This document shows, piece after piece, positions 1 through 33,243 of a DNA stretch of 33,243 nucleotides (positions are counted from its first letter, which is position 1; every line of letters begins with the position of its first letter). The notes under the pieces were generated by a model. The model worked only from the letters and a program-made list of their open reading frames with translations. It did no database searches and was not told the DNA's origin. The DNA is from a virus. The stretch is taken from positions 1-33,243 of the IMG/VR virus record IMGVR_UViG_3300045988_135825; one strand, written 5' to 3'. The translations under genes and the position numbers were made by a program.

Positions 1-55
1 AAATTAAGAAACCTGATTATTCAGGATATGTAAAGAAAGAAGATTATACTAAACT
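1..55. repeat. Terminal overlap: identical to nt 33189-33243 (closure of a circular contig, or terminal redundancy)
   Basis: The first and last 55 nt both read aaattaagaaacctgattattcaggatatgtaaagaaagaagattatactaaact. Confidence 0.95.
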
Positions 56-434
56 TCAAGGAGATTATACAAGCCTAGAAACTAATTACAATAACACTGT
101 TAAAACTTTAAGTGAAACAAATGACAAGATGACTAGATTAAGTCTAGAAAACAAACTTGTTAAAAAAGGTTTTAAAGAAGAAAACTTTGATGAAGTAGTT
201 AAATTAAGGAATAGTCTTTATGCTGATGAAAAAGATGATGATAAAGCAATTGAGGGAATAGTAACTAGATTTAAAAATACATATTTCCCAGAAACAGAAA
301 AGAAAAATAACATACCATTTACACAAGCACCTAATGAGGGTGGAGTAAATGGAAATAATGCTAATACTGGTAAAGATATAAAGATAACAAGAGGTACTAG
401 CATTAAAGATTTAATGATACCTGTAACTAAGTAA
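1..434 (+). CDS. Scaffolding protein, C-terminal part (continuation of 33074..33188)
   Basis: Open in frame 3 from nt 3 to the stop at 432-434. The product is charged and coiled-coil-like and lies directly upstream of the major capsid gene. The ATG at 129 in the ORF track is internal. Confidence 0.7.
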   Translation, partial: IKKPDYSGYVKKEDYTKLQGDYTSLETNYNNTVKTLSETNDKMTRLSLENKLVKKGFKEENFDEVVKLRNSLYADEKDDDKAIEGIVTRFKNTYFPETEKKNNIPFTQAPNEGGVNGNNANTGKDIKITRGTSIKDLMIPVTK

Positions 435-474
435 TTTTAGTTAAATATAGAGGAAAGAAAAGGAGGAAGAAATT

Positions 475-1632
475 ATGAATTTTACAGGAGTTAATTTAGA
501 CCTACAAGGTTTAATGAAAAGAACTTATGCTAATTTACTTTACAATTCTCAATTCTATAAAATGCTAAACAGAAGATGGTTTGAAGTTGGAAGAACTGGC
601 ACTCCAATTATTGAGATTGTTAAGCAATTAGACACTGCATTAAATGTAAGAAATAATGTAGAAATCGCACAAGGAGGAATTACAAACGAACTTGCTACTT
701 ACAATTCAGTAAAAGTTGACTTAACTGAATTACCTATGGACTATTCATTTAGAGTAAGCCCTATAGTAATGGGTAGTGGTATCGAAAGAGCAATCGAGGG
801 ACAAATCGAATTAAAAGAGGCTCAAATCTCTAGACAAATCGATGTATATGGCTTTAATAAATTAAATGCTGATATTACAGGACCTCAAGATGGTTCAATG
901 GCTTATACTGATGGACAAATCACTAAATGGGCTCCAGCAAGTGGAACTGAAACTATTGAATTAATTAATGATTTAAAATCTAAATTATTTGATAGAAATA
1001 TCTATGATGGATACCTATTAGGACTAAGTTCAACTGCTTATGCTTACTTTATCTCAAGTTTAACATCAATTCTTAAATTTGAAACAAGAGCAGGTGTTGA
1101 GGGTGTTGATATGGGACAAGTTGCTGATGCTTATGGTGTTAGTGTATTCCAAATCAATAGTAATGTAATTGAAAAAGATAAAGAAGGTAAAGATACAAAT
1201 GTAGTTGGATACTTTGCTAATGAAGTTGGTACAGTTGGTGATACATTCTGGAGTTCATTTGCTCAATACAATGGTAACTTCCCTGGCTACCCAGGATACT
1301 TCGTTGTTGAGGGAAATGTAATGTTCGGAGCAAAAGTAGTAAGACCAGAAGCAGTTATTAAATTAGTTGAAAGTATTCCAACAGTTGATGCTGGTTCATT
1401 CGATGCTGGTAAAGTTGGAACAACATATAACCAAACAACAGAATTCGCTGGTACAGAAGTTGTTAAATATGAGGCTGGTGGACTTCCTGCTGGATTATCA
1501 TTAAATGCAACATCTGGAGCAGTTACTGGAACACCAACAGAAGCAGGTTCATTCAATGTTTCAATCTATGGTGTAGATAAATATGGTAACTATTCTAATG
1601 CATTCAATGGAACAATTGTAATTGTTGAATAG
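475..1632 (+). CDS. Major capsid protein with a C-terminal Ig-like (He_PIG-type) domain
   Basis: Strong RBS aggaggaag before the ATG. 385 aa, placed between scaffold and head-tail connector genes. The C-terminus carries GGLPAGLSLNATSGAVTGTPTEAGSFNVSIYGVDKYGN, which matches the 'putative Ig domain' motif LPxGLxxxxxxGxxxGTPTxxG. Confidence 0.8.
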   Translation: MNFTGVNLDLQGLMKRTYANLLYNSQFYKMLNRRWFEVGRTGTPIIEIVKQLDTALNVRNNVEIAQGGITNELATYNSVKVDLTELPMDYSFRVSPIVMGSGIERAIEGQIELKEAQISRQIDVYGFNKLNADITGPQDGSMAYTDGQITKWAPASGTETIELINDLKSKLFDRNIYDGYLLGLSSTAYAYFISSLTSILKFETRAGVEGVDMGQVADAYGVSVFQINSNVIEKDKEGKDTNVVGYFANEVGTVGDTFWSSFAQYNGNFPGYPGYFVVEGNVMFGAKVVRPEAVIKLVESIPTVDAGSFDAGKVGTTYNQTTEFAGTEVVKYEAGGLPAGLSLNATSGAVTGTPTEAGSFNVSIYGVDKYGNYSNAFNGTIVIVE

Positions 1633-1651
1633 TTAGAAAGGAAGTGAGAAA

Positions 1652-2032
1652 ATGCAATTTTTCACAATAGCAGAGTTCGAGGATAAATACCCAGACTATG
1701 CAAATGCTGATATTTCAACTTGGCAGATAGAAGCAGTAAGTGAGATGATTTTCTCACAAATAGGCTTAAGATATAGGGACACAAGTTGGGATACGACAAG
1801 TGTCCCTTTGCCTATTAAAAATGCTTCTATGGAACAAATGAGGTTCGTATTAGAACATGACATTCCATTTGTTGATTTTGATAAAGATATAAAGGCAGGA
1901 ACAATGAGTTCTCCTTTAAAGACTGATTATTCTACTTTAGCACTAAGAATACTTGCTAATAATGGATATCTATATAGAGGTACACCAATGTCTAGTAATA
2001 TGGCTCTTACTATACCATTTGGAGGCGAATAA
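1652..2032 (+). CDS. Head-tail connector / DNA-packaging (gp6/gp15-like) protein
   Basis: RBS aaaggaagtgag. 126 aa. First gene after the capsid gene, the usual connector position. Confidence 0.55.
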   Translation: MQFFTIAEFEDKYPDYANADISTWQIEAVSEMIFSQIGLRYRDTSWDTTSVPLPIKNASMEQMRFVLEHDIPFVDFDKDIKAGTMSSPLKTDYSTLALRILANNGYLYRGTPMSSNMALTIPFGGE

Positions 2033-2033
2033 A

Positions 2034-2354
2034 ATGTTTCTAGTAAATGGTATGAAAGCAACATTAAGGCAGTTTAATCGTGATGAAAATGATGAAATAT
2101 TTGATGATACTAATTATAAAGAAATCACAATTAAATGTTGTCCTTATGATTGCGAAAGTGCTATAAAGTTCGGTATTTATACAGTTCCTGAGGCTACTGG
2201 TTATTATCAAGTTGGAAGACTTGTTGATGTAAAAGCAGGAGACCAAATAATTTATCTAGGCAAATATGCCGATAATAAAGTTCATACAGTGTTAAAAGTT
2301 CAAGATAGTTGGATATTTAATAGAGTAGAAAATAAAATTATAGCGGTAAAATAA
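2034..2354 (+). CDS. Head closure / head-tail adaptor protein (start corrected to the internal ATG)
   Basis: ATG at 2034 follows ggaggcgaataaa. The longer track ORF from 1953 overlaps the previous gene and has no RBS. Confidence 0.55.
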   Translation: MFLVNGMKATLRQFNRDENDEIFDDTNYKEITIKCCPYDCESAIKFGIYTVPEATGYYQVGRLVDVKAGDQIIYLGKYADNKVHTVLKVQDSWIFNRVENKIIAVK

Positions 2355-2713
2355 TGGCTGATGTTAAAGTAAATTGGTATCCAGGAAAGAAAAAGGAAGT
2401 ATTAGAGGCTTCTGATAAGATAATGTATGCAATAGCAAGACAAACACTTGATAGAACATTTCCTCATATTCCTATGTCAAGAAGAAAAGGAGTAGTCCAC
2501 ATGAGACAAACTTCAATGGCAGCAGGAGTTAGAGGAAGTGATGGAAATTATTATATAGGTTCTTATACCAACTATGCTAAATATGTATGGGTTATGCCTA
2601 GAACTACTAATTGGAGTGAACCTGGTACTTTTGGCAAATGGTATCAAGAAATATATACTAAGCAAAAAAAGAGTATTGTTGGAATTGCTATAAAGGAGAA
2701 TGAATTGAAATGA
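2354..2713 (+). CDS. Neck / tail-joining structural protein
   Basis: taATG coupling with the previous gene. 119 aa. Position within the head-tail joining block. Confidence 0.5.
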   Translation: MADVKVNWYPGKKKEVLEASDKIMYAIARQTLDRTFPHIPMSRRKGVVHMRQTSMAAGVRGSDGNYYIGSYTNYAKYVWVMPRTTNWSEPGTFGKWYQEIYTKQKKSIVGIAIKENELK

Positions 2714-3159
2714 CAAGAGAATTATTAGAAAAGAAACAATTAATCTTAATTAAATATCTTCAAAATATAATTGGTGGTTATACCACTGACAAATGGAAAA
2801 TAAAAGCCGAATATTCAACAAATGATAATGATAGTAGGGTAATAGTCGTACAAGAACAAAGCGGACAAAAACAAGTATTTTATGGCGATATATTGCCTAT
2901 GTATAATTATTATATGATTGATATATATGGACTTACAATTAAAGAGTGCAAAGAGTTATCTTTATTAATAGGTAATCTAATAGGAAAATCGGAAAGAATA
3001 GAAGTTGAAAATAAAGAAACTAATAAATTGGAAAGGTGGCAAATTATATTTACTCAATATGTTAATCCACAAGCAATAGAGTATATGGATATCAGAAGAG
3101 TTGGTTATAATTCTACCTTACAATGTATCATAAGTAAGATTTATGAAAAAGATTTATAG
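2710..3159 (+). CDS. Tail completion / tail terminator-like protein
   Basis: ATGA overlap with the previous gene. 149 aa. Lies immediately upstream of the major tail gene. Confidence 0.5.
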   Translation: MTRELLEKKQLILIKYLQNIIGGYTTDKWKIKAEYSTNDNDSRVIVVQEQSGQKQVFYGDILPMYNYYMIDIYGLTIKECKELSLLIGNLIGKSERIEVENKETNKLERWQIIFTQYVNPQAIEYMDIRRVGYNSTLQCIISKIYEKDL

Positions 3160-3174
3160 AAAGGAAGTGTAAAT

Positions 3175-3648
3175 ATGAATGAATTTTATGTAAATAATAG
3201 AGAAGTCATTAAAAACTTAGGTTTAAATACTGGTACTAGTGCAGTCCCTACGTTTACTCCTATGTGTACAACTACCGAGGTTGGTTTGACAACTGATTTC
3301 GAGCAACAAGACTGGTATGTGTTCTGCGATGCTATTCAAAGAAGTATAATCACTGGTGCTGCCATCTCTATTGATACTACTGTTAAAATTGATATGAATA
3401 ATGCTTCTATAGTTAAGATACTTGGCGATATTCATACATTAATCAAAGAAGGTACTGTTGCTCAATTCAATAACCAATTAGTACAATTTGAATTATTAAC
3501 AGGAGTTCAAGAAGGAGCATTGACTTATACTAAGTATAAAGTACCTTGTACTTTGAACTTTAGTGATTTAGGTGGTGCTGCTGAAGATAGTGGCGAGTTT
3601 GCATTGACTATTGTTGTAACTGGTAAAGGAGAAGTTGTAACAGGATAA
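3175..3648 (+). CDS. Major tail (tube) protein
   Basis: RBS aaaggaagtg. 157 aa. Last gene before the tape measure, followed by a terminator-like hairpin, as is common for highly expressed tube genes. Confidence 0.6.
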   Translation: MNEFYVNNREVIKNLGLNTGTSAVPTFTPMCTTTEVGLTTDFEQQDWYVFCDAIQRSIITGAAISIDTTVKIDMNNASIVKILGDIHTLIKEGTVAQFNNQLVQFELLTGVQEGALTYTKYKVPCTLNFSDLGGAAEDSGEFALTIVVTGKGEVVTG

Positions 3649-3654
3649 ACCTAT

Positions 3655-3687
3655 AAGGGTTGGGTTAAAAGCCCAGCCCTTTATTTT
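3655..3687 (+). terminator. Intrinsic terminator/attenuator hairpin after the major tail gene
   Basis: aagggttggg (3655-3664) pairs with cccagccctt (3672-3681), 10 bp with one G-U. It is followed by tattttat. Confidence 0.6.
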
Positions 3688-3707
3688 ATAATAAGGAGGT
3701 GGAATAA

Positions 3708-6700
3708 ATGAATGGAGGAGAAGTCATCTTCAAGTTTAAAGGAGATGATAAAGACCTAGAAAAAAAGACTAATGGTGTCACTGGTAAATTGAAAGCGAGT
3801 ACTGTTGCTCTTGGTAATTTAATGTCTAGTGCTATTGAAAAAGTCGGCAGTTCTTTGTTAGGACTTGGCAAAGATGCCTTGCAAGGTGTTGCTGATTTAG
3901 AGCAGAATATAGGTGGTGTTGAGACACTTTTCAAAGATAGTGCTGATACAGTTATAGAGAACTCTAAAAAAGCCTATACAACAGCGGGAATAGATGCTAA
4001 TAAGTATATGGAGCAAATAACTTCATTTAGTGCTAGTTTATTACAAAGCCTAGGTGGGGATACTGCAGAGGCAGCCAAAGTTGGTGATATGGCTATTCAA
4101 GACATGGCGGATTAACAAAATAGTCCGAGTTAAACGCATTGAACCTTATCAAGGGTGTGTAGTGTAAACTATGCTAACGGTGAAACTCCTAACGTGAAGT
4201 CGAGGACAATACCGTGGTAAGCCTATGAAAATAGGAAACTGTAACGACTATTCCGAAAGGAAGTAGAATTATTATTGATACATAATTCGAAGTGGTGCGA
4301 TTGACATAAATACAAATTTATGGTATAATACTACCAAATAAAAGGAGGATTATACTGATGTGGAAAGATATAAAAGGATATGAAGAAATATATAAAATTT
4401 CTGATACAGGAGAAATATGGAGCAAGGATAGATGGTGCATTGATAAAAAAGGACGCAAAAGATTTAGAAAAGGAATGAAATTAAGCCCAGATATTGCTTC
4501 AAATGGTTATTATAGAATTACTTTTTCTAAAAATGGCAAAAAGGTACAAAAATATTTGCATAGATTAATTGCTGAATATTTTATACCTAATCCAAATAAT
4601 TATCCACAAGTAAATCATAAAGATGGAAATAAGTTAAATTGTAATATAAAAAACCTTGAGTGGGTTACAAATCAAGATAATATAATTCATGCTTATAAAA
4701 ATGGACTTATTAATCATGTTAGAGGAATTAATCATCCGAATTATGGTTTATGTGGTGGGAAAAGCAAAAAAGCAAAAAAAATAATCGCTAAGAATATAAT
4801 AACTGGCGAAACAAAAATTTATGATGCAATGATAGAAGCAAAAAAAGATGGATTTTTACCATCAGAGATTTCTAGATGTTGCAATCATGGAGGAACACAT
4901 CATGGATACGTATTTGAGTTAATATGAGATAGTCTACTCCCCTAATAAATATCGGGAAACCGAGGGTATTAAAGGAATTCAAACAAGTTTGGTACCGCAA
5001 TAGAAAACATTCAAAATGCTTATCAAGGCTTCGCTAAGCAGAATTATACGATAAAATCAATGTCTACTTAATTAGTGATAATTAAGTAAGTGTATGTGAA
5101 CTTTATCAAGGGTGTGAGATTAAAATATAAGTAGGAAATGACTTGTTGAGATAATCTTGCTAACTGGGGAAACCTAAGTCAAAAGATATGGTTATCCAGT
5201 GCCAAGCCTAGAAATAGGAAGGTCAAACGACTATGAGTTCGTTACTCAGTACAATATCTATTGATACGATATTGGAAGTGCATACTATCTCAAATGAGAT
5301 AAAGATATAGTCTAATCCCACTTTTAAATAAGTGTTAAAGTACTAGGAAACTAGGGGTATAAATGGTTAGATAATTTAAAACTCGGTTGAAAGACCATAG
5401 CCGAGTATAAACCGAAGAATTAAACTGGAAGCCCATCAAAAAAAGGGTAATCAGAACCGAAGGCTATACAAAGTATAGTCAGGGGCAACGCATAGAGGTT
5501 GAAAAGATATAATACCTCCACGAGGCTTCGGAACTTTATATAAGTTAAAAGATATGCTGAACTATATAGATGATAAATATATAGAAATAAAAGATAAAAA
5601 ACTTTTATGTTAACAAGTGTATGGTGGCACAAAAACAGAAATGGAAAGATTACTTGCTGATGCTGAAAAGATATCAGGAGTACATTATGACATTTCTAAT
5701 TTAAATGATGTATTTAATGCTATTCATGTAATTCAAGAAGAATTAGATGTAACAGGAACGACAGCAAAAGAAGCCTCTACTACTATAAGTGGTTCAATAA
5801 ATAGTGCTAAGTCAGCATTTAGTAATTTCCTAAGTGGTGCAGGTGGAATTGAAGAAGTAATAAGTACCTTTACTACTGCTGGAACAAACATATCAAATGC
5901 GATAGTAAAAATGGCACCTCAAATAATAACTGGTTTAACTACTTTATTGAATAATCTAGTACCTTTAATTGGCCCTTTACTTCAAGCGATATTACCAGCA
6001 TTGATACAAGGAACTTCAACATTAATAATGGGACTAGTTCAAGCATTGCCTGGTATTATTCAAATATTAATGGGTATGTTGCCTACTATAATTCAAGAAT
6101 TAGCAAATATGCTACCAGTTATACTTACTTCATTAATTCAAGGGTTAGTTATGATTATTCAAGAGTTGGCTAATCAATTACCTACATTGATACCAGTTAT
6201 AATAGATGCTATTCTTAGCACTATACCTATCTTAATTGATAATTTGCCTTTATTTATAGAGGCTGGTTTCAAATTACTAGGTGGCTTAATTGCTGGTATA
6301 TTAAATGCTCTTCCAATATTGCTAGCCAGAGCAGGAGAAATCGTTGTTGATTTAGTTGAATATTTCAAAGGAATGCCTAAGATGATGTGGGATTGTGGTA
6401 AAAATTTAATACAAGGCCTTTGGAATGGTATTAAGTCTGCTAAAGATTGGGTACTTGACAAGATAGCAGGTATAGGTAATTCAATAATGAAAAAAATCAA
6501 AGGAATATTTGGAGTACATAGCCCATCAACAGAGTTTGCATGGGTTGGTAAGATGAATATGCTAGGTTTAGAAAAAGGTATGGAAGATATGAAAGGACAA
6601 GTTAATTCAACAGTCGGAGGAATGTTTGATGATATGTTTAGTTTATCGCCTAGCCTATATGGAAGTTCAGGTACTAATTTAAGTCCACAAGTTAATGTAG

Positions 6701-6810
6701 TAGTAAATAACAATATGGAGCAAGACCCATTAGGACAAATGGTTAATAATATTAAGACATTTAGCGGTGGCTCTAAAAATGACTATAATTATGGAATGGG
6801 AGGAGCATAG
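3708..6810 (+). CDS. Tail tape measure protein, split gene: join(3708..4112, 4976..5052, 5366..5387, 5620..6810), 564 aa after splicing
   Basis: Exon 1 ends ...GDMAIQDMAD. A 77-nt exon encodes NSNKFGTAIENIQNAYQGFAKQNYT plus 'at'. A 22-nt exon supplies 'g' plus LDNLKLG. Exon 4 starts YGGTKTEMERLL. Joined, these rebuild the motif DMADN..K.G....IQNAYQGFAKQNYTMLDNLKLGYGGTKTEM, conserved in tape measures of Firmicute phages. Exon lengths 405+77+22+1188 = 1692 nt, divisible by 3. The C-terminal two thirds are hydrophobic and helical, typical of tape measures. Confidence 0.85.
4301..4329 (+). promoter_or_regulatory. Sigma-A-type promoter inside intron 1, driving the homing endonuclease ORF
   Basis: TTGACA (4301-4306), 17-nt spacer, TGgTATAAT (4321-4329). 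RBS aaaggagg lies before the ATG at 4358. Confidence 0.6.
4358..4927 (+). CDS. Intron-encoded HNH homing endonuclease (NUMOD4-like N-terminus plus HNH_3-type core)
   Basis: N-terminus MWKDIKGYEEIYKISDTGEIWS. Core motif VNHKDGNKLNCNIKNLEWVTNQDN. The ORF sits in a peripheral loop of intron 1 and its stop codon overlaps the 3' intron core (tgagatagtc). Confidence 0.85.
   Translation: MWKDIKGYEEIYKISDTGEIWSKDRWCIDKKGRKRFRKGMKLSPDIASNGYYRITFSKNGKKVQKYLHRLIAEYFIPNPNNYPQVNHKDGNKLNCNIKNLEWVTNQDNIIHAYKNGLINHVRGINHPNYGLCGGKSKKAKKIIAKNIITGETKIYDAMIEAKKDGFLPSEISRCCNHGGTHHGYVFELI
5053..5365 (+). mobile_element. Group I intron 2 in the tape measure gene (313 nt, ORF-less paralogue of intron 1)
   Basis: Shares blocks with intron 1: ttatcaagggtgtg, gctaac.g.gaaac.cctaa, aagccta.aaataggaa, aacgactat, atagtcta.tccc, ggaaac...ggggtat.aaa.g. 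Begins after U5052 and ends in G5365. Only these splice points give an in-frame ATG codon (at+g) and the TMLDNLKLG motif. Confidence 0.75.
5388..5619 (+). mobile_element. Group I-like intron 3 in the tape measure gene (232 nt, unrelated in sequence to introns 1 and 2)
   Basis: The 5' splice site follows U5387. A 6-bp P1 pairs ctcggU (5382-5387) with Gccgag (5400-5405), with a U-G wobble. The intron ends in G5619. Splicing joins ...LKLG to YGGTKTEM in frame. The class assignment was not verified by folding. Confidence 0.65.
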
Positions 6811-6812
6811 AT

Positions 6813-8303
6813 ATGAGTAGATTAAAAATGTTAATAAACAATGAAGAAGTAGTTTGCAATAAAGATTTTACTATAACAGAGGAAATGCTTGCTACTTCCT
6901 CTACCATTCTCAACAATTGTTATCCAAAAAGTTGGGAAAATGATAAAAATTATGTTTCAAGGTTTTATTATCCTAAAGACTACTCGAAATGTAAGATATA
7001 TAAAGATGATGTACTTGTTTTTTGTGGAGTAGTAAAAAATTCGGGGAACATAAGTCTTAACCCTAGATATCCTCACTTTTGCAGTTTGCAAATATTAGAT
7101 TTCAAAACTTTACTTAGTGAGGGCGAGACTTTAGATTATGTAATTAATAATAAGACAGTAATAGAGGCAATAGAAGATGCCATTGATGTAATTAGTTCTT
7201 ATGGCTTTGTGAAAGGAAATATAAATATATTTAATGGTGATGACATAATAGGTGCTTATTCTACTCAAAACATGACTGCTTATGATGTCTTTCAGTATTT
7301 TGCTGATATAACAGGTTCTAAGTGGTTTACTAGATTAGTGGATGAAGATACTGTGGCTATTGATTTCTATGACCCTACATTAATGCCTAAGGCTAATAAT
7401 TTAGAATATACAGAAGAATTCTTTGAAAATAATAACATTGTAGATATAAGTTTCAATTATGGAAGTAGAGATTATAGAAATAAACAAATAATGCAATCTG
7501 ATGAAGTATATGCTAGTATAGATTATATTGATAATTTAGTATCTAATGGCTATGATAGTACTTTCTTATTAACTTCAAATGTTGGTATAGTAAAAAGCAT
7601 AAAAGTAAATAATGTAGAAGTATCATTTACAACTAATGTAAATAAAGAAATAGGAATAGATGCTGATTTCTATTATACACCAGGCAAAAATCAAATAGAA
7701 AGTGCAGAAACTTATTCTGCAGGGACAAGAATTGAAATTGTCTACACACCTATTGTAAAAGGTAGACAAATAGTGTATAATAATGATGAAGTAGACAGAG
7801 TAGCAAATTCAATGGGTAGAAAAGGTATTATAGCAAGATATGAAAACAGAAATGATGCCATTTCTAGTTATGAATTAGATATGATAGGTCAGTCTTACAT
7901 TAAATATAAAGGCAGCACCGAAGTTAATTTAGTAGTCAAGACAAAAGATAAAGACCTTTATAATGTGGGAGAAGTTGTATATTTCGATGCTCCTATAGAT
8001 GACCTTAAGCAAGATTACATGGTAAAGAAAAAAGACATCAAGATAATTAATACAACTACACAAGAGTGCATTTTTTACACATACGAGTTATCAAGTTCAT
8101 TTAATAGTGAAAGAGCAATAAACTGGTTTGATAATCAGAGAAGAAAAGCAAAAGGAAATATAGGAGAAGGAGAGGCTATAACAAGAAATGTAGACATAGA
8201 AAATTCAGCAAATATAATATTTAATAATTATTCAAAAATTGAATTAAATGTAACAGGAGACAATACACTAAATTGTGGCTTAAATGCTCCATTTGTAAGT
8301 TAG
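6813..8303 (+). CDS. Tail tip / distal tail (baseplate hub-type) structural protein
   Basis: First gene after the tape measure, with an ATG 3 nt after its stop. 496 aa. Confidence 0.6.
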   Translation: MSRLKMLINNEEVVCNKDFTITEEMLATSSTILNNCYPKSWENDKNYVSRFYYPKDYSKCKIYKDDVLVFCGVVKNSGNISLNPRYPHFCSLQILDFKTLLSEGETLDYVINNKTVIEAIEDAIDVISSYGFVKGNINIFNGDDIIGAYSTQNMTAYDVFQYFADITGSKWFTRLVDEDTVAIDFYDPTLMPKANNLEYTEEFFENNNIVDISFNYGSRDYRNKQIMQSDEVYASIDYIDNLVSNGYDSTFLLTSNVGIVKSIKVNNVEVSFTTNVNKEIGIDADFYYTPGKNQIESAETYSAGTRIEIVYTPIVKGRQIVYNNDEVDRVANSMGRKGIIARYENRNDAISSYELDMIGQSYIKYKGSTEVNLVVKTKDKDLYNVGEVVYFDAPIDDLKQDYMVKKKDIKIINTTTQECIFYTYELSSSFNSERAINWFDNQRRKAKGNIGEGEAITRNVDIENSANIIFNNYSKIELNVTGDNTLNCGLNAPFVS

Positions 8304-8314
8304 GAGGTAAAAAT

Positions 8315-10246
8315 ATGACCGAAGAATATAAAAAAAATATATTGGCTTATTTGGTAGGGAAACTACCTCAAGAAGAAAAAAATGATATTCCTCAATTCAA
8401 TAATTGGGAAGTAAATAATAGTGGAATAAGAAGCCAAATAGCAAATAAATTAAATATTGCTTCTAATTTTGTAATTATATATAATAATTTATCTTCTAAT
8501 TCAAATGATTTAATATTAATATATGGAAGATATATAGAAAATAACAATAATAATCCTTTTGTTGCCATTATGTCAAAAGATGGTGTCATATTACAAGTTA
8601 TAACAACATTTTCTTCTGGTTCTAAATTGTTTAATATTGTTGGTATGCAAATAGATGATGATAATTCGATATATGCTGTAAGTAGTGAGATGGCTGATAA
8701 TGAAAAGACAGTTAGAGTTTTGTTTTTAAATAATATATTTCTAAGTAATTCAGAAAAAGGTACATTTTATATTAAAATTAAAAAAAGTTATATATGTCCC
8801 TTAGACTTTTGGATGGGGACAGTAAATCCTAGCAAATATAGAATAACAAAAGGAGATACTGACACTTATTTCCTTATTGGCTATCCGCAAACACAAGGCA
8901 GTAGCACATCAACAGCAATAGTAAAATTCAAAATTAATGCAGGAAGTGAAAATGAATGGAATAATTATACAATTGAAAATTCCGGTTTAGATAGAATTTT
9001 ATTTTCAACAAGCATCAATAAGATAAATGATAACATTTATTTTAGAATTTATGGTTTTGATTGGTTAAATGACAACCCACAATATTCAGAGTATTTATTA
9101 TCACCAGATGGCAATTTAATTTTGGAAAAGAGTATCAAATTTGAGTTTGAATTAAGTTATAGTGGATGTCAAGTTATGTATTGTTCAGAAAATAATAAAT
9201 TTCTCGCTATTCAAGATTTGACAAATAAAAGGAGTTTATTATATAATTTAAAAAATAGTGAATTAATTCAAATGGACACTTTAAATTGGTATGAATATAA
9301 TGAAGAAATAATAAGAGGTGGGTTTTACTTGCAAGAAATAAATAATACATTATTTGTCACAAAATTTTTAGTTAATAATACTACAGCACCTACTACTGAT
9401 ATATATCTAGGAATAATCAAAAATGGTATAGTTTATTATGAAAGTGAAACACAAAAAAGAAACAATAGTATGTTAAGTATAAGGGAAGATACTATAAGAA
9501 CAAGTACATATATATTAAATAATTTCAATTTGTTTGATATCTTTATAGAAAGTAATTATAATAATGATGTTGAAAATACCTATCTTAATAAAACATATCT
9601 TGTTTATAATAACAACAATTATAATGGTATTCCTTACACAAACATAAATAGCATGGTACCTAATCAAGGAATATTATATAGTAGTCAAAATAAACCGATA
9701 TTTGCACGAAATTTATATAATAAGGTAATTATTGGTAGAAGCACAAATAGTTCTATACAAGTACCAAATACATATTTAAATGATATTGTAATTAGTAAAC
9801 AAAATTTGCTTAGTGAAACTAATTCAACATTAATAAGTAATAATCAGACAATAACGAAGAATATATATGAAACATTAAATATAAACTTCATAAATACTTT
9901 GCAAATAAGAAATGATAATGATGAGACTAATCCTATGCTTAACCCAGTAGGGGCAAGTAGATTGAATAATAGTATATCAGAAACAACTGATTATGATAAT
10001 ACTAAAGCATTAAAAATAAAAATCAATTATGCAGATAACACTAATTATATACTTCAATTAAAAGAAAATCAAATTGATAAGATTAGTGATACAAGTTATA
10101 TGTATGACTTTGATATATACGCATCAAAGAGTATAACAAATATTCAAATAATAAGCAACGATGAAATTACAATTTATCAGACTATAACTTCAACATTTGA
10201 AGTAGGTAAATTATATAGCATTACTCAAATGGTGGAAATAGTATAA
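8315..10246 (+). CDS. Large Asn-rich tail tip protein, candidate receptor-binding or tail-associated protein (start corrected)
   Basis: ATG at 8315 follows taggaggtaaaaat. 643 aa. Second gene after the tape measure. I recognise no domain. Confidence 0.55.
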   Translation: MTEEYKKNILAYLVGKLPQEEKNDIPQFNNWEVNNSGIRSQIANKLNIASNFVIIYNNLSSNSNDLILIYGRYIENNNNNPFVAIMSKDGVILQVITTFSSGSKLFNIVGMQIDDDNSIYAVSSEMADNEKTVRVLFLNNIFLSNSEKGTFYIKIKKSYICPLDFWMGTVNPSKYRITKGDTDTYFLIGYPQTQGSSTSTAIVKFKINAGSENEWNNYTIENSGLDRILFSTSINKINDNIYFRIYGFDWLNDNPQYSEYLLSPDGNLILEKSIKFEFELSYSGCQVMYCSENNKFLAIQDLTNKRSLLYNLKNSELIQMDTLNWYEYNEEIIRGGFYLQEINNTLFVTKFLVNNTTAPTTDIYLGIIKNGIVYYESETQKRNNSMLSIREDTIRTSTYILNNFNLFDIFIESNYNNDVENTYLNKTYLVYNNNNYNGIPYTNINSMVPNQGILYSSQNKPIFARNLYNKVIIGRSTNSSIQVPNTYLNDIVISKQNLLSETNSTLISNNQTITKNIYETLNINFINTLQIRNDNDETNPMLNPVGASRLNNSISETTDYDNTKALKIKINYADNTNYILQLKENQIDKISDTSYMYDFDIYASKSITNIQIISNDEITIYQTITSTFEVGKLYSITQMVEIV

Positions 10247-10260
10247 AGGAGGGAGATAAT

Positions 10261-10829
10261 ATGGCTAAAATAACATTTGAAGACAAAGTGGCATTAAATG
10301 TTAATTCTGATATAGCAGATGTAAATAAGGTAAATGATAGTGATATGAACGAAATAAAAAATGTAGTTAATACAAATGATGATAACACTACTAATAATTA
10401 AATGCAATAGGAAATTTATCAAGTTTAAATACTACCAATAAAAATAATTTAGTAAGTGCAATAAATGAAGTTAATGATAATGATGTATTAAAAGGAACAT
10501 ATTCTACTAATGAAACAAGAATAGGAACTTGGATGGGAAAGCCATTATACAGAAAAGTATTAAGCACTATTGGACTTGCTGGTGAAACAAAAAAAGCAAT
10601 CGCTTACAATATAACAAACCCAGACAAAATCTGGATAGTTGGTGGTTTTGCATATTCTGACCGAAGAGTAGAAACATTGCCAATGGTTGGTTATAATGGC
10701 GATTTATCACAAAAAATTGATGTGTGGGTAGAAACAATAGAAAATGCAGTCAAATTATATTCTAATGGAGGTTGGGGTAATGATTGGACTTTCTATGTAA
10801 TTATAAATTATACAAAAACAACAGATTAA
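10261..10829 (+). pseudogene. Tail fibre / receptor-binding protein interrupted by a single-base frame disruption near 10398-10401
   Basis: Part 1 (10261..10401) encodes MAKITFEDKVALNVNSDIADVNKVNDSDMNEIKNVVNTNDDNTTNN then a stop. The -1 frame opens at 10398 and reads LNAIGNLSSLNTTNKNNLVSAINEV...TRIGTWMGKPLYRKV... to 10829. Both halves resemble one fibre family. One extra T in the TT at 10398-10399 would fuse them. Confidence 0.6.
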
Positions 10830-10841
10830 AAAGGAGGAAAT

Positions 10842-11048
10842 ATGAACGACACTATAATAGTAGCACTGATATCTTTTCTAGGTACTTGTATAGGTTCCTT
10901 TGCTGGAATGAATTTAATCAAGTATAGAATTAATCAACTTGAAAAAAAAGTAGAGAAACACAATACTGTAATAGAAAGAACTTATCGCCTAGAAGATGAT
11001 GTTAAGTATATAAATGAAGAAATTAGAGAATTGAAAGAGAGGTGTTAA
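10842..11048 (+). CDS. Small membrane protein with a coiled-coil tail, lysis-cassette associated (XhlA-like role possible)
   Basis: RBS aaaggaggaaat. N-terminal TM helix IIVALISFLGTCIGSFAGMNLI followed by a charged helix. Lies directly upstream of the holin. Confidence 0.5.
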   Translation: MNDTIIVALISFLGTCIGSFAGMNLIKYRINQLEKKVEKHNTVIERTYRLEDDVKYINEEIRELKERC

Positions 11049-11050
11049 GA

Positions 11051-11302
11051 ATGGAATTAAGTACATTAATAAGTTTAGTAACTATCATAGTAACTTGGGT
11101 ATTGGGTGTGATATCAAAGAAACATACTAAATTAAATAACAAATTAATACCAATGCAGAATATTGCAGTTGGATTGATAGTTGCTATTATCGAGTGGATA
11201 GTAACTAAAGATTTCAAAGTTGCTATTGCTTTAAGTGGAATAATTGCAGGCGGAACATATGACATATTCCATAATTTAGAGAAATTAATAAAAGGAGAGT
11301 AG
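11051..11302 (+). CDS. Holin
   Basis: 83 aa with two or three TM segments (LISLVTIIVTWVLGVI, IAVGLIVAIIEWIV, AIALSGIIAGG) and a charged C-terminus. Lies immediately upstream of the endolysin. Confidence 0.7.
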   Translation: MELSTLISLVTIIVTWVLGVISKKHTKLNNKLIPMQNIAVGLIVAIIEWIVTKDFKVAIALSGIIAGGTYDIFHNLEKLIKGE

Positions 11303-11307
11303 ATAAT

Positions 11308-12219
11308 ATGGTAAATATAATAAAAAGAATAGTACCAGAAAGTAAATGGGGAATAAAATGTCCTTATGAAATGACACCAACTAGAATAGTAGTACATAAT
11401 ACTGCTAATGATGCAACAGCAAGAAATGAAATAGCATATATGACAAATAATGACTATGAGACATCTTTTCACTATGCTGTTGATGACAAAGAAATAGTAC
11501 AAGGAATAGAAGAAAATAGAAATGGCTGGCACGCATCTGATGGCAATAGCAAAGGAAATAGAGAGGGAATAGCAATAGAAATATGTTATTCAAAATCTGG
11601 CGGAGATAGATTTATCAAAGCCGAACAAAATGCAGTTGACTTAATCGTTGACATATTAAAAAGATATGGTTGGGGAATTGATAGAGTAACAAAACATCAA
11701 GATTATGGAAATCATAAATATTGCCCACATCGTACACTAGATATGGGATGGGCTAGGTTCTTAAATATGATAAAGGCTAAATTAGAAGATAAACCTACTT
11801 CAAATGAAGTTAATGTTTATTACAGAGTTAAAACTCAAAAACATGGATGGCTTTCAGAAGTTAAAAACCTAGAAGATTATGCTGGCTGGGAGAATAGCTC
11901 TATAACTGGACTTGCTATAAGAGTAGATAAAGGTTCTATTAAATATAGAGTTCATATTAAAGGAAAAGGATGGTTGCCATTTGTTACTGGTTATGATATT
12001 AATAACTTTAACAATGGTTTTGCTGGTGATGGAGTAAATGCTATTGATTGTGTAGAATGCTATTACTATACCCCTAATAATATTAGACCATTCAAAAAAG
12101 CAAAATATAAAATTAATAATTACCCTTATCAATATGATAATGAAAAAATTAATTGTCAAGATGGCTATGCGGGAGTATATGGAGTTAGTGCTACTAAGTT
12201 TCAAATAACAATTGAATAA
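11308..12219 (+). CDS. Endolysin: N-acetylmuramoyl-L-alanine amidase (Amidase_2/PGRP type) with a C-terminal cell-wall-binding region
   Basis: Motifs RIVVHNTANDA, SFHYAVDD, GWHASDG, GIAIEICYS and HQDYGNHKYCPH are typical of Amidase_2 phage lysins. Confidence 0.85.
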   Translation: MVNIIKRIVPESKWGIKCPYEMTPTRIVVHNTANDATARNEIAYMTNNDYETSFHYAVDDKEIVQGIEENRNGWHASDGNSKGNREGIAIEICYSKSGGDRFIKAEQNAVDLIVDILKRYGWGIDRVTKHQDYGNHKYCPHRTLDMGWARFLNMIKAKLEDKPTSNEVNVYYRVKTQKHGWLSEVKNLEDYAGWENSSITGLAIRVDKGSIKYRVHIKGKGWLPFVTGYDINNFNNGFAGDGVNAIDCVECYYYTPNNIRPFKKAKYKINNYPYQYDNEKINCQDGYAGVYGVSATKFQITIE

Positions 12220-12232
12220 AGATATTAAGATA

Positions 12233-12532
12233 ATGCTTAAAATCTATAAAACAAAAGAAAGAGATTGGCTAGGCTATAAGATATATAGAAACACTCCATT
12301 AACAAGACATCATATATTTAAAAGGGTATATGGGGGAGATAATAATATATCTAATTATGCTTTATTAATAGAGAAATCTCATGAGGACTTGCATAAAATT
12401 GAAAGAATAGATTTGCAAGCATATAACGAATTAAATAATTCATTCAGAGAATTAAATGAAAGTATGCAACCTCCAAACGAAGAATATTACCAAAATATAG
12501 GTAAAATATTAAAGAGAGTTAAAAAAAATTAA
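12233..12532 (+). CDS. Small HNH-motif protein (start uncertain: TTG 12212 or ATG 12233)
   Basis: TRHHIFKRVYGGDNNISNYALLIEKSHEDLH fits an H-N-H spacing. No clear RBS for either start. Confidence 0.45.
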   Translation: MLKIYKTKERDWLGYKIYRNTPLTRHHIFKRVYGGDNNISNYALLIEKSHEDLHKIERIDLQAYNELNNSFRELNESMQPPNEEYYQNIGKILKRVKKN

Positions 12533-12543
12533 CTCTTTTTTCT
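12515..12543 (+). terminator. Intrinsic terminator closing the structural and lysis operon
   Basis: agagttaa (12515-12522) pairs with ttaactct (12529-12536) and is followed by a T-run. Confidence 0.7.
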
Positions 12544-12597
12544 TTATTTTATAAGGGTTTATAAAGAAAATGTAAAAAAAATAAAAAAAATTATTAA

Positions 12598-12633
12598 AAT
12601 GTATTGACAATTGTCAATACATTATGTTATAAT
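12598..12633 (+). promoter_or_regulatory. Early promoter overlapping a 26-bp perfect palindrome (operator-like)
   Basis: TTGACA (12604-12609), 18-nt spacer, TGtTATAAT (12625-12633). aatgtattgacaattgtcaatacatt (12598-12623) is a perfect inverted repeat. Confidence 0.7.
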
Positions 12634-12666
12634 AATATTGTAATTAAGGAAAGGAAGAGATGAAAA

Positions 12667-12864
12667 ATGAAAAGAGAAGAAATACTAAAAGAATTAAGAA
12701 AGATCGAATTAGAAAGAATTGAAATGGATATGTATGGTGGCGAAAAAGAAGAATACATAAAACTATGTGAAAAAGAAAAAGAATTAAGAGAAAAGTTATA
12801 TAATGCAGATTATAGAGAAATAACAAATAATGAAGTTAGAGATTTCATAAGAGTAGGATATTAA
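12667..12864 (+). CDS. Hypothetical early protein (65 aa, highly charged)
   Basis: RBS aaggaaaggaagag. First ORF after the early promoter. Confidence 0.55.
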   Translation: MKREEILKELRKIELERIEMDMYGGEKEEYIKLCEKEKELREKLYNADYREITNNEVRDFIRVGY

Positions 12865-12876
12865 GGAGGATAAATA

Positions 12877-13029
12877 ATGAAAAAAGAAATTAAGAAAGTT
12901 GAAAAATTAGTAAATAAAAAAGGTTATATACCAGTATTAAGTGGTAATGAGATAGTATTCATTTATAATAAGATGACTGGTAAAGAATATACACCTAAGT
13001 ATAGTTTAATGATTGGAGGTGAATTATAA
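12877..13029 (+). CDS. Hypothetical small protein (50 aa, below the ORF-track cutoff)
   Basis: RBS aaggagga 7 nt upstream. The stop overlaps the next ATG (taATG). Confidence 0.45.
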   Translation: MKKEIKKVEKLVNKKGYIPVLSGNEIVFIYNKMTGKEYTPKYSLMIGGEL

Positions 13030-13265
13030 TGAGAACATTAAAAGAAATTAAAGAATATTTAAAAAATGCAGAAACTGAAGAATTAGTTAGCAAAAGAGGA
13101 AATAAATATCAAGTAGTAAAAGTAAGCAAAAAAATATTAGATAGAATATTTGATTTCAAAAGTTTAAGAAAATCAATACATTCAATAGACAATAAATATA
13201 TATACCCAGTTGTATGGTTTGAAAAAGGCAAAAAAACAGAAGTAACAGTAATGGAGGAGAAATAA
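13029..13265 (+). CDS. Hypothetical protein (78 aa)
   Basis: RBS ggaggtg. Translationally coupled on both sides. Confidence 0.55.
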   Translation: MRTLKEIKEYLKNAETEELVSKRGNKYQVVKVSKKILDRIFDFKSLRKSIHSIDNKYIYPVVWFEKGKKTEVTVMEEK

Positions 13266-13351
13266 TGAAAAAGATAATTAAATGGTTAAGAGATAATTTA
13301 GATAGAGATTTATATGAATATTATGGAGTTAAGAAAGGAGAAAGAATATAA
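13265..13351 (+). CDS. Hypothetical micro-protein (28 aa)
   Basis: RBS ggaggag. taATG coupling at both ends. Confidence 0.35.
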   Translation: MKKIIKWLRDNLDRDLYEYYGVKKGERI

Positions 13352-13440
13352 TGAAAAGGTTTTTAAAAGAAAATAAAGGAGTAATTATATTTTATGCAGA
13401 ATTAGTTATAATTACATTAATAGTATTAAATAATTTATAG
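13351..13440 (+). CDS. Hypothetical small membrane peptide (29 aa)
   Basis: RBS aaaggag. Hydrophobic core VIIFYAELVIITLIVL. Confidence 0.35.
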   Translation: MKRFLKENKGVIIFYAELVIITLIVLNNL

Positions 13441-13455
13441 AAAGGAAGTGATAAG

Positions 13456-13629
13456 ATGATAAATAATGATGATATGATAAGAATAAGTTTATTAACATTA
13501 TTATCAATTGTAATTGGAGCAATAATTACTTATGTTGGGTTTACTTATAACAGATATGATGTTAATAGAGATGGAAAAGTAACATCTGCAGATTATGTAG
13601 AAATTAAAAATTATATAATGGAAAAATAA
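13456..13629 (+). CDS. Small membrane protein with a single dockerin/EF-hand-like Ca-binding repeat (57 aa)
   Basis: RBS aaaggaagtg. TM segment ISLLTLLSIVIGAIITYVGF followed by DVNRDGKVTSADYVEIKNYI, which matches the dockerin repeat pattern D-x-N-x-D-G-K-(V/I)-x-x-x-D. Confidence 0.5.
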   Translation: MINNDDMIRISLLTLLSIVIGAIITYVGFTYNRYDVNRDGKVTSADYVEIKNYIMEK

Positions 13630-13643
13630 AAAGGAGAATAAAG

Positions 13644-14288
13644 ATGAAAAAGAATAAAGAGGTAATGACTAGAAAAAGTTATAAAAGAAAAAAAGAAATA
13701 AACAAGGCTTGGGTTAAGGTTAAAAAAGTTTTGATAATATTTTTTATAGGTTTTATGTGTGGACTTGTATATAGCAACCTATTTATAGGCTCAGATTTAA
13801 TTGCTAAAGCAGAAACAAGTGAAAACAAGAAAGTAATACAAACAGACCAAGAAGAGGAAAAACCTCTTAAATCGCAGAAAAATGCCGAATTAGAGAGTTT
13901 AGAAAAAGTAGAAGGATTATCAAATGAGTGTACTTTAGATGAAGTATCTTGCAAAATCAAGAAAGTAGCACAAGATTATGGTGTTGATTGGAGGTTAGCA
14001 GTTGCTATATCAATGCATGAAACAGGCAAATATACATCAGTAGCATTTAATGATAATAATAATGTAGGTGGCAACTTTAGAAATGGCTCATTAATGGTAT
14101 TTGAAGATTTAGATAAAGGAATTGATTTCTTTATAAGTAATTTAAAAAATAACTACATTGATATAGGGCTTGACTCTATTGAATTAATACAACCTAAATA
14201 TTGTCCTATTGGAATTAATGATAATGGTGATAATAAATATTGGGTTAGTGGTGTTACAAAATATTATAAAGAATTAGGAGGGAAATAA
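13644..14288 (+). CDS. Membrane-anchored glucosaminidase-family (LytD/FlgJ-like) peptidoglycan hydrolase domain protein
   Basis: RBS aaaggag. N-terminal TM VLIIFFIGFMCGLVYSNLFIG. The C-terminal DWRLAVAISMHETGKYTSVAFNDNNNVGG resembles the Glucosaminidase domain core (..ESG.G.S.....NN.fG). Confidence 0.55.
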   Translation: MKKNKEVMTRKSYKRKKEINKAWVKVKKVLIIFFIGFMCGLVYSNLFIGSDLIAKAETSENKKVIQTDQEEEKPLKSQKNAELESLEKVEGLSNECTLDEVSCKIKKVAQDYGVDWRLAVAISMHETGKYTSVAFNDNNNVGGNFRNGSLMVFEDLDKGIDFFISNLKNNYIDIGLDSIELIQPKYCPIGINDNGDNKYWVSGVTKYYKELGGK

Positions 14289-14560
14289 TGGAAGAATTTA
14301 AATTGCAGTTCTACTTCAATTTATATAAAAATACTTCTATGGATAGTAGAAATGATTTCAGAGCAAAGTTTCATAAGAGACATGGGGAGTTTCGTTATTT
14401 AAATGAATTGATAAGGATGATAGAAAATTATCAAATAAAAACATTTGGTTGCACTTTACACGAGGAATATAATAGCAGACTAAAGCAACAGACAAATGCC
14501 TACCTAAGAGGAAGAGAAAGAAAGAAATCAAATGGAAGGAGGTGGAGAAATTATGAATAA
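14288..14560 (+). CDS. Hypothetical basic protein (90 aa)
   Basis: taATG coupling with the previous gene. Confidence 0.5.
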   Translation: MEEFKLQFYFNLYKNTSMDSRNDFRAKFHKRHGEFRYLNELIRMIENYQIKTFGCTLHEEYNSRLKQQTNAYLRGRERKKSNGRRWRNYE

Positions 14561-14759
14561 TGTTTATATCAATTTAAAAGATTTCTATGGTTATAATATA
14601 AAAAAAATATTTGGAAATCAAGATTTAGTATCTATTGAAGAGTTAATTGATAAATTAGAAGAATATGTAGATGTAATTGAAGAAAAAGAAGAAGAAATTG
14701 AAGATTTAAAAGAATATAAAAATCAATATTGTGAACTATACGACCAATATTGTAGATAG
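14553..14759 (+). CDS. Hypothetical acidic protein (68 aa, start corrected)
   Basis: ATG at 14553 follows ggaaggaggtggag. Confidence 0.5.
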   Translation: MNNVYINLKDFYGYNIKKIFGNQDLVSIEELIDKLEEYVDVIEEKEEEIEDLKEYKNQYCELYDQYCR

Positions 14760-14767
14760 GAGATAAT

Positions 14768-14923
14768 ATGAGAAAGAAAACAAAAACAAAAGTATTAAAC
14801 ATTAGGCTTTCTGAATGGGAGTTTAATGAATTAGAAAAAGCAACAAAGATGACAGGCCAAAGTAAGACCTCGTTCTTAGTAATGGCTATGCTTGAAAAAA
14901 TACAAAGAATAGGAGGTAAATAA
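14768..14923 (+). CDS. Ribbon-helix-helix (CopG/Arc-like) DNA-binding protein (51 aa, not in the ORF track)
   Basis: RBS taggag. KVLNIRLSEWEFNELEKATKMTGQSKTSFLVMAMLEKI has the beta-strand plus two-helix RHH pattern. Confidence 0.5.
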   Translation: MRKKTKTKVLNIRLSEWEFNELEKATKMTGQSKTSFLVMAMLEKIQRIGGK

Positions 14924-15207
14924 TGGAATATAATATTAAATTAAGTAAAGGAAAAATAAATATAAATGGTAAAGATTATGATATACCTAGAGAAGTAGCA
15001 GAGTTTATCATTTATGAGACTAGTACTAGAGATGATATAATACAAACAAGAGATGTATATAAAAGAACAATAGATAAAGCAATAGAATATGTTTCTAATA
15101 AGAAAGCAATTATTAATACTGATGTAATAAAAATATTTGATTTATTTGAAATTGATGAGCAAGGTTATACAAATGAATTATTAAATATATTAAAGGTGGT
15201 GAGATAA
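14923..15207 (+). CDS. Hypothetical protein (94 aa)
   Basis: RBS aggaggt. taATG coupling. Confidence 0.5.
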   Translation: MEYNIKLSKGKININGKDYDIPREVAEFIIYETSTRDDIIQTRDVYKRTIDKAIEYVSNKKAIINTDVIKIFDLFEIDEQGYTNELLNILKVVR

Positions 15208-15563
15208 TGTTAAGAAATAGTAAACCTAAAATAACACATTTGACAGAAGAAACAATGAAATTATTAAATGATATGGGTTTTAGTAAATATTATGATAGCA
15301 TGCATAGACCTGTTGAAATAAATTCAAAATCATTTTATAAAAGTTATAGTTGCTGTGGCGGCAGTTTTGATTTATCAATAAATTTAGAAAGATGTTGTTT
15401 TTGTGGAACTGAAATATACCCCTATGTTCAAATAAAAACACCTTATAATAGTTGGTGGTGTGATAGTTGGAATATAGCAGAGTTTACAAAAGATATGGAA
15501 AAATTTCAAAAAGAATTAGCAGAAGATTTAAAAATATTAAGAAAAAATGGAATTATTAGATAG
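15207..15563 (+). CDS. Hypothetical Cys-rich protein (118 aa)
   Basis: taATG coupling. Contains CCGG...CCFCG cysteine clusters. Confidence 0.5.
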   Translation: MLRNSKPKITHLTEETMKLLNDMGFSKYYDSMHRPVEINSKSFYKSYSCCGGSFDLSINLERCCFCGTEIYPYVQIKTPYNSWWCDSWNIAEFTKDMEKFQKELAEDLKILRKNGIIR

Positions 15564-15584
15564 AAAGTAGAGAGTGATGAGTAA

Positions 15585-16055
15585 ATGGAAGAAAAATTAT
15601 TTTTATTTAACCCTTTTAACATAAAAAGGATAAATGAAAAAGAACTTGCTAGTATGTATCAAGAAGTATTTAAAAATATTGTTGATGAACCTAATTCAAT
15701 GTATCAATATGCACAAAATGTAGAAGTTTATTCTAATCTTAATTACATAATAGGAGAGGTAATAGCGAGATTAACCAAAGACATAATAGAGTTGAAAACA
15801 CAAATAGAAATAGATAGTGCGATAAAGACAACTGAGGAAAGAAAGAATTGGGATACCGAAAGAGATGGTAAAGCACCCGCTATGGCTTATTTTGAGGCTC
15901 TAGGAACTCGTTTCTGCAAAGATAGTATAAATAGACTAGCAGATAAAGAATGCTCGTTAAAAAGGTTTAAAAATGCTTATACAAGTACAGAAAATAAAAT
16001 TAATGCTCTAAAAAAGAAAATGGAAAGTATAAAGTTTGAAGAATTTAATAATTGA
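15585..16055 (+). CDS. Hypothetical protein (156 aa)
   Basis: Long ORF ending just before the 16058 promoter. Confidence 0.5.
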   Translation: MEEKLFLFNPFNIKRINEKELASMYQEVFKNIVDEPNSMYQYAQNVEVYSNLNYIIGEVIARLTKDIIELKTQIEIDSAIKTTEERKNWDTERDGKAPAMAYFEALGTRFCKDSINRLADKECSLKRFKNAYTSTENKINALKKKMESIKFEEFNN

Positions 16056-16057
16056 TA

Positions 16058-16086
16058 TTGATTTATTTAAAAAAATAATATATAAT
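16058..16086 (+). promoter_or_regulatory. Promoter upstream of the replication module
   Basis: TTGATT (16058-16063), 17-nt spacer, TATAAT (16081-16086). Confidence 0.6.
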
Positions 16087-16091
16087 TAATA

Positions 16092-16171
16092 TAGGCATGA
16101 AGAAGAAAAGATTTGATGATGGGTAGGTACTTCATGCCTAAATAAACCTACTTATCATCAAGTCTTTTTTT
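16092..16171 (+). promoter_or_regulatory. Leader with mutually exclusive hairpins: candidate antiterminator (1:3) and intrinsic terminator (2:4 plus T7)
   Basis: Segment 1 taggcatgaag (16092-16102) pairs perfectly with segment 3 cttcatgccta (16130-16140). Segment 2 (16110-16128) pairs over 19 bp (3 G-U) with segment 4 (16146-16164), followed by ttttttt (16165-16171). The two helices interleave. Confidence 0.6.
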
Positions 16172-16194
16172 CATAGCCTAGAAAGAGGTATAAA

Positions 16195-17016
16195 ATGGCA
16201 AAATTCAAAGTAGAGAAAACAAAAGATTATACTATAATGAGTAATTATCATTTAAAAGAAAAAAATATGAGTTTAAAAGCAAAAGGTTTATTAAGTGTTA
16301 TGCTATCATTGCCAGATAATTGGGACTATTCAATTGCTGGTTTAGTGGCAATTAGTCAAGAAAATGAAACAGCAATAAAAAGTGCATTATCAGAGCTTAA
16401 ACAATTTGGCTATTTAGAGGTAATTAAATTAATGCCTAATGAAAGTGAAACAGGAAGAATTGATTATATTTATAATGTTTACGAAAAACCAAAACAAGAG
16501 AGTGGAAAACAAGAAGTAGAAAATCTACCCCTAGAAATTCTAGAGGTAGAAAATCAAGGACAATTAAATACTAATAATAAAATACTTAACAATAAATCTA
16601 ATAATATGAATATTATTAGTACTATTAATAATAATGGTATACCAATTGTCAACCAAAATAAAAAAGATACAATTTTTGATTTTTTACAGAAAGAATTAGG
16701 AAGAACTTTATCGCCTACCGAAATTGAAAAAGCAAAAGAGTGGGAAGATAATGAACTTACTAGATATGCAGTTAAAGTCGCTATATTAAATGGTGCTTAT
16801 ACTATTAATTACATTGATACCATAATTTATAATTGGCAAAAATTAGGAATTAAAAGTGTAAGCCAAGCACAAAAAGAAACAAAAAGATATAGAGATAAGA
16901 AAATAAGCAAAAAAATAGAACATAAGCCTGAATGGTTTGATGATGATATAAAAAAAGAAGAAGTAGAAACTAATGAAAACAATGAAATGGTAGAATTATT
17001 AAAAGATTTTAAATAA
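16195..17016 (+). CDS. Replisome organiser / replication initiation protein (N-terminal winged-helix plus C-terminal DnaD domain)
   Basis: N-terminus KDYTIMSNYHLKEKNMSLKAKGLLSVMLSLPDNWDYSIAGL...FGYLE. The C-terminus LSPTEIEKAKEW...INYIDTIIYNWQKLGIKS is DnaD-like. Confidence 0.75.
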   Translation: MAKFKVEKTKDYTIMSNYHLKEKNMSLKAKGLLSVMLSLPDNWDYSIAGLVAISQENETAIKSALSELKQFGYLEVIKLMPNESETGRIDYIYNVYEKPKQESGKQEVENLPLEILEVENQGQLNTNNKILNNKSNNMNIISTINNNGIPIVNQNKKDTIFDFLQKELGRTLSPTEIEKAKEWEDNELTRYAVKVAILNGAYTINYIDTIIYNWQKLGIKSVSQAQKETKRYRDKKISKKIEHKPEWFDDDIKKEEVETNENNEMVELLKDFK

Positions 17017-17031
17017 AAATGTAAAATATAG

Positions 17032-17060
17032 TTGACAAAAATTAAAATAAGTTGTATAAT
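17032..17060 (+). promoter_or_regulatory. Promoter upstream of the ssb and recombination genes
   Basis: TTGACA (17032-17037), 17-nt spacer, TATAAT (17055-17060). Confidence 0.6.
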
Positions 17061-17090
17061 TAATATGTAAATGAAAGGAGAGAAAAGAAA

Positions 17091-17384
17091 ATGTTAAATC
17101 AAGTTATATTAGTTGGAAGATTGACTAATAAACCTATCTTAGAAGAAAGAGGAGATAAAGTATATTCAAAAGTTACTTTAGCAACACCAAGAAACTATAA
17201 AAATATAAATGGAGAATATGATACAGATTTTATAGATGTTGTATTAATTAATAAAGTTGCTCAAAGTTGTGTTGAATATTGTGAACAAGGTGATGTGGTA
17301 AGTGTAAAAGGAAATTTGCAAAGATTAAAAGATAAAGATTTAGAAGTTCATGCTGAAAAAATTGCATTTTTATCAAGTAAATAG
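17091..17384 (+). CDS. ssb: Single-stranded DNA-binding protein (short OB-fold form without the acidic tail)
   Basis: MLNQVILVGRLTNKPIL... and DFIDVVLINKVAQSCVEYCEQGDVVSVKGNLQ fit the SSB OB-fold pattern. Confidence 0.75.
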   Translation: MLNQVILVGRLTNKPILEERGDKVYSKVTLATPRNYKNINGEYDTDFIDVVLINKVAQSCVEYCEQGDVVSVKGNLQRLKDKDLEVHAEKIAFLSSK

Positions 17385-17417
17385 CACAAATAAAAAAAGA
17401 AAAGGAGAACAAATAAT

Positions 17418-18122
17418 ATGGAAGAAATTAAAATTACAGAAGAAATGAAAAAAGAAGAAGAAATTAAAAAGATGAACATCTACGAAAAGATGTCATTAAT
17501 AACCGAAGAAATAGGAGTTATTGAAAAGGGACTAGTTGTATCTATAAGCAAAACAAATAGTTATAAAGCAGTGTCGGAAAGAGATGTACTAGATGGAGTA
17601 AAACCTATAGAAAAGAAATATAGAGTTTATAGTTATCCAGCAAAAAGAGAAGTAATCGATAGAGATACTTTAGTAAAAGAAAGTGAATATAATGGAAACA
17701 TAACTAAAACTAATACATTATTCATGAGAATAGAGACTACTTATAGATTTGTTAATATAGACAATCCTAGTGAGTTTATTGAAACAACAGTCTACGGAGA
17801 TGGCTTAGACACAGGCGATAAAGCACCAGGAAAAGCAATGACATATGCTGATAAATATGCACTTATGAAAGCATATAAATTAAGTACTGGAGATGACCCC
17901 GACAAAGAGGCAAGCCCAGAAAATGGCTACAAGAAAGCAACTAAACAAGTAGGCAATGCAAAAATAAGTCCTAAACAAATGGAACTTATACAAAAATATT
18001 ATCAAGGCGAAAACTTAATAAAATTATTAGAAGTAAACAATCTTGACAATTTAGAAGATATGTCTATTAATAAAGCAAGTGAAATATTAAGTAAATTATT
18101 TGCAAAAAAGGAGGACAAGTAA
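17418..18122 (+). CDS. ERF-family single-strand annealing recombinase
   Basis: The pattern SYKAVSERDVLDGVKP...YGDGLDTGDKAPGKAMTYADKYALMKAY is typical of the ERF superfamily. Confidence 0.75.
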   Translation: MEEIKITEEMKKEEEIKKMNIYEKMSLITEEIGVIEKGLVVSISKTNSYKAVSERDVLDGVKPIEKKYRVYSYPAKREVIDRDTLVKESEYNGNITKTNTLFMRIETTYRFVNIDNPSEFIETTVYGDGLDTGDKAPGKAMTYADKYALMKAYKLSTGDDPDKEASPENGYKKATKQVGNAKISPKQMELIQKYYQGENLIKLLEVNNLDNLEDMSINKASEILSKLFAKKEDK

Positions 18123-18123
18123 A

Positions 18124-18606
18124 ATGGAAGAAAAAAGAACATTATCAGGATGGGCTAATATACAACAAATAAGATTATTAGATTTAAAATATTATGATGA
18201 TAATAATTTATATAGTTATGAAGAATATAGGCAAATAGTACCAAGAAATGTGGAAGTTCCTATGCCAAAACCTGAAATACCTGTAATTGATATAAATAAT
18301 TTTATAGTAAAAAAAGAAGATAACTATCAATTAGCAGATATAATTACATCAGAATTAAAAATGATAGATGAAGAAAAAAAAGAATTAAAAAGAAAAGAAG
18401 ATGCAATAAGAGAAACCTTATTAAAAGAAATGGAAGATAAAGGCATTATAAAAATATCAGATGAAAATATCAGTATTACTTACAAAGCACCAACTGAGAA
18501 AGAAACATTTAGAACAAAAGATTTTAAAAAAGATTTGCCTGATTTATATGATACTTATGTAGAATTTACACCAGTTAAAAGTTCATTATTAATCAAGATA
18601 AAATAA
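18124..18606 (+). CDS. Hypothetical protein, Gp157-like (recombination-module accessory; start corrected)
   Basis: ATG at 18124 follows aaaaggagga. Central coiled coil. Positioned between ERF and the exonuclease. Confidence 0.45.
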   Translation: MEEKRTLSGWANIQQIRLLDLKYYDDNNLYSYEEYRQIVPRNVEVPMPKPEIPVIDINNFIVKKEDNYQLADIITSELKMIDEEKKELKRKEDAIRETLLKEMEDKGIIKISDENISITYKAPTEKETFRTKDFKKDLPDLYDTYVEFTPVKSSLLIKIK

Positions 18607-19205
18607 TGCAAACTTGGACTATAGGTAATTATGTTATAGAATATTGGGAAGATAGCCATCTTTATATATGCAATGGAATTATTCTTCCCTCTATAACAAC
18701 AATATTAAAAAAGAAATTCGGAAATAAGTATCAAGGGGTAGATGAAAGAATACTTGAAGTAGCAAGCCAAAGAGGTACTGAAATGCACCAAGCAATTCAA
18801 GATTATGAAGAAGATGGCATAAATGACCTTAATAATAGAGAACTTCAAAATTATATATTCTTAAAGAAACATTATAAATGGCAAGTAATAGCCTCAGAGA
18901 TACCAGTAATCTTGTTTCTAGATGATGTTCCAGTAGCAATAGGTAGATTAGACCAGATAATAGAAATGAATGATGAAAGAGGAGTAAATGATTTTAAAAG
19001 AACAGCAACATTTGATAAAGAATATGTCGCATATCAGACCAACCTTTACAAGATAGCCTATGAACAAAGTTATCATATACCATTATCATTCGTAAGTGGC
19101 ACACATTTAAGAGAAGAAAAAAGAAAATTTTATAAATTGCCAGTAAATGAAGAAATGGCAATGAAATTAGTAAAAGAATATTTGGAGGATAAAAAAAATG
19201 AATAA
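18606..19205 (+). CDS. PD-(D/E)XK (RecB/Cas4-like) exonuclease
   Basis: GRLDQIIEMNDERGVNDFKRT contains a D...D/E-x-K motif. YQTNLYK is the QxxxY motif. Adjacent to the ERF gene. Confidence 0.7.
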   Translation: MQTWTIGNYVIEYWEDSHLYICNGIILPSITTILKKKFGNKYQGVDERILEVASQRGTEMHQAIQDYEEDGINDLNNRELQNYIFLKKHYKWQVIASEIPVILFLDDVPVAIGRLDQIIEMNDERGVNDFKRTATFDKEYVAYQTNLYKIAYEQSYHIPLSFVSGTHLREEKRKFYKLPVNEEMAMKLVKEYLEDKKNE

Positions 19206-19356
19206 GTATTCAGTAGAAACAATAATAATAATCATATTATTAGTTATAGCGATATTTGTAAGGAATATCCAAAAAAATAATTGTATAGAAAAGGGCGGCT
19301 CAGTAATAACAAATTCAATAGGTATCTATGAAAAATGTATATATGGAGGGAAATAA
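19198..19356 (+). CDS. Hypothetical small membrane protein (52 aa, not in the ORF track)
   Basis: RBS ggaggat. TM segment ETIIIIILLVIAIFV. The stop overlaps the next ATG. Confidence 0.4.
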   Translation: MNKYSVETIIIIILLVIAIFVRNIQKNNCIEKGGSVITNSIGIYEKCIYGGK

Positions 19357-19529
19357 TGGAAGAATTAATTATATTAAGTATATTTACTATGTCAGTTTTA
19401 GTGTATGAATTAGTTAAAACAAAAAAAGAAAATAAAATTCTTTATAACAATTATCAAACAGCATTGAAAATATTATCAGAATATGACCCTAAATTAAAAG
19501 AATATTTAGAAAGGGAGAATAAAATATAA
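19356..19529 (+). CDS. Hypothetical small membrane protein (57 aa, start corrected)
   Basis: ATG at 19356 follows ggagggaaat. TM segment LIILSIFTMSVLVYELV. Confidence 0.45.
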   Translation: MEELIILSIFTMSVLVYELVKTKKENKILYNNYQTALKILSEYDPKLKEYLERENKI

Positions 19530-20086
19530 TGACACAAAATGAAATATGGAAAGATATTCCAGGATACGAAGGTTTTTATCAAGCAAGTAATTTAGGGCGA
19601 ATAAAAAATTTATTGCTCTACAATAATAGATATAAAAAGTATAGTAAGAGAGAAAAGGTTTTAAAAACAACAACACAAAAAACTGGTTATTTAATGTTAA
19701 CGTTGTGTAAAGATAAGAAAAAAAGCAATTTGCTTGTTCATAGAATAATTGCAAAAACCTTTTTATCTAATCCAAATAATTATCCACAAGTAAATCATAA
19801 AGATGGAAACAAAAAGAATAATTGTGTTGATAATTTAGAATGGTGTACTTCTAAACAAAATAACAAACATGCTTTTGATACAGGACTAAACAAATATAAT
19901 CATGCTTTTGATAATTATCATTTTACTAAAAAAGTTGGGCAATATGATTTAAATGACAATTTTATAAAAGAATTTGATAGCATAACGAAAGCCTCAGTCG
20001 AAACAAACACACTTGTTCAAAATATTTGTAAAGTTTGCAAAGGAAAGCGAAAAAAAGCAGGAGGATATATTTGGAAATATCTTTAA
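19529..20086 (+). CDS. Free-standing HNH homing endonuclease (NUMOD4 plus HNH_3), paralogue of the intron-encoded enzyme
   Basis: N-terminus EIWKDIPGYEGFYQASNLGRIKN. Core motif VNHKDGNKKNNCVDNLEWCTSKQN. Shares 43 identical nt with the ORF at 4358-4927. Confidence 0.85.
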   Translation: MTQNEIWKDIPGYEGFYQASNLGRIKNLLLYNNRYKKYSKREKVLKTTTQKTGYLMLTLCKDKKKSNLLVHRIIAKTFLSNPNNYPQVNHKDGNKKNNCVDNLEWCTSKQNNKHAFDTGLNKYNHAFDNYHFTKKVGQYDLNDNFIKEFDSITKASVETNTLVQNICKVCKGKRKKAGGYIWKYL

Positions 20087-20118
20087 AAAGTATATTCTAA
20101 AGAGAAAGGAAGAAGAAA

Positions 20119-20319
20119 ATGTATAGATTTAAAAAAGAAAAATTTGATAAAATAAAATTAAATCAAGCAAAAATAGCAGAAGAAGTTGGAATAACTAGAC
20201 AGTATATGAATAGTATATATAATCAAGCAACATTATGCAAAAAAACAACAGCATATGCCATAACAAAAAGCATAGATAATAATGCTGAAATAAAAGATTT
20301 TTTTGAAGAGGCAAAATGA
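20119..20319 (+). CDS. Helix-turn-helix DNA-binding protein (66 aa)
   Basis: LNQAKIAEEVGITRQYMNSIYN is a classic HTH pattern. Confidence 0.55.
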   Translation: MYRFKKEKFDKIKLNQAKIAEEVGITRQYMNSIYNQATLCKKTTAYAITKSIDNNAEIKDFFEEAK

Positions 20320-20828
20320 TGAGTATAAGAAGTCAATGGTGTGAGTTTGATAAAGAAACAAGAAAATACATAAAGAAAAGAGATAATAATAGGTGTATCT
20401 TTTGTGGAAATAATGGAGCATTACAAATAGCACATATATTCTTATCAAGGGCGAAAGGTGGAAAAGGTTGCAAAGAAAATGGAGTTATGTTATGTATTAA
20501 ATGCCATCAAGCATTAGATAATGGCAAAAATACATCATTAAGATACCAAATAAGCCAATTTTGTAGGTCATATTTAATTAAAAAAGAAAACATAATAGAT
20601 TTATGTAGTTTGATGAAAACACTTAAATATGATAAAAAAAATAGCCTTAGAGAAAGAATTATAATATCAGAAGAGAAAAAAGAAATAAAAGATAGATGTA
20701 AAAATTGCAGATTATTAGAAAAAAGGCAAGTAAAAGGTAATTCAATACCTACATATTATTGTAGATACAGAAAAATAAGAATAACAAAAAATACAGAGGC
20801 TTGCAAAGATTTTAGGAGGATAAAATGA
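20316..20828 (+). CDS. HNH nuclease-domain protein with additional C-terminal Cys pairs
   Basis: CIFCG...LQIAHIF...GG...NGVMLCIKCHQALDNG is an HNHc pattern. A CKNC motif occurs later in the protein. Confidence 0.6.
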   Translation: MMSIRSQWCEFDKETRKYIKKRDNNRCIFCGNNGALQIAHIFLSRAKGGKGCKENGVMLCIKCHQALDNGKNTSLRYQISQFCRSYLIKKENIIDLCSLMKTLKYDKKNSLRERIIISEEKKEIKDRCKNCRLLEKRQVKGNSIPTYYCRYRKIRITKNTEACKDFRRIK

Positions 20829-21028
20829 AACCGGAAAAGATAAGTAGATTTCAAATGTGGAAATTAAAAAAAGAATTCCCTACAAGTAAGACTGAAAGAG
20901 AACAATTAAGAATACTAAAAAAAGATAAGCAAGAAGATATAAAAGCATATTTAATTATAATTAATTTATTATTATTAACAGCAATATTAAGTTATGTATT
21001 ATATTTAATGTTAACTTATAAGTGGTAA
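20825..21028 (+). CDS. Hypothetical membrane protein (67 aa)
   Basis: ATGA coupling. C-terminal TM YLIIINLLLLTAILSYVLYLML. Confidence 0.5.
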   Translation: MKPEKISRFQMWKLKKEFPTSKTEREQLRILKKDKQEDIKAYLIIINLLLLTAILSYVLYLMLTYKW

Positions 21029-21041
21029 GGAGGAAGAATAA

Positions 21042-21356
21042 ATGGATAATGATACATTAGCAGATTATTGGAGAGATGTAAGTCCAATATTAAAACAACA
21101 AGCACAAGAAAAAAGAGAAAATTGTTTTAATGATAGATTAGAATATGCTAAAAAACAATTTGAGGAAAACGATATCCCTTATAAGTTATGTAATGAAACT
21201 ATAGGACATTTTAATTTATTAGATAGCAAAGGAAAAGTATTAATGAATTTTTGGAGTTATACAGGTAAATTATATATTCCAAGCACTGGATTTAGCGAAA
21301 ATGTTGGAATTAGAGGTTGTATAAAAAAATATAAAAAGATGGTAGGTGATAAATAA
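21042..21356 (+). CDS. Hypothetical protein (104 aa)
   Basis: RBS aaggaggaag. Confidence 0.5.
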   Translation: MDNDTLADYWRDVSPILKQQAQEKRENCFNDRLEYAKKQFEENDIPYKLCNETIGHFNLLDSKGKVLMNFWSYTGKLYIPSTGFSENVGIRGCIKKYKKMVGDK

Positions 21357-21595
21357 TGACTGCTAAAGAGATGTTAATTGAAATGAATTGTTGTTATATG
21401 GAAACGCAAAGCGGTATATGGATAGATGAAAACGTTTCATATGCAGATGGAAGTAGTTCTAGACTGTGTTGGATAGATAAAAACGAAAAAAAAATAACGT
21501 TTCAAGATAATGAAAATGAACACAAACTAGATTTAAAATTATTTTTAGCAATTTATAAATTAATTGAAGAATTAGGCTGGAATAAGGAGGGTTAA
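21356..21595 (+). CDS. Hypothetical protein (79 aa)
   Basis: taATG coupling. Confidence 0.5.
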   Translation: MTAKEMLIEMNCCYMETQSGIWIDENVSYADGSSSRLCWIDKNEKKITFQDNENEHKLDLKLFLAIYKLIEELGWNKEG

Positions 21596-21691
21596 ATGAT
21601 TTTATACATACCATTAATATTCTGGGGGTTAGTTGGTATAGGAGCAATTATAGGATTAATTATGATGATAAAGGAGTGGAAAGATGAATAA
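21596..21691 (+). CDS. Hypothetical membrane peptide (31 aa)
   Basis: RBS aaggaggg. Hydrophobic LYIPLIFWGLVGIGAIIGLIMMI. Confidence 0.35.
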   Translation: MILYIPLIFWGLVGIGAIIGLIMMIKEWKDE

Positions 21692-22010
21692 AGAAACAGT
21701 ATATTGGAAATGGAAAAAAACTATAATAGATTTTGATGTTATAAGCAATGAAACAATTGATTATAATGAATATATTACTAAAAAAGATTATATATTTCAT
21801 TATTTAGGTACACCAGATAAACAAATTCATGAATGGTATAATGGAGGTTTTTCTTCAGAATATAATAGTGCTTTAAGATATGCTAAGCAATTAGGACTTG
21901 TAGTGAATTATATTGATTATGATAATGAAATATACGAATTAAAACAACAATGTCAAGAACAAAAAGAAGTAATTGATAAAGCAGTTAAATATATAAATAA
22001 TCATGATTAG
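21684..22010 (+). CDS. Hypothetical protein (108 aa as written; probably extends to 22102 after a 1-nt frame correction)
   Basis: RBS aaaggag. The -1 frame is open from 22007 to a TGA at 22100-22102, which overlaps the next ATG (ATGA). Confidence 0.5.
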   Translation: MNKETVYWKWKKTIIDFDVISNETIDYNEYITKKDYIFHYLGTPDKQIHEWYNGGFSSEYNSALRYAKQLGLVVNYIDYDNEIYELKQQCQEQKEVIDKAVKYINNHD

Positions 22011-22098
22011 AAAGAATACAAAAAGATAAAATCAATTGTGTAAGAATTTTATTAAGCGATGAATATTGTGAAGAAATATTAAAAAAAGAGGTGTCAGA

Positions 22099-22428
22099 AT
22101 GAAATATGAATTACCAAGTATTGAATTAATAGTGATTGAAGAAAACAATTATTTAAAATTTGGAGAATATTTAAATGATATGCAATGCGATGATACTGCA
22201 AATAAATTAAAACTTAATGATTTAGAGTATGTGAAGAAATTACAACAAAAAAACGAGAAATTAAAAGATAACTGGGATAAATTAAAAGAATATATAAGAA
22301 AAACCAAATTAAATGAATTTGAAAAGTCATATGGTAAAAGATATAGTAAAACATTTACACAAGCAGAGGTAATAGTATGCAATATAATTATAGACCATAT
22401 GCAAGAATTGGAAAGGGTAGACAAATAG
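22099..22428 (+). CDS. Hypothetical protein (109 aa)
   Basis: RBS aaagaggtg. Confidence 0.5.
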   Translation: MKYELPSIELIVIEENNYLKFGEYLNDMQCDDTANKLKLNDLEYVKKLQQKNEKLKDNWDKLKEYIRKTKLNEFEKSYGKRYSKTFTQAEVIVCNIIIDHMQELERVDK

Positions 22429-22577
22429 TGGAACCTCATAGAAAAAAAGAATTAATAAAAATTAGGAAATTTTTTATAAAAAGATATAAACTAGCAAAAC
22501 TATTTGGAGATAAGTATTATATCAAATATTTTGCTAAACAAATAAGAGAAATAGATAAAGAATTGAAGGAGAAATAA
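22428..22577 (+). CDS. Hypothetical basic protein (GTG 22428 coupled to the upstream stop; alternative ATG at 22377)
   Basis: A taGTG stop-start overlap. The 22377 start would overlap the upstream gene by 52 nt. Confidence 0.35.
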   Translation: MEPHRKKELIKIRKFFIKRYKLAKLFGDKYYIKYFAKQIREIDKELKEK

Positions 22578-22579
22578 AA

Positions 22580-22771
22580 ATGAGCCAAAATAGTGAAAGA
22601 AAAATATTAAGAGAAAGAGAAAAAAATAAATTAAAAGAAATACATAATACATACAATAAAAAGCCAAAAGAAATATGCCCTAAGTGTCATAAAAAAAGTT
22701 TATTTATGACTAATAATAAAAATGAGGTATATTGTATAAGATGTAATAATTTAGTTGCAATAAAGAAATAA
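22580..22771 (+). CDS. Zinc-ribbon protein (63 aa)
   Basis: RBS aaggag. CPKCHKK and CIRCNN cysteine pairs. Confidence 0.5.
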   Translation: MSQNSERKILREREKNKLKEIHNTYNKKPKEICPKCHKKSLFMTNNKNEVYCIRCNNLVAIKK

Positions 22772-22783
22772 TTATGCTATAAT
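22755..22783 (+). promoter_or_regulatory. Promoter, near-identical cassette to the one at 30184
   Basis: TTGCAA (22755-22760), 17-nt spacer, TGcTATAAT (22775-22783). Shares aaataattatgctataat with 30195-30212. Confidence 0.6.
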
Positions 22784-22962
22784 AGGAAGTGGAAAAGTAG
22801 GAGAACAAGCAAAAACTAAAAATATTATTTTCTTATAGACATTATTCATTCCTTTCAGAAATATAAAATGTTTGTTCTCCAATAAAATATTCTTTTATGA
22901 AATTATAGGTTTGCCTTTAGTGAGTTTAATAATTTCTAACTTTTTTAGAATTGGAGGATAAA

Positions 22963-23433
22963 ATGAAATATGAATTTATTAAAATTGACTTAGATACTTA
23001 TAAATTAATTTATACTAATAAAGAAAAAAAAGAAGTATCTATTGAATTCAAAAGAACAATTGAAATGGCTGAAAAACTGCAAGGAATAGTAGCAACAGCA
23101 AGACTTAATATGTATAAAGAATTAAGCAAGCAAGGAATAACAAAAAACGACCTTATAATCAAAAAAGATGATGGAAAAGGTCATATAACTTATGATGAAA
23201 CAAATTATCAAGAATATGAAAAATTTTATATTCAATTAGAAGAGGCTATCATATTAAATGAAATGATAGAAAAATTATTCGGCAAGAACATAAAAGAGTT
23301 GTTTGATGATATGGGTATTGATAACATACCAGAAGCAGAACAACCTATGCAACTACAATTATTTAGTTCTAAATTAGGACAGATTATTAACAAAGGATTA
23401 GATGATACTCCCAGTGAGGGAAATAAAGAATAA
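22963..23433 (+). CDS. Hypothetical acidic protein (156 aa, start corrected)
   Basis: ATG at 22963 follows ttggaggataaa. Confidence 0.5.
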   Translation: MKYEFIKIDLDTYKLIYTNKEKKEVSIEFKRTIEMAEKLQGIVATARLNMYKELSKQGITKNDLIIKKDDGKGHITYDETNYQEYEKFYIQLEEAIILNEMIEKLFGKNIKELFDDMGIDNIPEAEQPMQLQLFSSKLGQIINKGLDDTPSEGNKE

Positions 23434-23791
23434 TTATAGCAAAAAAACAAGCAATAAAACAATATTTTGCTTTGCTTATCAAGAGGACTTAGACCAAGCC
23501 TATGCTTTTTATTGTAGTAGATATGAAAATATCTCATATAAAGAGTTTATGCAATTAGGTTTATTTGAATTTAAAAAGAAATTAGGAAGTGTACCTAAAA
23601 CCGAACCTTTGTATGATATTATAAAATCAAGAACAATAAACATAGCAAGCATAAAAGATAAAGAAGAGCGGAAATATTGGAGAGAATTAAGAAGAATTAA
23701 TCAGATACCTCAAATATTTATACCTACAAAAGAAGTATTTGATAATTTAAAAGGAAGATTAAAAGAAACAAGTCAATTAGGAGGAAAATAA
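23402..23791 (+). CDS. Hypothetical protein (129 aa) overlapping the previous gene by 32 nt in the +1 frame
   Basis: RBS-like aaagga 4 nt before the ATG. This frame opens exactly at 23402. Confidence 0.45.
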   Translation: MILPVREIKNNYSKKTSNKTIFCFAYQEDLDQAYAFYCSRYENISYKEFMQLGLFEFKKKLGSVPKTEPLYDIIKSRTINIASIKDKEERKYWRELRRINQIPQIFIPTKEVFDNLKGRLKETSQLGGK

Positions 23792-24036
23792 TGAAACATA
23801 TTAATATTACAAATGCTGATATAGTGAAACAAATGACTGATGAACAAAAACACAATTTAGCAAATATTTGTATTGTAAATAAAACAGAACCAGAAGAAGT
23901 TATTTCACTTATTAAAAATGTTGCAAATACAACAATAAATTTTGCAATAGACATATGTAATAATTATTTTAAAAGTCCTATTGGTAAAGAATATTTAAAA
24001 ATGAGGGAAAATATAGAAAGAATAGGAGAAAGATAA
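23791..24036 (+). CDS. Hypothetical protein (81 aa)
   Basis: RBS aggaggaaaat. taATG coupling. Confidence 0.5.
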   Translation: MKHINITNADIVKQMTDEQKHNLANICIVNKTEPEEVISLIKNVANTTINFAIDICNNYFKSPIGKEYLKMRENIERIGER

Positions 24037-24038
24037 AA

Positions 24039-24452
24039 ATGGAAAGAGATTTAATTAAGTTTAATAAAAATATAACAAAGGTAACAAAGGAAATAATAAA
24101 ATATGAAGATGAAAAAGGAAATTATATGTTAATACCTACTGGACAATTATTATGTAATATAGAATATATGGAATTAGATGAAATAAGTTATAAGAAAGCA
24201 TTATTTGAAATGATAATTGATAAAGATGTTGAATATAATAAAATTATGATTACTAAACCTGTAGATAAATACACTAAGACTAAAAATGAAAAAGATAAAG
24301 GTACTATCATAGATGCTGAAGTAGAAGTATCACAAGTATGGGTAGTTAAAAATAGTTTAGGTTTAACAAAGGCATATAATAACAAAGAAAAAGCAATTGA
24401 ATATGCTGAAGGCTTAAATGAAGAAATATTAAAAATGGCAGAGTTAAAATAA
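24039..24452 (+). CDS. Hypothetical protein (137 aa)
   Basis: Closely packed with the previous gene. Confidence 0.5.
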   Translation: MERDLIKFNKNITKVTKEIIKYEDEKGNYMLIPTGQLLCNIEYMELDEISYKKALFEMIIDKDVEYNKIMITKPVDKYTKTKNEKDKGTIIDAEVEVSQVWVVKNSLGLTKAYNNKEKAIEYAEGLNEEILKMAELK

Positions 24453-24478
24453 TATTTGAAATTTAATAAGGAGTAGTT

Positions 24479-24793
24479 ATGAAAGATTATATAAAAGTAT
24501 TATTATCAGATATAAAAAGAAGCATAAAAGATTATGAAAATCAAATAGAAACATTAGAAATAAAAATAGAAATTTCAAATAATTTTGTAGAAAAATTGGA
24601 AGAGGCATTAAAACAGCTTGATAAACCAGACAGCACAGGAAAAATAAAAGAATTTATTAATGAATTAGAACATAATATACAAGTAGATAAAAACACTGAT
24701 GATACATTAATATCTGGAGTTTCTTGTGATTATGTAATAGGAAGATTAAAAGATATAATAAAAGTAGGTGGTAATAATGGAAATAATATATAA
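24479..24793 (+). CDS. Hypothetical coiled-coil protein (104 aa)
   Basis: RBS aaggag. Confidence 0.5.
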   Translation: MKDYIKVLLSDIKRSIKDYENQIETLEIKIEISNNFVEKLEEALKQLDKPDSTGKIKEFINELEHNIQVDKNTDDTLISGVSCDYVIGRLKDIIKVGGNNGNNI

Positions 24794-25292
24794 AAATATA
24801 GATGAGTTAATACCTTATGAAAATAATCCTCGTTTAAATGATGAAGCGGTTGAATATGTTAAAAATTCAATTAAAGAATTTGGGTTTAAAGTACCTGTTG
24901 TAATAGACAAAGATAATGTTATAATTGCAGGACATACACGAATAAAAGCAAGTAAAGAATTAGGAATAAAAGATATTCCTTGTATAATTGCCGATGACTT
25001 AACTGAAGAGCAAGTAAAAGCATTTAGATTGGCAGATAATAAAGTTGCTGAAAAATCAATATGGGACTATTCAAAACTAGATGAAGAATTAGATAGTATT
25101 TTAGATATTGATATGAGTATGTTTGATTTTAATATTAATACCGATGATGTTGAAATTGAAAGAATAGATTTATCTAATAAAGAATTTGAAAAATATGAAA
25201 TAATAATTACTTGCCAAAATGAAATTGAATTAGAAGAAAAATATAATAAATTGATGAAAGAAGGATATGAATGCAAAATTTCAACATATTAA
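24777..25292 (+). CDS. ParB N-terminal-domain (ParB/Srx-like nuclease domain) protein (start corrected)
   Basis: IDELIPYENNPRLNDEAVEYVKNSIKEFGFKVPVVIDKDNVIIAGHTRIKASKELG and EEQVKAFRLADN are hallmark ParBc motifs. Confidence 0.75.
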   Translation: MEIIYKNIDELIPYENNPRLNDEAVEYVKNSIKEFGFKVPVVIDKDNVIIAGHTRIKASKELGIKDIPCIIADDLTEEQVKAFRLADNKVAEKSIWDYSKLDEELDSILDIDMSMFDFNINTDDVEIERIDLSNKEFEKYEIIITCQNEIELEEKYNKLMKEGYECKISTY

Positions 25293-26328
25293 AAGAAAAT
25301 AAAGTTGACAAAACATTTAGAGTAGCAAAAATAATGAATGATTTTGATGTAAAAATTGAACACTCGAATGAAAATTTTATTGGAACTATAGATTTACCAA
25401 AAATATGGAATATTGGATTAATTGTTGGTAATAGTGGAACTGGCAAATCAACTATCGCTAAAGAAATATTTAAAAATGAATATATAAATAATTTTGAATA
25501 TAATCATAAAAGTGTTATAGATGATATGCCACAATCAAAAACAATAGAAGAAATAGAAAAAATGTTTTATACAGTTGGTTTTGGAAGTGTTCCTAGTTGG
25601 CTTAAACCTTATAAAGTTTTATCAAATGGTGAAAAAATGAGAGTTGATTTGGCAAGAGCATTATTAGAAAATGATAAAATATGTTTTGATGAATTTACAT
25701 CTGTAGTTGATAGAAACGTAGCTCAAACAATGTGTATAGCAACAAATAAAACAATAAAAAAATTAAATAAACAATTTATAGCAGTTAGTTGTCATTATGA
25801 CATTATAGAGTGGCTTCAACCAGATTGGATTTTTGATACAAATGTGATGAAAATGGTCCCCTATCAAGCCCACGAAGAAAAAAAGAATTTAATATTAAAA
25901 AATGCGAACGAAGTGAGTGGGCAAAATTTAGGAAATATCATTATTTAAGCAATAATTTAGCTGATTGTTGTGTATGTTATGGATTATATGATGAAGAAAA
26001 AATAATTGGATTTATTGCTATTATACATCACCCTCATCCTATAAATAAAAAATTAAAAAGAGTAAGTAGATTAGTAATATTACCAGATTATCAAGGAATA
26101 GGTTTAGGGACAAAATTTTTAAATTTCATAGCTGAATATTATAAAAAACAAAATTTTGATTTTGGAATTGTAACAAGTGCTAAAAATTTAATTTCAAGTT
26201 TAAAAAAATCTGAAAAATGGTGTTTATATAGATATAATAAAAAATCTAAATGTATTAGTAAAAATAGTAAAATTGATAAAAATAGAAAATTAAGAGATTG
26301 CATAACAGCGAGCTTTATGTTTAAATAA
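25271..26328 (+). CDS. ABC-type ATPase / GNAT acetyltransferase two-domain protein requiring a -1 shift at 25879-25885: join(25271..25885, 25885..26328)
   Basis: Walker A GNSGTGKST, ABC signature-like LSNGEKMR, Walker B ICFDEFTS. The zero frame stops at 25946-25948. The -1 frame is open for about 160 codons with no usable in-frame start before the last few codons and encodes EWAKFRKYHYLS...RLVILPDYQGIGLGTKFL, a GNAT Q/RxxGxG-type motif. Confidence 0.6.
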
Positions 26329-26358
26329 TTAAAGGCAAAATAAAAAGGAAGTGATATT

Positions 26359-26745
26359 ATGGTAAAAGGAGATACACCAGCACAGGATAAAATTGATAAG
26401 AAACAATTTGAAAGCTTATGCGGGCTTCAATGTACTTTATTAGAAATATGTGATTTCTTTGATGTTGAAGATGACACTTTAAATAGTTGGTGCAAGAAAA
26501 CTTATGGTACTACATTTTCGGAAGTATTCAAGATAAAAAGAGGCAAAGGTCAAATATCACTTCGTAGAACTCAATGGAAATTAGCAGAAAAAAATCCTAC
26601 AATGGCTATATTTCTAGGAAAACAATATCTAGGACAAACTGATAAAGTTGAAACAACAGGAGAAATGAGAGTAATGCCTACTATTAAAATGGAAGTGGTA
26701 GATAATAGTAAATTGGAGAGTGTATTATATGATAATAAAGAATAA
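26359..26745 (+). CDS. terS: Terminase small subunit
   Basis: RBS aaaggaagtg. LCGLQCTLLEICDFFDVEDDTLNSW (HTH) and ISLRRTQWKLAEKNPTMAIFLGKQYLGQTD resemble a small-terminase family common in Firmicute phages. Confidence 0.6.
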   Translation: MVKGDTPAQDKIDKKQFESLCGLQCTLLEICDFFDVEDDTLNSWCKKTYGTTFSEVFKIKRGKGQISLRRTQWKLAEKNPTMAIFLGKQYLGQTDKVETTGEMRVMPTIKMEVVDNSKLESVLYDNKE

Positions 26746-26899
26746 TAAATTTAAAATGAATGATAGAACTTGGGAGATAAAAGAAATATCACAAGAAGAA
26801 ATAAGGCAACATATCATTGATTATAAATATGATGGAAATCCTGCTGAAATTGGAAGATATTATGGGCAAACCTATTTTGATGAACAAATAATCTATTAG
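26729..26899 (+). CDS. Small ORF (56 aa), possibly the N-terminal remnant of an SprT-like metalloprotease gene
   Basis: RBS ggagag. WEIKEIS...GRYYGQTYFDEQIIY resembles the region before the HExxH motif in such proteins. No HExxH segment is found downstream. Confidence 0.35.
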   Translation: MIIKNNKFKMNDRTWEIKEISQEEIRQHIIDYKYDGNPAEIGRYYGQTYFDEQIIY

Positions 26900-26906
26900 G
26901 CTTGTA

Positions 26907-27179
26907 ATGATGAAATATTTGGGTAGAGAATTAAAAACTAATGAACACGTTCATCATATAAATGAAAATAAATTGGACAATAGAATAGAAAATTTGATGT
27001 TATTAACTGCTTCTGAACATAAAAGATTACATTGCTTAAAAAACAAGCATATGATTATTTGCAAATTATGCGGTGAAGAAAAAGAAAATAAAGGTAGAAA
27101 TCTTTGCAGAAATTGTTATGCAAAAGAATTAAGAAAAGGAAATTTGTTTAAATATGAAAGAATATACAAGAAAAAATAA
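26907..27179 (+). CDS. HNH endonuclease (short, terminase-associated type) with a C-terminal CxxC...CxxC
   Basis: EHVHHINENKLDNRIENLMLLTASEHKRLH. CKLCG and CRNC motifs. Located between terS and terL, as in HK97-type cos phages. Confidence 0.75.
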   Translation: MMKYLGRELKTNEHVHHINENKLDNRIENLMLLTASEHKRLHCLKNKHMIICKLCGEEKENKGRNLCRNCYAKELRKGNLFKYERIYKKK

Positions 27180-27516
27180 GTATAAAAACGAAATAACATA
27201 TTATAAAGATATAAGATTTTCAAGTAAAAAAGAAATGCGAAGATACATCATTTTAAAACAACTAGAAAAAGCAGGAATAATAAAAGAATTAGAACTACAA
27301 CCAAAGTTCTTATTATTAGATACAATTCATTATAGAGGCAAGACATACCCTAAAACTTATTATAAAGCCGATTTTAAGTATTTTGATAATGAAAAAGGCA
27401 AATATATAGTCGAAGATGTTAAAAGCCCTATAACAGCAAAAGACAAGGTATATAGGCTTAAAATAAAAATGTTATTAACAAAATATCCTGATATAGAATT
27501 TGTGGAAGTAATATAA
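27154..27516 (+). CDS. DUF1064-family protein (putative structure-specific nuclease)
   Basis: RFSSKKEMRRYIILKQLEKAGIIKELELQPKF...YKADFKY...IVEDVKS...YRLKIK matches the DUF1064 pattern. Confidence 0.6.
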   Translation: MKEYTRKNKYKNEITYYKDIRFSSKKEMRRYIILKQLEKAGIIKELELQPKFLLLDTIHYRGKTYPKTYYKADFKYFDNEKGKYIVEDVKSPITAKDKVYRLKIKMLLTKYPDIEFVEVI

Positions 27517-28159
27517 AATAATTATAAAAATCCGGGGGCTACTCTGGGCGACCTTATGAGTGGATAATAGGCTGTCAACCTAAAATTGAATGGTGGTTCG
27601 AGCCCACCCACTTGCTAAAGACATAATAATTAAATATAATTTGACACATTAGAAAGATTATTGTTGTTGATAGTGTATGTGAAGTGTATTTGGATAACAT
27701 ACCCCCCGCCATAAATGAATTATAATACTACCTTATAGGTAGTATACTGATGATATATAAAAAAACGAGTGAGGAAAGGTTTTTATTCTAGGCTTGTTTT
27801 CCATGAGTAGTTTGAATCTATAGAAATCCATTATATCATCAGTATAGTGCTTATAAGAAATATATAAAAGACCGTACCGAGTTTAACATATTAAGTTATG
27901 GTTTAAAAAGTCTCGGAAGAAGTTACTGACTGAAAAAACTAAAACGCAAGGTTTGGTTGACCTTTATATTGATTATAAGCACTACTAAACCAAACCCCTT
28001 TATAAGTACTGCTATTACGCAGTACACTGATAATATGGAAGTGTAGGTTAGGTTCGCCAATGCGGTACTATATTTCTAACAGGCTAACTACTTTAGAAAA
28101 CTAGACATATTATTAGTGTAGTGTTTAATAACACTAGAAAGAAAAAGGAGGTGTCAGAA
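27517..28159 (+). ncRNA. About 640-nt ORF-free, highly base-paired region: candidate large structured ncRNA (ROOL/GOLLD-like class), possibly also containing cos
   Basis: No ORF of 60 aa or more on the + strand. Nested long-range perfect helices: 27746-27757 with 27832-27843, and 27845-27856 with 27973-27984. Hairpins at 27725-27745 and 28006-28025. Pseudoknot-type pairing 27950-27958 with 27988-27996. GC-rich islands in an AT-rich genome. Confidence 0.5.
27533..27711 (+). other. GC-rich tRNA-like element: 6-bp G:C closing helix, perfect T-arm consensus and 3' CCA (not a canonical tRNA)
   Basis: cggggg (27533-27538) pairs with cccccg (27703-27708) and is followed by cca. ggtgg-ttcgagc-ccacc lies at 27592-27608. 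An anticodon-like hairpin tagg-ctgtcaa-ccta lies at 27568-27582. The 5' end gggggctactctgggcgacc resembles the 5' end of tmRNA. Confidence 0.4.
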
Positions 28160-28402
28160 ATGGCAAAAAAAAGTAACACTGGAAAGAAAAAGGTTGATGT
28201 TATTAGTTTAGATAATAAGCCAGTTAACCCACAAGTCCAAGAAGAGAAAGTAGAAGTACCTGCTAAGTTTGTTAAGGCTATGCCTAACATTCCGAAAACA
28301 GCGGAAAGTAAAATCAAATTAAATAATGGAAGAGTATATAAAGACTTAGGCAATGGCTATGGTATGTATTCTGACAATGGACAAGTATTTAGACTTAAAT
28401 AG
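28160..28402 (+). CDS. Hypothetical Lys-rich protein (80 aa, start corrected)
   Basis: ATG at 28160 follows aaaaggaggtg. Confidence 0.5.
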   Translation: MAKKSNTGKKKVDVISLDNKPVNPQVQEEKVEVPAKFVKAMPNIPKTAESKIKLNNGRVYKDLGNGYGMYSDNGQVFRLK

Positions 28403-28411
28403 GAGGTAAAT

Positions 28412-28648
28412 ATGGAGTTTATTAAATTGAGAGAAGATAGATATTTAATCAAAGACAGCAATGGCTTGATTGTATCTAACGAAGAGAAACTAAAATTAGA
28501 AAAGAAAGAATTAATCATTAAAGATATAGAAAGCAATGAGTGTCAAGGAAAGACCACTCAAAGAATTGAAGAAATAGATAGGGAGTTGGAAAATGGAAAC
28601 AAGTCTAAATCTAACACTATCAAAAAAGCAAAGCCAACTACTAAATGA
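28412..28648 (+). CDS. Hypothetical protein (78 aa) overlapping the terL start
   Basis: RBS taggaggt. Confidence 0.5.
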   Translation: MEFIKLREDRYLIKDSNGLIVSNEEKLKLEKKELIIKDIESNECQGKTTQRIEEIDRELENGNKSKSNTIKKAKPTTK

Positions 28649-29969
28649 TATAATTAGCCCTAATCTAACTGAAATATATGTGTTAGGAAGTACGCAAAGT
28701 GGTAAGACTTTTGATATATGTTTAGGGTGTATCTTATATGCACAAGCCTTATATAATTATAACCCAAAAGAAACCTACTTTGGCTCTATAACAGGTTGGA
28801 GTTTAGAGACATTAAAAGGTAACATCTTAGAACCTTTAAAAAAGTTTCTAGATGATATGAAATTAGAAAAAGGAAGAGATTATATATTAAGGTGGCAGAC
28901 TGATGAAAAGTATCTAGAGATATACAATATCAGATATTATTTCTTTGGTTTTAATAATGTTCTTGCATTCAACAAAATATTAGGTAAACCTTTGATATTT
29001 GAATGGATAGATGAAAGTGCTAGAATATATTCACAAGATAATTTAAGAGAGCCATTTAATGAATTTCCTGGTAGACAAGTATCTTATGCAGACCATCCTT
29101 ATTTAAAGACCATACATTCATTCAATGTTGAGGGTGGAGAAAATCACCCATACAAGATTGATTATATAGATAAGAAGCCTTATGCTAAGCATTATTCTTT
29201 CTTTCCTTATGACAACCCTAAGATAAAAACAGAAGAAGCAATGCGAAAGGTATTAGAAATGTTTCCACCCGGAAATCTAAGAGAGCAAAAGATATTTAAT
29301 AAATGGATACTTGCAACTGGAAAAATTTTTACAACAATAAACATCATTAATGATTTAAATGACTATGCTTTCAGAGAAATAGGAATAGGAATAGACTATG
29401 GTTCAGTCCATGCGACAGCCTTTGTACCTATTGCTCTTGCTTATGATAAAGTAAATAAGAAATGGGTATTAATAAGGTTAGAATATTACTACCATAATGC
29501 TAAAGAAGAACAAGACAACCCTACAACTGAATATTTTAGCAAGCAATTAAGATTATTCTTATTGTATCTAAAAAGTGAATATGGACAAGTGCCTATTACC
29601 ACTATGGTATTAGATAGTGCCGCCGCTCATTTCCATAACAGATTAATTGCTGATAATATACCACATACATTAATAAATAAAAGTGAGGATACTGTAGTTG
29701 AGGGAGTTCAATATATGCAATCTTTGTTTTATAAGGGATATCTGCTAATATATAAACAAAAAGCGATTAAGCATATAACTGATAGTGGTGAATTAGTTTA
29801 TAGTGGTAAAGATGATGGAATGCTTGAATTAGAAAGTTATAGATATGACTTAAAGGCAAGTGCTAAAAGTGGTAAAGAAGCCTATGTAAAAGAGTTTGAT
29901 GACCATATAGATGCCTTAAGGTATATCATAATAGAATTTAAAGAAACTGATAGAGCACCAGTAGTATAA
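28593..29969 (+). CDS. terL: Terminase large subunit
   Basis: RBS agggag. Walker A VLGSTQSGKTF, Walker B-like IFEWIDES. C-terminal nuclease-like GIDYG...VLDSAA...FDDHIDALRY. Confidence 0.85.
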   Translation: METSLNLTLSKKQSQLLNDIISPNLTEIYVLGSTQSGKTFDICLGCILYAQALYNYNPKETYFGSITGWSLETLKGNILEPLKKFLDDMKLEKGRDYILRWQTDEKYLEIYNIRYYFFGFNNVLAFNKILGKPLIFEWIDESARIYSQDNLREPFNEFPGRQVSYADHPYLKTIHSFNVEGGENHPYKIDYIDKKPYAKHYSFFPYDNPKIKTEEAMRKVLEMFPPGNLREQKIFNKWILATGKIFTTINIINDLNDYAFREIGIGIDYGSVHATAFVPIALAYDKVNKKWVLIRLEYYYHNAKEEQDNPTTEYFSKQLRLFLLYLKSEYGQVPITTMVLDSAAAHFHNRLIADNIPHTLINKSEDTVVEGVQYMQSLFYKGYLLIYKQKAIKHITDSGELVYSGKDDGMLELESYRYDLKASAKSGKEAYVKEFDDHIDALRYIIIEFKETDRAPVV

Positions 29970-29975
29970 AAGGAG

Positions 29976-30200
29976 TTGATTAAAATCGAAATTCGTTGTA
30001 AATCTACAAAAAGATATTTGTTTAAGATAGAAATTGAAGAATATTATAAAAATCTAAAGAAAATGGGAATAGAAGTAGAAACTCCTTTGGTAATAGAATA
30101 TCCTTGCCCTAAGTGTAAGATGATAGAAGTGTATGAAATCTACCCTACTCATTACATACATATTAGAAGTTATAAAAGAGATGTTGACAATAATAAATAA
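29976..30200 (+). CDS. Small Com-like zinc-ribbon protein with a degenerate first Cys pair (non-ATG start, exact start uncertain)
   Basis: IRCKSTKRYLFKI and EYPCPKCKMIEV resemble phage Mu Com (IRCKNCNKLLFKA and IRCPRCK). No in-frame ATG near the aaggag RBS. Confidence 0.35.
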   Translation: MIKIEIRCKSTKRYLFKIEIEEYYKNLKKMGIEVETPLVIEYPCPKCKMIEVYEIYPTHYIHIRSYKRDVDNNK

Positions 30201-30212
30201 TTATGCTATAAT
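30184..30212 (+). promoter_or_regulatory. Consensus promoter upstream of the head morphogenesis genes (candidate late promoter)
   Basis: TTGACA (30184-30189), 17-nt spacer, TGcTATAAT (30204-30212). Confidence 0.65.
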
Positions 30213-30258
30213 TTAAGAGATAGAAAAGTGCGAAAAAGTGTGTCGTAAACATAAGAAG

Positions 30259-30290
30259 CATATAGTTAAAGAGATAACTATATGTTTTTT
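30259..30290 (+). terminator. Promoter-proximal intrinsic terminator (defines a ~70-nt transcript from the 30184 promoter)
   Basis: catatagtta (30259-30268) pairs perfectly with taactatatg (30275-30284) and is followed by tttttt (30285-30290). Confidence 0.7.
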
Positions 30291-30320
30291 ATTATTTATA
30301 CACATAGAAAGGAGTTAAAA

Positions 30321-30659
30321 ATGAGAACTCTAATAGAAAAAATAAGTGACATTTTATTGAATATTTTTGATAAAATTGTGGAAAAAGCACAAAAATTGAA
30401 AAAATATCTAATAAATAATAAGAAATGGACTTTATATTTATATTTAAATGGTCAATGTATAGATAAAAGAAAAATAGATAAAGACTTTGCTCCTATGGGT
30501 AAGTTCTATGTAGTAAAAGTAAGAGGCATGAAACATTTACTAGGAACTAATAGAAAAGTGCAAATAGTAGTTCAAAGTTATAAATATAAATTGACTAATG
30601 AAAAGAAAAGAGAGGCTCATATTGAAACTCTAATATATGAGGGAGTTGATATTAAATGA
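30321..30659 (+). CDS. Hypothetical protein (112 aa, start corrected)
   Basis: ATG at 30321 follows aaaggagttaaaa. The track start at 30282 lies inside the terminator hairpin. Confidence 0.5.
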   Translation: MRTLIEKISDILLNIFDKIVEKAQKLKKYLINNKKWTLYLYLNGQCIDKRKIDKDFAPMGKFYVVKVRGMKHLLGTNRKVQIVVQSYKYKLTNEKKREAHIETLIYEGVDIK

Positions 30660-32020
30660 ATAATCAAGTAAGATTAAAATCAGCATACAATTATTTAGAG
30701 GCTCCATATATAAGAGTAGAGGCAACAGTAACACAGCCTGGTATAACTAATGGGAAACCTAATATTTATAAGAAAAATGACTATATAATTGCTCCTAGTG
30801 GTAAAAAGGTTGCTACATATATAGTTAATCAAATATTTGGTTCAGATTTAGTAACACAGACAGAGGGGTTATCAATAAACTGGTTGATGCCTACACTTAA
30901 AGAGAGCCTAGAATTAGCAGTATATGAAGAAGAAAGTTTCATATTAATAAATAAGTTTGATAATAAGATATATCTAGAGTGTATCAAGAAATCAGACATA
31001 CATGATTTGGTACAAAAGTACGATAAAGTAATAAGTGGTACTATCATACAAGAGTTTGTTACTAAAGAAGATATATACGAACTTCATAGAAATATTAAGT
31101 TAGAGAATGGTATTACTTATATGACTATGGAAGTGTTTAAAGAAGATAAAGGCGGTAAATTAATACCTGTTGATTTAGGAACATTTAATCTAAGAACTGG
31201 CAATGATTATATTCCTAAGTACATATTAAATTATGAAAATCTAATTAATATAGATATAGGTCAGAATTTCTTTAAAGATAGTAAAAAGTTCTTGAATGAA
31301 GAAATGGAAATATTTAATACCTTTGTTGATGAAATAGAAAAGACTAAAACTAAGATAGTAACAAGTCAACATTATCAAAGTGGAGACATAGTAACTAATT
31401 GGCAACCTGCATCTAATCATTATAAGGTAGATACATTAAGTGTTGGTAAATTAGCAGATTATTTTACTTTATTGCCTGGTGATAAAGACCATCAATTATT
31501 TGAGTTTTTACAAGGTAATATTAGATTTAATGAATATATTAGTTCGTTTAAATTTTGCGATTATCAAGTAATTCAAATGGCAGGACTAAGCCCTGCAACA
31601 TTTGGTTATGAAAAAGATGCTTATCAGAATGTTGATAGTATAGATTTAAGTAAGAATAATTCCGATATGACTATTGAGGCAATAAAGACACAAATAGAGC
31701 CTCAAATAAATCATTTACTAGAAAATGTTGTTAAAGCACAGCAGGCGAACAACATACAAGTTAATCTAATACCTACCGAGTTAAATTGGGACTATGGAGC
31801 AAATGAGAAATTCAATGATATGAAGAAACTTCAAGTATTAAGTAGAATTCAAAGTGTTGGCAATGTTCCATATAGTGTAAAGGCTAAGATAATAACACCT
31901 ATCCTTAATAAGTTAATTGATGATGACTATGTAGGCAAGAATAGTAAGTTAATAGAAGAATTAATCAATGCTAACAAAGAGGAAGAAGAAGAAATACAAG
32001 TTAAGTTTGGAGAAGTATAA
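30656..32020 (+). CDS. Portal protein
   Basis: 454 aa. ATGA coupling. Positioned between the terminase and minor head genes, with an acidic C-terminus. Confidence 0.75.
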   Translation: MNNQVRLKSAYNYLEAPYIRVEATVTQPGITNGKPNIYKKNDYIIAPSGKKVATYIVNQIFGSDLVTQTEGLSINWLMPTLKESLELAVYEEESFILINKFDNKIYLECIKKSDIHDLVQKYDKVISGTIIQEFVTKEDIYELHRNIKLENGITYMTMEVFKEDKGGKLIPVDLGTFNLRTGNDYIPKYILNYENLINIDIGQNFFKDSKKFLNEEMEIFNTFVDEIEKTKTKIVTSQHYQSGDIVTNWQPASNHYKVDTLSVGKLADYFTLLPGDKDHQLFEFLQGNIRFNEYISSFKFCDYQVIQMAGLSPATFGYEKDAYQNVDSIDLSKNNSDMTIEAIKTQIEPQINHLLENVVKAQQANNIQVNLIPTELNWDYGANEKFNDMKKLQVLSRIQSVGNVPYSVKAKIITPILNKLIDDDYVGKNSKLIEELINANKEEEEEIQVKFGEV

Positions 32021-32994
32021 TGAAGAAAGACCCATTTAGTTTATTTATAGAAGATAGTGCTTACTATTCAAAGAATGAATATTATAAACTAATGTATGAA
32101 ACTAAACGAGTATTCTTCGATTACCTATATAAGAATAAAACACTAGCAGAGTTCAAAAAAGAAACTGCAAAAATATGGGAAAAGGTAGACCATAAATATA
32201 TGGCTGAAAGAATAAAAGAACTTGAAGATATGATAATGGCTAGAGATTTAGAGGGAAATAAAATACTAAACCCCGATGCCGAATATAAACAAATATATGA
32301 ATCAGCAAGTGAAAAAGTATTCCAAAATGTAGAGAAGAAATATAAATACAATATTGATGAATATTATAAAGGCAGAAGAAAAACAGCGAATAAAAGTTAT
32401 ATAGATAGAGAAAGTTATTTATCTAAACTAGTAACTAAATATGATGAAGTGCAAGCAACCATTCCATACCATAATAAAGATGGAAGTGTAAGAAGTTGGC
32501 ATAACATAGCAGATTATAATTCAATGCTTTATAACACTAATCTTAATCATGCAGGTTGGAATAGGACAATGTACGATGCTAATTTATTAGAAAAAGAGCT
32601 TTTATACTTACCAGCCCATACATTTGCTTGCCCTTTGTGTATGCCTTATCAAGGTAAGGTATATGACAAAAATGGAGGAAGTGGATATACTTCTGATGGA
32701 ATTAGATATTACCCACAAGAAGAAGCAATTGCTGGTGGTGTAGGTCATCCTAATTGTAGACACCAATGGACTATATATTGGGATAAAGACCAAATACAAG
32801 AAAATGATTATAATTCTGATGAGTGGCAAGAAGATTATGAAAAAAAGCAAAAGATACAAGCCCTACAACTAAAAAGAACTAAATTAAAGAATGATAAAAA
32901 GATATATGAAAATTTAGGGAATGGAAGTGAGGTAGATAAAACAAATGCTAAAATAAAAAAGATAAATGCTACTATAAAAGAATTAAACAAATAG
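32020..32994 (+). CDS. Minor head protein (SPP1 gp7 / Mu F-like head morphogenesis protein)
   Basis: taATG coupling with the portal gene. CPLCMPYQGKVY and GHPNCRHQW are hallmark motifs of this family. Confidence 0.75.
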   Translation: MKKDPFSLFIEDSAYYSKNEYYKLMYETKRVFFDYLYKNKTLAEFKKETAKIWEKVDHKYMAERIKELEDMIMARDLEGNKILNPDAEYKQIYESASEKVFQNVEKKYKYNIDEYYKGRRKTANKSYIDRESYLSKLVTKYDEVQATIPYHNKDGSVRSWHNIADYNSMLYNTNLNHAGWNRTMYDANLLEKELLYLPAHTFACPLCMPYQGKVYDKNGGSGYTSDGIRYYPQEEAIAGGVGHPNCRHQWTIYWDKDQIQENDYNSDEWQEDYEKKQKIQALQLKRTKLKNDKKIYENLGNGSEVDKTNAKIKKINATIKELNK

Positions 32995-33073
32995 ACCAAT
33001 TGCTATTAAGTCTATAAAAGGTTAGCAGTCGCGACACACTTTTATCACTTCTAAAAAAAGGAGAATGATAAAT

Positions 33074-33243
33074 ATGAATTTTGATATTACTAAATATCTA
33101 AAAAACAAAGATATTACTATAAGTAATGATGACCTAGATGTTTCTGCAATGGAGAAAGATTTCACGCAAGGATATACAAAAAATAGTGAAATTAAGAAAC
33201 CTGATTATTCAGGATATGTAAAGAAAGAAGATTATACTAAACT
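33074..33243 (+). CDS. Scaffolding protein, N-terminal part (gene continues across the contig junction into 1..434)
   Basis: ATG at 33074 follows aaaaaggag. The frame stays open to the window end and is in phase with frame 3 at the window start through the 55-nt overlap. The joined gene is 549 nt (182 aa). Confidence 0.7.
   Translation, partial: MNFDITKYLKNKDITISNDDLDVSAMEKDFTQGYTKNSEIKKPDYSGYVKKEDYTK
33189..33243. repeat. Second copy of the 55-nt terminal overlap
   Basis: Identical to nt 1-55. Confidence 0.95.

What the first reader, a model, noticed from the sequence alone, without database searches (positions are those of the whole stretch)
3708..6810. Tape-measure gene interrupted by three self-splicing-type introns within a 33-codon conserved motif
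Read literally, the tape measure is a 135-aa fragment (3708-4115) and a 397-aa fragment with a GTG start (5617-6810), separated by 1.5 kb.

Two tiny coding islands lie inside that gap. 4976-5052 encodes NSNKFGTAIENIQNAYQGFAKQNYT. 5366-5387 encodes (M)LDNLKLG.

Joining 4112|4976, 5052|5366 and 5387|5620 restores, in frame, the motif ...DMADN..K.G....IQNAYQGFAKQNYTMLDNLKLGYGGTKTEMERLL. This is one of the most conserved stretches of tape measures in Firmicute phages.

Every proposed 5' splice site follows a U and every intron ends in G, which are the group I rules. Introns 1 and 3 have clear P1 helices with the U-G wobble at the cleavage site.

Three introns within 105 nt of mature mRNA, with 77-nt and 22-nt exons, is an extreme case of intron stacking at a conserved homing target. 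Ordinary gene callers will report a broken tape measure.
Basis: partly seen in the sequence, partly recalled or inferred. Interest (0 to 1): 0.85.

Follow-up and report, generated by a model that had tools for sequence, protein, structure and literature searches.

The report
Tape-measure gene with three stacked introns
A gut phage's tail tape-measure gene is interrupted by three self-splicing-type (group I) introns within 99 coding bases, a rare arrangement of a well-known kind of element that makes gene callers report the gene as broken.

Summary
Joining 3708-4112 | 4976-5052 | 5366-5387 | 5620-6810 gives a 1695-nt, 564-aa tape measure. It is base-for-base colinear with the uninterrupted gene of 96-99 % identical phages.

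Relatives carry the three insertions in 7 of the 8 possible combinations. The two mini-exons differ from the intronless allele at 12 of 99 nt but at 0 of 33 residues, so they are translated.

- **Splice-site rules:** all three inserts follow a U and end in G.
- **Intron 2:** it matches Rfam group I end to end (43.5 bits, below the cut-off of 50). A homologue at the same site elsewhere scores 54.
- **Intron 1:** it shares this core (my model, 89.7 bits) and carries an I-HmuI-type HNH homing endonuclease gene behind a perfect sigma-70 promoter.
- **Intron 3:** Rfam misses it. It belongs to the family of the proven self-splicing Lactobacillus phage JCL1032 introns (86 bits), with compensatory changes in 44 of 52 pairs.

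This is not a new kind of thing. Phage Twort orf142 has three group I introns and a 23-nt exon, and tape-measure introns are already published. I file it as a new member of a known kind, of moderate interest. Splicing itself is untested.

The parts
3708..4112 (+). Tape measure exon 1 (405 nt, 135 codons). Its last 5 nt, CGGAU (4108-4112), form the 5' strand of intron 1's P1.
   Evidence: Colinear with L001 2294-3405. PHROG tape-measure families match the intronless homologue P0003 at E 4.5e-69.
4113..4975 (+). Intron 1 (site A), 863 nt, a group I intron of the IA type with P7.1 and P7.2.
- IGS GUCCG 4123-4127
- P3 4135-4141 / 4293-4299
- P4 4177-4181 / 4211-4215
- P6 4222-4235
- P7 4246-4250 / 4930-4934
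- P7.1 4252-4261
- P7.2 4266-4288
- P8 4300-4305 / 4918-4923, with the ORF in its loop
- P9 4939-4966
- terminal G at 4975
   Evidence: Absent from the intronless alleles, with exact junctions. Model R2, built from intron 2, hits 4134-4329 at 89.7 bits, E 2.5e-22. ORF-deleted versions exist in L018, L019 and L031.
4301..4329 (+). Perfect sigma-70 promoter consensus (TTGACA, 17 nt spacer, TG-TATAAT) inside intron 1, 29 nt upstream of the endonuclease ATG. Its -35 box overlaps the P8 5' strand.
   Evidence: 12 of 12 consensus matches, the only such site in 3500-7000. Function is inferred.
4358..4927 (+). Intron-encoded HNH homing endonuclease, 189 aa, of the I-HmuI type. Its last codons overlap the P8 3' strand and J8/7.
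   Evidence: Pfam NUMOD4 (47 bits) and HNH_3 (44.7 bits), both above their cut-offs. Matches PDB 1U3E (I-HmuI) at E 7e-15. PHROG HNH endonuclease at E 2.6e-44.
4976..5052 (+). Exon 2, 77 nt, encoding NSNKFGTAIENIQNAYQGFAKQNYT plus the first 2 nt of the Met codon.
   Evidence: Colinear with L001 3406-3482 at 87.8 % nucleotide identity with 0 amino-acid changes.
5053..5365 (+). Intron 2 (site B), 313 nt, an ORF-less group I intron of the IA type.
- P10/P1 guide AAU-GUC 5059-5064
- P2 5066-5087
- P3 5092-5098 / 5279-5285
- P3.1 5100-5113
- P3.2 5117-5157
- P4 5163-5167 / 5196-5200
- P6 5207-5218
- P7 5229-5233 / 5308-5312
- P7.1 5234-5248
- P7.2 5252-5274
- P8 5287-5300
- P9 5317-5357
- terminal G at 5365
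   Evidence: RF00028 match 5092-5334 over model positions 1-253, 43.5 bits, E 2.4e-9. The L031 homologue at the same site scores 54 bits, above the cut-off. Covariation: 94.3 % of cells paired and 38 of 55 pairs compensatory. MFE z-score -4.5.
5366..5387 (+). Exon 3, 22 nt, encoding the last base of Met plus LDNLKLG. Its first 3 nt can form P10 of intron 2, and its last 6 nt (CUCGGU) form P1 of intron 3.
   Evidence: Colinear with L001 3483-3504.
5388..5619 (+). Intron 3 (site C), 232 nt, an ORF-less group I intron of the JCL1032 terminase-intron family.
- IGS GCCGAG 5400-5405
- P3 5412-5417 / 5526-5531
- P4-P5 5425-5454
- P6 5462-5480
- P7 5490-5493 / 5554-5557
- P7.1-like hairpin 5495-5518
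- P8 5532-5546
- P9 5562-5584
- P9.1 5587-5608
- terminal G at 5619
   Evidence: Model R1 finds the JCL1032 terL intron (86 bits), the JCL1032 TMP intron (46.6 bits) and the PMBT8 terL intron (70 bits). Covariation: 95.7 % of cells paired, 44 of 52 pairs compensatory, 0 of 500 shuffles as high. P7 covaries. MFE alone recovers P1, P3-P6, P8, P9 and P9.1, z-score -5.3.
5620..6810 (+). Exon 4, 1191 nt including the stop, starting YGGTKTEMERLL. The GTG at 5617 that gene callers use as a start lies in the intron's last 3 nt.
   Evidence: Colinear with L001 3505-4695 at 96.8 % identity.

Best explanation
The window is a roughly 33-kb siphophage genome from gut metagenomes. Its closest named relative is a prophage protein of Intestinibacter sp.

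Its tape-measure gene carries three separate group I introns at three hot-spot sites, here called A, B and C. The sites lie 77 and 22 nt apart inside the conserved motif DMAD|N...QNYT(M)|LDNLKLG|YGGTK.

Each intron is transcribed with the gene and folds into the group I core (P1, P3-P9). It then removes itself by the two guanosine-initiated transesterifications, and the ligated mRNA encodes one 564-aa tape measure. These steps are inferred.

Intron 1 carries an I-HmuI-type HNH endonuclease gene with its own promoter. In mixed infections the enzyme should cut intronless alleles, and repair would copy the intron, plus flanking exon sequence, into them. This is homing, and it is also inferred.

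Introns 2 and 3 have lost their endonuclease genes here. Relatives still carry HNH genes at both sites.

Shown in silico: exact exon boundaries, independent presence or absence of each intron, protein-level selection on the mini-exons, and group I architecture with covariation.

Inferred only: catalysis, order of splicing, and endonuclease activity and target.
For: **1. Exact boundaries.** Intronless L001 equals exon1+2+3+4 with no indel, and the junctions cannot slide. There are 42 proteins of 564 aa at 96-99 % identity.

**2. Independent mobility.** Occupancy states seen among relatives are none, B, C, B+C, A+C, A+B+C and A without B or C. The last is L002, a contig that starts inside intron A.

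**3. Mini-exons are translated.** The window differs from the intronless allele at 12 of 99 nt and at 0 of 33 residues. The same pattern holds in nearly all of the 18 alleles compared.

**4. Splice-site rules.** There is a U before each 5' site and a G at each intron end.
- P1 is CGGAU/GUCCG for intron 1 and CUCGGU/GCCGAG for intron 3, each with a terminal U.G pair.
- Synonymous exon bases that strengthen P1 are found only in intron-bearing alleles: G at -4 of site A in 4 of 4 carriers against 0 of 16 non-carriers, and G at -3 of site B in 12 of 12 against 0 of 8.

**5. Ribozyme cores.**
- RF00028 matches intron 2 at E 2.4e-9, and its L031 homologue scores above the cut-off.
- Model R2 links intron 1 to intron 2.
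- Model R1 links intron 3 to both JCL1032 introns. PMC6669764, citing Riipinen & Alatossava 2004, describes these as proven self-splicing.
- Covariation is strong in both families.

**6. Endonuclease life cycle.** The gene is intact in the window and L015 (site A), L013 (site B) and L027, L028, L029, L032 and L015 (site C). It is frameshifted in L010, and deleted in L018, L019 and L031.

**7. Same sites in unrelated phages.** Lactococcus phage 38502 has site B with an HNH gene. Streptococcus phage MissG1 has site C, annotated as ncRNA. A Tissierellia MAG (L031) has sites A and B.
Against: - No RNA data exist, so splicing has not been observed.
- None of the three window introns reaches Rfam's curated group I score (43.5, 14 and 13 bits against 50).
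- Intron 2's P1 is only 3 bp, and no covariation is available for it because its exon context never varies.
- The covariation alignments were fitted to my own models, which biases pair counts upward. The slid-partner controls (32-42 % paired) argue that this bias is small.
- P7 of intron 3 is only 4 bp.
Confidence: 0.92

Rival explanations
1. One or more of the inserts, most likely the ORF-less introns 2 or 3 or the weak-P1 intron 2, is a decayed intron that no longer splices. This particular genome would then be a defective phage with a broken tape measure.
For: Introns 2 and 3 lack endonuclease genes. Intron 2's P1 is 3 bp. Rfam scores are below the cut-off.
Against: - The same ORF-less introns occur nearly unchanged in many independent full-length, roughly 33-kb contigs.
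- All core helices are intact.
- The mini-exons show only synonymous change, which would not hold in dead genes.
Confidence: 0.04
2. The inserts are not spliced. The tape measure works as separate N-terminal (135 aa) and C-terminal (397 aa) polypeptides, as gene callers and GenBank records for similar phages imply.
For: GenBank annotates Lactococcus phage 38502 and Streptococcus phage MissG1 as two tape-measure or tail proteins. A GTG start exists at 5617.
Against: - Exons 2 and 3 have no start or ribosome-binding signals of their own, yet they are conserved at the protein level.
- The boundaries coincide to the base with intronless alleles.
- The inserts carry group I cores.
Confidence: 0.02
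3. The inserts are another class of element: group II introns, inteins, IStron-like transposon-ribozyme fusions, or assembly artefacts.
For: None found.
Against: - The lengths (863, 313 and 232 nt) are not multiples of 3 and contain in-frame stops, so they are not inteins.
- There is no reverse transcriptase or transposase gene and no group II hit in Rfam.
- The arrangement recurs in independent JGI, ENA and Logan assemblies.
Confidence: 0.01

Closest known systems
Staphylococcus phage Twort orf142 (tail tube gene) with three self-splicing group I introns (Landthaler & Shub 1999, as described in PMC10136302 and PMC11878797)
   Same: A phage tail structural gene carrying three group I introns, with a tiny internal exon (23 nt in Twort, 22 nt here). 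The ribozymes are IA-type, and HNH-type intron endonucleases occur in the same phage group.
   Different: - The host gene differs (tape measure rather than tail tube), as does the phage type (a 33-kb siphophage of a gut clostridial host).
- In Twort the two introns flanking the tiny exon are near-identical, and exon skipping occurs. Here they belong to different ribozyme families, while introns 1 and 2 are the related pair (63 % identity over the aligned core).
- Twort splicing is experimentally shown. Here it is inferred.
Group I introns TMP-IVS1, IVS2 and IVS3 in tape-measure genes of Bacillus cereus-group prophages (Tourasse & Kolsto 2008, PMC2504315)
   Same: - Three recurrent intron sites in a tape-measure gene.
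- IA1/IA2-type ribozymes.
- Related introns adapted to different sites through P1.
- Different introns sharing one site with nearly identical P1/IGS. The same is seen here at site C, where WIN-type, MissG1/L027-type and L015/L032-type cores occur.
- Gain and loss of HNH genes.
   Different: In that paper the described combinations are two introns per gene, and the sites are separated by a central part of a tape measure of more than 1200 aa. Here all three lie within 99 nt and co-occur in one gene. I could not check whether any Bacillus site is homologous to A, B or C.
Lactobacillus delbrueckii phage JCL1032 terminase and tape-measure introns (Riipinen & Alatossava 2004, cited in PMC6669764; GenBank EU409559 joined CDS)
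   Same: Intron 3 is a structural homologue of both. R1 scores 86 and 46.6 bits, with the same helix order and compensatory changes in P3, P4, P6, P8, P9 and P9.1. One of the two sits in a tape-measure gene.
   Different: The JCL1032 tape measure belongs to a different family, and its intron lies at a different motif (...LANRG | ...GTRAGTGLRK). There is one intron per gene.
I-HmuI, the HNH nicking homing endonuclease of the Bacillus phage SPO1 DNA polymerase intron (PDB 1U3E)
   Same: The intron 1 ORF aligns over residues 2-120 at E 7e-15, with the NUMOD4 and HNH_3 domains, and is encoded inside a group I intron.
   Different: The C-terminal DNA-binding half is not detectably similar. Target site and nicking activity are untested.

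Membership tests
Group I intron | The 5' splice site follows a U that forms a U.G wobble at the end of P1 with an internal guide sequence | tested here: met
   - Intron 1: CGGAU (4108-4112) pairs with GUCCG (4123-4127).
- Intron 3: CUCGGU (5382-5387) pairs with GCCGAG (5400-5405). P1 covaries in homologues at other sites.
- Intron 2: only GAU/GUC (3 bp). This is supported by G at -3 being present in 12 of 12 carriers and 0 of 8 non-carriers.
Group I intron | The intron ends in a G (omega G) | tested here: met
   Positions 4975, 5365 and 5619 are G, and the junctions are fixed by the intronless allele.
Group I intron | Conserved catalytic core P3-P8, with the P3/P7 pseudoknot and the J8/7 consensus | tested here: met
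   All helices are located. Covariation gives 95.7 % and 94.3 % of cells paired, with 44 of 52 and 38 of 55 pairs compensatory. P7 covaries (GCAU/AUGC, GCUU/AAGC, GACUA/UAGUC). The J8/7 sequences AAGAUAUAGUC, GAGAUAGUC and AAAGAUAUGC are present.
Group I intron | Match to Rfam RF00028 at the curated gathering score (50 bits) | tested here: not met
   Window introns score 43.5 bits (intron 2, E 2.4e-9), 14 bits (intron 1) and 13 bits (intron 3). The homologue of intron 2 at the same site in L031 scores 54 bits. This reflects limited model sensitivity for phage IA introns with an ORF or extra helices. It is not positive evidence against membership.
Group I intron | Guanosine-dependent self-splicing that yields ligated exons | not testable with these tools
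   No RNA data. Homologues of intron 3 (the JCL1032 introns) are reported as proven self-splicing (PMC6669764).
Group I intron | Precise absence from otherwise identical alleles (a mobile insertion) | tested here: met
   Intronless alleles L001, L003, L004, L005, L006 and L020, plus 7 of the 8 possible occupancy states.
Subgroup IA (phage-type) group I introns | Extra helices P7.1/P7.2 between P7 and the 3' strand of P3 | tested here: met
   - Intron 1: 4252-4261 and 4266-4288.
- Intron 2: 5234-5248 and 5252-5274. All 7 pairs of P7.2 covary.
- Intron 3: one such hairpin, 5495-5518.
HNH homing endonuclease, I-HmuI type | NUMOD4 and HNH_3 domains above the Pfam cut-offs, with similarity to I-HmuI | tested here: met
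   (47 and 44.7 bits against cut-offs of 23.4 and 24.8). (1U3E, E 7e-15).
HNH homing endonuclease, I-HmuI type | Site-specific cleavage or nicking of the intronless allele | not testable with these tools
   Inferred only.
Phage tail tape measure protein | Homology to tape-measure families, and position among tail genes | tested here: met
   PHROG 6900, 58, 3981 and others at E down to 4.5e-69 for the 99 % identical intronless protein. tblastn hits to annotated tape measures and PblA.

The most novel reading that the evidence does not exclude
The stacking may be functional rather than accidental, in one of two ways.

(a) The ORF-less introns 2 and 3 persist by hitch-hiking. They lie 77 and 99 nt from the site cut by intron 1's HNH enzyme (or by the free-standing I-HmuI-like enzyme at 19529-20086). 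They would therefore be copied along in its co-conversion tract, making the three a cooperative homing unit.

(b) Joining the 5' site of intron 1 directly to the 3' site of intron 3 would skip both mini-exons. The product stays in frame, giving a 531-aa tape measure that lacks the 33-residue motif. That could provide a second tail-length or regulatory isoform, analogous to Twort exon skipping.
Probability: 0.12. Interest if true: 0.65.

Novelty: new member of a known kind. Interest (0 to 1): 0.45.

Why it matters
- **Annotation.** Automatic annotation splits this essential gene into a 135-aa and a 397-aa 'protein'. The database holds hundreds of such fragments (clusters of 397, 389 and 404 aa). 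GenBank records for Lactococcus phage 38502 and Streptococcus phage MissG1 make the same error at the same sites. Recognising sites A, B and C would correct tape-measure lengths, and therefore predicted tail lengths, in many Firmicute phages.
- **Biology.** The metagenomic relatives form a natural series with almost every combination of three introns 77 and 22 nt apart. Endonuclease genes in the series are intact, frameshifted or deleted, and exon changes are linked to each intron. This is a ready-made system for studying homing, co-conversion, intron loss and possible exon skipping between closely stacked ribozymes. So far that has been studied mainly in Twort orf142.

Tried and rejected
- **Rfam on the whole window.** The gathering threshold gave nothing. 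In E-value mode on the whole window even intron 2 is lost to the filters. Only the short-region scan shows it.
- **Larger intron 2 models.** I used the 227-position core instead, so P1, P2 and P9 of introns 1 and 2 rest on inspection and MFE folding only.
- **Longer P1 for intron 2.** I considered a three-way P1 in which exon UAUAC pairs with GUGUA after the P2 hairpin. I rejected it because that segment is the 5' strand of P3, which covaries cleanly (GUAUGUG/UGCAUAC, GCUCGUG/UGCGAGC, GUACGUG/UGCGUAC, CGCAUUG/UGGUGCG).
- **Rfam's placement of P3 in intron 2.** Rfam uses AAUCU-UG. This was rejected for the same reason, since only 5 of 7 pairs form.
- **P10 for intron 1.** No convincing pairing was found.
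- **A fourth intron.** I tested the second HNH gene at 19529-20086 for one. There was no group I signal and no hit from models R1 or R2, so it appears free-standing.
- **JCL1032 tape-measure intron.** I checked whether it sits at site A, B or C. It does not; it is a different tape-measure family and motif.
- **Close relatives among sequenced phages.** None was found. Megablast returns only short intron-core matches.
Full report
**What is there**

The region reads as the first-stage reader described.
- A 135-codon ORF runs 3708-4115, and a 397-codon ORF with a GTG start runs 5617-6810. They are 1.5 kb apart.
- The gap contains a 189-codon ORF (4358-4927).
- Joining 3708-4112, 4976-5052, 5366-5387 and 5620-6810 gives 1695 nt in frame and a 564-aa product.
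- The window has 27.7 % G+C. Related contigs are 31-34 kb, so it is probably a whole siphophage genome.
- A 564-aa member of a cluster whose representative is 89 % identical is named 'phage tail protein [Intestinibacter sp.]'. The best DNA match in a genome collection is a 'Bacilli bacterium' MAG contig.

**Are the junctions real?**

Yes.
- The conceptual protein finds 42 database proteins of exactly 564 aa at 96-99 % identity over its full length. It also finds clusters of 397-, 389-, 404-, 374- and 367-aa C-terminal fragments, which are what gene callers make of interrupted copies.
- I fetched the DNA of one intronless relative (L001, JGI 3300029815). Its 1695-nt gene is colinear with the four window exons, with no base gained or lost.
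- The boundaries cannot slide for the first two inserts, and can slide by only 1 nt (a T) for the third.
- PHROG profiles identify the uninterrupted protein as a tail length tape measure, E 4.5e-69.
- The region around the motif is conserved. 363 phage records cover at least 80 % of a 162-aa query at up to about 74 % identity, including Streptococcus PblA, Lactococcus and Microbacterium phages.

**Population evidence**

A scan of IMG/VR and of GTDB genomes returned about 20 close relatives. I mapped them on the intronless gene, naming the sites A (405|406), B (482|483) and C (504|505).

| Sites occupied | Loci |
|---|---|
| none | L001, L003, L004, L005, L006, L020 |
| B only | L007, L030, L009, L010, L013 |
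| C only | L011, L012 |
| B + C | L008, L014, L016, L017 |
| A + C | L015 |
| A + B + C | the window, L018, L019 |
| A, without B or C | L002 (a contig that begins inside the A insert) |

- That is 7 of the 8 possible states, so the three inserts are separate, independently gained or lost elements.
- Distant tape measures use the same sites:
  - Lactococcus phage 38502 uses B, with an HNH gene, and is annotated as two tape-measure proteins.
  - Streptococcus phage MissG1 uses C, annotated as 'ncRNA'.
  - A Tissierellia MAG (L031) uses A and B.
  - L027, L028, L029 and L032 use C.
- The mini-exons are under protein-level selection. The window differs from the intronless allele at 12 of 99 nt and at 0 of 33 residues, and the same holds for nearly all of the 18 alleles compared. 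They must therefore be read in frame with exons 1 and 4.
- Each insert is also perfectly linked to synonymous exon variants next to its site that improve pairing with its guide sequence:
  - GCG GAT|AAT occurs with A, in 4 of 4 carriers against 0 of 16 non-carriers for the G at -4.
  - ACG AT|G occurs with B, in 12 of 12 carriers against 0 of 8 non-carriers.
  - CTC GGT| occurs with C.
- This is the signature of co-conversion, of selection for P1, or of both.

**Are they group I introns?**

All three follow a U and end in G.

*Intron 2* (5053-5365)
- It matches Rfam RF00028 over the whole model (positions 1-253) at 43.5 bits, E 2.4e-9. That is below the curated 50 bits.
- Its homologue at the same site in L031 scores 54 bits.
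- It has the P7.1 and P7.2 helices of the phage IA subgroup.

*Intron 1* (4113-4975)
- It gets only 14 bits from Rfam, because a 570-nt ORF sits in P8.
- A covariance model built from the intron 2 core (R2) hits 4134-4329 at 89.7 bits, E 2.5e-22. The alignment runs through P3, P4-P6, P7, P7.1, P7.2 and the 3' strand of P3.
- Beyond the ORF lie the P8 3' strand, J8/7, the P7 3' strand (GAGAUAGUC) and a P9 like that of intron 2.
- Both 3' ends resemble the terminase introns of Staphylococcus Twort-like phages.
- On the R2 alignment 94.3 % of cells pair and 38 of 55 pairs show compensatory change. Slid-partner controls give 33-40 %.

*Intron 3* (5388-5619)
- It is invisible to Rfam (13 bits).
- From a helix assignment made by eye I built model R1. 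It recovers at full length the terminase intron of Lactobacillus phage JCL1032 (86 bits, E 3e-23).
- It also recovers that phage's tape-measure intron (46.6 bits), the PMBT8 terminase intron (70 bits) and the MissG1 site-C intron (66 bits).
- The JCL1032 genes are deposited as joined CDS. PMC6669764, citing Riipinen & Alatossava 2004, describes these introns as proven self-splicing.
- On this alignment 95.7 % of cells pair and 44 of 52 pairs have compensatory changes. None of 500 shuffles reaches that, and slid controls give 32-42 %.
- The P7 pseudoknot covaries as well.
- Thermodynamic folding alone recovers most helices of introns 2 and 3, with z-scores of -4.5 and -5.3.
- Caveat: the covariation alignments were fitted to my own models, which inflates pairing somewhat.

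*P1 helices*
- Intron 1 has CGGAU/GUCCG and intron 3 has CUCGGU/GCCGAG, both with the terminal U.G pair.
- Intron 2 has only GAU/GUC, preceded by AAU, which can pair with the first bases of exon 3 (P10).

**The endonuclease**
- ORF 4358-4927 has NUMOD4 and HNH_3 domains. It aligns to I-HmuI (PDB 1U3E) at E 7e-15.
- It lies in the P8 loop, and its last codons overlap the P8 3' strand.
- A 12-of-12 sigma-70 consensus with an extended -10 box sits at 4301-4329.
- Relatives show the whole life cycle of such genes:
  - Intact HNH ORFs occur in site-B introns (L013) and in site-C introns (L015, L027, L028, L029, L032).
  - L010 carries a frameshifted copy.
  - L018, L019 and L031 carry internal-deletion remnants in site A.

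**Mechanism proposed**

The gene is transcribed through all three introns. Each ribozyme folds and excises itself, and ligation restores the 564-aa reading frame. The intron 1 enzyme attacks intronless alleles in co-infections and drives gene conversion. All steps from RNA folding onward are inferred.

Skipping exon 2 or exon 3 alone would shift the frame, giving stops at codons 138 or 189. Skipping both stays in frame and gives 531 aa.

**Comparison with what is known**

This is a known kind of element in a known kind of place.
- Twort orf142, a tail tube gene, has three group I introns, a 23-nt exon between the second and third, and exon skipping (PMC10136302 and PMC11878797).
- Tourasse & Kolsto (PMC2504315) described group I introns at three sites in tape-measure genes of Bacillus cereus-group prophages. 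They found related introns retargeted through P1, and different introns sharing one site with the same P1.
- I see both phenomena here. Introns at A and B are related (63 % identity over the aligned core). Site C is occupied by three different ribozyme types carrying the same guide sequence.
- JCL1032 has a proven tape-measure intron, but in another tape-measure family and at another motif.
- Features that appear new compared with the published cases I examined:
  - All three sites lie within 99 nt.
  - All three are occupied in one gene, here and in L018 and L019.
  - The host gene and phage group differ from the published cases.
  - A near-complete natural series of occupancy states exists.

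**Verdict**

I rate it a new member of a known kind, of moderate interest (0.45). Its value is mainly as an annotation fix and as a natural system for studying stacked-intron dynamics.

Noticed in passing
window 19529-20086 (+): A second I-HmuI-type homing endonuclease gene, 185 aa, with NUMOD4, HNH_3, NUMOD1 and I-HmuI NUMOD-like domains. It lies among small replication-module ORFs. No group I signal surrounds it (no R1 or R2 hit), so it appears free-standing. It could act in trans on the ORF-less introns.
   Followed up: partly
window 4143-4171 and 5100-5157: In introns 1 and 2, two extra hairpins lie between the 5' strand of P3 and J3/4-P4. The first is the conserved ACCUU-AUCA-AGGGU and the second is variable. 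This is an unusual place for an insertion in a group I core. Site-C introns of the MissG1, L015 and L027 types, which have the same P3 consensus (NNNNGUG/UGCNNNN), lack it. The motif also occurs in a few Staphylococcus phage records. Rfam's model mis-assigns it as P2.
   Followed up: partly
window 4301-4329: A perfect TTGACA-17-TATAAT promoter inside intron 1. Its -35 box overlaps the P8 5' strand (4300-4305). Endonuclease transcripts that start here would therefore lack most of the ribozyme.
   Followed up: no
window 3655-3681: A strong terminator-like hairpin (12 bp, followed by a T-run) lies immediately upstream of the tape-measure ribosome-binding site, between ORF 3175-3648 and the tape-measure start. 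The two ORFs upstream (2710-3159, 3175-3648) and the ORF downstream (6813-8303) have no PHROG match.
   Followed up: no
L038 (bajarodcaudo virus 1, PQ006092) 385-534, 1452-1641, 2201-2346: The major capsid gene of this 98-kb rodent-gut phage is annotated in several small pieces alongside an 'intron associated endonuclease'. Model R1 gives three hits there (68, 41.7 and 16 bits). This looks like another multiply intron-split structural gene.
   Followed up: no
L015 4098-4893, L032, L034, L027-L029 (site C): Site C carries at least three different ribozyme types. The window has a JCL1032-like core. MissG1 and L027 have an IA2-like core with the identical P1/IGS UAGCCGAGUAUAAAC. L015 and L032 have a core and 5' end like intron 1. 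This suggests exchange of P1 modules or repeated retargeting.
   Followed up: partly
L033 (Lactococcus phage 38502, KX160204) 1984-5218; L034 (Streptococcus phage MissG1, OL774877) 2237-4923: In these public records the tape measure is annotated as two separate proteins because of an unrecognised site-B intron (38502) or site-C intron (MissG1).
   Followed up: yes

What the first reader, a model, noticed from the sequence alone, without database searches (positions are those of the whole stretch)
4113..5365. Introns 1 and 2 are paralogues: one carries an HNH homing endonuclease with its own promoter, the other is an ORF-less copy 77 nt downstream
The two introns share ordered sequence blocks: ttatcaagggtgtg, gctaac.g.gaaac.cctaa, aagccta.aaataggaa, aacgactat, attgatac, gaagtg, atagtcta.tccc and ggaaac..ggggtat.aaa.g.

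In intron 2 the region between gaagtg and atagtcta is a short hairpin (tatctc-aaat-gagata). In intron 1 the same position holds a 570-nt HNH ORF. That ORF is preceded by TTGACA-17-TGgTATAAT and a strong RBS, and its stop codon runs into the 3' core.

This looks like a snapshot of intron duplication or ectopic homing into a neighbouring site, followed or preceded by gain or loss of the endonuclease.
Basis: seen in the sequence. Interest (0 to 1): 0.65.

Follow-up and report, generated by a model that had tools for sequence, protein, structure and literature searches.

The report
Two related introns in tail gene
Two self-splicing group I introns sit 77 bases apart in a phage tail tape-measure gene, one with its own homing-endonuclease gene and one that has lost it; they are distant cousins from one mobile intron family, not a fresh duplication, and this kind of arrangement is already known.

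Summary
Window 4113-4975 (863 nt) and 5053-5365 (313 nt) are group I introns in the tape-measure (TMP) gene, 77 nt apart. A third intron (5388-5619) follows a 22-nt exon. Intron-less alleles in sibling phage contigs fix all three junctions.

Intron 1 carries an I-HmuI-like NUMOD4/HNH gene in loop L8. The gene has a 12/12 sigma-70 promoter with an extended -10 and an AAGGAGG ribosome-binding site. Intron 2 has only a 6-bp hairpin at that position.

The shared blocks are collinear and far above chance (z = 11). The "snapshot of duplication" reading fails:
- The two cores are 66% identical, which is the family background.
- Same-site introns from other phages average 77% (site 1) and 82% (site 2).
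- The two introns were never sisters in 300 bootstraps.
- The endonucleases also cluster by site: 62-66% within site 1, about 34% between sites.

Intron 2 belongs to a separate site-2 lineage with its own HNH gene. That gene is intact in one sibling genome, frameshifted in another, partly deleted in two, and gone here. This is the ordinary homing-endonuclease gain, decay and loss cycle. Related introns at different TMP sites were described in Bacillus cereus-group prophages in 2008. Verdict: a new member of a known kind, of moderate to low interest.

The parts
3708..4112 (+). Tape-measure gene exon 1; ends ...GCG GAT (D135), with U at -1
   Evidence: Spliced ORF. One-piece tblastn to intron-less TMPs. 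Sibling contigs join 4112 directly to 4976.
4113..4975 (+). Intron 1 (site 1), a group I intron of 863 nt that ends in G
   Evidence: Precise absence in 9 sibling contigs. Core helices supported by covariation. The ORF-less site-1 orthologue in L013 scores 32.4 bits, E 1e-6, against RF00028.
4123..4127 (+). Internal guide sequence GUCCG of intron 1. It pairs with exon CGGAU (4108-4112) to form P1, with a U.G pair at the splice site
   Evidence: P1 is 5-7 bp in all 11 site-1 sequences listed (10 loci plus the window) and covaries (GGCGGAU/GUCCGCU, GUCGGAU/GUCCGAU). Intron-less alleles carry GCAGAC instead.
4141..4159 (+). Peripheral hairpin GAACCUUAUCAAGGGUGUG (labelled P2 here), a signature of this intron subfamily
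   Evidence: Exact motif found in 24 IMG/VR contigs and 13 genome contigs. Helix 1.
4246..4294 (+). P7 5' strand GACUAU, then P7.1 (UCC GAAA GGA), P7.2 (AAUUA...UAAUU) and GAAGUG (P3 3' strand)
   Evidence: all 5 P7.2 pairs show compensatory changes; P7 is invariant. The P7+P7.1 motif is exact in 90 IMG/VR contigs.
4300..4313 (+). P8 5' strand AUUGACAUAAAUAC. It pairs with 4910-4923 and contains the -35 box
   Evidence: Read from the sequence: 14 positions with 1 mismatch. P8 stems flank the ORF in every ORF-bearing relative, and all 7 tested P8 pairs covary.
4301..4329 (+). Sigma-70-type promoter TTGACA-17-TATAAT with TGn extended -10, driving the endonuclease gene
   Evidence: the only 12/12 site in 3500-6000. 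TGNTATAAT is kept in 5 of the 6 site-1 orthologues shown with an intact ORF (L021, L096, L024, L015, L022; L129 has CGATATAAT), although their proteins are only 62-66% identical to the window's.
4342..4348 (+). Ribosome-binding site AAGGAGG, 9 nt before the ATG
   Evidence: Read from the sequence.
4358..4927 (+). Homing-endonuclease gene, 189 aa, NUMOD4 + HNH_3, I-HmuI-like
   Evidence: Pfam. PDB 1U3E (I-HmuI) at E 7e-15. PHROG 59 HNH endonuclease at 2.6e-44. 99.5% identical copy in L021; 62-66% site-1 orthologues.
4910..4934 (+). P8 3' strand GUAUUUGAGUUAAU (last ORF codons), J8/7 AUGAG (contains the stop codon TGA), P7 3' strand AUAGUC
   Evidence: Read from the sequence. P7 helix paired in 99% of cells.
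4976..5052 (+). Exon 2, 77 nt (NSNKFGTAIENIQNAYQGFAKQNYT plus AT)
5053..5365 (+). Intron 2 (site 2), an ORF-less group I intron of 313 nt that ends in G
   Evidence: RF00028 at 43.5 bits, E 2.9e-9, below the gathering score of 50. Absent at exactly this site in L021, L013-L015 and L022. Same-site introns occur in Lactococcus phage 38502 and Streptococcus phages Javan271 and Str-PAP-1.
5286..5301 (+). P8 of intron 2: UAUCUC-AAAU-GAGAUA. This is where the site-2 HNH gene sits in sibling genomes
   Evidence: L018 has an approx. 530-nt insert here with its own promoter, RBS and a 160-aa HNH ORF. L023 has the same insert with a frameshift (79 aa). L010 and L028 keep 72-74-nt remnants.
5366..5387 (+). 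Exon 3, 22 nt (G + LDNLKLG)
5388..5619 (+). Intron 3 (site 3), 232 nt, ORF-less, not similar in sequence to introns 1 or 2. Listed as context, not part of the finding. The boundary may shift by 1 nt (T/T ambiguity); the ending in G favours 5388-5619
   Evidence: Precise absence in L009, L018, L023 and L028. P1 is ACUCGGU/GCCGAGU. No Rfam hit. z = 0.3 and 2.5 against introns 1 and 2.
5620..6810 (+). Exon 4 of the tape-measure gene
   Evidence: PHROG 58 tail length tape measure protein at 3.4e-36.

Best explanation
Window 4113-5365 holds two self-splicing group I introns of the phage IA type. They have the extra P7.1/P7.2 helices and resemble Twort/SPO1-type introns. They interrupt the conserved N-terminal part of a siphophage tape-measure gene at two sites 77 nt apart.

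Intron 1. It is a complete mobile unit. Its ribozyme uses the guide sequence GUCCG to pair with the exon end CGGAU. Loop L8 carries an I-HmuI-like HNH endonuclease gene with its own promoter and ribosome-binding site. By analogy with I-HmuI (inferred, not shown), the enzyme nicks or cuts intron-less tape-measure alleles during mixed infection. Repair then copies the intron, together with a few flanking synonymous exon bases, into the cut allele.

Intron 2. It is a member of a separate lineage specific for site 2. That lineage normally carries a different HNH gene in the same loop. In this genome the gene has been deleted cleanly, leaving a 6-bp P8 hairpin and a ribozyme that still has to splice because the tape-measure protein is essential.

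Relationship. The two introns share ancestry within one widespread intron subfamily. They share the GAACCUUAUCAAGGGUGUG hairpin, the P7.2 loop UAUUGAUAC, and a GUC-type guide at +10/+11. They diverged long before this phage existed. They did not arise from each other in this genome.

Population picture. The sibling genomes show every stage of the homing-endonuclease cycle at each site: empty site, intron with an intact gene, intron with a frameshifted or partly deleted gene, and ORF-less intron.

What is shown and what is inferred. Shown: exon and intron boundaries, RNA structure with covariation, endonuclease family, presence/absence and decay series, and non-sister relationship. Inferred: actual self-splicing, endonuclease activity and target, and promoter use.
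For: Boundaries and restored reading frame.

Group I structure (16 site-1 and site-2 introns). 96.9% of 704 cells are paired, against 38-46% when partners are slid. 21 of 44 pairs carry compensatory changes, spread over P4, P6, P7.2, P8 and P9. 0/500 shuffles reach the observed covariation score. P1 has a U.G pair and covaries. Both introns end in G.

Rfam RF00028: 43.5 bits, E 3e-9 for intron 2; 32.4 bits, E 1e-6 for the ORF-less site-1 orthologue.

Endonuclease: Pfam NUMOD4 + HNH_3; I-HmuI, PDB 1U3E, E 7e-15. Promoter: conserved in most site-1 orthologues.

Non-sister relationship.
- Core identity between the window's introns 1 and 2 is 66%.
- Means are 77% within site 1, 82% within site 2, 68% between sites, and 64-65% to other-gene members.
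- Within-genome site-1/site-2 pairs in five genomes are 63.5-68%, no higher than between genomes.
- nhmmer rank is about 65th. Bootstraps give 87%, 100% and 0% for the three key groupings.

Endonucleases cluster by site.

Decay series. Intron 2. Intron 1: a 444-nt deletion in L010 and a 501-nt deletion between aaatttatg repeats in L026.

Horizontal spread. Intron 2 is 93-96% identical inside tape-measure genes that are only about 70% identical (L012, L126).

Exon variants track intron presence.
Against:
- Neither intron reaches Rfam's gathering score.
- P3 could be supported only as a 4-bp UGCU/AGYG helix with almost no variation.
- P1 of site-2 introns is only GAU/GUC plus one pair unless a bulged C is allowed.
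- The tree rests on about 160 MAFFT-aligned columns, and deep nodes have 11-27% support. How the site-1 and site-2 lineages relate to each other and to other-gene introns is therefore open.
- Most relatives come from one metagenome and from contigs chosen by motifs taken from intron 1. The sample is biased.
Confidence: 0.85

Rival explanations
1. One reading: intron 2 is a recent paralogue of intron 1 made in this genome (or its immediate ancestors) by duplication or ectopic homing into a site 77 nt downstream. The endonuclease gene was then lost from the copy, or gained by the original.
For: Collinear shared blocks well above chance (z = 11). Same ORF insertion loop. Physical proximity. Similar guide sequences, and target sites that differ by one base (CGGAU| versus CGAU|).
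Against: - 66% core identity equals the family background.
- Each intron has much closer same-site relatives in distant phages.
- 0 of 300 bootstraps place them as sisters.
- Intron 2 has its own site-2 HNH lineage, only about 34% identical to intron 1's. That gene is still present in sibling genomes on a backbone 98-99% identical to the window's intron 2.
- Intron 2 is present in 13 of 14 close genomes, while intron 1 is in only 4. Intron 2 therefore cannot derive from intron 1 within this clade.
Confidence: 0.03
2. An old site switch. The site-1 and site-2 lineages are sister lineages created once, long ago, when an intron of one site inserted into the other. The route would be reverse splicing or off-target endonuclease cleavage at a similar sequence. 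Each lineage then adapted its guide and its endonuclease. This is the case described for IVS1 and IVS2 of Bacillus cereus-group prophage tape-measure genes.
For: - 11 of the 12 site-2 sequences in the table have GUC at +10 to +16, and 10 of those keep GUCCG, which matches the site-1 exon CGGAU perfectly but pairs with the site-2 exon ACGAU only with a bulge; the window's own clade (W, L012, L018) has GUCU.
- Shared P2 hairpin and P7.2 loop.
- Between-site identity (68%) is slightly above identity to other-gene members (64-65%).
- In the NJ tree most site-1 and site-2 introns fall together, apart from several other-gene introns.
- Precedent in PMC2504315.
Against: - Deep nodes have 11-27% bootstrap support.
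- One other-gene intron (L030) nests inside the site-2 group, and L096 site 1 and L031 site 2 fall outside their site groups.
- The P2 hairpin also occurs in introns of other genes (L017, L029, L030).
- The 3' domains are mosaic between the lineages, so recombination could mimic shared ancestry.
- Guide similarity could be convergence on similar exons.
Confidence: 0.35
3. The similarity reflects only membership of a common pool of mobile IA-type phage introns. The two sites were invaded independently from that pool, with module exchange between lineages, and there is no direct site-1 to site-2 descent.
For: - The window's intron 1 is as similar, or more similar, to other-gene introns (L029 72.7%, L030 69.7%) as to the window's intron 2 (66%).
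- The P7+P7.1 motif of intron 1 occurs in 90 viral contigs of many origins.
- The 3' 60 nt of intron 2 are 93-97% identical to introns of Staphylococcus Twort-like phages.
- 3' domains are mosaic.
- Different intron types occupy site 3.
Against: The GUCCG guide shared by site-1 introns and most site-2 introns (not the window's own intron 2) at +10 to +16, and the slightly higher between-site identity. Most carriers of the exact P2 motif are tape-measure introns.
Confidence: 0.45
4. These are not introns. The tape-measure gene is genuinely split into several genes by inserted free-standing endonuclease cassettes, which is how GenBank records of related phages annotate it.
For: GenBank annotations of Lactococcus phages 38502, C41431 and 28201 and Streptococcus phages Javan271 and Str-PAP-1 list two tape-measure CDSs plus an endonuclease.
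Against: - The 77-nt and 22-nt pieces cannot be genes.
- Removing the three segments restores a single frame that is collinear with uninterrupted homologues.
- The group I structure is supported by covariation, U at -1 and a terminal G.
- ORF-less versions exist.
Confidence: 0.02

Closest known systems
Group I introns TMP-IVS1, IVS2 and IVS3 of Bacillus cereus-group prophages (Tourasse & Kolsto 2008, NAR 36:4529; PMC2504315)
   Same: Three intron sites in one phage tape-measure gene. Two of the introns (IVS1, IVS2) are homologous IA2 introns at different sites that differ mainly in P1 and peripheral domains. The third site holds a different intron class, and different introns share it. Most copies lack a complete endonuclease gene. 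Phages act as the vector.
   Different: A different tape-measure family: no Bacillus record was listed among the tblastn hits. IVS1 and IVS2 are 80% identical overall and 90-92% in the core, against 66% here. Here one intron keeps an intact HNH gene, and sibling genomes show the whole decay series. The exons between introns are only 77 and 22 nt.
Staphylococcus phage Twort orf142 with three group I introns, and the Twort ribozyme (Landthaler & Shub 1999 PNAS; Golden et al. 2005, PDB 1Y0Q). Cited from my own knowledge; mentioned in PMC10136302 and PMC11878797.
   Same: Several IA2-type introns in a single phage gene, separated by short exons. P7.1/P7.2 architecture. The 3' 60 nt of intron 2 are 93-97% identical to introns of Twort-like staphylococcal phages.
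   Different: Different host gene and phage type (a roughly 33-kb siphophage-like genome). Exon skipping, reported for Twort, was not tested here.
Bacillus phage SPO1/SP82 DNA-polymerase intron encoding I-HmuI/I-HmuII (PDB 1U3E)
   Same: An HNH endonuclease of the same family (E 7e-15, aligned over residues 2-120), encoded inside a phage group I intron. From my own knowledge, I-HmuI nicks one strand of intron-less and intron-containing DNA.
   Different: Sequence identity was not computed; the aligned region covers query residues 2-120 and excludes the C-terminal DNA-binding part. Different target gene. Nicking versus double-strand cutting was not tested here.
Lysin-gene group I intron of Streptococcus thermophilus phages and its deletion derivatives (Foley et al. 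2000, J Virol 74:611; cited in PMC3952083)
   Same: One intron backbone circulating in a phage population with an intact endonuclease gene and several internal deletion derivatives.
   Different: A single site in a lysin gene, whereas here three adjacent sites each show independent presence/absence.
Same-site introns in GenBank phages: Lactococcus phage 38502, Streptococcus phages Javan271 and Str-PAP-1 (site 2); C41431, 28201, MissG1 and Javan271 (site 3)
   Same: Identical insertion points in the homologous tape-measure motif ...NYT|M... and ...KLG|YGG.... The site-2 introns are 76-80% identical to intron 2 in the core (L001 80.4%, L007 78.5%, L004 76.6%) and carry an HNH gene in L8.
   Different: None of these records has an intron at site 1 (D|N). 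Str-PAP-1 has one six codons downstream. They are not annotated as introns in the records.

Membership tests
Group I self-splicing intron (Rfam RF00028) | Score at or above the curated gathering threshold of the covariance model | tested here: not met
   No hit at gathering. Intron 2 scores 43.5 bits against a threshold of 50 (E 2.9e-9). Intron 1 is split by its ORF and gives 14 bits. Its ORF-less orthologue in L013 gives 32.4 bits (E 1e-6). Site-3 introns of L013 and MissG1 pass at 72 and 69 bits.
Group I self-splicing intron | P1 formed by the 5' exon end and an internal guide sequence, with a U.G pair at the 5' splice site | tested here: met
   Intron 1: CGGAU/GUCCG plus 2 intron pairs. P1 is 5-7 bp with covariation in all site-1 introns. 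Intron 2: U at -1 paired to G, but only GAU/GUC plus 1 contiguous pair. Intron-less alleles lack the pairing bases.
Group I self-splicing intron | [quoted passage not shown] | tested here: met
   G4975 and G5365. All 23 site-1 and site-2 relatives end in G.
Group I self-splicing intron | Conserved core helices P3-P9 in the canonical order, including the P3/P7 pseudoknot, supported by compensatory changes | tested here: met
   96.9% of cells paired and 21 of 44 pairs with changes on both sides (P4, P6, P7.2, P8, P9). P7 (GACUAU/AUAGUC) and P3 (UGCU/AGYG) are nearly invariant, so they are compatible but not proven. Further extension of P3 is unresolved.
Group I self-splicing intron | Autocatalytic splicing with guanosine as cofactor | not testable with these tools
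Indirect support: the interrupted gene is essential, and the intron-containing allele is widespread in complete phage contigs.
Subgroup IA (IA2-like) phage introns | Extra helices P7.1 and P7.2 between the P7 5' strand and the P3 3' strand (the definition is taken from my own knowledge of Michel & Westhof's classes) | tested here: met
   P7.1 is UCC-GAAA-GGA in intron 1 and GAGU-UCGUU-ACUC in intron 2. All 5 P7.2 pairs covary. No formal subgroup classifier was run, so IA1 versus IA2 is not settled.
HNH homing endonuclease, I-HmuI-like (NUMOD4 + HNH_3) | N-terminal NUMOD4 motif and HNH_3 catalytic domain above Pfam thresholds, and homology to I-HmuI | tested here: met
   NUMOD4 at 47 bits (cut-off 23.4) and HNH_3 at 44.7 bits (cut-off 24.8). 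1U3E at E 7e-15, with the H-x-DGNK-N...NL-WVT region aligned.
HNH homing endonuclease, I-HmuI-like | Site-specific nicking or cleavage of the intron-less allele, and promotion of homing | not testable with these tools
   Indirect only. Presence/absence polymorphism at the exact site, flanking synonymous exon differences consistent with co-conversion, and site-specific endonuclease lineages.
Recent intragenomic paralogues (duplicate pair) | The two copies are each other's closest relatives | tested here: not met
   66% identity, rank about 65th, 0 of 300 bootstraps.

The most novel reading that the evidence does not exclude
The site-2 lineage arose from a site-1-type intron by insertion into a neighbouring sequence that differs by one base (CGGAU| to CGAU|). 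It still carries the unadapted guide GUCCG as a molecular fossil. In addition, tightly packed introns (exons of 77 and 22 nt) may lie within one another's co-conversion tracts. A single active endonuclease such as intron 1's could then mobilise ORF-less neighbours in trans, which would explain how endonuclease-less introns 2 and 3 persist and spread. If so, this phage population would be a natural system for measuring site switching and hitch-hiking of group I introns.
Probability: 0.25. Interest if true: 0.5.

Novelty: new member of a known kind. Interest (0 to 1): 0.3.

Why it matters
Practical value. The tape-measure genes of this phage group, and of several GenBank Lactococcus and Streptococcus phages, are single genes interrupted by up to three self-splicing introns. 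They are not split genes plus stray endonucleases, so annotation pipelines should join them.

Biological value. The set of sibling contigs gives an unusually complete natural series. It shows an empty site, an intron with an intact endonuclease gene, a frameshifted gene, partial deletions and a clean ORF-less intron at sites only 77 and 22 nt apart. Flanking synonymous exon markers are also present. This could be used to study the homing-endonuclease life cycle, co-conversion tract length and possible exon skipping.

Limits. It does not reveal a new mechanism. Related introns at different sites of a tape-measure gene, and multiple introns in one phage gene, have been described before.

Tried and rejected
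- Rfam at gathering threshold on the whole window: no hit. Sub-threshold searches on short stretches were needed.
- Megablast of the flanking structural genes against GenBank phages: no match. PHROGs gave nothing for seven neighbouring ORFs. The phage itself is undescribed and its host could not be settled. The only leads are MAG labels: 'Bacilli bacterium' for a contig 93% identical to the window and 'Tissierellia' for a 72-82% relative.
- P3: I tried to define it by scanning all registers between the region before UGCUAAC and the region after GAAGYG. Only a 4-bp invariant helix is consistent across the family, and longer registers work for some members only. I left the P3 extension unresolved.
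- P1 of site-2 introns: an alternative pairing of exon UACG/CACG with UGUG/CGUG just upstream of the P2 hairpin is compatible in all members. It leaves the splice-site U unpaired, so I did not adopt it.
- A loose global pairwise aligner gave inflated identities of 80-87% for every pair. I replaced it with a multiple alignment trimmed to well-occupied columns.
- MAFFT misaligned the site-1 exon with the site-2 guide region in alignment A3. P1 was therefore analysed separately and left out of the covariation count.
- I looked for the Bacillus cereus tape-measure intron sites in the plasmid collection, to test whether they are the same sites. There was no Bacillus hit, so it is a different tape-measure family.
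- Intron 3 as a third paralogue: rejected, with no significant similarity.


Full report
**What is in the window.**
The window is a low-GC (about 23-35%) phage genome. Its first 55 nt recur at 33188, so it is probably a complete circular assembly of about 33.2 kb. A MAG contig 93% identical to it joins the window's end to its start.

An ORF starting at 3708 encodes the N-terminus of a tail tape-measure protein. It stops at 4115 and resumes at 5617-6810, which matches PHROG 58 tail length tape measure protein.

Removing three segments gives a single 564-aa frame. The segments are 4113-4975, 5053-5365 and 5388-5619. The junction region then reads DMAD|NSNKFGTAIENIQNAYQGFAKQNYT|MLDNLKLG|YGGTKTEMERLL. 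It aligns without a break to uninterrupted tape-measure proteins of many phages. One example is Acutalibacter phage Fontainebleau at 68% identity over residues 36-243.

**Independent proof of the junctions.**
I scanned IMG/VR for a 19-nt hairpin motif of intron 1. I also scanned a genome collection. Together they returned a set of sibling contigs 89-97% identical to the window around the tape-measure gene.

These contigs differ by clean presence or absence of each segment:

| Segment | Present in | Notes |
|---|---|---|
| Intron 1 | 4 of 14 close genomes (window, L010, L021, L026) | absent from the rest |
| Intron 2 | 13 of 14 | absent only in L021 |
| Window-type intron 3 | 7 of 14 | an unrelated 794-nt HNH-bearing intron occupies the same site in L020 and L021 |

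The empty sites join exactly at 4112/4976, 5052/5366 and 5387/5620.

Intron-plus and intron-minus alleles also differ at flanking synonymous positions. At site 1 the plus alleles read gcGgaT|aaT and the minus alleles gcAgaC|aaC. This fits the P1 pairing requirement and co-conversion during homing.

**They are group I introns.**
Rfam's model does not reach its gathering score for either element. Intron 2 scores 43.5 bits (E 3e-9). An ORF-less site-1 orthologue scores 32.4 bits (E 1e-6). I therefore tested the structure directly.

I took sixteen site-1 and site-2 introns from different phages. I trimmed their L8 loops and aligned them as A3. The helices I named were P2, P3, P4, P6, P7, P7.2, P8 and P9. 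Results:
- 96.9% of 704 cells pair, against 38-46% when partners are slid by 1-3 columns.
- 21 of 44 pairs carry changes on both sides.
- All pairs of P7.2, P8 and the P9 hairpin covary.
- No shuffle out of 500 reaches the observed covariation score.

P7 (GACUAU/AUAGUC) is invariant.

P1 of intron 1 is exon CGGAU paired with GUCCG at 4123-4127, with U.G at the splice site. In other site-1 introns P1 is 5-7 bp and covaries. Both introns end in G.

The extra P7.1/P7.2 helices mark the IA type that is common in phages of Gram-positive bacteria. Two points remain unsettled. P3 is supported only as a 4-bp invariant helix. P1 of site-2 introns is short unless a bulged C is allowed.

**The ORF and its signals.**
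The 189-aa product has NUMOD4 and HNH_3 domains. It is homologous to I-HmuI, the intron-encoded HNH nicking endonuclease of Bacillus phage SPO1 (PDB 1U3E, E 7e-15).

It lies in loop L8. The P8 5' strand AUUGACAUAAAUAC (4300-4313) pairs with GUAUUUGAGUUAAU (4910-4923), which is made of the last codons. The stop codon TGA lies in J8/7, just before the P7 3' strand.

TTGACA-17-TATAAT with a TG extension (4301-4329) is the only perfect promoter match in the region. Its -35 box lies inside the P8 strand. AAGGAGG precedes the ATG by 9 nt. The extended -10 is kept in 5 of the 6 site-1 orthologues shown with an intact ORF; L129 has CGATATAAT instead. Their proteins are only 62-66% identical to the window's. 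That conservation argues for use. Promoter activity itself is inferred.

**Are introns 1 and 2 paralogues?**
They are homologous. The shared blocks are collinear, and a local alignment scores z = 11 above dinucleotide shuffles. Intron 3 shows no similarity to either (z = 0.3 and 2.5).

The blocks are family-wide, however:
- The P7+P7.1 motif of intron 1 occurs exactly in 90 viral contigs.
- The last 60 nt of intron 2 are 93-97% identical to introns of Twort-like staphylococcal phages.

Over 150 well-aligned core columns the two window introns are 66% identical. For comparison:

| Comparison | Core identity |
|---|---|
| Window intron 1 to site-1 introns of other phages | 73-85% |
| Window intron 2 to site-2 introns of Lactococcus and Streptococcus phages | 75-82% |
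| Mean within site 1 | 77% |
| Mean within site 2 | 82% |
| Mean between sites | 68% |
| Mean to same-subfamily introns in other genes | 64-65% |

Five genomes carry both introns. Their within-genome pairs are 63.5-68% identical, no closer than between-genome pairs.

With intron 1's 5' core as an nhmmer query, the window's intron 2 ranks about 65th. In 300 bootstraps the window's intron 1 groups with a site-1 intron from a Tissierellia MAG 87% of the time. Intron 2 groups with the site-2 intron of L012 100% of the time. The two window introns never group as sisters.

The endonucleases tell the same story:
- Site-1 proteins are 62-66% identical to the window's.
- Site-2 proteins are 41-60% identical to each other.
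- Identity between the site classes is about 30-37%.

**What intron 2's missing ORF really is.**
Siblings carry a backbone 98-99% identical to the window's intron 2. On that backbone the P8 loop holds different contents:
- L018: a promoter, an RBS and an intact 160-aa HNH gene.
- L023: the same gene with a frameshift in an A-run, giving 79 aa.
- L010 and L028: 72-74-nt remnants of both ends.
- The window and eight others: nothing, leaving UAUCUC-AAAU-GAGAUA.

Intron 1 shows the same kind of decay. L010 has a 444-nt internal deletion. L026 has a 501-nt deletion between aaatttatg repeats. A divergent phage, L013, has a clean 293-nt ORF-less version.

Intron 2 is nearly fixed in this clade, and only one of 13 copies keeps an intact gene. 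Intron 1 is rarer, and half of its copies are intact. This is what the homing-endonuclease cycle predicts: invasion, fixation, decay, loss.

Intron 2 also occurs at 93-96% identity inside tape-measure genes that are only about 70% identical (L012, L126). It therefore moves horizontally.

**Could there still be an old site switch?**
Possibly. Ten of the twelve site-2 sequences keep the guide GUCCG. It matches the site-1 exon CGGAU perfectly but fits the site-2 exon ACGAU only with a bulge. The window's own intron 2 clade has GUCU instead. Both lineages share the P2 hairpin and the P7.2 loop.

The counter-evidence is substantial. Deep nodes have 11-27% support. One other-gene intron nests among site-2 introns. 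The P2 hairpin also occurs in introns of other genes. The 3' domains are mosaic across the two lineages. I rate an old site switch at about 0.35 and independent recruitment from a common pool at about 0.45.

**Comparison with what is known.**
Tourasse and Kolsto (2008, PMC2504315) described group I introns at three sites of the tape-measure gene of Bacillus cereus-group prophages. Two related IA2 introns at different sites were 80% identical and differed mainly in P1. A different class occupied the third site. Most copies lacked endonuclease genes. That is the same phenomenon in a different tape-measure family.

Other precedents, the first and third from my own knowledge:
- Phage Twort's orf142 has three introns in one gene.
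- The S. thermophilus lysin intron circulates with deletion derivatives.
- SPO1's intron encodes the homologous I-HmuI.

What is new here is modest. Site 1 (D|N) of this tape-measure family was not seen in the GenBank phages I examined. The exons are exceptionally short. The population series is unusually complete.

**Verdict.**
- The "snapshot of duplication" is not supported.
- This is a new member of a known kind, with interest about 0.3.

Noticed in passing
window 5366-5619: A third intron (5388-5619, 232 nt, ORF-less) follows a 22-nt exon. It is precisely present or absent among siblings, has a 7-bp P1 (ACUCGGU/GCCGAGU) and ends in G. It gets no Rfam group I hit even at E<=10 and has no sequence similarity to introns 1 or 2. 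By eye it has P3 CCGAAG/CUUCGG, P7 GCAUA/UAUGC and J8/7 AAGAUAUGC, so it is probably a compact, divergent group I intron.
   Followed up: partly
window 1-55 and 33188-33243: The first 55 nt recur at the end of the window, so the window looks like a complete circular assembly of about 33.2 kb. MAG contig L123 ('Bacilli bacterium MAG291', 93% identical) joins the window's end to its start.
   Followed up: partly
window 4104-4112/4976-4981, 5045-5052, 5380-5387; sibling loci L008-L028: Synonymous exon bases next to each site track intron presence. At site 1, intron-plus alleles read gcGgaT|aaT and intron-minus alleles gcAgaC|aaC. At site 3, plus alleles read ctCggt and minus alleles ctTggt or ttAggt. 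This fits the P1 pairing requirement, co-conversion tracts or endonuclease-resistant alleles.
   Followed up: partly
L020 627-1420 and L021 6123-6916 (coordinates on the TMP-sense strand, as oriented): A different 794-nt intron with its own 163-aa HNH gene occupies site 3 in two sibling genomes. It shares the ACGACTATTCCGAAAGGAAGTAG motif with intron 1. At least three unrelated intron types use site 3 across phages.
   Followed up: partly
L004 (Javan271) site-2 intron; L096 and L031 site-2 introns: These site-2 introns carry a promoter-like TTGAC...TATAAT inside an insertion in the P6 loop, while the endonuclease ORF sits in P8. The promoter and the gene appear to occupy different loops.
   Followed up: no
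3' domains listed (window 4924-4975; L096, L124, L121, L013 and others): The 3' domain comes in a short form (AAATATCGGGAAACCGAGGGT) and a long form with an extra hairpin. Each form is found in both site-1 and site-2 introns. This is incongruent with the 5' core and suggests module exchange between lineages.
   Followed up: no
L001, L002, L004, L006, L007 (GenBank KX160204, KX160219, MK448723, KX456206, KP208803): Published phage records annotate the interrupted tape-measure gene as two separate genes plus an endonuclease. Only MissG1 (OL774877) marks an ncRNA. Javan271 has two introns separated by the same 22-nt exon. Str-PAP-1 has an extra intron six codons downstream of site 1.
   Followed up: partly
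L012 10495-10810 (+) and L126 about 2760-3668 (locus coordinates, - strand): Intron 2 is 93-96% identical to the window's copy inside tape-measure genes that are only about 70% identical. This is evidence of recent horizontal transfer of the intron between distinct phages.
   Followed up: partly
window 475-3648 and 6813-10246: Seven neighbouring structural ORFs have no PHROG match at 1e-5. The ORF at 475-1632 has a Pfam He_PIG Ig-like domain. Megablast of 1-3700 finds nothing among GenBank phages. The phage is otherwise undescribed.
   Followed up: no
window 5058, 5066, 5102: Relative to nearly all siblings, the window's intron 2 has private substitutions in the P1/P2 region: aaaatCaatgtctActtaa and gaacTttatc. 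Position 5058 (aaaatC) is shared with L011 and so is not private. The G-to-A change appears to turn a G.U pair into an A-U pair at the base of a hairpin, and the C-to-U change turns C-G into U.G in P2.
   Followed up: no

Follow-up and report, generated by a model that had tools for sequence, protein, structure and literature searches.

Widespread among uncultured phages, and undescribed until now, is an RNA hairpin scaffold whose copies each carry a different small RNA. Two such copies lie in the ~640-nt spacer at positions 27517-28159 of IMG/VR virus record IMGVR_UViG_3300045988_135825, whose full 33,243 nucleotides are referred to here as the window; positions are those of the window and features lie on its + strand. 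The spacer forms a composite leader ahead of the gene block for packaging and morphogenesis, in which a variable first element is followed by two tandem RNA cassettes. Our preferred reading, to which we assign a probability of roughly 45%, is that these cassettes constitute a portable device that would process and present small RNAs at the RNA level, by a mechanism that we infer from sequence and predicted structure.

The spacer runs from the stop codon of a DUF1064 gene (27516) to an ATG at 28160, and the list of open reading frames confirms the impression of a preliminary description that no plausible + strand reading frame is present, since no long one was found there. Annotation with PHROG and Pfam identifies a TerS-like gene, an HNH gene and TerL on either side of the spacer, which separates the DUF1064 gene from a packaging and morphogenesis block that opens with orfA and continues with orfB, TerL and portal. 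The genome had also been described as almost free of intergenic space, which is overstated given further gaps at 4928-5616 and 25949-26358. The + strand of the spacer folds to -165.7 kcal/mol with a z-score of -6.7 (none of 20 shuffles equalled it), while the - strand gives z = -2.95. All of the features reported at first were located in place, and their base pairing is far above chance as judged by the fold z-score and by the covariance model described below. The initial view of a structured, strand-specific phage non-coding region acting at the RNA level beside a tRNA-like element is supported.

Unit 1 (27714-27986) and unit 2 (27995-28146) are tandem copies of one modular unit, consisting of a hairpin a, a stem b (12-15 bp) with a variable cargo at its tip, and a hairpin c. 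A covariance model derived from unrelated phages (R1) matches these two units alone on the + strand of the window, with 57.6 bits for unit 1 (27714-27872, E = 9e-12) and 27 bits for the more divergent unit 2 (27995-28146, E = 4e-4). Both units carry all three helices in sense orientation, as is characteristic of the R1 family. A repeated module of ‘tataa’, a hairpin and ACTGAT(G/A)ATAT had been recognized at 27721-27756 and 28001-28036; it is indeed present, and exact ACTGATRATAT occurs within the window in the spacer region only, in both orientations. The covariation noted between the two modules likewise holds, the differences being compensatory and both copies belonging to a family whose stems covary in more than 100 phage contigs.

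In unit 1, hairpin a1 (ATACTACCT-TAT-AGGTAGTAT, 27725-27745) has nine base pairs with 100% complementarity. The 5′ strand of stem b1 (27743-27757) pairs as an inverted repeat with the 3′ strand (27832-27846), so that the 12-bp pairing first seen between 27746-27757 and 27832-27843 is real and grows to 15 bp, with a further extension to 26 nt at 88% complementarity. Beyond the 3′ strand, G27847 faces G27742, forming the G-G mismatch that is conserved in the family. The tip of stem b1 holds cargo 1 (27758-27831), a variable insert delimited by comparison with relatives: L007 and L027 have this insert as well, and other inserts occupy the same stem in L001, L005 and L017. Arm c1 (27845-27984) is a hairpin c enlarged by a 100-nt insert (27865-27964), which separates the strands of its stem (27845-27864 with 27965-27984); its counterpart in L007 is a plain hairpin, AGTGCT-TATAAG-AGCACT. 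A second 12-bp pairing of the preliminary description (27845-27856 with 27973-27984) falls in this stem and extends to 20 nt at 90%.

The linker that follows, CTAAACCAAACCCCTTTATAA (27985-28005), is conserved in relatives and includes the 3′ half of a 9-bp pairing (27950-27958 with 27988-27996) formerly proposed as a pseudoknot. The complementarity is exact, but the pairing is not conserved, the 3′ partner occurring in relatives that are devoid of the 5′ partner; in L012, moreover, a G-to-A change in the 5′ partner would give an A-C mismatch. We therefore reject the pseudoknot. Nor is the CUGAUGA of stem b1 taken for part of a hammerhead or a C/D box, since all of its bases form Watson-Crick pairs and AGAGUAG stands in its place in most of the family.

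Unit 2 repeats this plan. Hairpins a2 (GTACTGC-TATTAC-GCAGTAC, 28006-28025) and c2 (TAGTGTT-TAAT-AACACTA, 28119-28136) were identified by reading the sequence and are present in the minimum free energy structure. Stem b2 (28023-28037 with 28106-28120) has 15 bp including one G-U, with G28022 facing G28121, and encloses cargo 2 (28038-28105), delimited by comparison with relatives and by cargo clustering. The G-U is at stem-b position 4, where it is mostly conserved across the family; unit 1 has G-C at this position, as do 11 of 76 family members. Hairpin c2 ends 8 nt ahead of the ribosome-binding site of orfA (AAGGAGG, 28145-28151). The 3′ part of the unit together with the sequence up to orfA (28012-28159) is 86-98% identical and retained across most close relatives.

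A sequence pattern combined with model R1 turns up copies of the unit in over 100 contigs of uncultured phages, frequently in tandem arrays, among which arrays of two to four units are common. Because the pattern was drawn from the scaffold itself, conservation of the flanks is partly imposed, a bias that is relieved in part by 52 members found by the model alone. Stem b is 97% paired, and 11 of its 12 pairs have compensatory changes on both sides. Double-change cells number 149 against 24 in shuffles (none of 500 shuffles equalled the observed count), and the signal collapses in slide controls. Hairpin a is likewise 97% paired across the family. The model scores ~70 bits on the sense strand against ~40 bits on the antisense strand, stem b contains 84 G-U pairs and 7 A-C pairs, and 98 of 103 units are in sense orientation, co-directional with the flanking open reading frames. 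Strand asymmetry and G-T wobbles are also compatible with single-stranded DNA hairpins.

Against GenBank phages (INPHARED), the spacer, 13 kb of the window and either half of the scaffold remained unmatched, in a search whose low-complexity filter may hide short AT-rich queries. Literature searches with scaffold sequence strings returned unrelated primers only. A survey that shares IMG/VR as its data source (Fremin et al. 2023, PMC10690425) reports tRNA-like structured-RNA candidates and others upstream of terminase or capsid genes; the portion of its text drawn on here describes no scaffold-plus-cargo family.

The scaffold can adopt two alternative conformations. In addition to the separate hairpins, the 3′ half of hairpin a can pair with the 5′ half of hairpin c in continuity with stem b, which yields a predicted helix of ~25 bp supported by covariation and composed of 9 bp, the G-G mismatch and 15 bp. 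The mismatch is located four positions outside stem b, is retained in 104 of 106 units including both units of the window, and is followed by nine more pairs, G-U included. Covariation extends to the three pairs that lie between the mismatch and stem b (CAT/ATG, CAC/GTG, CTT/AAG, TAT/ATA, CAG/CTG). Hairpins a and c covary too: 66 of 80 units, compared with 13 of 80 shuffles, form a hairpin c of 5 bp or more, and at the variable position of this hairpin A always faces T, while G faces C or T. The extended form has the lower energy in 83 of 86 units; on average it is more stable than the hairpin form by 4.3 kcal/mol, so both forms are stable.

Cargos, ~25-110 nt long, are extremely diverse, with bona fide tRNAs as well as tRNA-like modules among them. 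Locus L158 carries a complete tRNA-Trp with encoded CCA inside stem b, and tRNA calls are embedded in units of L133, L127 and L097. A T-arm hairpin is present in 11 of 140 units, where a hand estimate gives ~0.3 expected by chance. In a separate count of 86 pattern-derived units the T arm occurs in 10, and in 8 of these it abuts the 3′ strand of stem b in a tRNA-like manner. That the T arm of tRNA cargos stacks on stem b argues for a constraint at the RNA level, and in a five-member family of tRNA-like cargos the T stem is maintained via compensatory changes.

Of 97 cargo clusters, 73 are singletons. Most cargos have no recognizable function and only about a third are clearly structured; overall their folding somewhat exceeds that of shuffles (mean z = -0.66, and z under -1 in 34%). 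One cargo family occurs in two stem types, a b-type stem in L005 and an AGAGTAG-type stem in L003. The complementarity of the window cargos to the rest of the window is no better than that of shuffles, and an antisense or guide role within it was set aside. We read the cargo as an expressed RNA, presumably transcribed and maintained as a stable product.

Many uncultured phages of low GC content carry units, as a rule between the genes of late operons and upstream of genes for scaffold, capsid and terminase proteins, and at 33 other loci the units lie between minor-head and scaffold genes, away from terminase. A terminator-like hairpin occurs within 70 nt after 20 of 103 units, compared with 4 of 103 random windows. 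Units that are ~95-100% identical appear in unrelated flanks, the identity beginning at hairpin a and ending at hairpin c. Neighbouring genes are structural, and no nuclease or binding-protein gene linked to the units was found among them.

These observations are consistent with a cassette that would be transcribed together with the surrounding operon, the scaffold insulating the folding of the cargo and displaying it. The long helix could then serve as the substrate of a double-strand-specific endoribonuclease, most simply host RNase III, and cleavage would free the cargo as a small stable RNA, whether tRNA, tRNA-like or otherwise structured. Once severed, the flanks may refold: the RNA upstream would then end in hairpin a as its 3′ cap, and hairpin c would serve as a 5′ cap immediately ahead of the site at which ribosomes bind for the next gene. 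The conserved scaffold would in addition supply homology for the exchange of cassettes between phages.

RNase III processing signals are well known in phage polycistronic mRNAs, including the R sites of T7 and the SP82 sites that the B. subtilis enzyme cleaves, and rRNA operons form leader-trailer processing stalks; RNase III requires roughly two helical turns. Like these signals, the cassettes form long, imperfectly paired helices between genes, on the sense strand of phage operons, and cutting would leave terminal hairpins on the neighbouring RNAs; like the rRNA stalks, they build a helix from sequences that flank a functional RNA. The predicted extended helix has the sense-strand length of ~20 bp or more by which an RNase III signal is recognized, and its ~25 bp exceed the two turns needed. 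Unlike RNase III signals, the cassettes have a scaffold sequence that is highly conserved in unrelated phages with a nearly invariant G-G mismatch, can switch between one long helix and two hairpins, hold a hypervariable cargo, occur in arrays, and are only predicted to be cleaved. The strongly conserved sequence (AGGTAG..., GTGCTTATAA and the G-G mismatch) exceeds the known requirement of RNase III, which hints at a sequence-specific partner beyond this enzyme. A promoter reading of GTGCTTATAAA was ruled out by spacing and by the variants observed.

Of the competing explanations the one that survives best, although we think it rather unlikely, is a purely cis-acting mRNA element, either a processing or stabilizer hairpin or a translational control of the downstream late genes, whose cargo would be a tolerated, functionless apical region. 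It draws support from intergenic units ahead of highly expressed late genes, from the location of hairpin c close to the ribosome-binding site that follows, both in the window and at several loci, from the hyperdiversity of the cargos, two thirds of which are no more structured than shuffles, and from a relative with no unit at all (L030), as might be expected of an accessory tuning element. However, a functionless apical region should not consist of complete tRNAs or of conserved, covarying tRNA-like families, nor should it be strongly enriched in T arms or recur as one cargo family in different stems. Arrays of two to four units, and units followed by terminators, are also unexpected of a single-gene leader.

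A second alternative is a mobile element acting at the DNA level, in which a PATE/REP- or attC-like single-stranded DNA hairpin is moved by a recombinase and the cargo is passenger DNA. Integron attC sites are strand-specific, imperfectly paired hairpins in which some non-Watson-Crick positions are conserved and the terminal structure varies. The resemblance to attC and PATE/REP elements is evident, in that the units too are strand-specific imperfect hairpins with a conserved mismatch and a variable tip, and they are cassette-like, arrayed and horizontally exchanged; a single-strand DNA mechanism would also yield their strand specificity. Discrete units stand in unrelated flanks and are present or absent between near-identical phages, and the insertion-deletion junction between L017 and L018 shows a direct repeat of 8-9 nt, TATAGTAC(T).

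Yet this repeat is part of the self-similarity of hairpins a and c and so need not be a target-site duplication, and other insertion-deletions are imprecise, the deletion in L014 ending within the cargo of L010. Neither the neighbour clusters of 103 units nor the scanned window open reading frames contain a transposase, integrase, Y1/HUH, IntI, TnpA or RAYT gene. In contrast to attC and PATE/REP elements, the variable part of the units lies inside the hairpin and not between hairpins, the cargo is a small RNA rather than a gene, orientation follows transcription, and functional-looking tRNAs retain their geometry with the T arm on stem b. We consider a DNA element improbable.

A broader version of the cassette reading, doubtful but possible in our estimate, is that phages of low-GC gut and rumen bacteria possess a natural cassette system whose scaffold, able to switch between two folds, would capture, display and release arbitrary small RNAs, from tRNAs and tRNA mimics to many other structured RNAs. 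Arrayed and traded between genomes as a whole, it would be an RNA-gene counterpart of integron cassettes, with the G-G helix recognized by a dedicated nuclease or binding protein.

The spacer varies from ~190 to 1000 nt among phages that are ~95% identical in the flanking genes (TerL 86-97% identical) because discrete modules are present, absent or swapped. Unit 1 is absent in L002 and L018 and all units are absent in L030, while L030, L039, L041 and L042 are without even the last ~150 nt. This gain and loss of modules means that the spacer is not a single conserved large RNA. The preliminary description had suggested a candidate giant non-coding RNA, matching the ROOL and GOLLD classes or perhaps distinct from them, a suggestion that gives way here to a mosaic. 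Homology searches do reveal stems that covary in other phages, but the region is not conserved as a whole.

Searches with Rfam 15 gave no match in the whole window at the gathering score, none to ROOL, GOLLD or HEARO in the spacer, and only chance-level matches plus a weak tRNA match in 27450-28250 at E<=10. The same search scored ROOL at 147 bits in the related locus L177. Fifteen close relatives gave no match; 17 unit-bearing loci gave tRNAs and one ROOL, nothing else; and a canonical three-unit array at E<=10 gave its cargo tRNA plus chance-level matches to miRNA precursors. ROOL (RF03087) is thus rejected for lack of a model match and of a conserved ~580-nt architecture kept whole among homologues, and GOLLD for lack of a model match in the window or in 27450-28250. 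For HEARO, or IscB omega RNA, there is likewise no Rfam match, and the HNH protein encoded nearby, 90 aa long, is of the HNH_3 homing type and not of the IscB type with RuvC plus HNH domains.

One giant ornate RNA spanning ~27517-28159 as a single folded particle, be it ROOL-like, GOLLD-like or of a new class, is accordingly very improbable. The spacer shares with ROOL and GOLLD RNAs its phage context, low-GC gut or rumen-type hosts, a tRNA or tRNA-like neighbour and a size of several hundred nucleotides; its + strand fold is strongly significant, and the contig with the ROOL match (L177) also bears the cassette family. Nevertheless, it is a variable string of modules that each fold independently, of which relatives with closely similar TerL retain subsets only, and there is no conserved long-range pairing between modules, the sole candidate being the rejected pseudoknot. 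A long ornate phage spacer beside a tRNA-like element need not be a giant RNA of the ROOL or GOLLD type.

A packaging site (cos/pac) or other double-stranded DNA array bound by terminase or late-gene regulators, which the position between TerS-like and HNH genes and TerL and the repetition of ACTGATRATAT in both orientations might suggest, is scarcely credible when the same units occur at the 33 loci remote from terminase, their stems covary instead of preserving a binding motif, the excess of G-U over A-C pairs is meaningless for duplex DNA, and close relatives lack unit 1 or every unit.

Among known RNAs, the YrlA-type bacterial and phage Y RNAs are also modular, with a long stem formed from the two ends that carries a tRNA-like domain of T and D arms; some are phage-encoded near tRNAs, and YrlA genes adjoin Rsr/Ro60 (Chen et al. 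2014, PMC4201824). The cassettes share the modular design and the long stem bearing a tRNA-like domain. They differ from YrlA in that their long stem continues the acceptor-stem position and only ~8% of their cargos are tRNA-like. No TROVE domain was found among the window open reading frames scanned and no Rfam match to Y RNAs on the window or the unit-bearing loci searched, and this assignment was rejected.

Should the cassette reading be correct, many uncultured phages would possess an extensive small-RNA repertoire that is delivered through a single shared scaffold; this would provide a testable model of how phages gain, lose, express and trade tRNAs and tRNA mimics. Some host nucleases target tRNAs, and tRNAs or their mimics carried as cargo are candidate counter-measures against them. 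Comparable scaffolds that insulate folding have been built artificially to express RNA aptamers, and the cassette would be a natural, switchable display scaffold of this kind. The scaffold is also a handle for searches, one pattern and one model giving more than 100 units with ~100 different cargos.

The variable first element of the spacer lies at 27534-27706, where the fold and comparison with relatives indicate closure by a GGGGG/CCCCC clamp (27534-27538 with 27702-27706). It is 95-98% identical to its counterparts in L001, L002 and L018, and unrelated elements replace it in other relatives; because these are just four near-identical copies, its structure is not established by covariation. 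Within it is a tRNA-like module without a D arm (27556-27616), recognized from its arms and from an Rfam tRNA score of 17.9 bits, which is under the 29-bit threshold. Its T arm reads GGTGG-TTCGAGC-CCACC and its anticodon-like loop CU-GUC-AA, but with the D arm missing the module is not a cloverleaf tRNA, and ARAGORN calls no tRNA in 27556-27616. In the anticodon-like stem, L001 shows a single compensatory replacement of G-C by A-U and L018 a single break. A sequence resembling a sigma-70 promoter, TTGCTA-17-TATAAT (27612-27640), matches the consensus at 10 of 12 positions, a consensus match only, and is conserved in L001, L002 and L018.

The spacer between the DUF1064 gene and orfA (27517-28159) is best read as an array of modular cassettes that act at the RNA level, and not as a ROOL- or GOLLD-type RNA; we place the probability of this reading at about 0.85. 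The window, a phage genome of low GC content and ∼33 kb in length, has all its plausible genes on the + strand. Upstream of the spacer are a TerS-like gene (26359-26745, +), a gene for a 90-amino-acid HNH_3 endonuclease (26907-27179, +) and, directly adjoining, the DUF1064 gene (27154-27516, +). Downstream are two small ORFs (28160-28402 and 28412-28648, both +) and the TerL gene (28593-29969, +), as well as the portal and then the minor head protein genes. With this gene order, the packaging and morphogenesis block begins with the spacer, and genes for tail, lysis and replication occupy the remainder of the window. A second non-coding gap of ∼410 nt (25949-26358) separates an ABC-type ATPase-like gene (25271-25948) from the TerS-like gene. 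The closest relatives of this phage are uncultured contigs, some of them binned with gut 'Bacilli' or 'Tenericutes' metagenome-assembled genomes, and no match was found among GenBank phages.

Side-by-side variants of the relatives (IMG/VR loci, here given L numbers) reveal a recurring architecture, or unit. Hairpin a (consensus GCTAYC-TTTAT-AGGTAGC) is followed after two nucleotides by a 12-bp stem b (consensus AGAGTAGATATA / TATATCTATTCT; ACTGATGATATA / TATATCATCAGT in the window), which encloses a variable insert, the cargo, and is separated by two nucleotides from hairpin c (GGTGCTT-ATAA-AAGCACY). Hairpin c is able to bear an insert of its own, as in the window arm at 27845-27984, whose counterpart in L007 is a plain hairpin. 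Because of this expansion, the window holds two units rather than three: unit 1 (27714-27986), formed by hairpin a1, stem b1 with its cargo and the expanded hairpin c1, and unit 2 (27995-28146), formed by a2, b2 with its cargo, and c2. The same stem encloses differing cargos among relatives (the window and L007 versus L001, L005 and L017), and in L028, whose TerL is only 59% identical, a single unit with a different yet complementary stem b lies directly before the orfA ribosome-binding site.

A search of IMG/VR with the pattern AGGTAGYRT-N(50-111)-ATRGTRCTTATAA, which does not demand pairing of stem b, returned 129 stretches from many metagenomes. Stem b nevertheless lies flush against both flanks with at least 9 of 11 pairs in 86 of the 99 distinct matches. 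These 86 units carry 42 different 11-mers, with 848 Watson-Crick pairs, 84 G-U pairs, 7 A-C mismatches and 7 others, and the 84:7 excess of G-U over A-C is sensible only for a folded + strand. Covariation had been noted between the two window copies in the preliminary description, and it holds across the family found in IMG/VR. In an alignment of 76 sequences, stem b is 97% paired, 11 of its 12 pairs vary on both sides, and double-change cells number 149 versus 24 in shuffles (0 of 500 shuffles reached the observed value); slide controls drop to 28-51% paired. Position 4 of the stem is a G-U pair in 51 of the 76 sequences. The covariance model built from this alignment recovered units outside the search pattern (52 of 106 distinct units) and matched the + strand of the window at 27714-27872 (57.6 bits, E = 9e-12) and 27995-28146 (27 bits, E = 4e-4), with no other match anywhere on that strand; the reverse strand gave scores of 22.7 and 18.4 bits. 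Tandem arrays of two to four units are frequent (for example in L074, L097, L075, L120, L139, L092, L076, L140, L133 and L080).

Two folds of the unit are supported, one consisting of hairpins a and c and the other of a long helix. In the register of the model, three more pairs form between the bases directly after stem b and a triplet made up of the final base of hairpin a and the two-nucleotide linker, and these pairs covary (CAT/ATG, CAC/GTG, CTT/AAG, CCT/AGG, CAG/CTG, CAA/TTG, TAT/ATA and TGT/ACA). The next position outward is a G opposite G in 104 of 106 units, as seen in both window units (G27742 opposite G27847, and G28022 opposite G28121), and beyond this mismatch are nine further pairs, several of them G-U. 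Stem b is thereby prolonged into a helix of ∼25 bp in which the 3′ half of hairpin a pairs with the 5′ half of hairpin c. As for the hairpin form, hairpin a has compensatory variants (GCTACC/GGTAGC, GTCGCC/GGTGGC, GCAATT/GGTTGC and GGTG/CACC), and hairpin c has at least 5 bp in 66 of 80 units compared with 13 of 80 in shuffles; at its variable position A always faces T, and G faces C or T. With the cargo swapped for a tetraloop, both forms are predicted to be stable, the extended form at ∼-34 kcal/mol and the hairpin form at ∼-30 kcal/mol (mean gap 4.3), and the extended form is the lower in energy in 83 of 86 units.

The strongest argument for RNA over duplex DNA comes from the cargos. Stem b of L158 encloses a tRNA-Trp(CCA) that is complete down to an encoded CCA end, preceded by an 8-nt leader and followed by a 2-nt trailer, and matches to the tRNA model are embedded in units of L133, L127 and L097. 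A T-arm hairpin is present in 11 of 140 distinct units, where by our own estimate ∼0.3 would be expected by chance. In a separate count it occurs in 10 of the 86 pattern-derived units, and in 8 of these 10 it runs exactly up to the 3′ strand of stem b, as in a tRNA with a prolonged acceptor stem. One five-member family of tRNA-like cargos keeps its T stem via compensatory changes. This family (L133 8915-9050, L140, L145, L148 and L176) also carries a self-complementary palindrome that stays palindromic despite changes (GCGTACGC, GTGCGTACGC, TGGCTAGCCA) and might represent either a hairpin whose turn is too tight for it to form or a site of intermolecular dimerisation. Overall, clustering of the ∼132 distinct cargos gave 97 clusters, of which 73 have a single member, and the cargos form slightly more stable folds than their shuffles (mean z = -0.66; 34% below -1 and 10% below -2). 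The cargo of L063 (1141-1274) contains AGGAGG followed after 7 nt by an ATG that opens a 13-codon frame, whose stop would be the TAA of the conserved TTATAA of the scaffold; this small frame is probably a coincidence.

Cargo and stems that are 95-100% identical occur amid unrelated flanks in L131/L178, L081/L085 and L039/L089, and the identity runs from hairpin a to hairpin c, which makes the unit a discrete, horizontally exchanged module. Other differences among relatives are imprecise deletions (for example, L010 versus L014), a better fit to recombination through the conserved scaffold than to precise transposition. The commonest upstream neighbour of units is the minor head protein (33 loci), and scaffold, major capsid and large terminase genes are commonest downstream; no recurring nuclease, RNA-binding protein, reverse transcriptase or recombinase was found among the neighbour genes. 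An intrinsic-terminator-like hairpin follows within 70 nt of 20 of 103 units, compared with 4 of 103 random windows; in other units, among them unit 2 of the window, only a few bases separate the end from a ribosome-binding site. The conserved terminator-like hairpin AAGTCGRTAGAAATATCGRCTTTTTT recurs within 70 nt after units on different contigs (L062, L121, L126, L159, L163, L171 and others).

What the cassettes do is a more tentative matter than their structure, covariation, strand, modularity and arrays and the RNA nature of some cargos, all of which were observed. One account, to which we give somewhat less than even odds, is that cassettes would be transcribed within late operons and that a nuclease specific for double strands would cut the ∼25 bp helix. 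The simplest candidate is host RNase III, an enzyme that needs about two helical turns. The cargo would be freed as a small RNA, and the flanks would refold into hairpins a and c, capping the neighbouring RNAs. Such processing would agree with the switchable design and with the hairpin beside the ribosome-binding site. The unusually strong conservation of the scaffold and its invariant G-G may point to a partner of greater specificity. A purely cis-acting leader with meaningless apical inserts is unlikely, given the tRNA cargos, the conserved cargo families, the arrays and the placement of units before terminators. Less likely still is a DNA hairpin transposon or attC-like site, since no recombinase was found among unit neighbours, tRNA geometry is kept in the cargos, unit orientation follows transcription (98 of 103 units are co-directional with flanking ORFs) and insertion-deletions are imprecise.

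The pairings from which the preliminary description had proposed one giant ncRNA, possibly of the ROOL or GOLLD class, are all present in the spacer. Its + strand folds at -165.7 kcal/mol (z = -6.7, versus -2.95 for the - strand), and exact copies of ACTGATRATAT are confined to the spacer region within the window. A single giant RNA is nonetheless very improbable. Rfam 15, including ROOL, GOLLD and HEARO, gave no match at gathering score on the whole window, and 27450-28250 at E ≤ 10 gave nothing relevant except a sub-threshold tRNA match; this negative is meaningful because the same tool scored ROOL at 147 bits in the related locus L177. The stronger argument is a comparison with 20-odd IMG/VR relatives (TerL 86-97% identical), in which the spacer varies from ∼190 to ∼1000 nt and BLAST reveals a mosaic. 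Blocks upstream of the last ∼150 nt are present, absent or replaced in differing combinations, and the last ∼150 nt, kept in most close relatives, are missing in L030, L039, L041 and L042, the L030 spacer being without any hairpin module. Such a pattern is at odds with one large RNA whose tertiary fold is conserved. A cos or pac site is just as improbable, as most phages have their units far from terminase, stems covary and G-U pairs are in excess. The ROOL RNA of L177 (1706-2290) is bona fide and adjoins three tRNA genes, and the same phage contig has a cassette unit (10631-10783) beside tRNA-Trp.

Upstream of the units, the spacer carries an element predicted to be closed by a G5/C5 clamp (27534-27706, +), of which only four near-identical copies exist. 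Within it, the sub-threshold Rfam tRNA match corresponds to a tRNA-like module without a D arm (27556-27616, +); ARAGORN found no tRNA. Just after this module is a good match to a sigma-70-like promoter consensus (TTGCTA-17-TATAAT, 27612-27640, +), kept in L001, L002 and L018. Two different elements take the position of the upstream element in other relatives.

The unit matched no Rfam family and no GenBank phage, and a sequence-string search found no paper, although parts of it may be contained among the 10,006 unnamed candidate structured RNAs of the IMG/VR catalogue (Fremin et al. 2023, PMC10690425). Helices that serve in processing and modular RNAs that resemble tRNAs both have precedents. 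Arrayed and exchanged as a unit, a conserved scaffold that can switch folds and surrounds hypervariable cargo is a new variation on them, and possibly more.

Four HNH endonuclease genes are present in the 33-kb window (4358-4927, 19529-20086, 20316-20828 and 26907-27179), which suggests heavy homing-endonuclease traffic that may contribute to the mosaicism around the spacer. In L015 (2569-3568; contig shared with L038), the 3′ end of the DUF1064 gene has taken up an additional HNH homing-type gene, after which a duplicate DUF1064 tail lies directly upstream of the cassette array. The tape-measure gene of the window looks split into an N-terminal part (3708-4115) and a C-terminal part (5617-6810), between which lie the HNH gene at 4358-4927 and a match to Rfam Intron_gpI at 5092-5334 (43.5 bits, E = 2.4e-9, slightly below the gathering score of 50). 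This interruption is probably an intron with a homing endonuclease gene.
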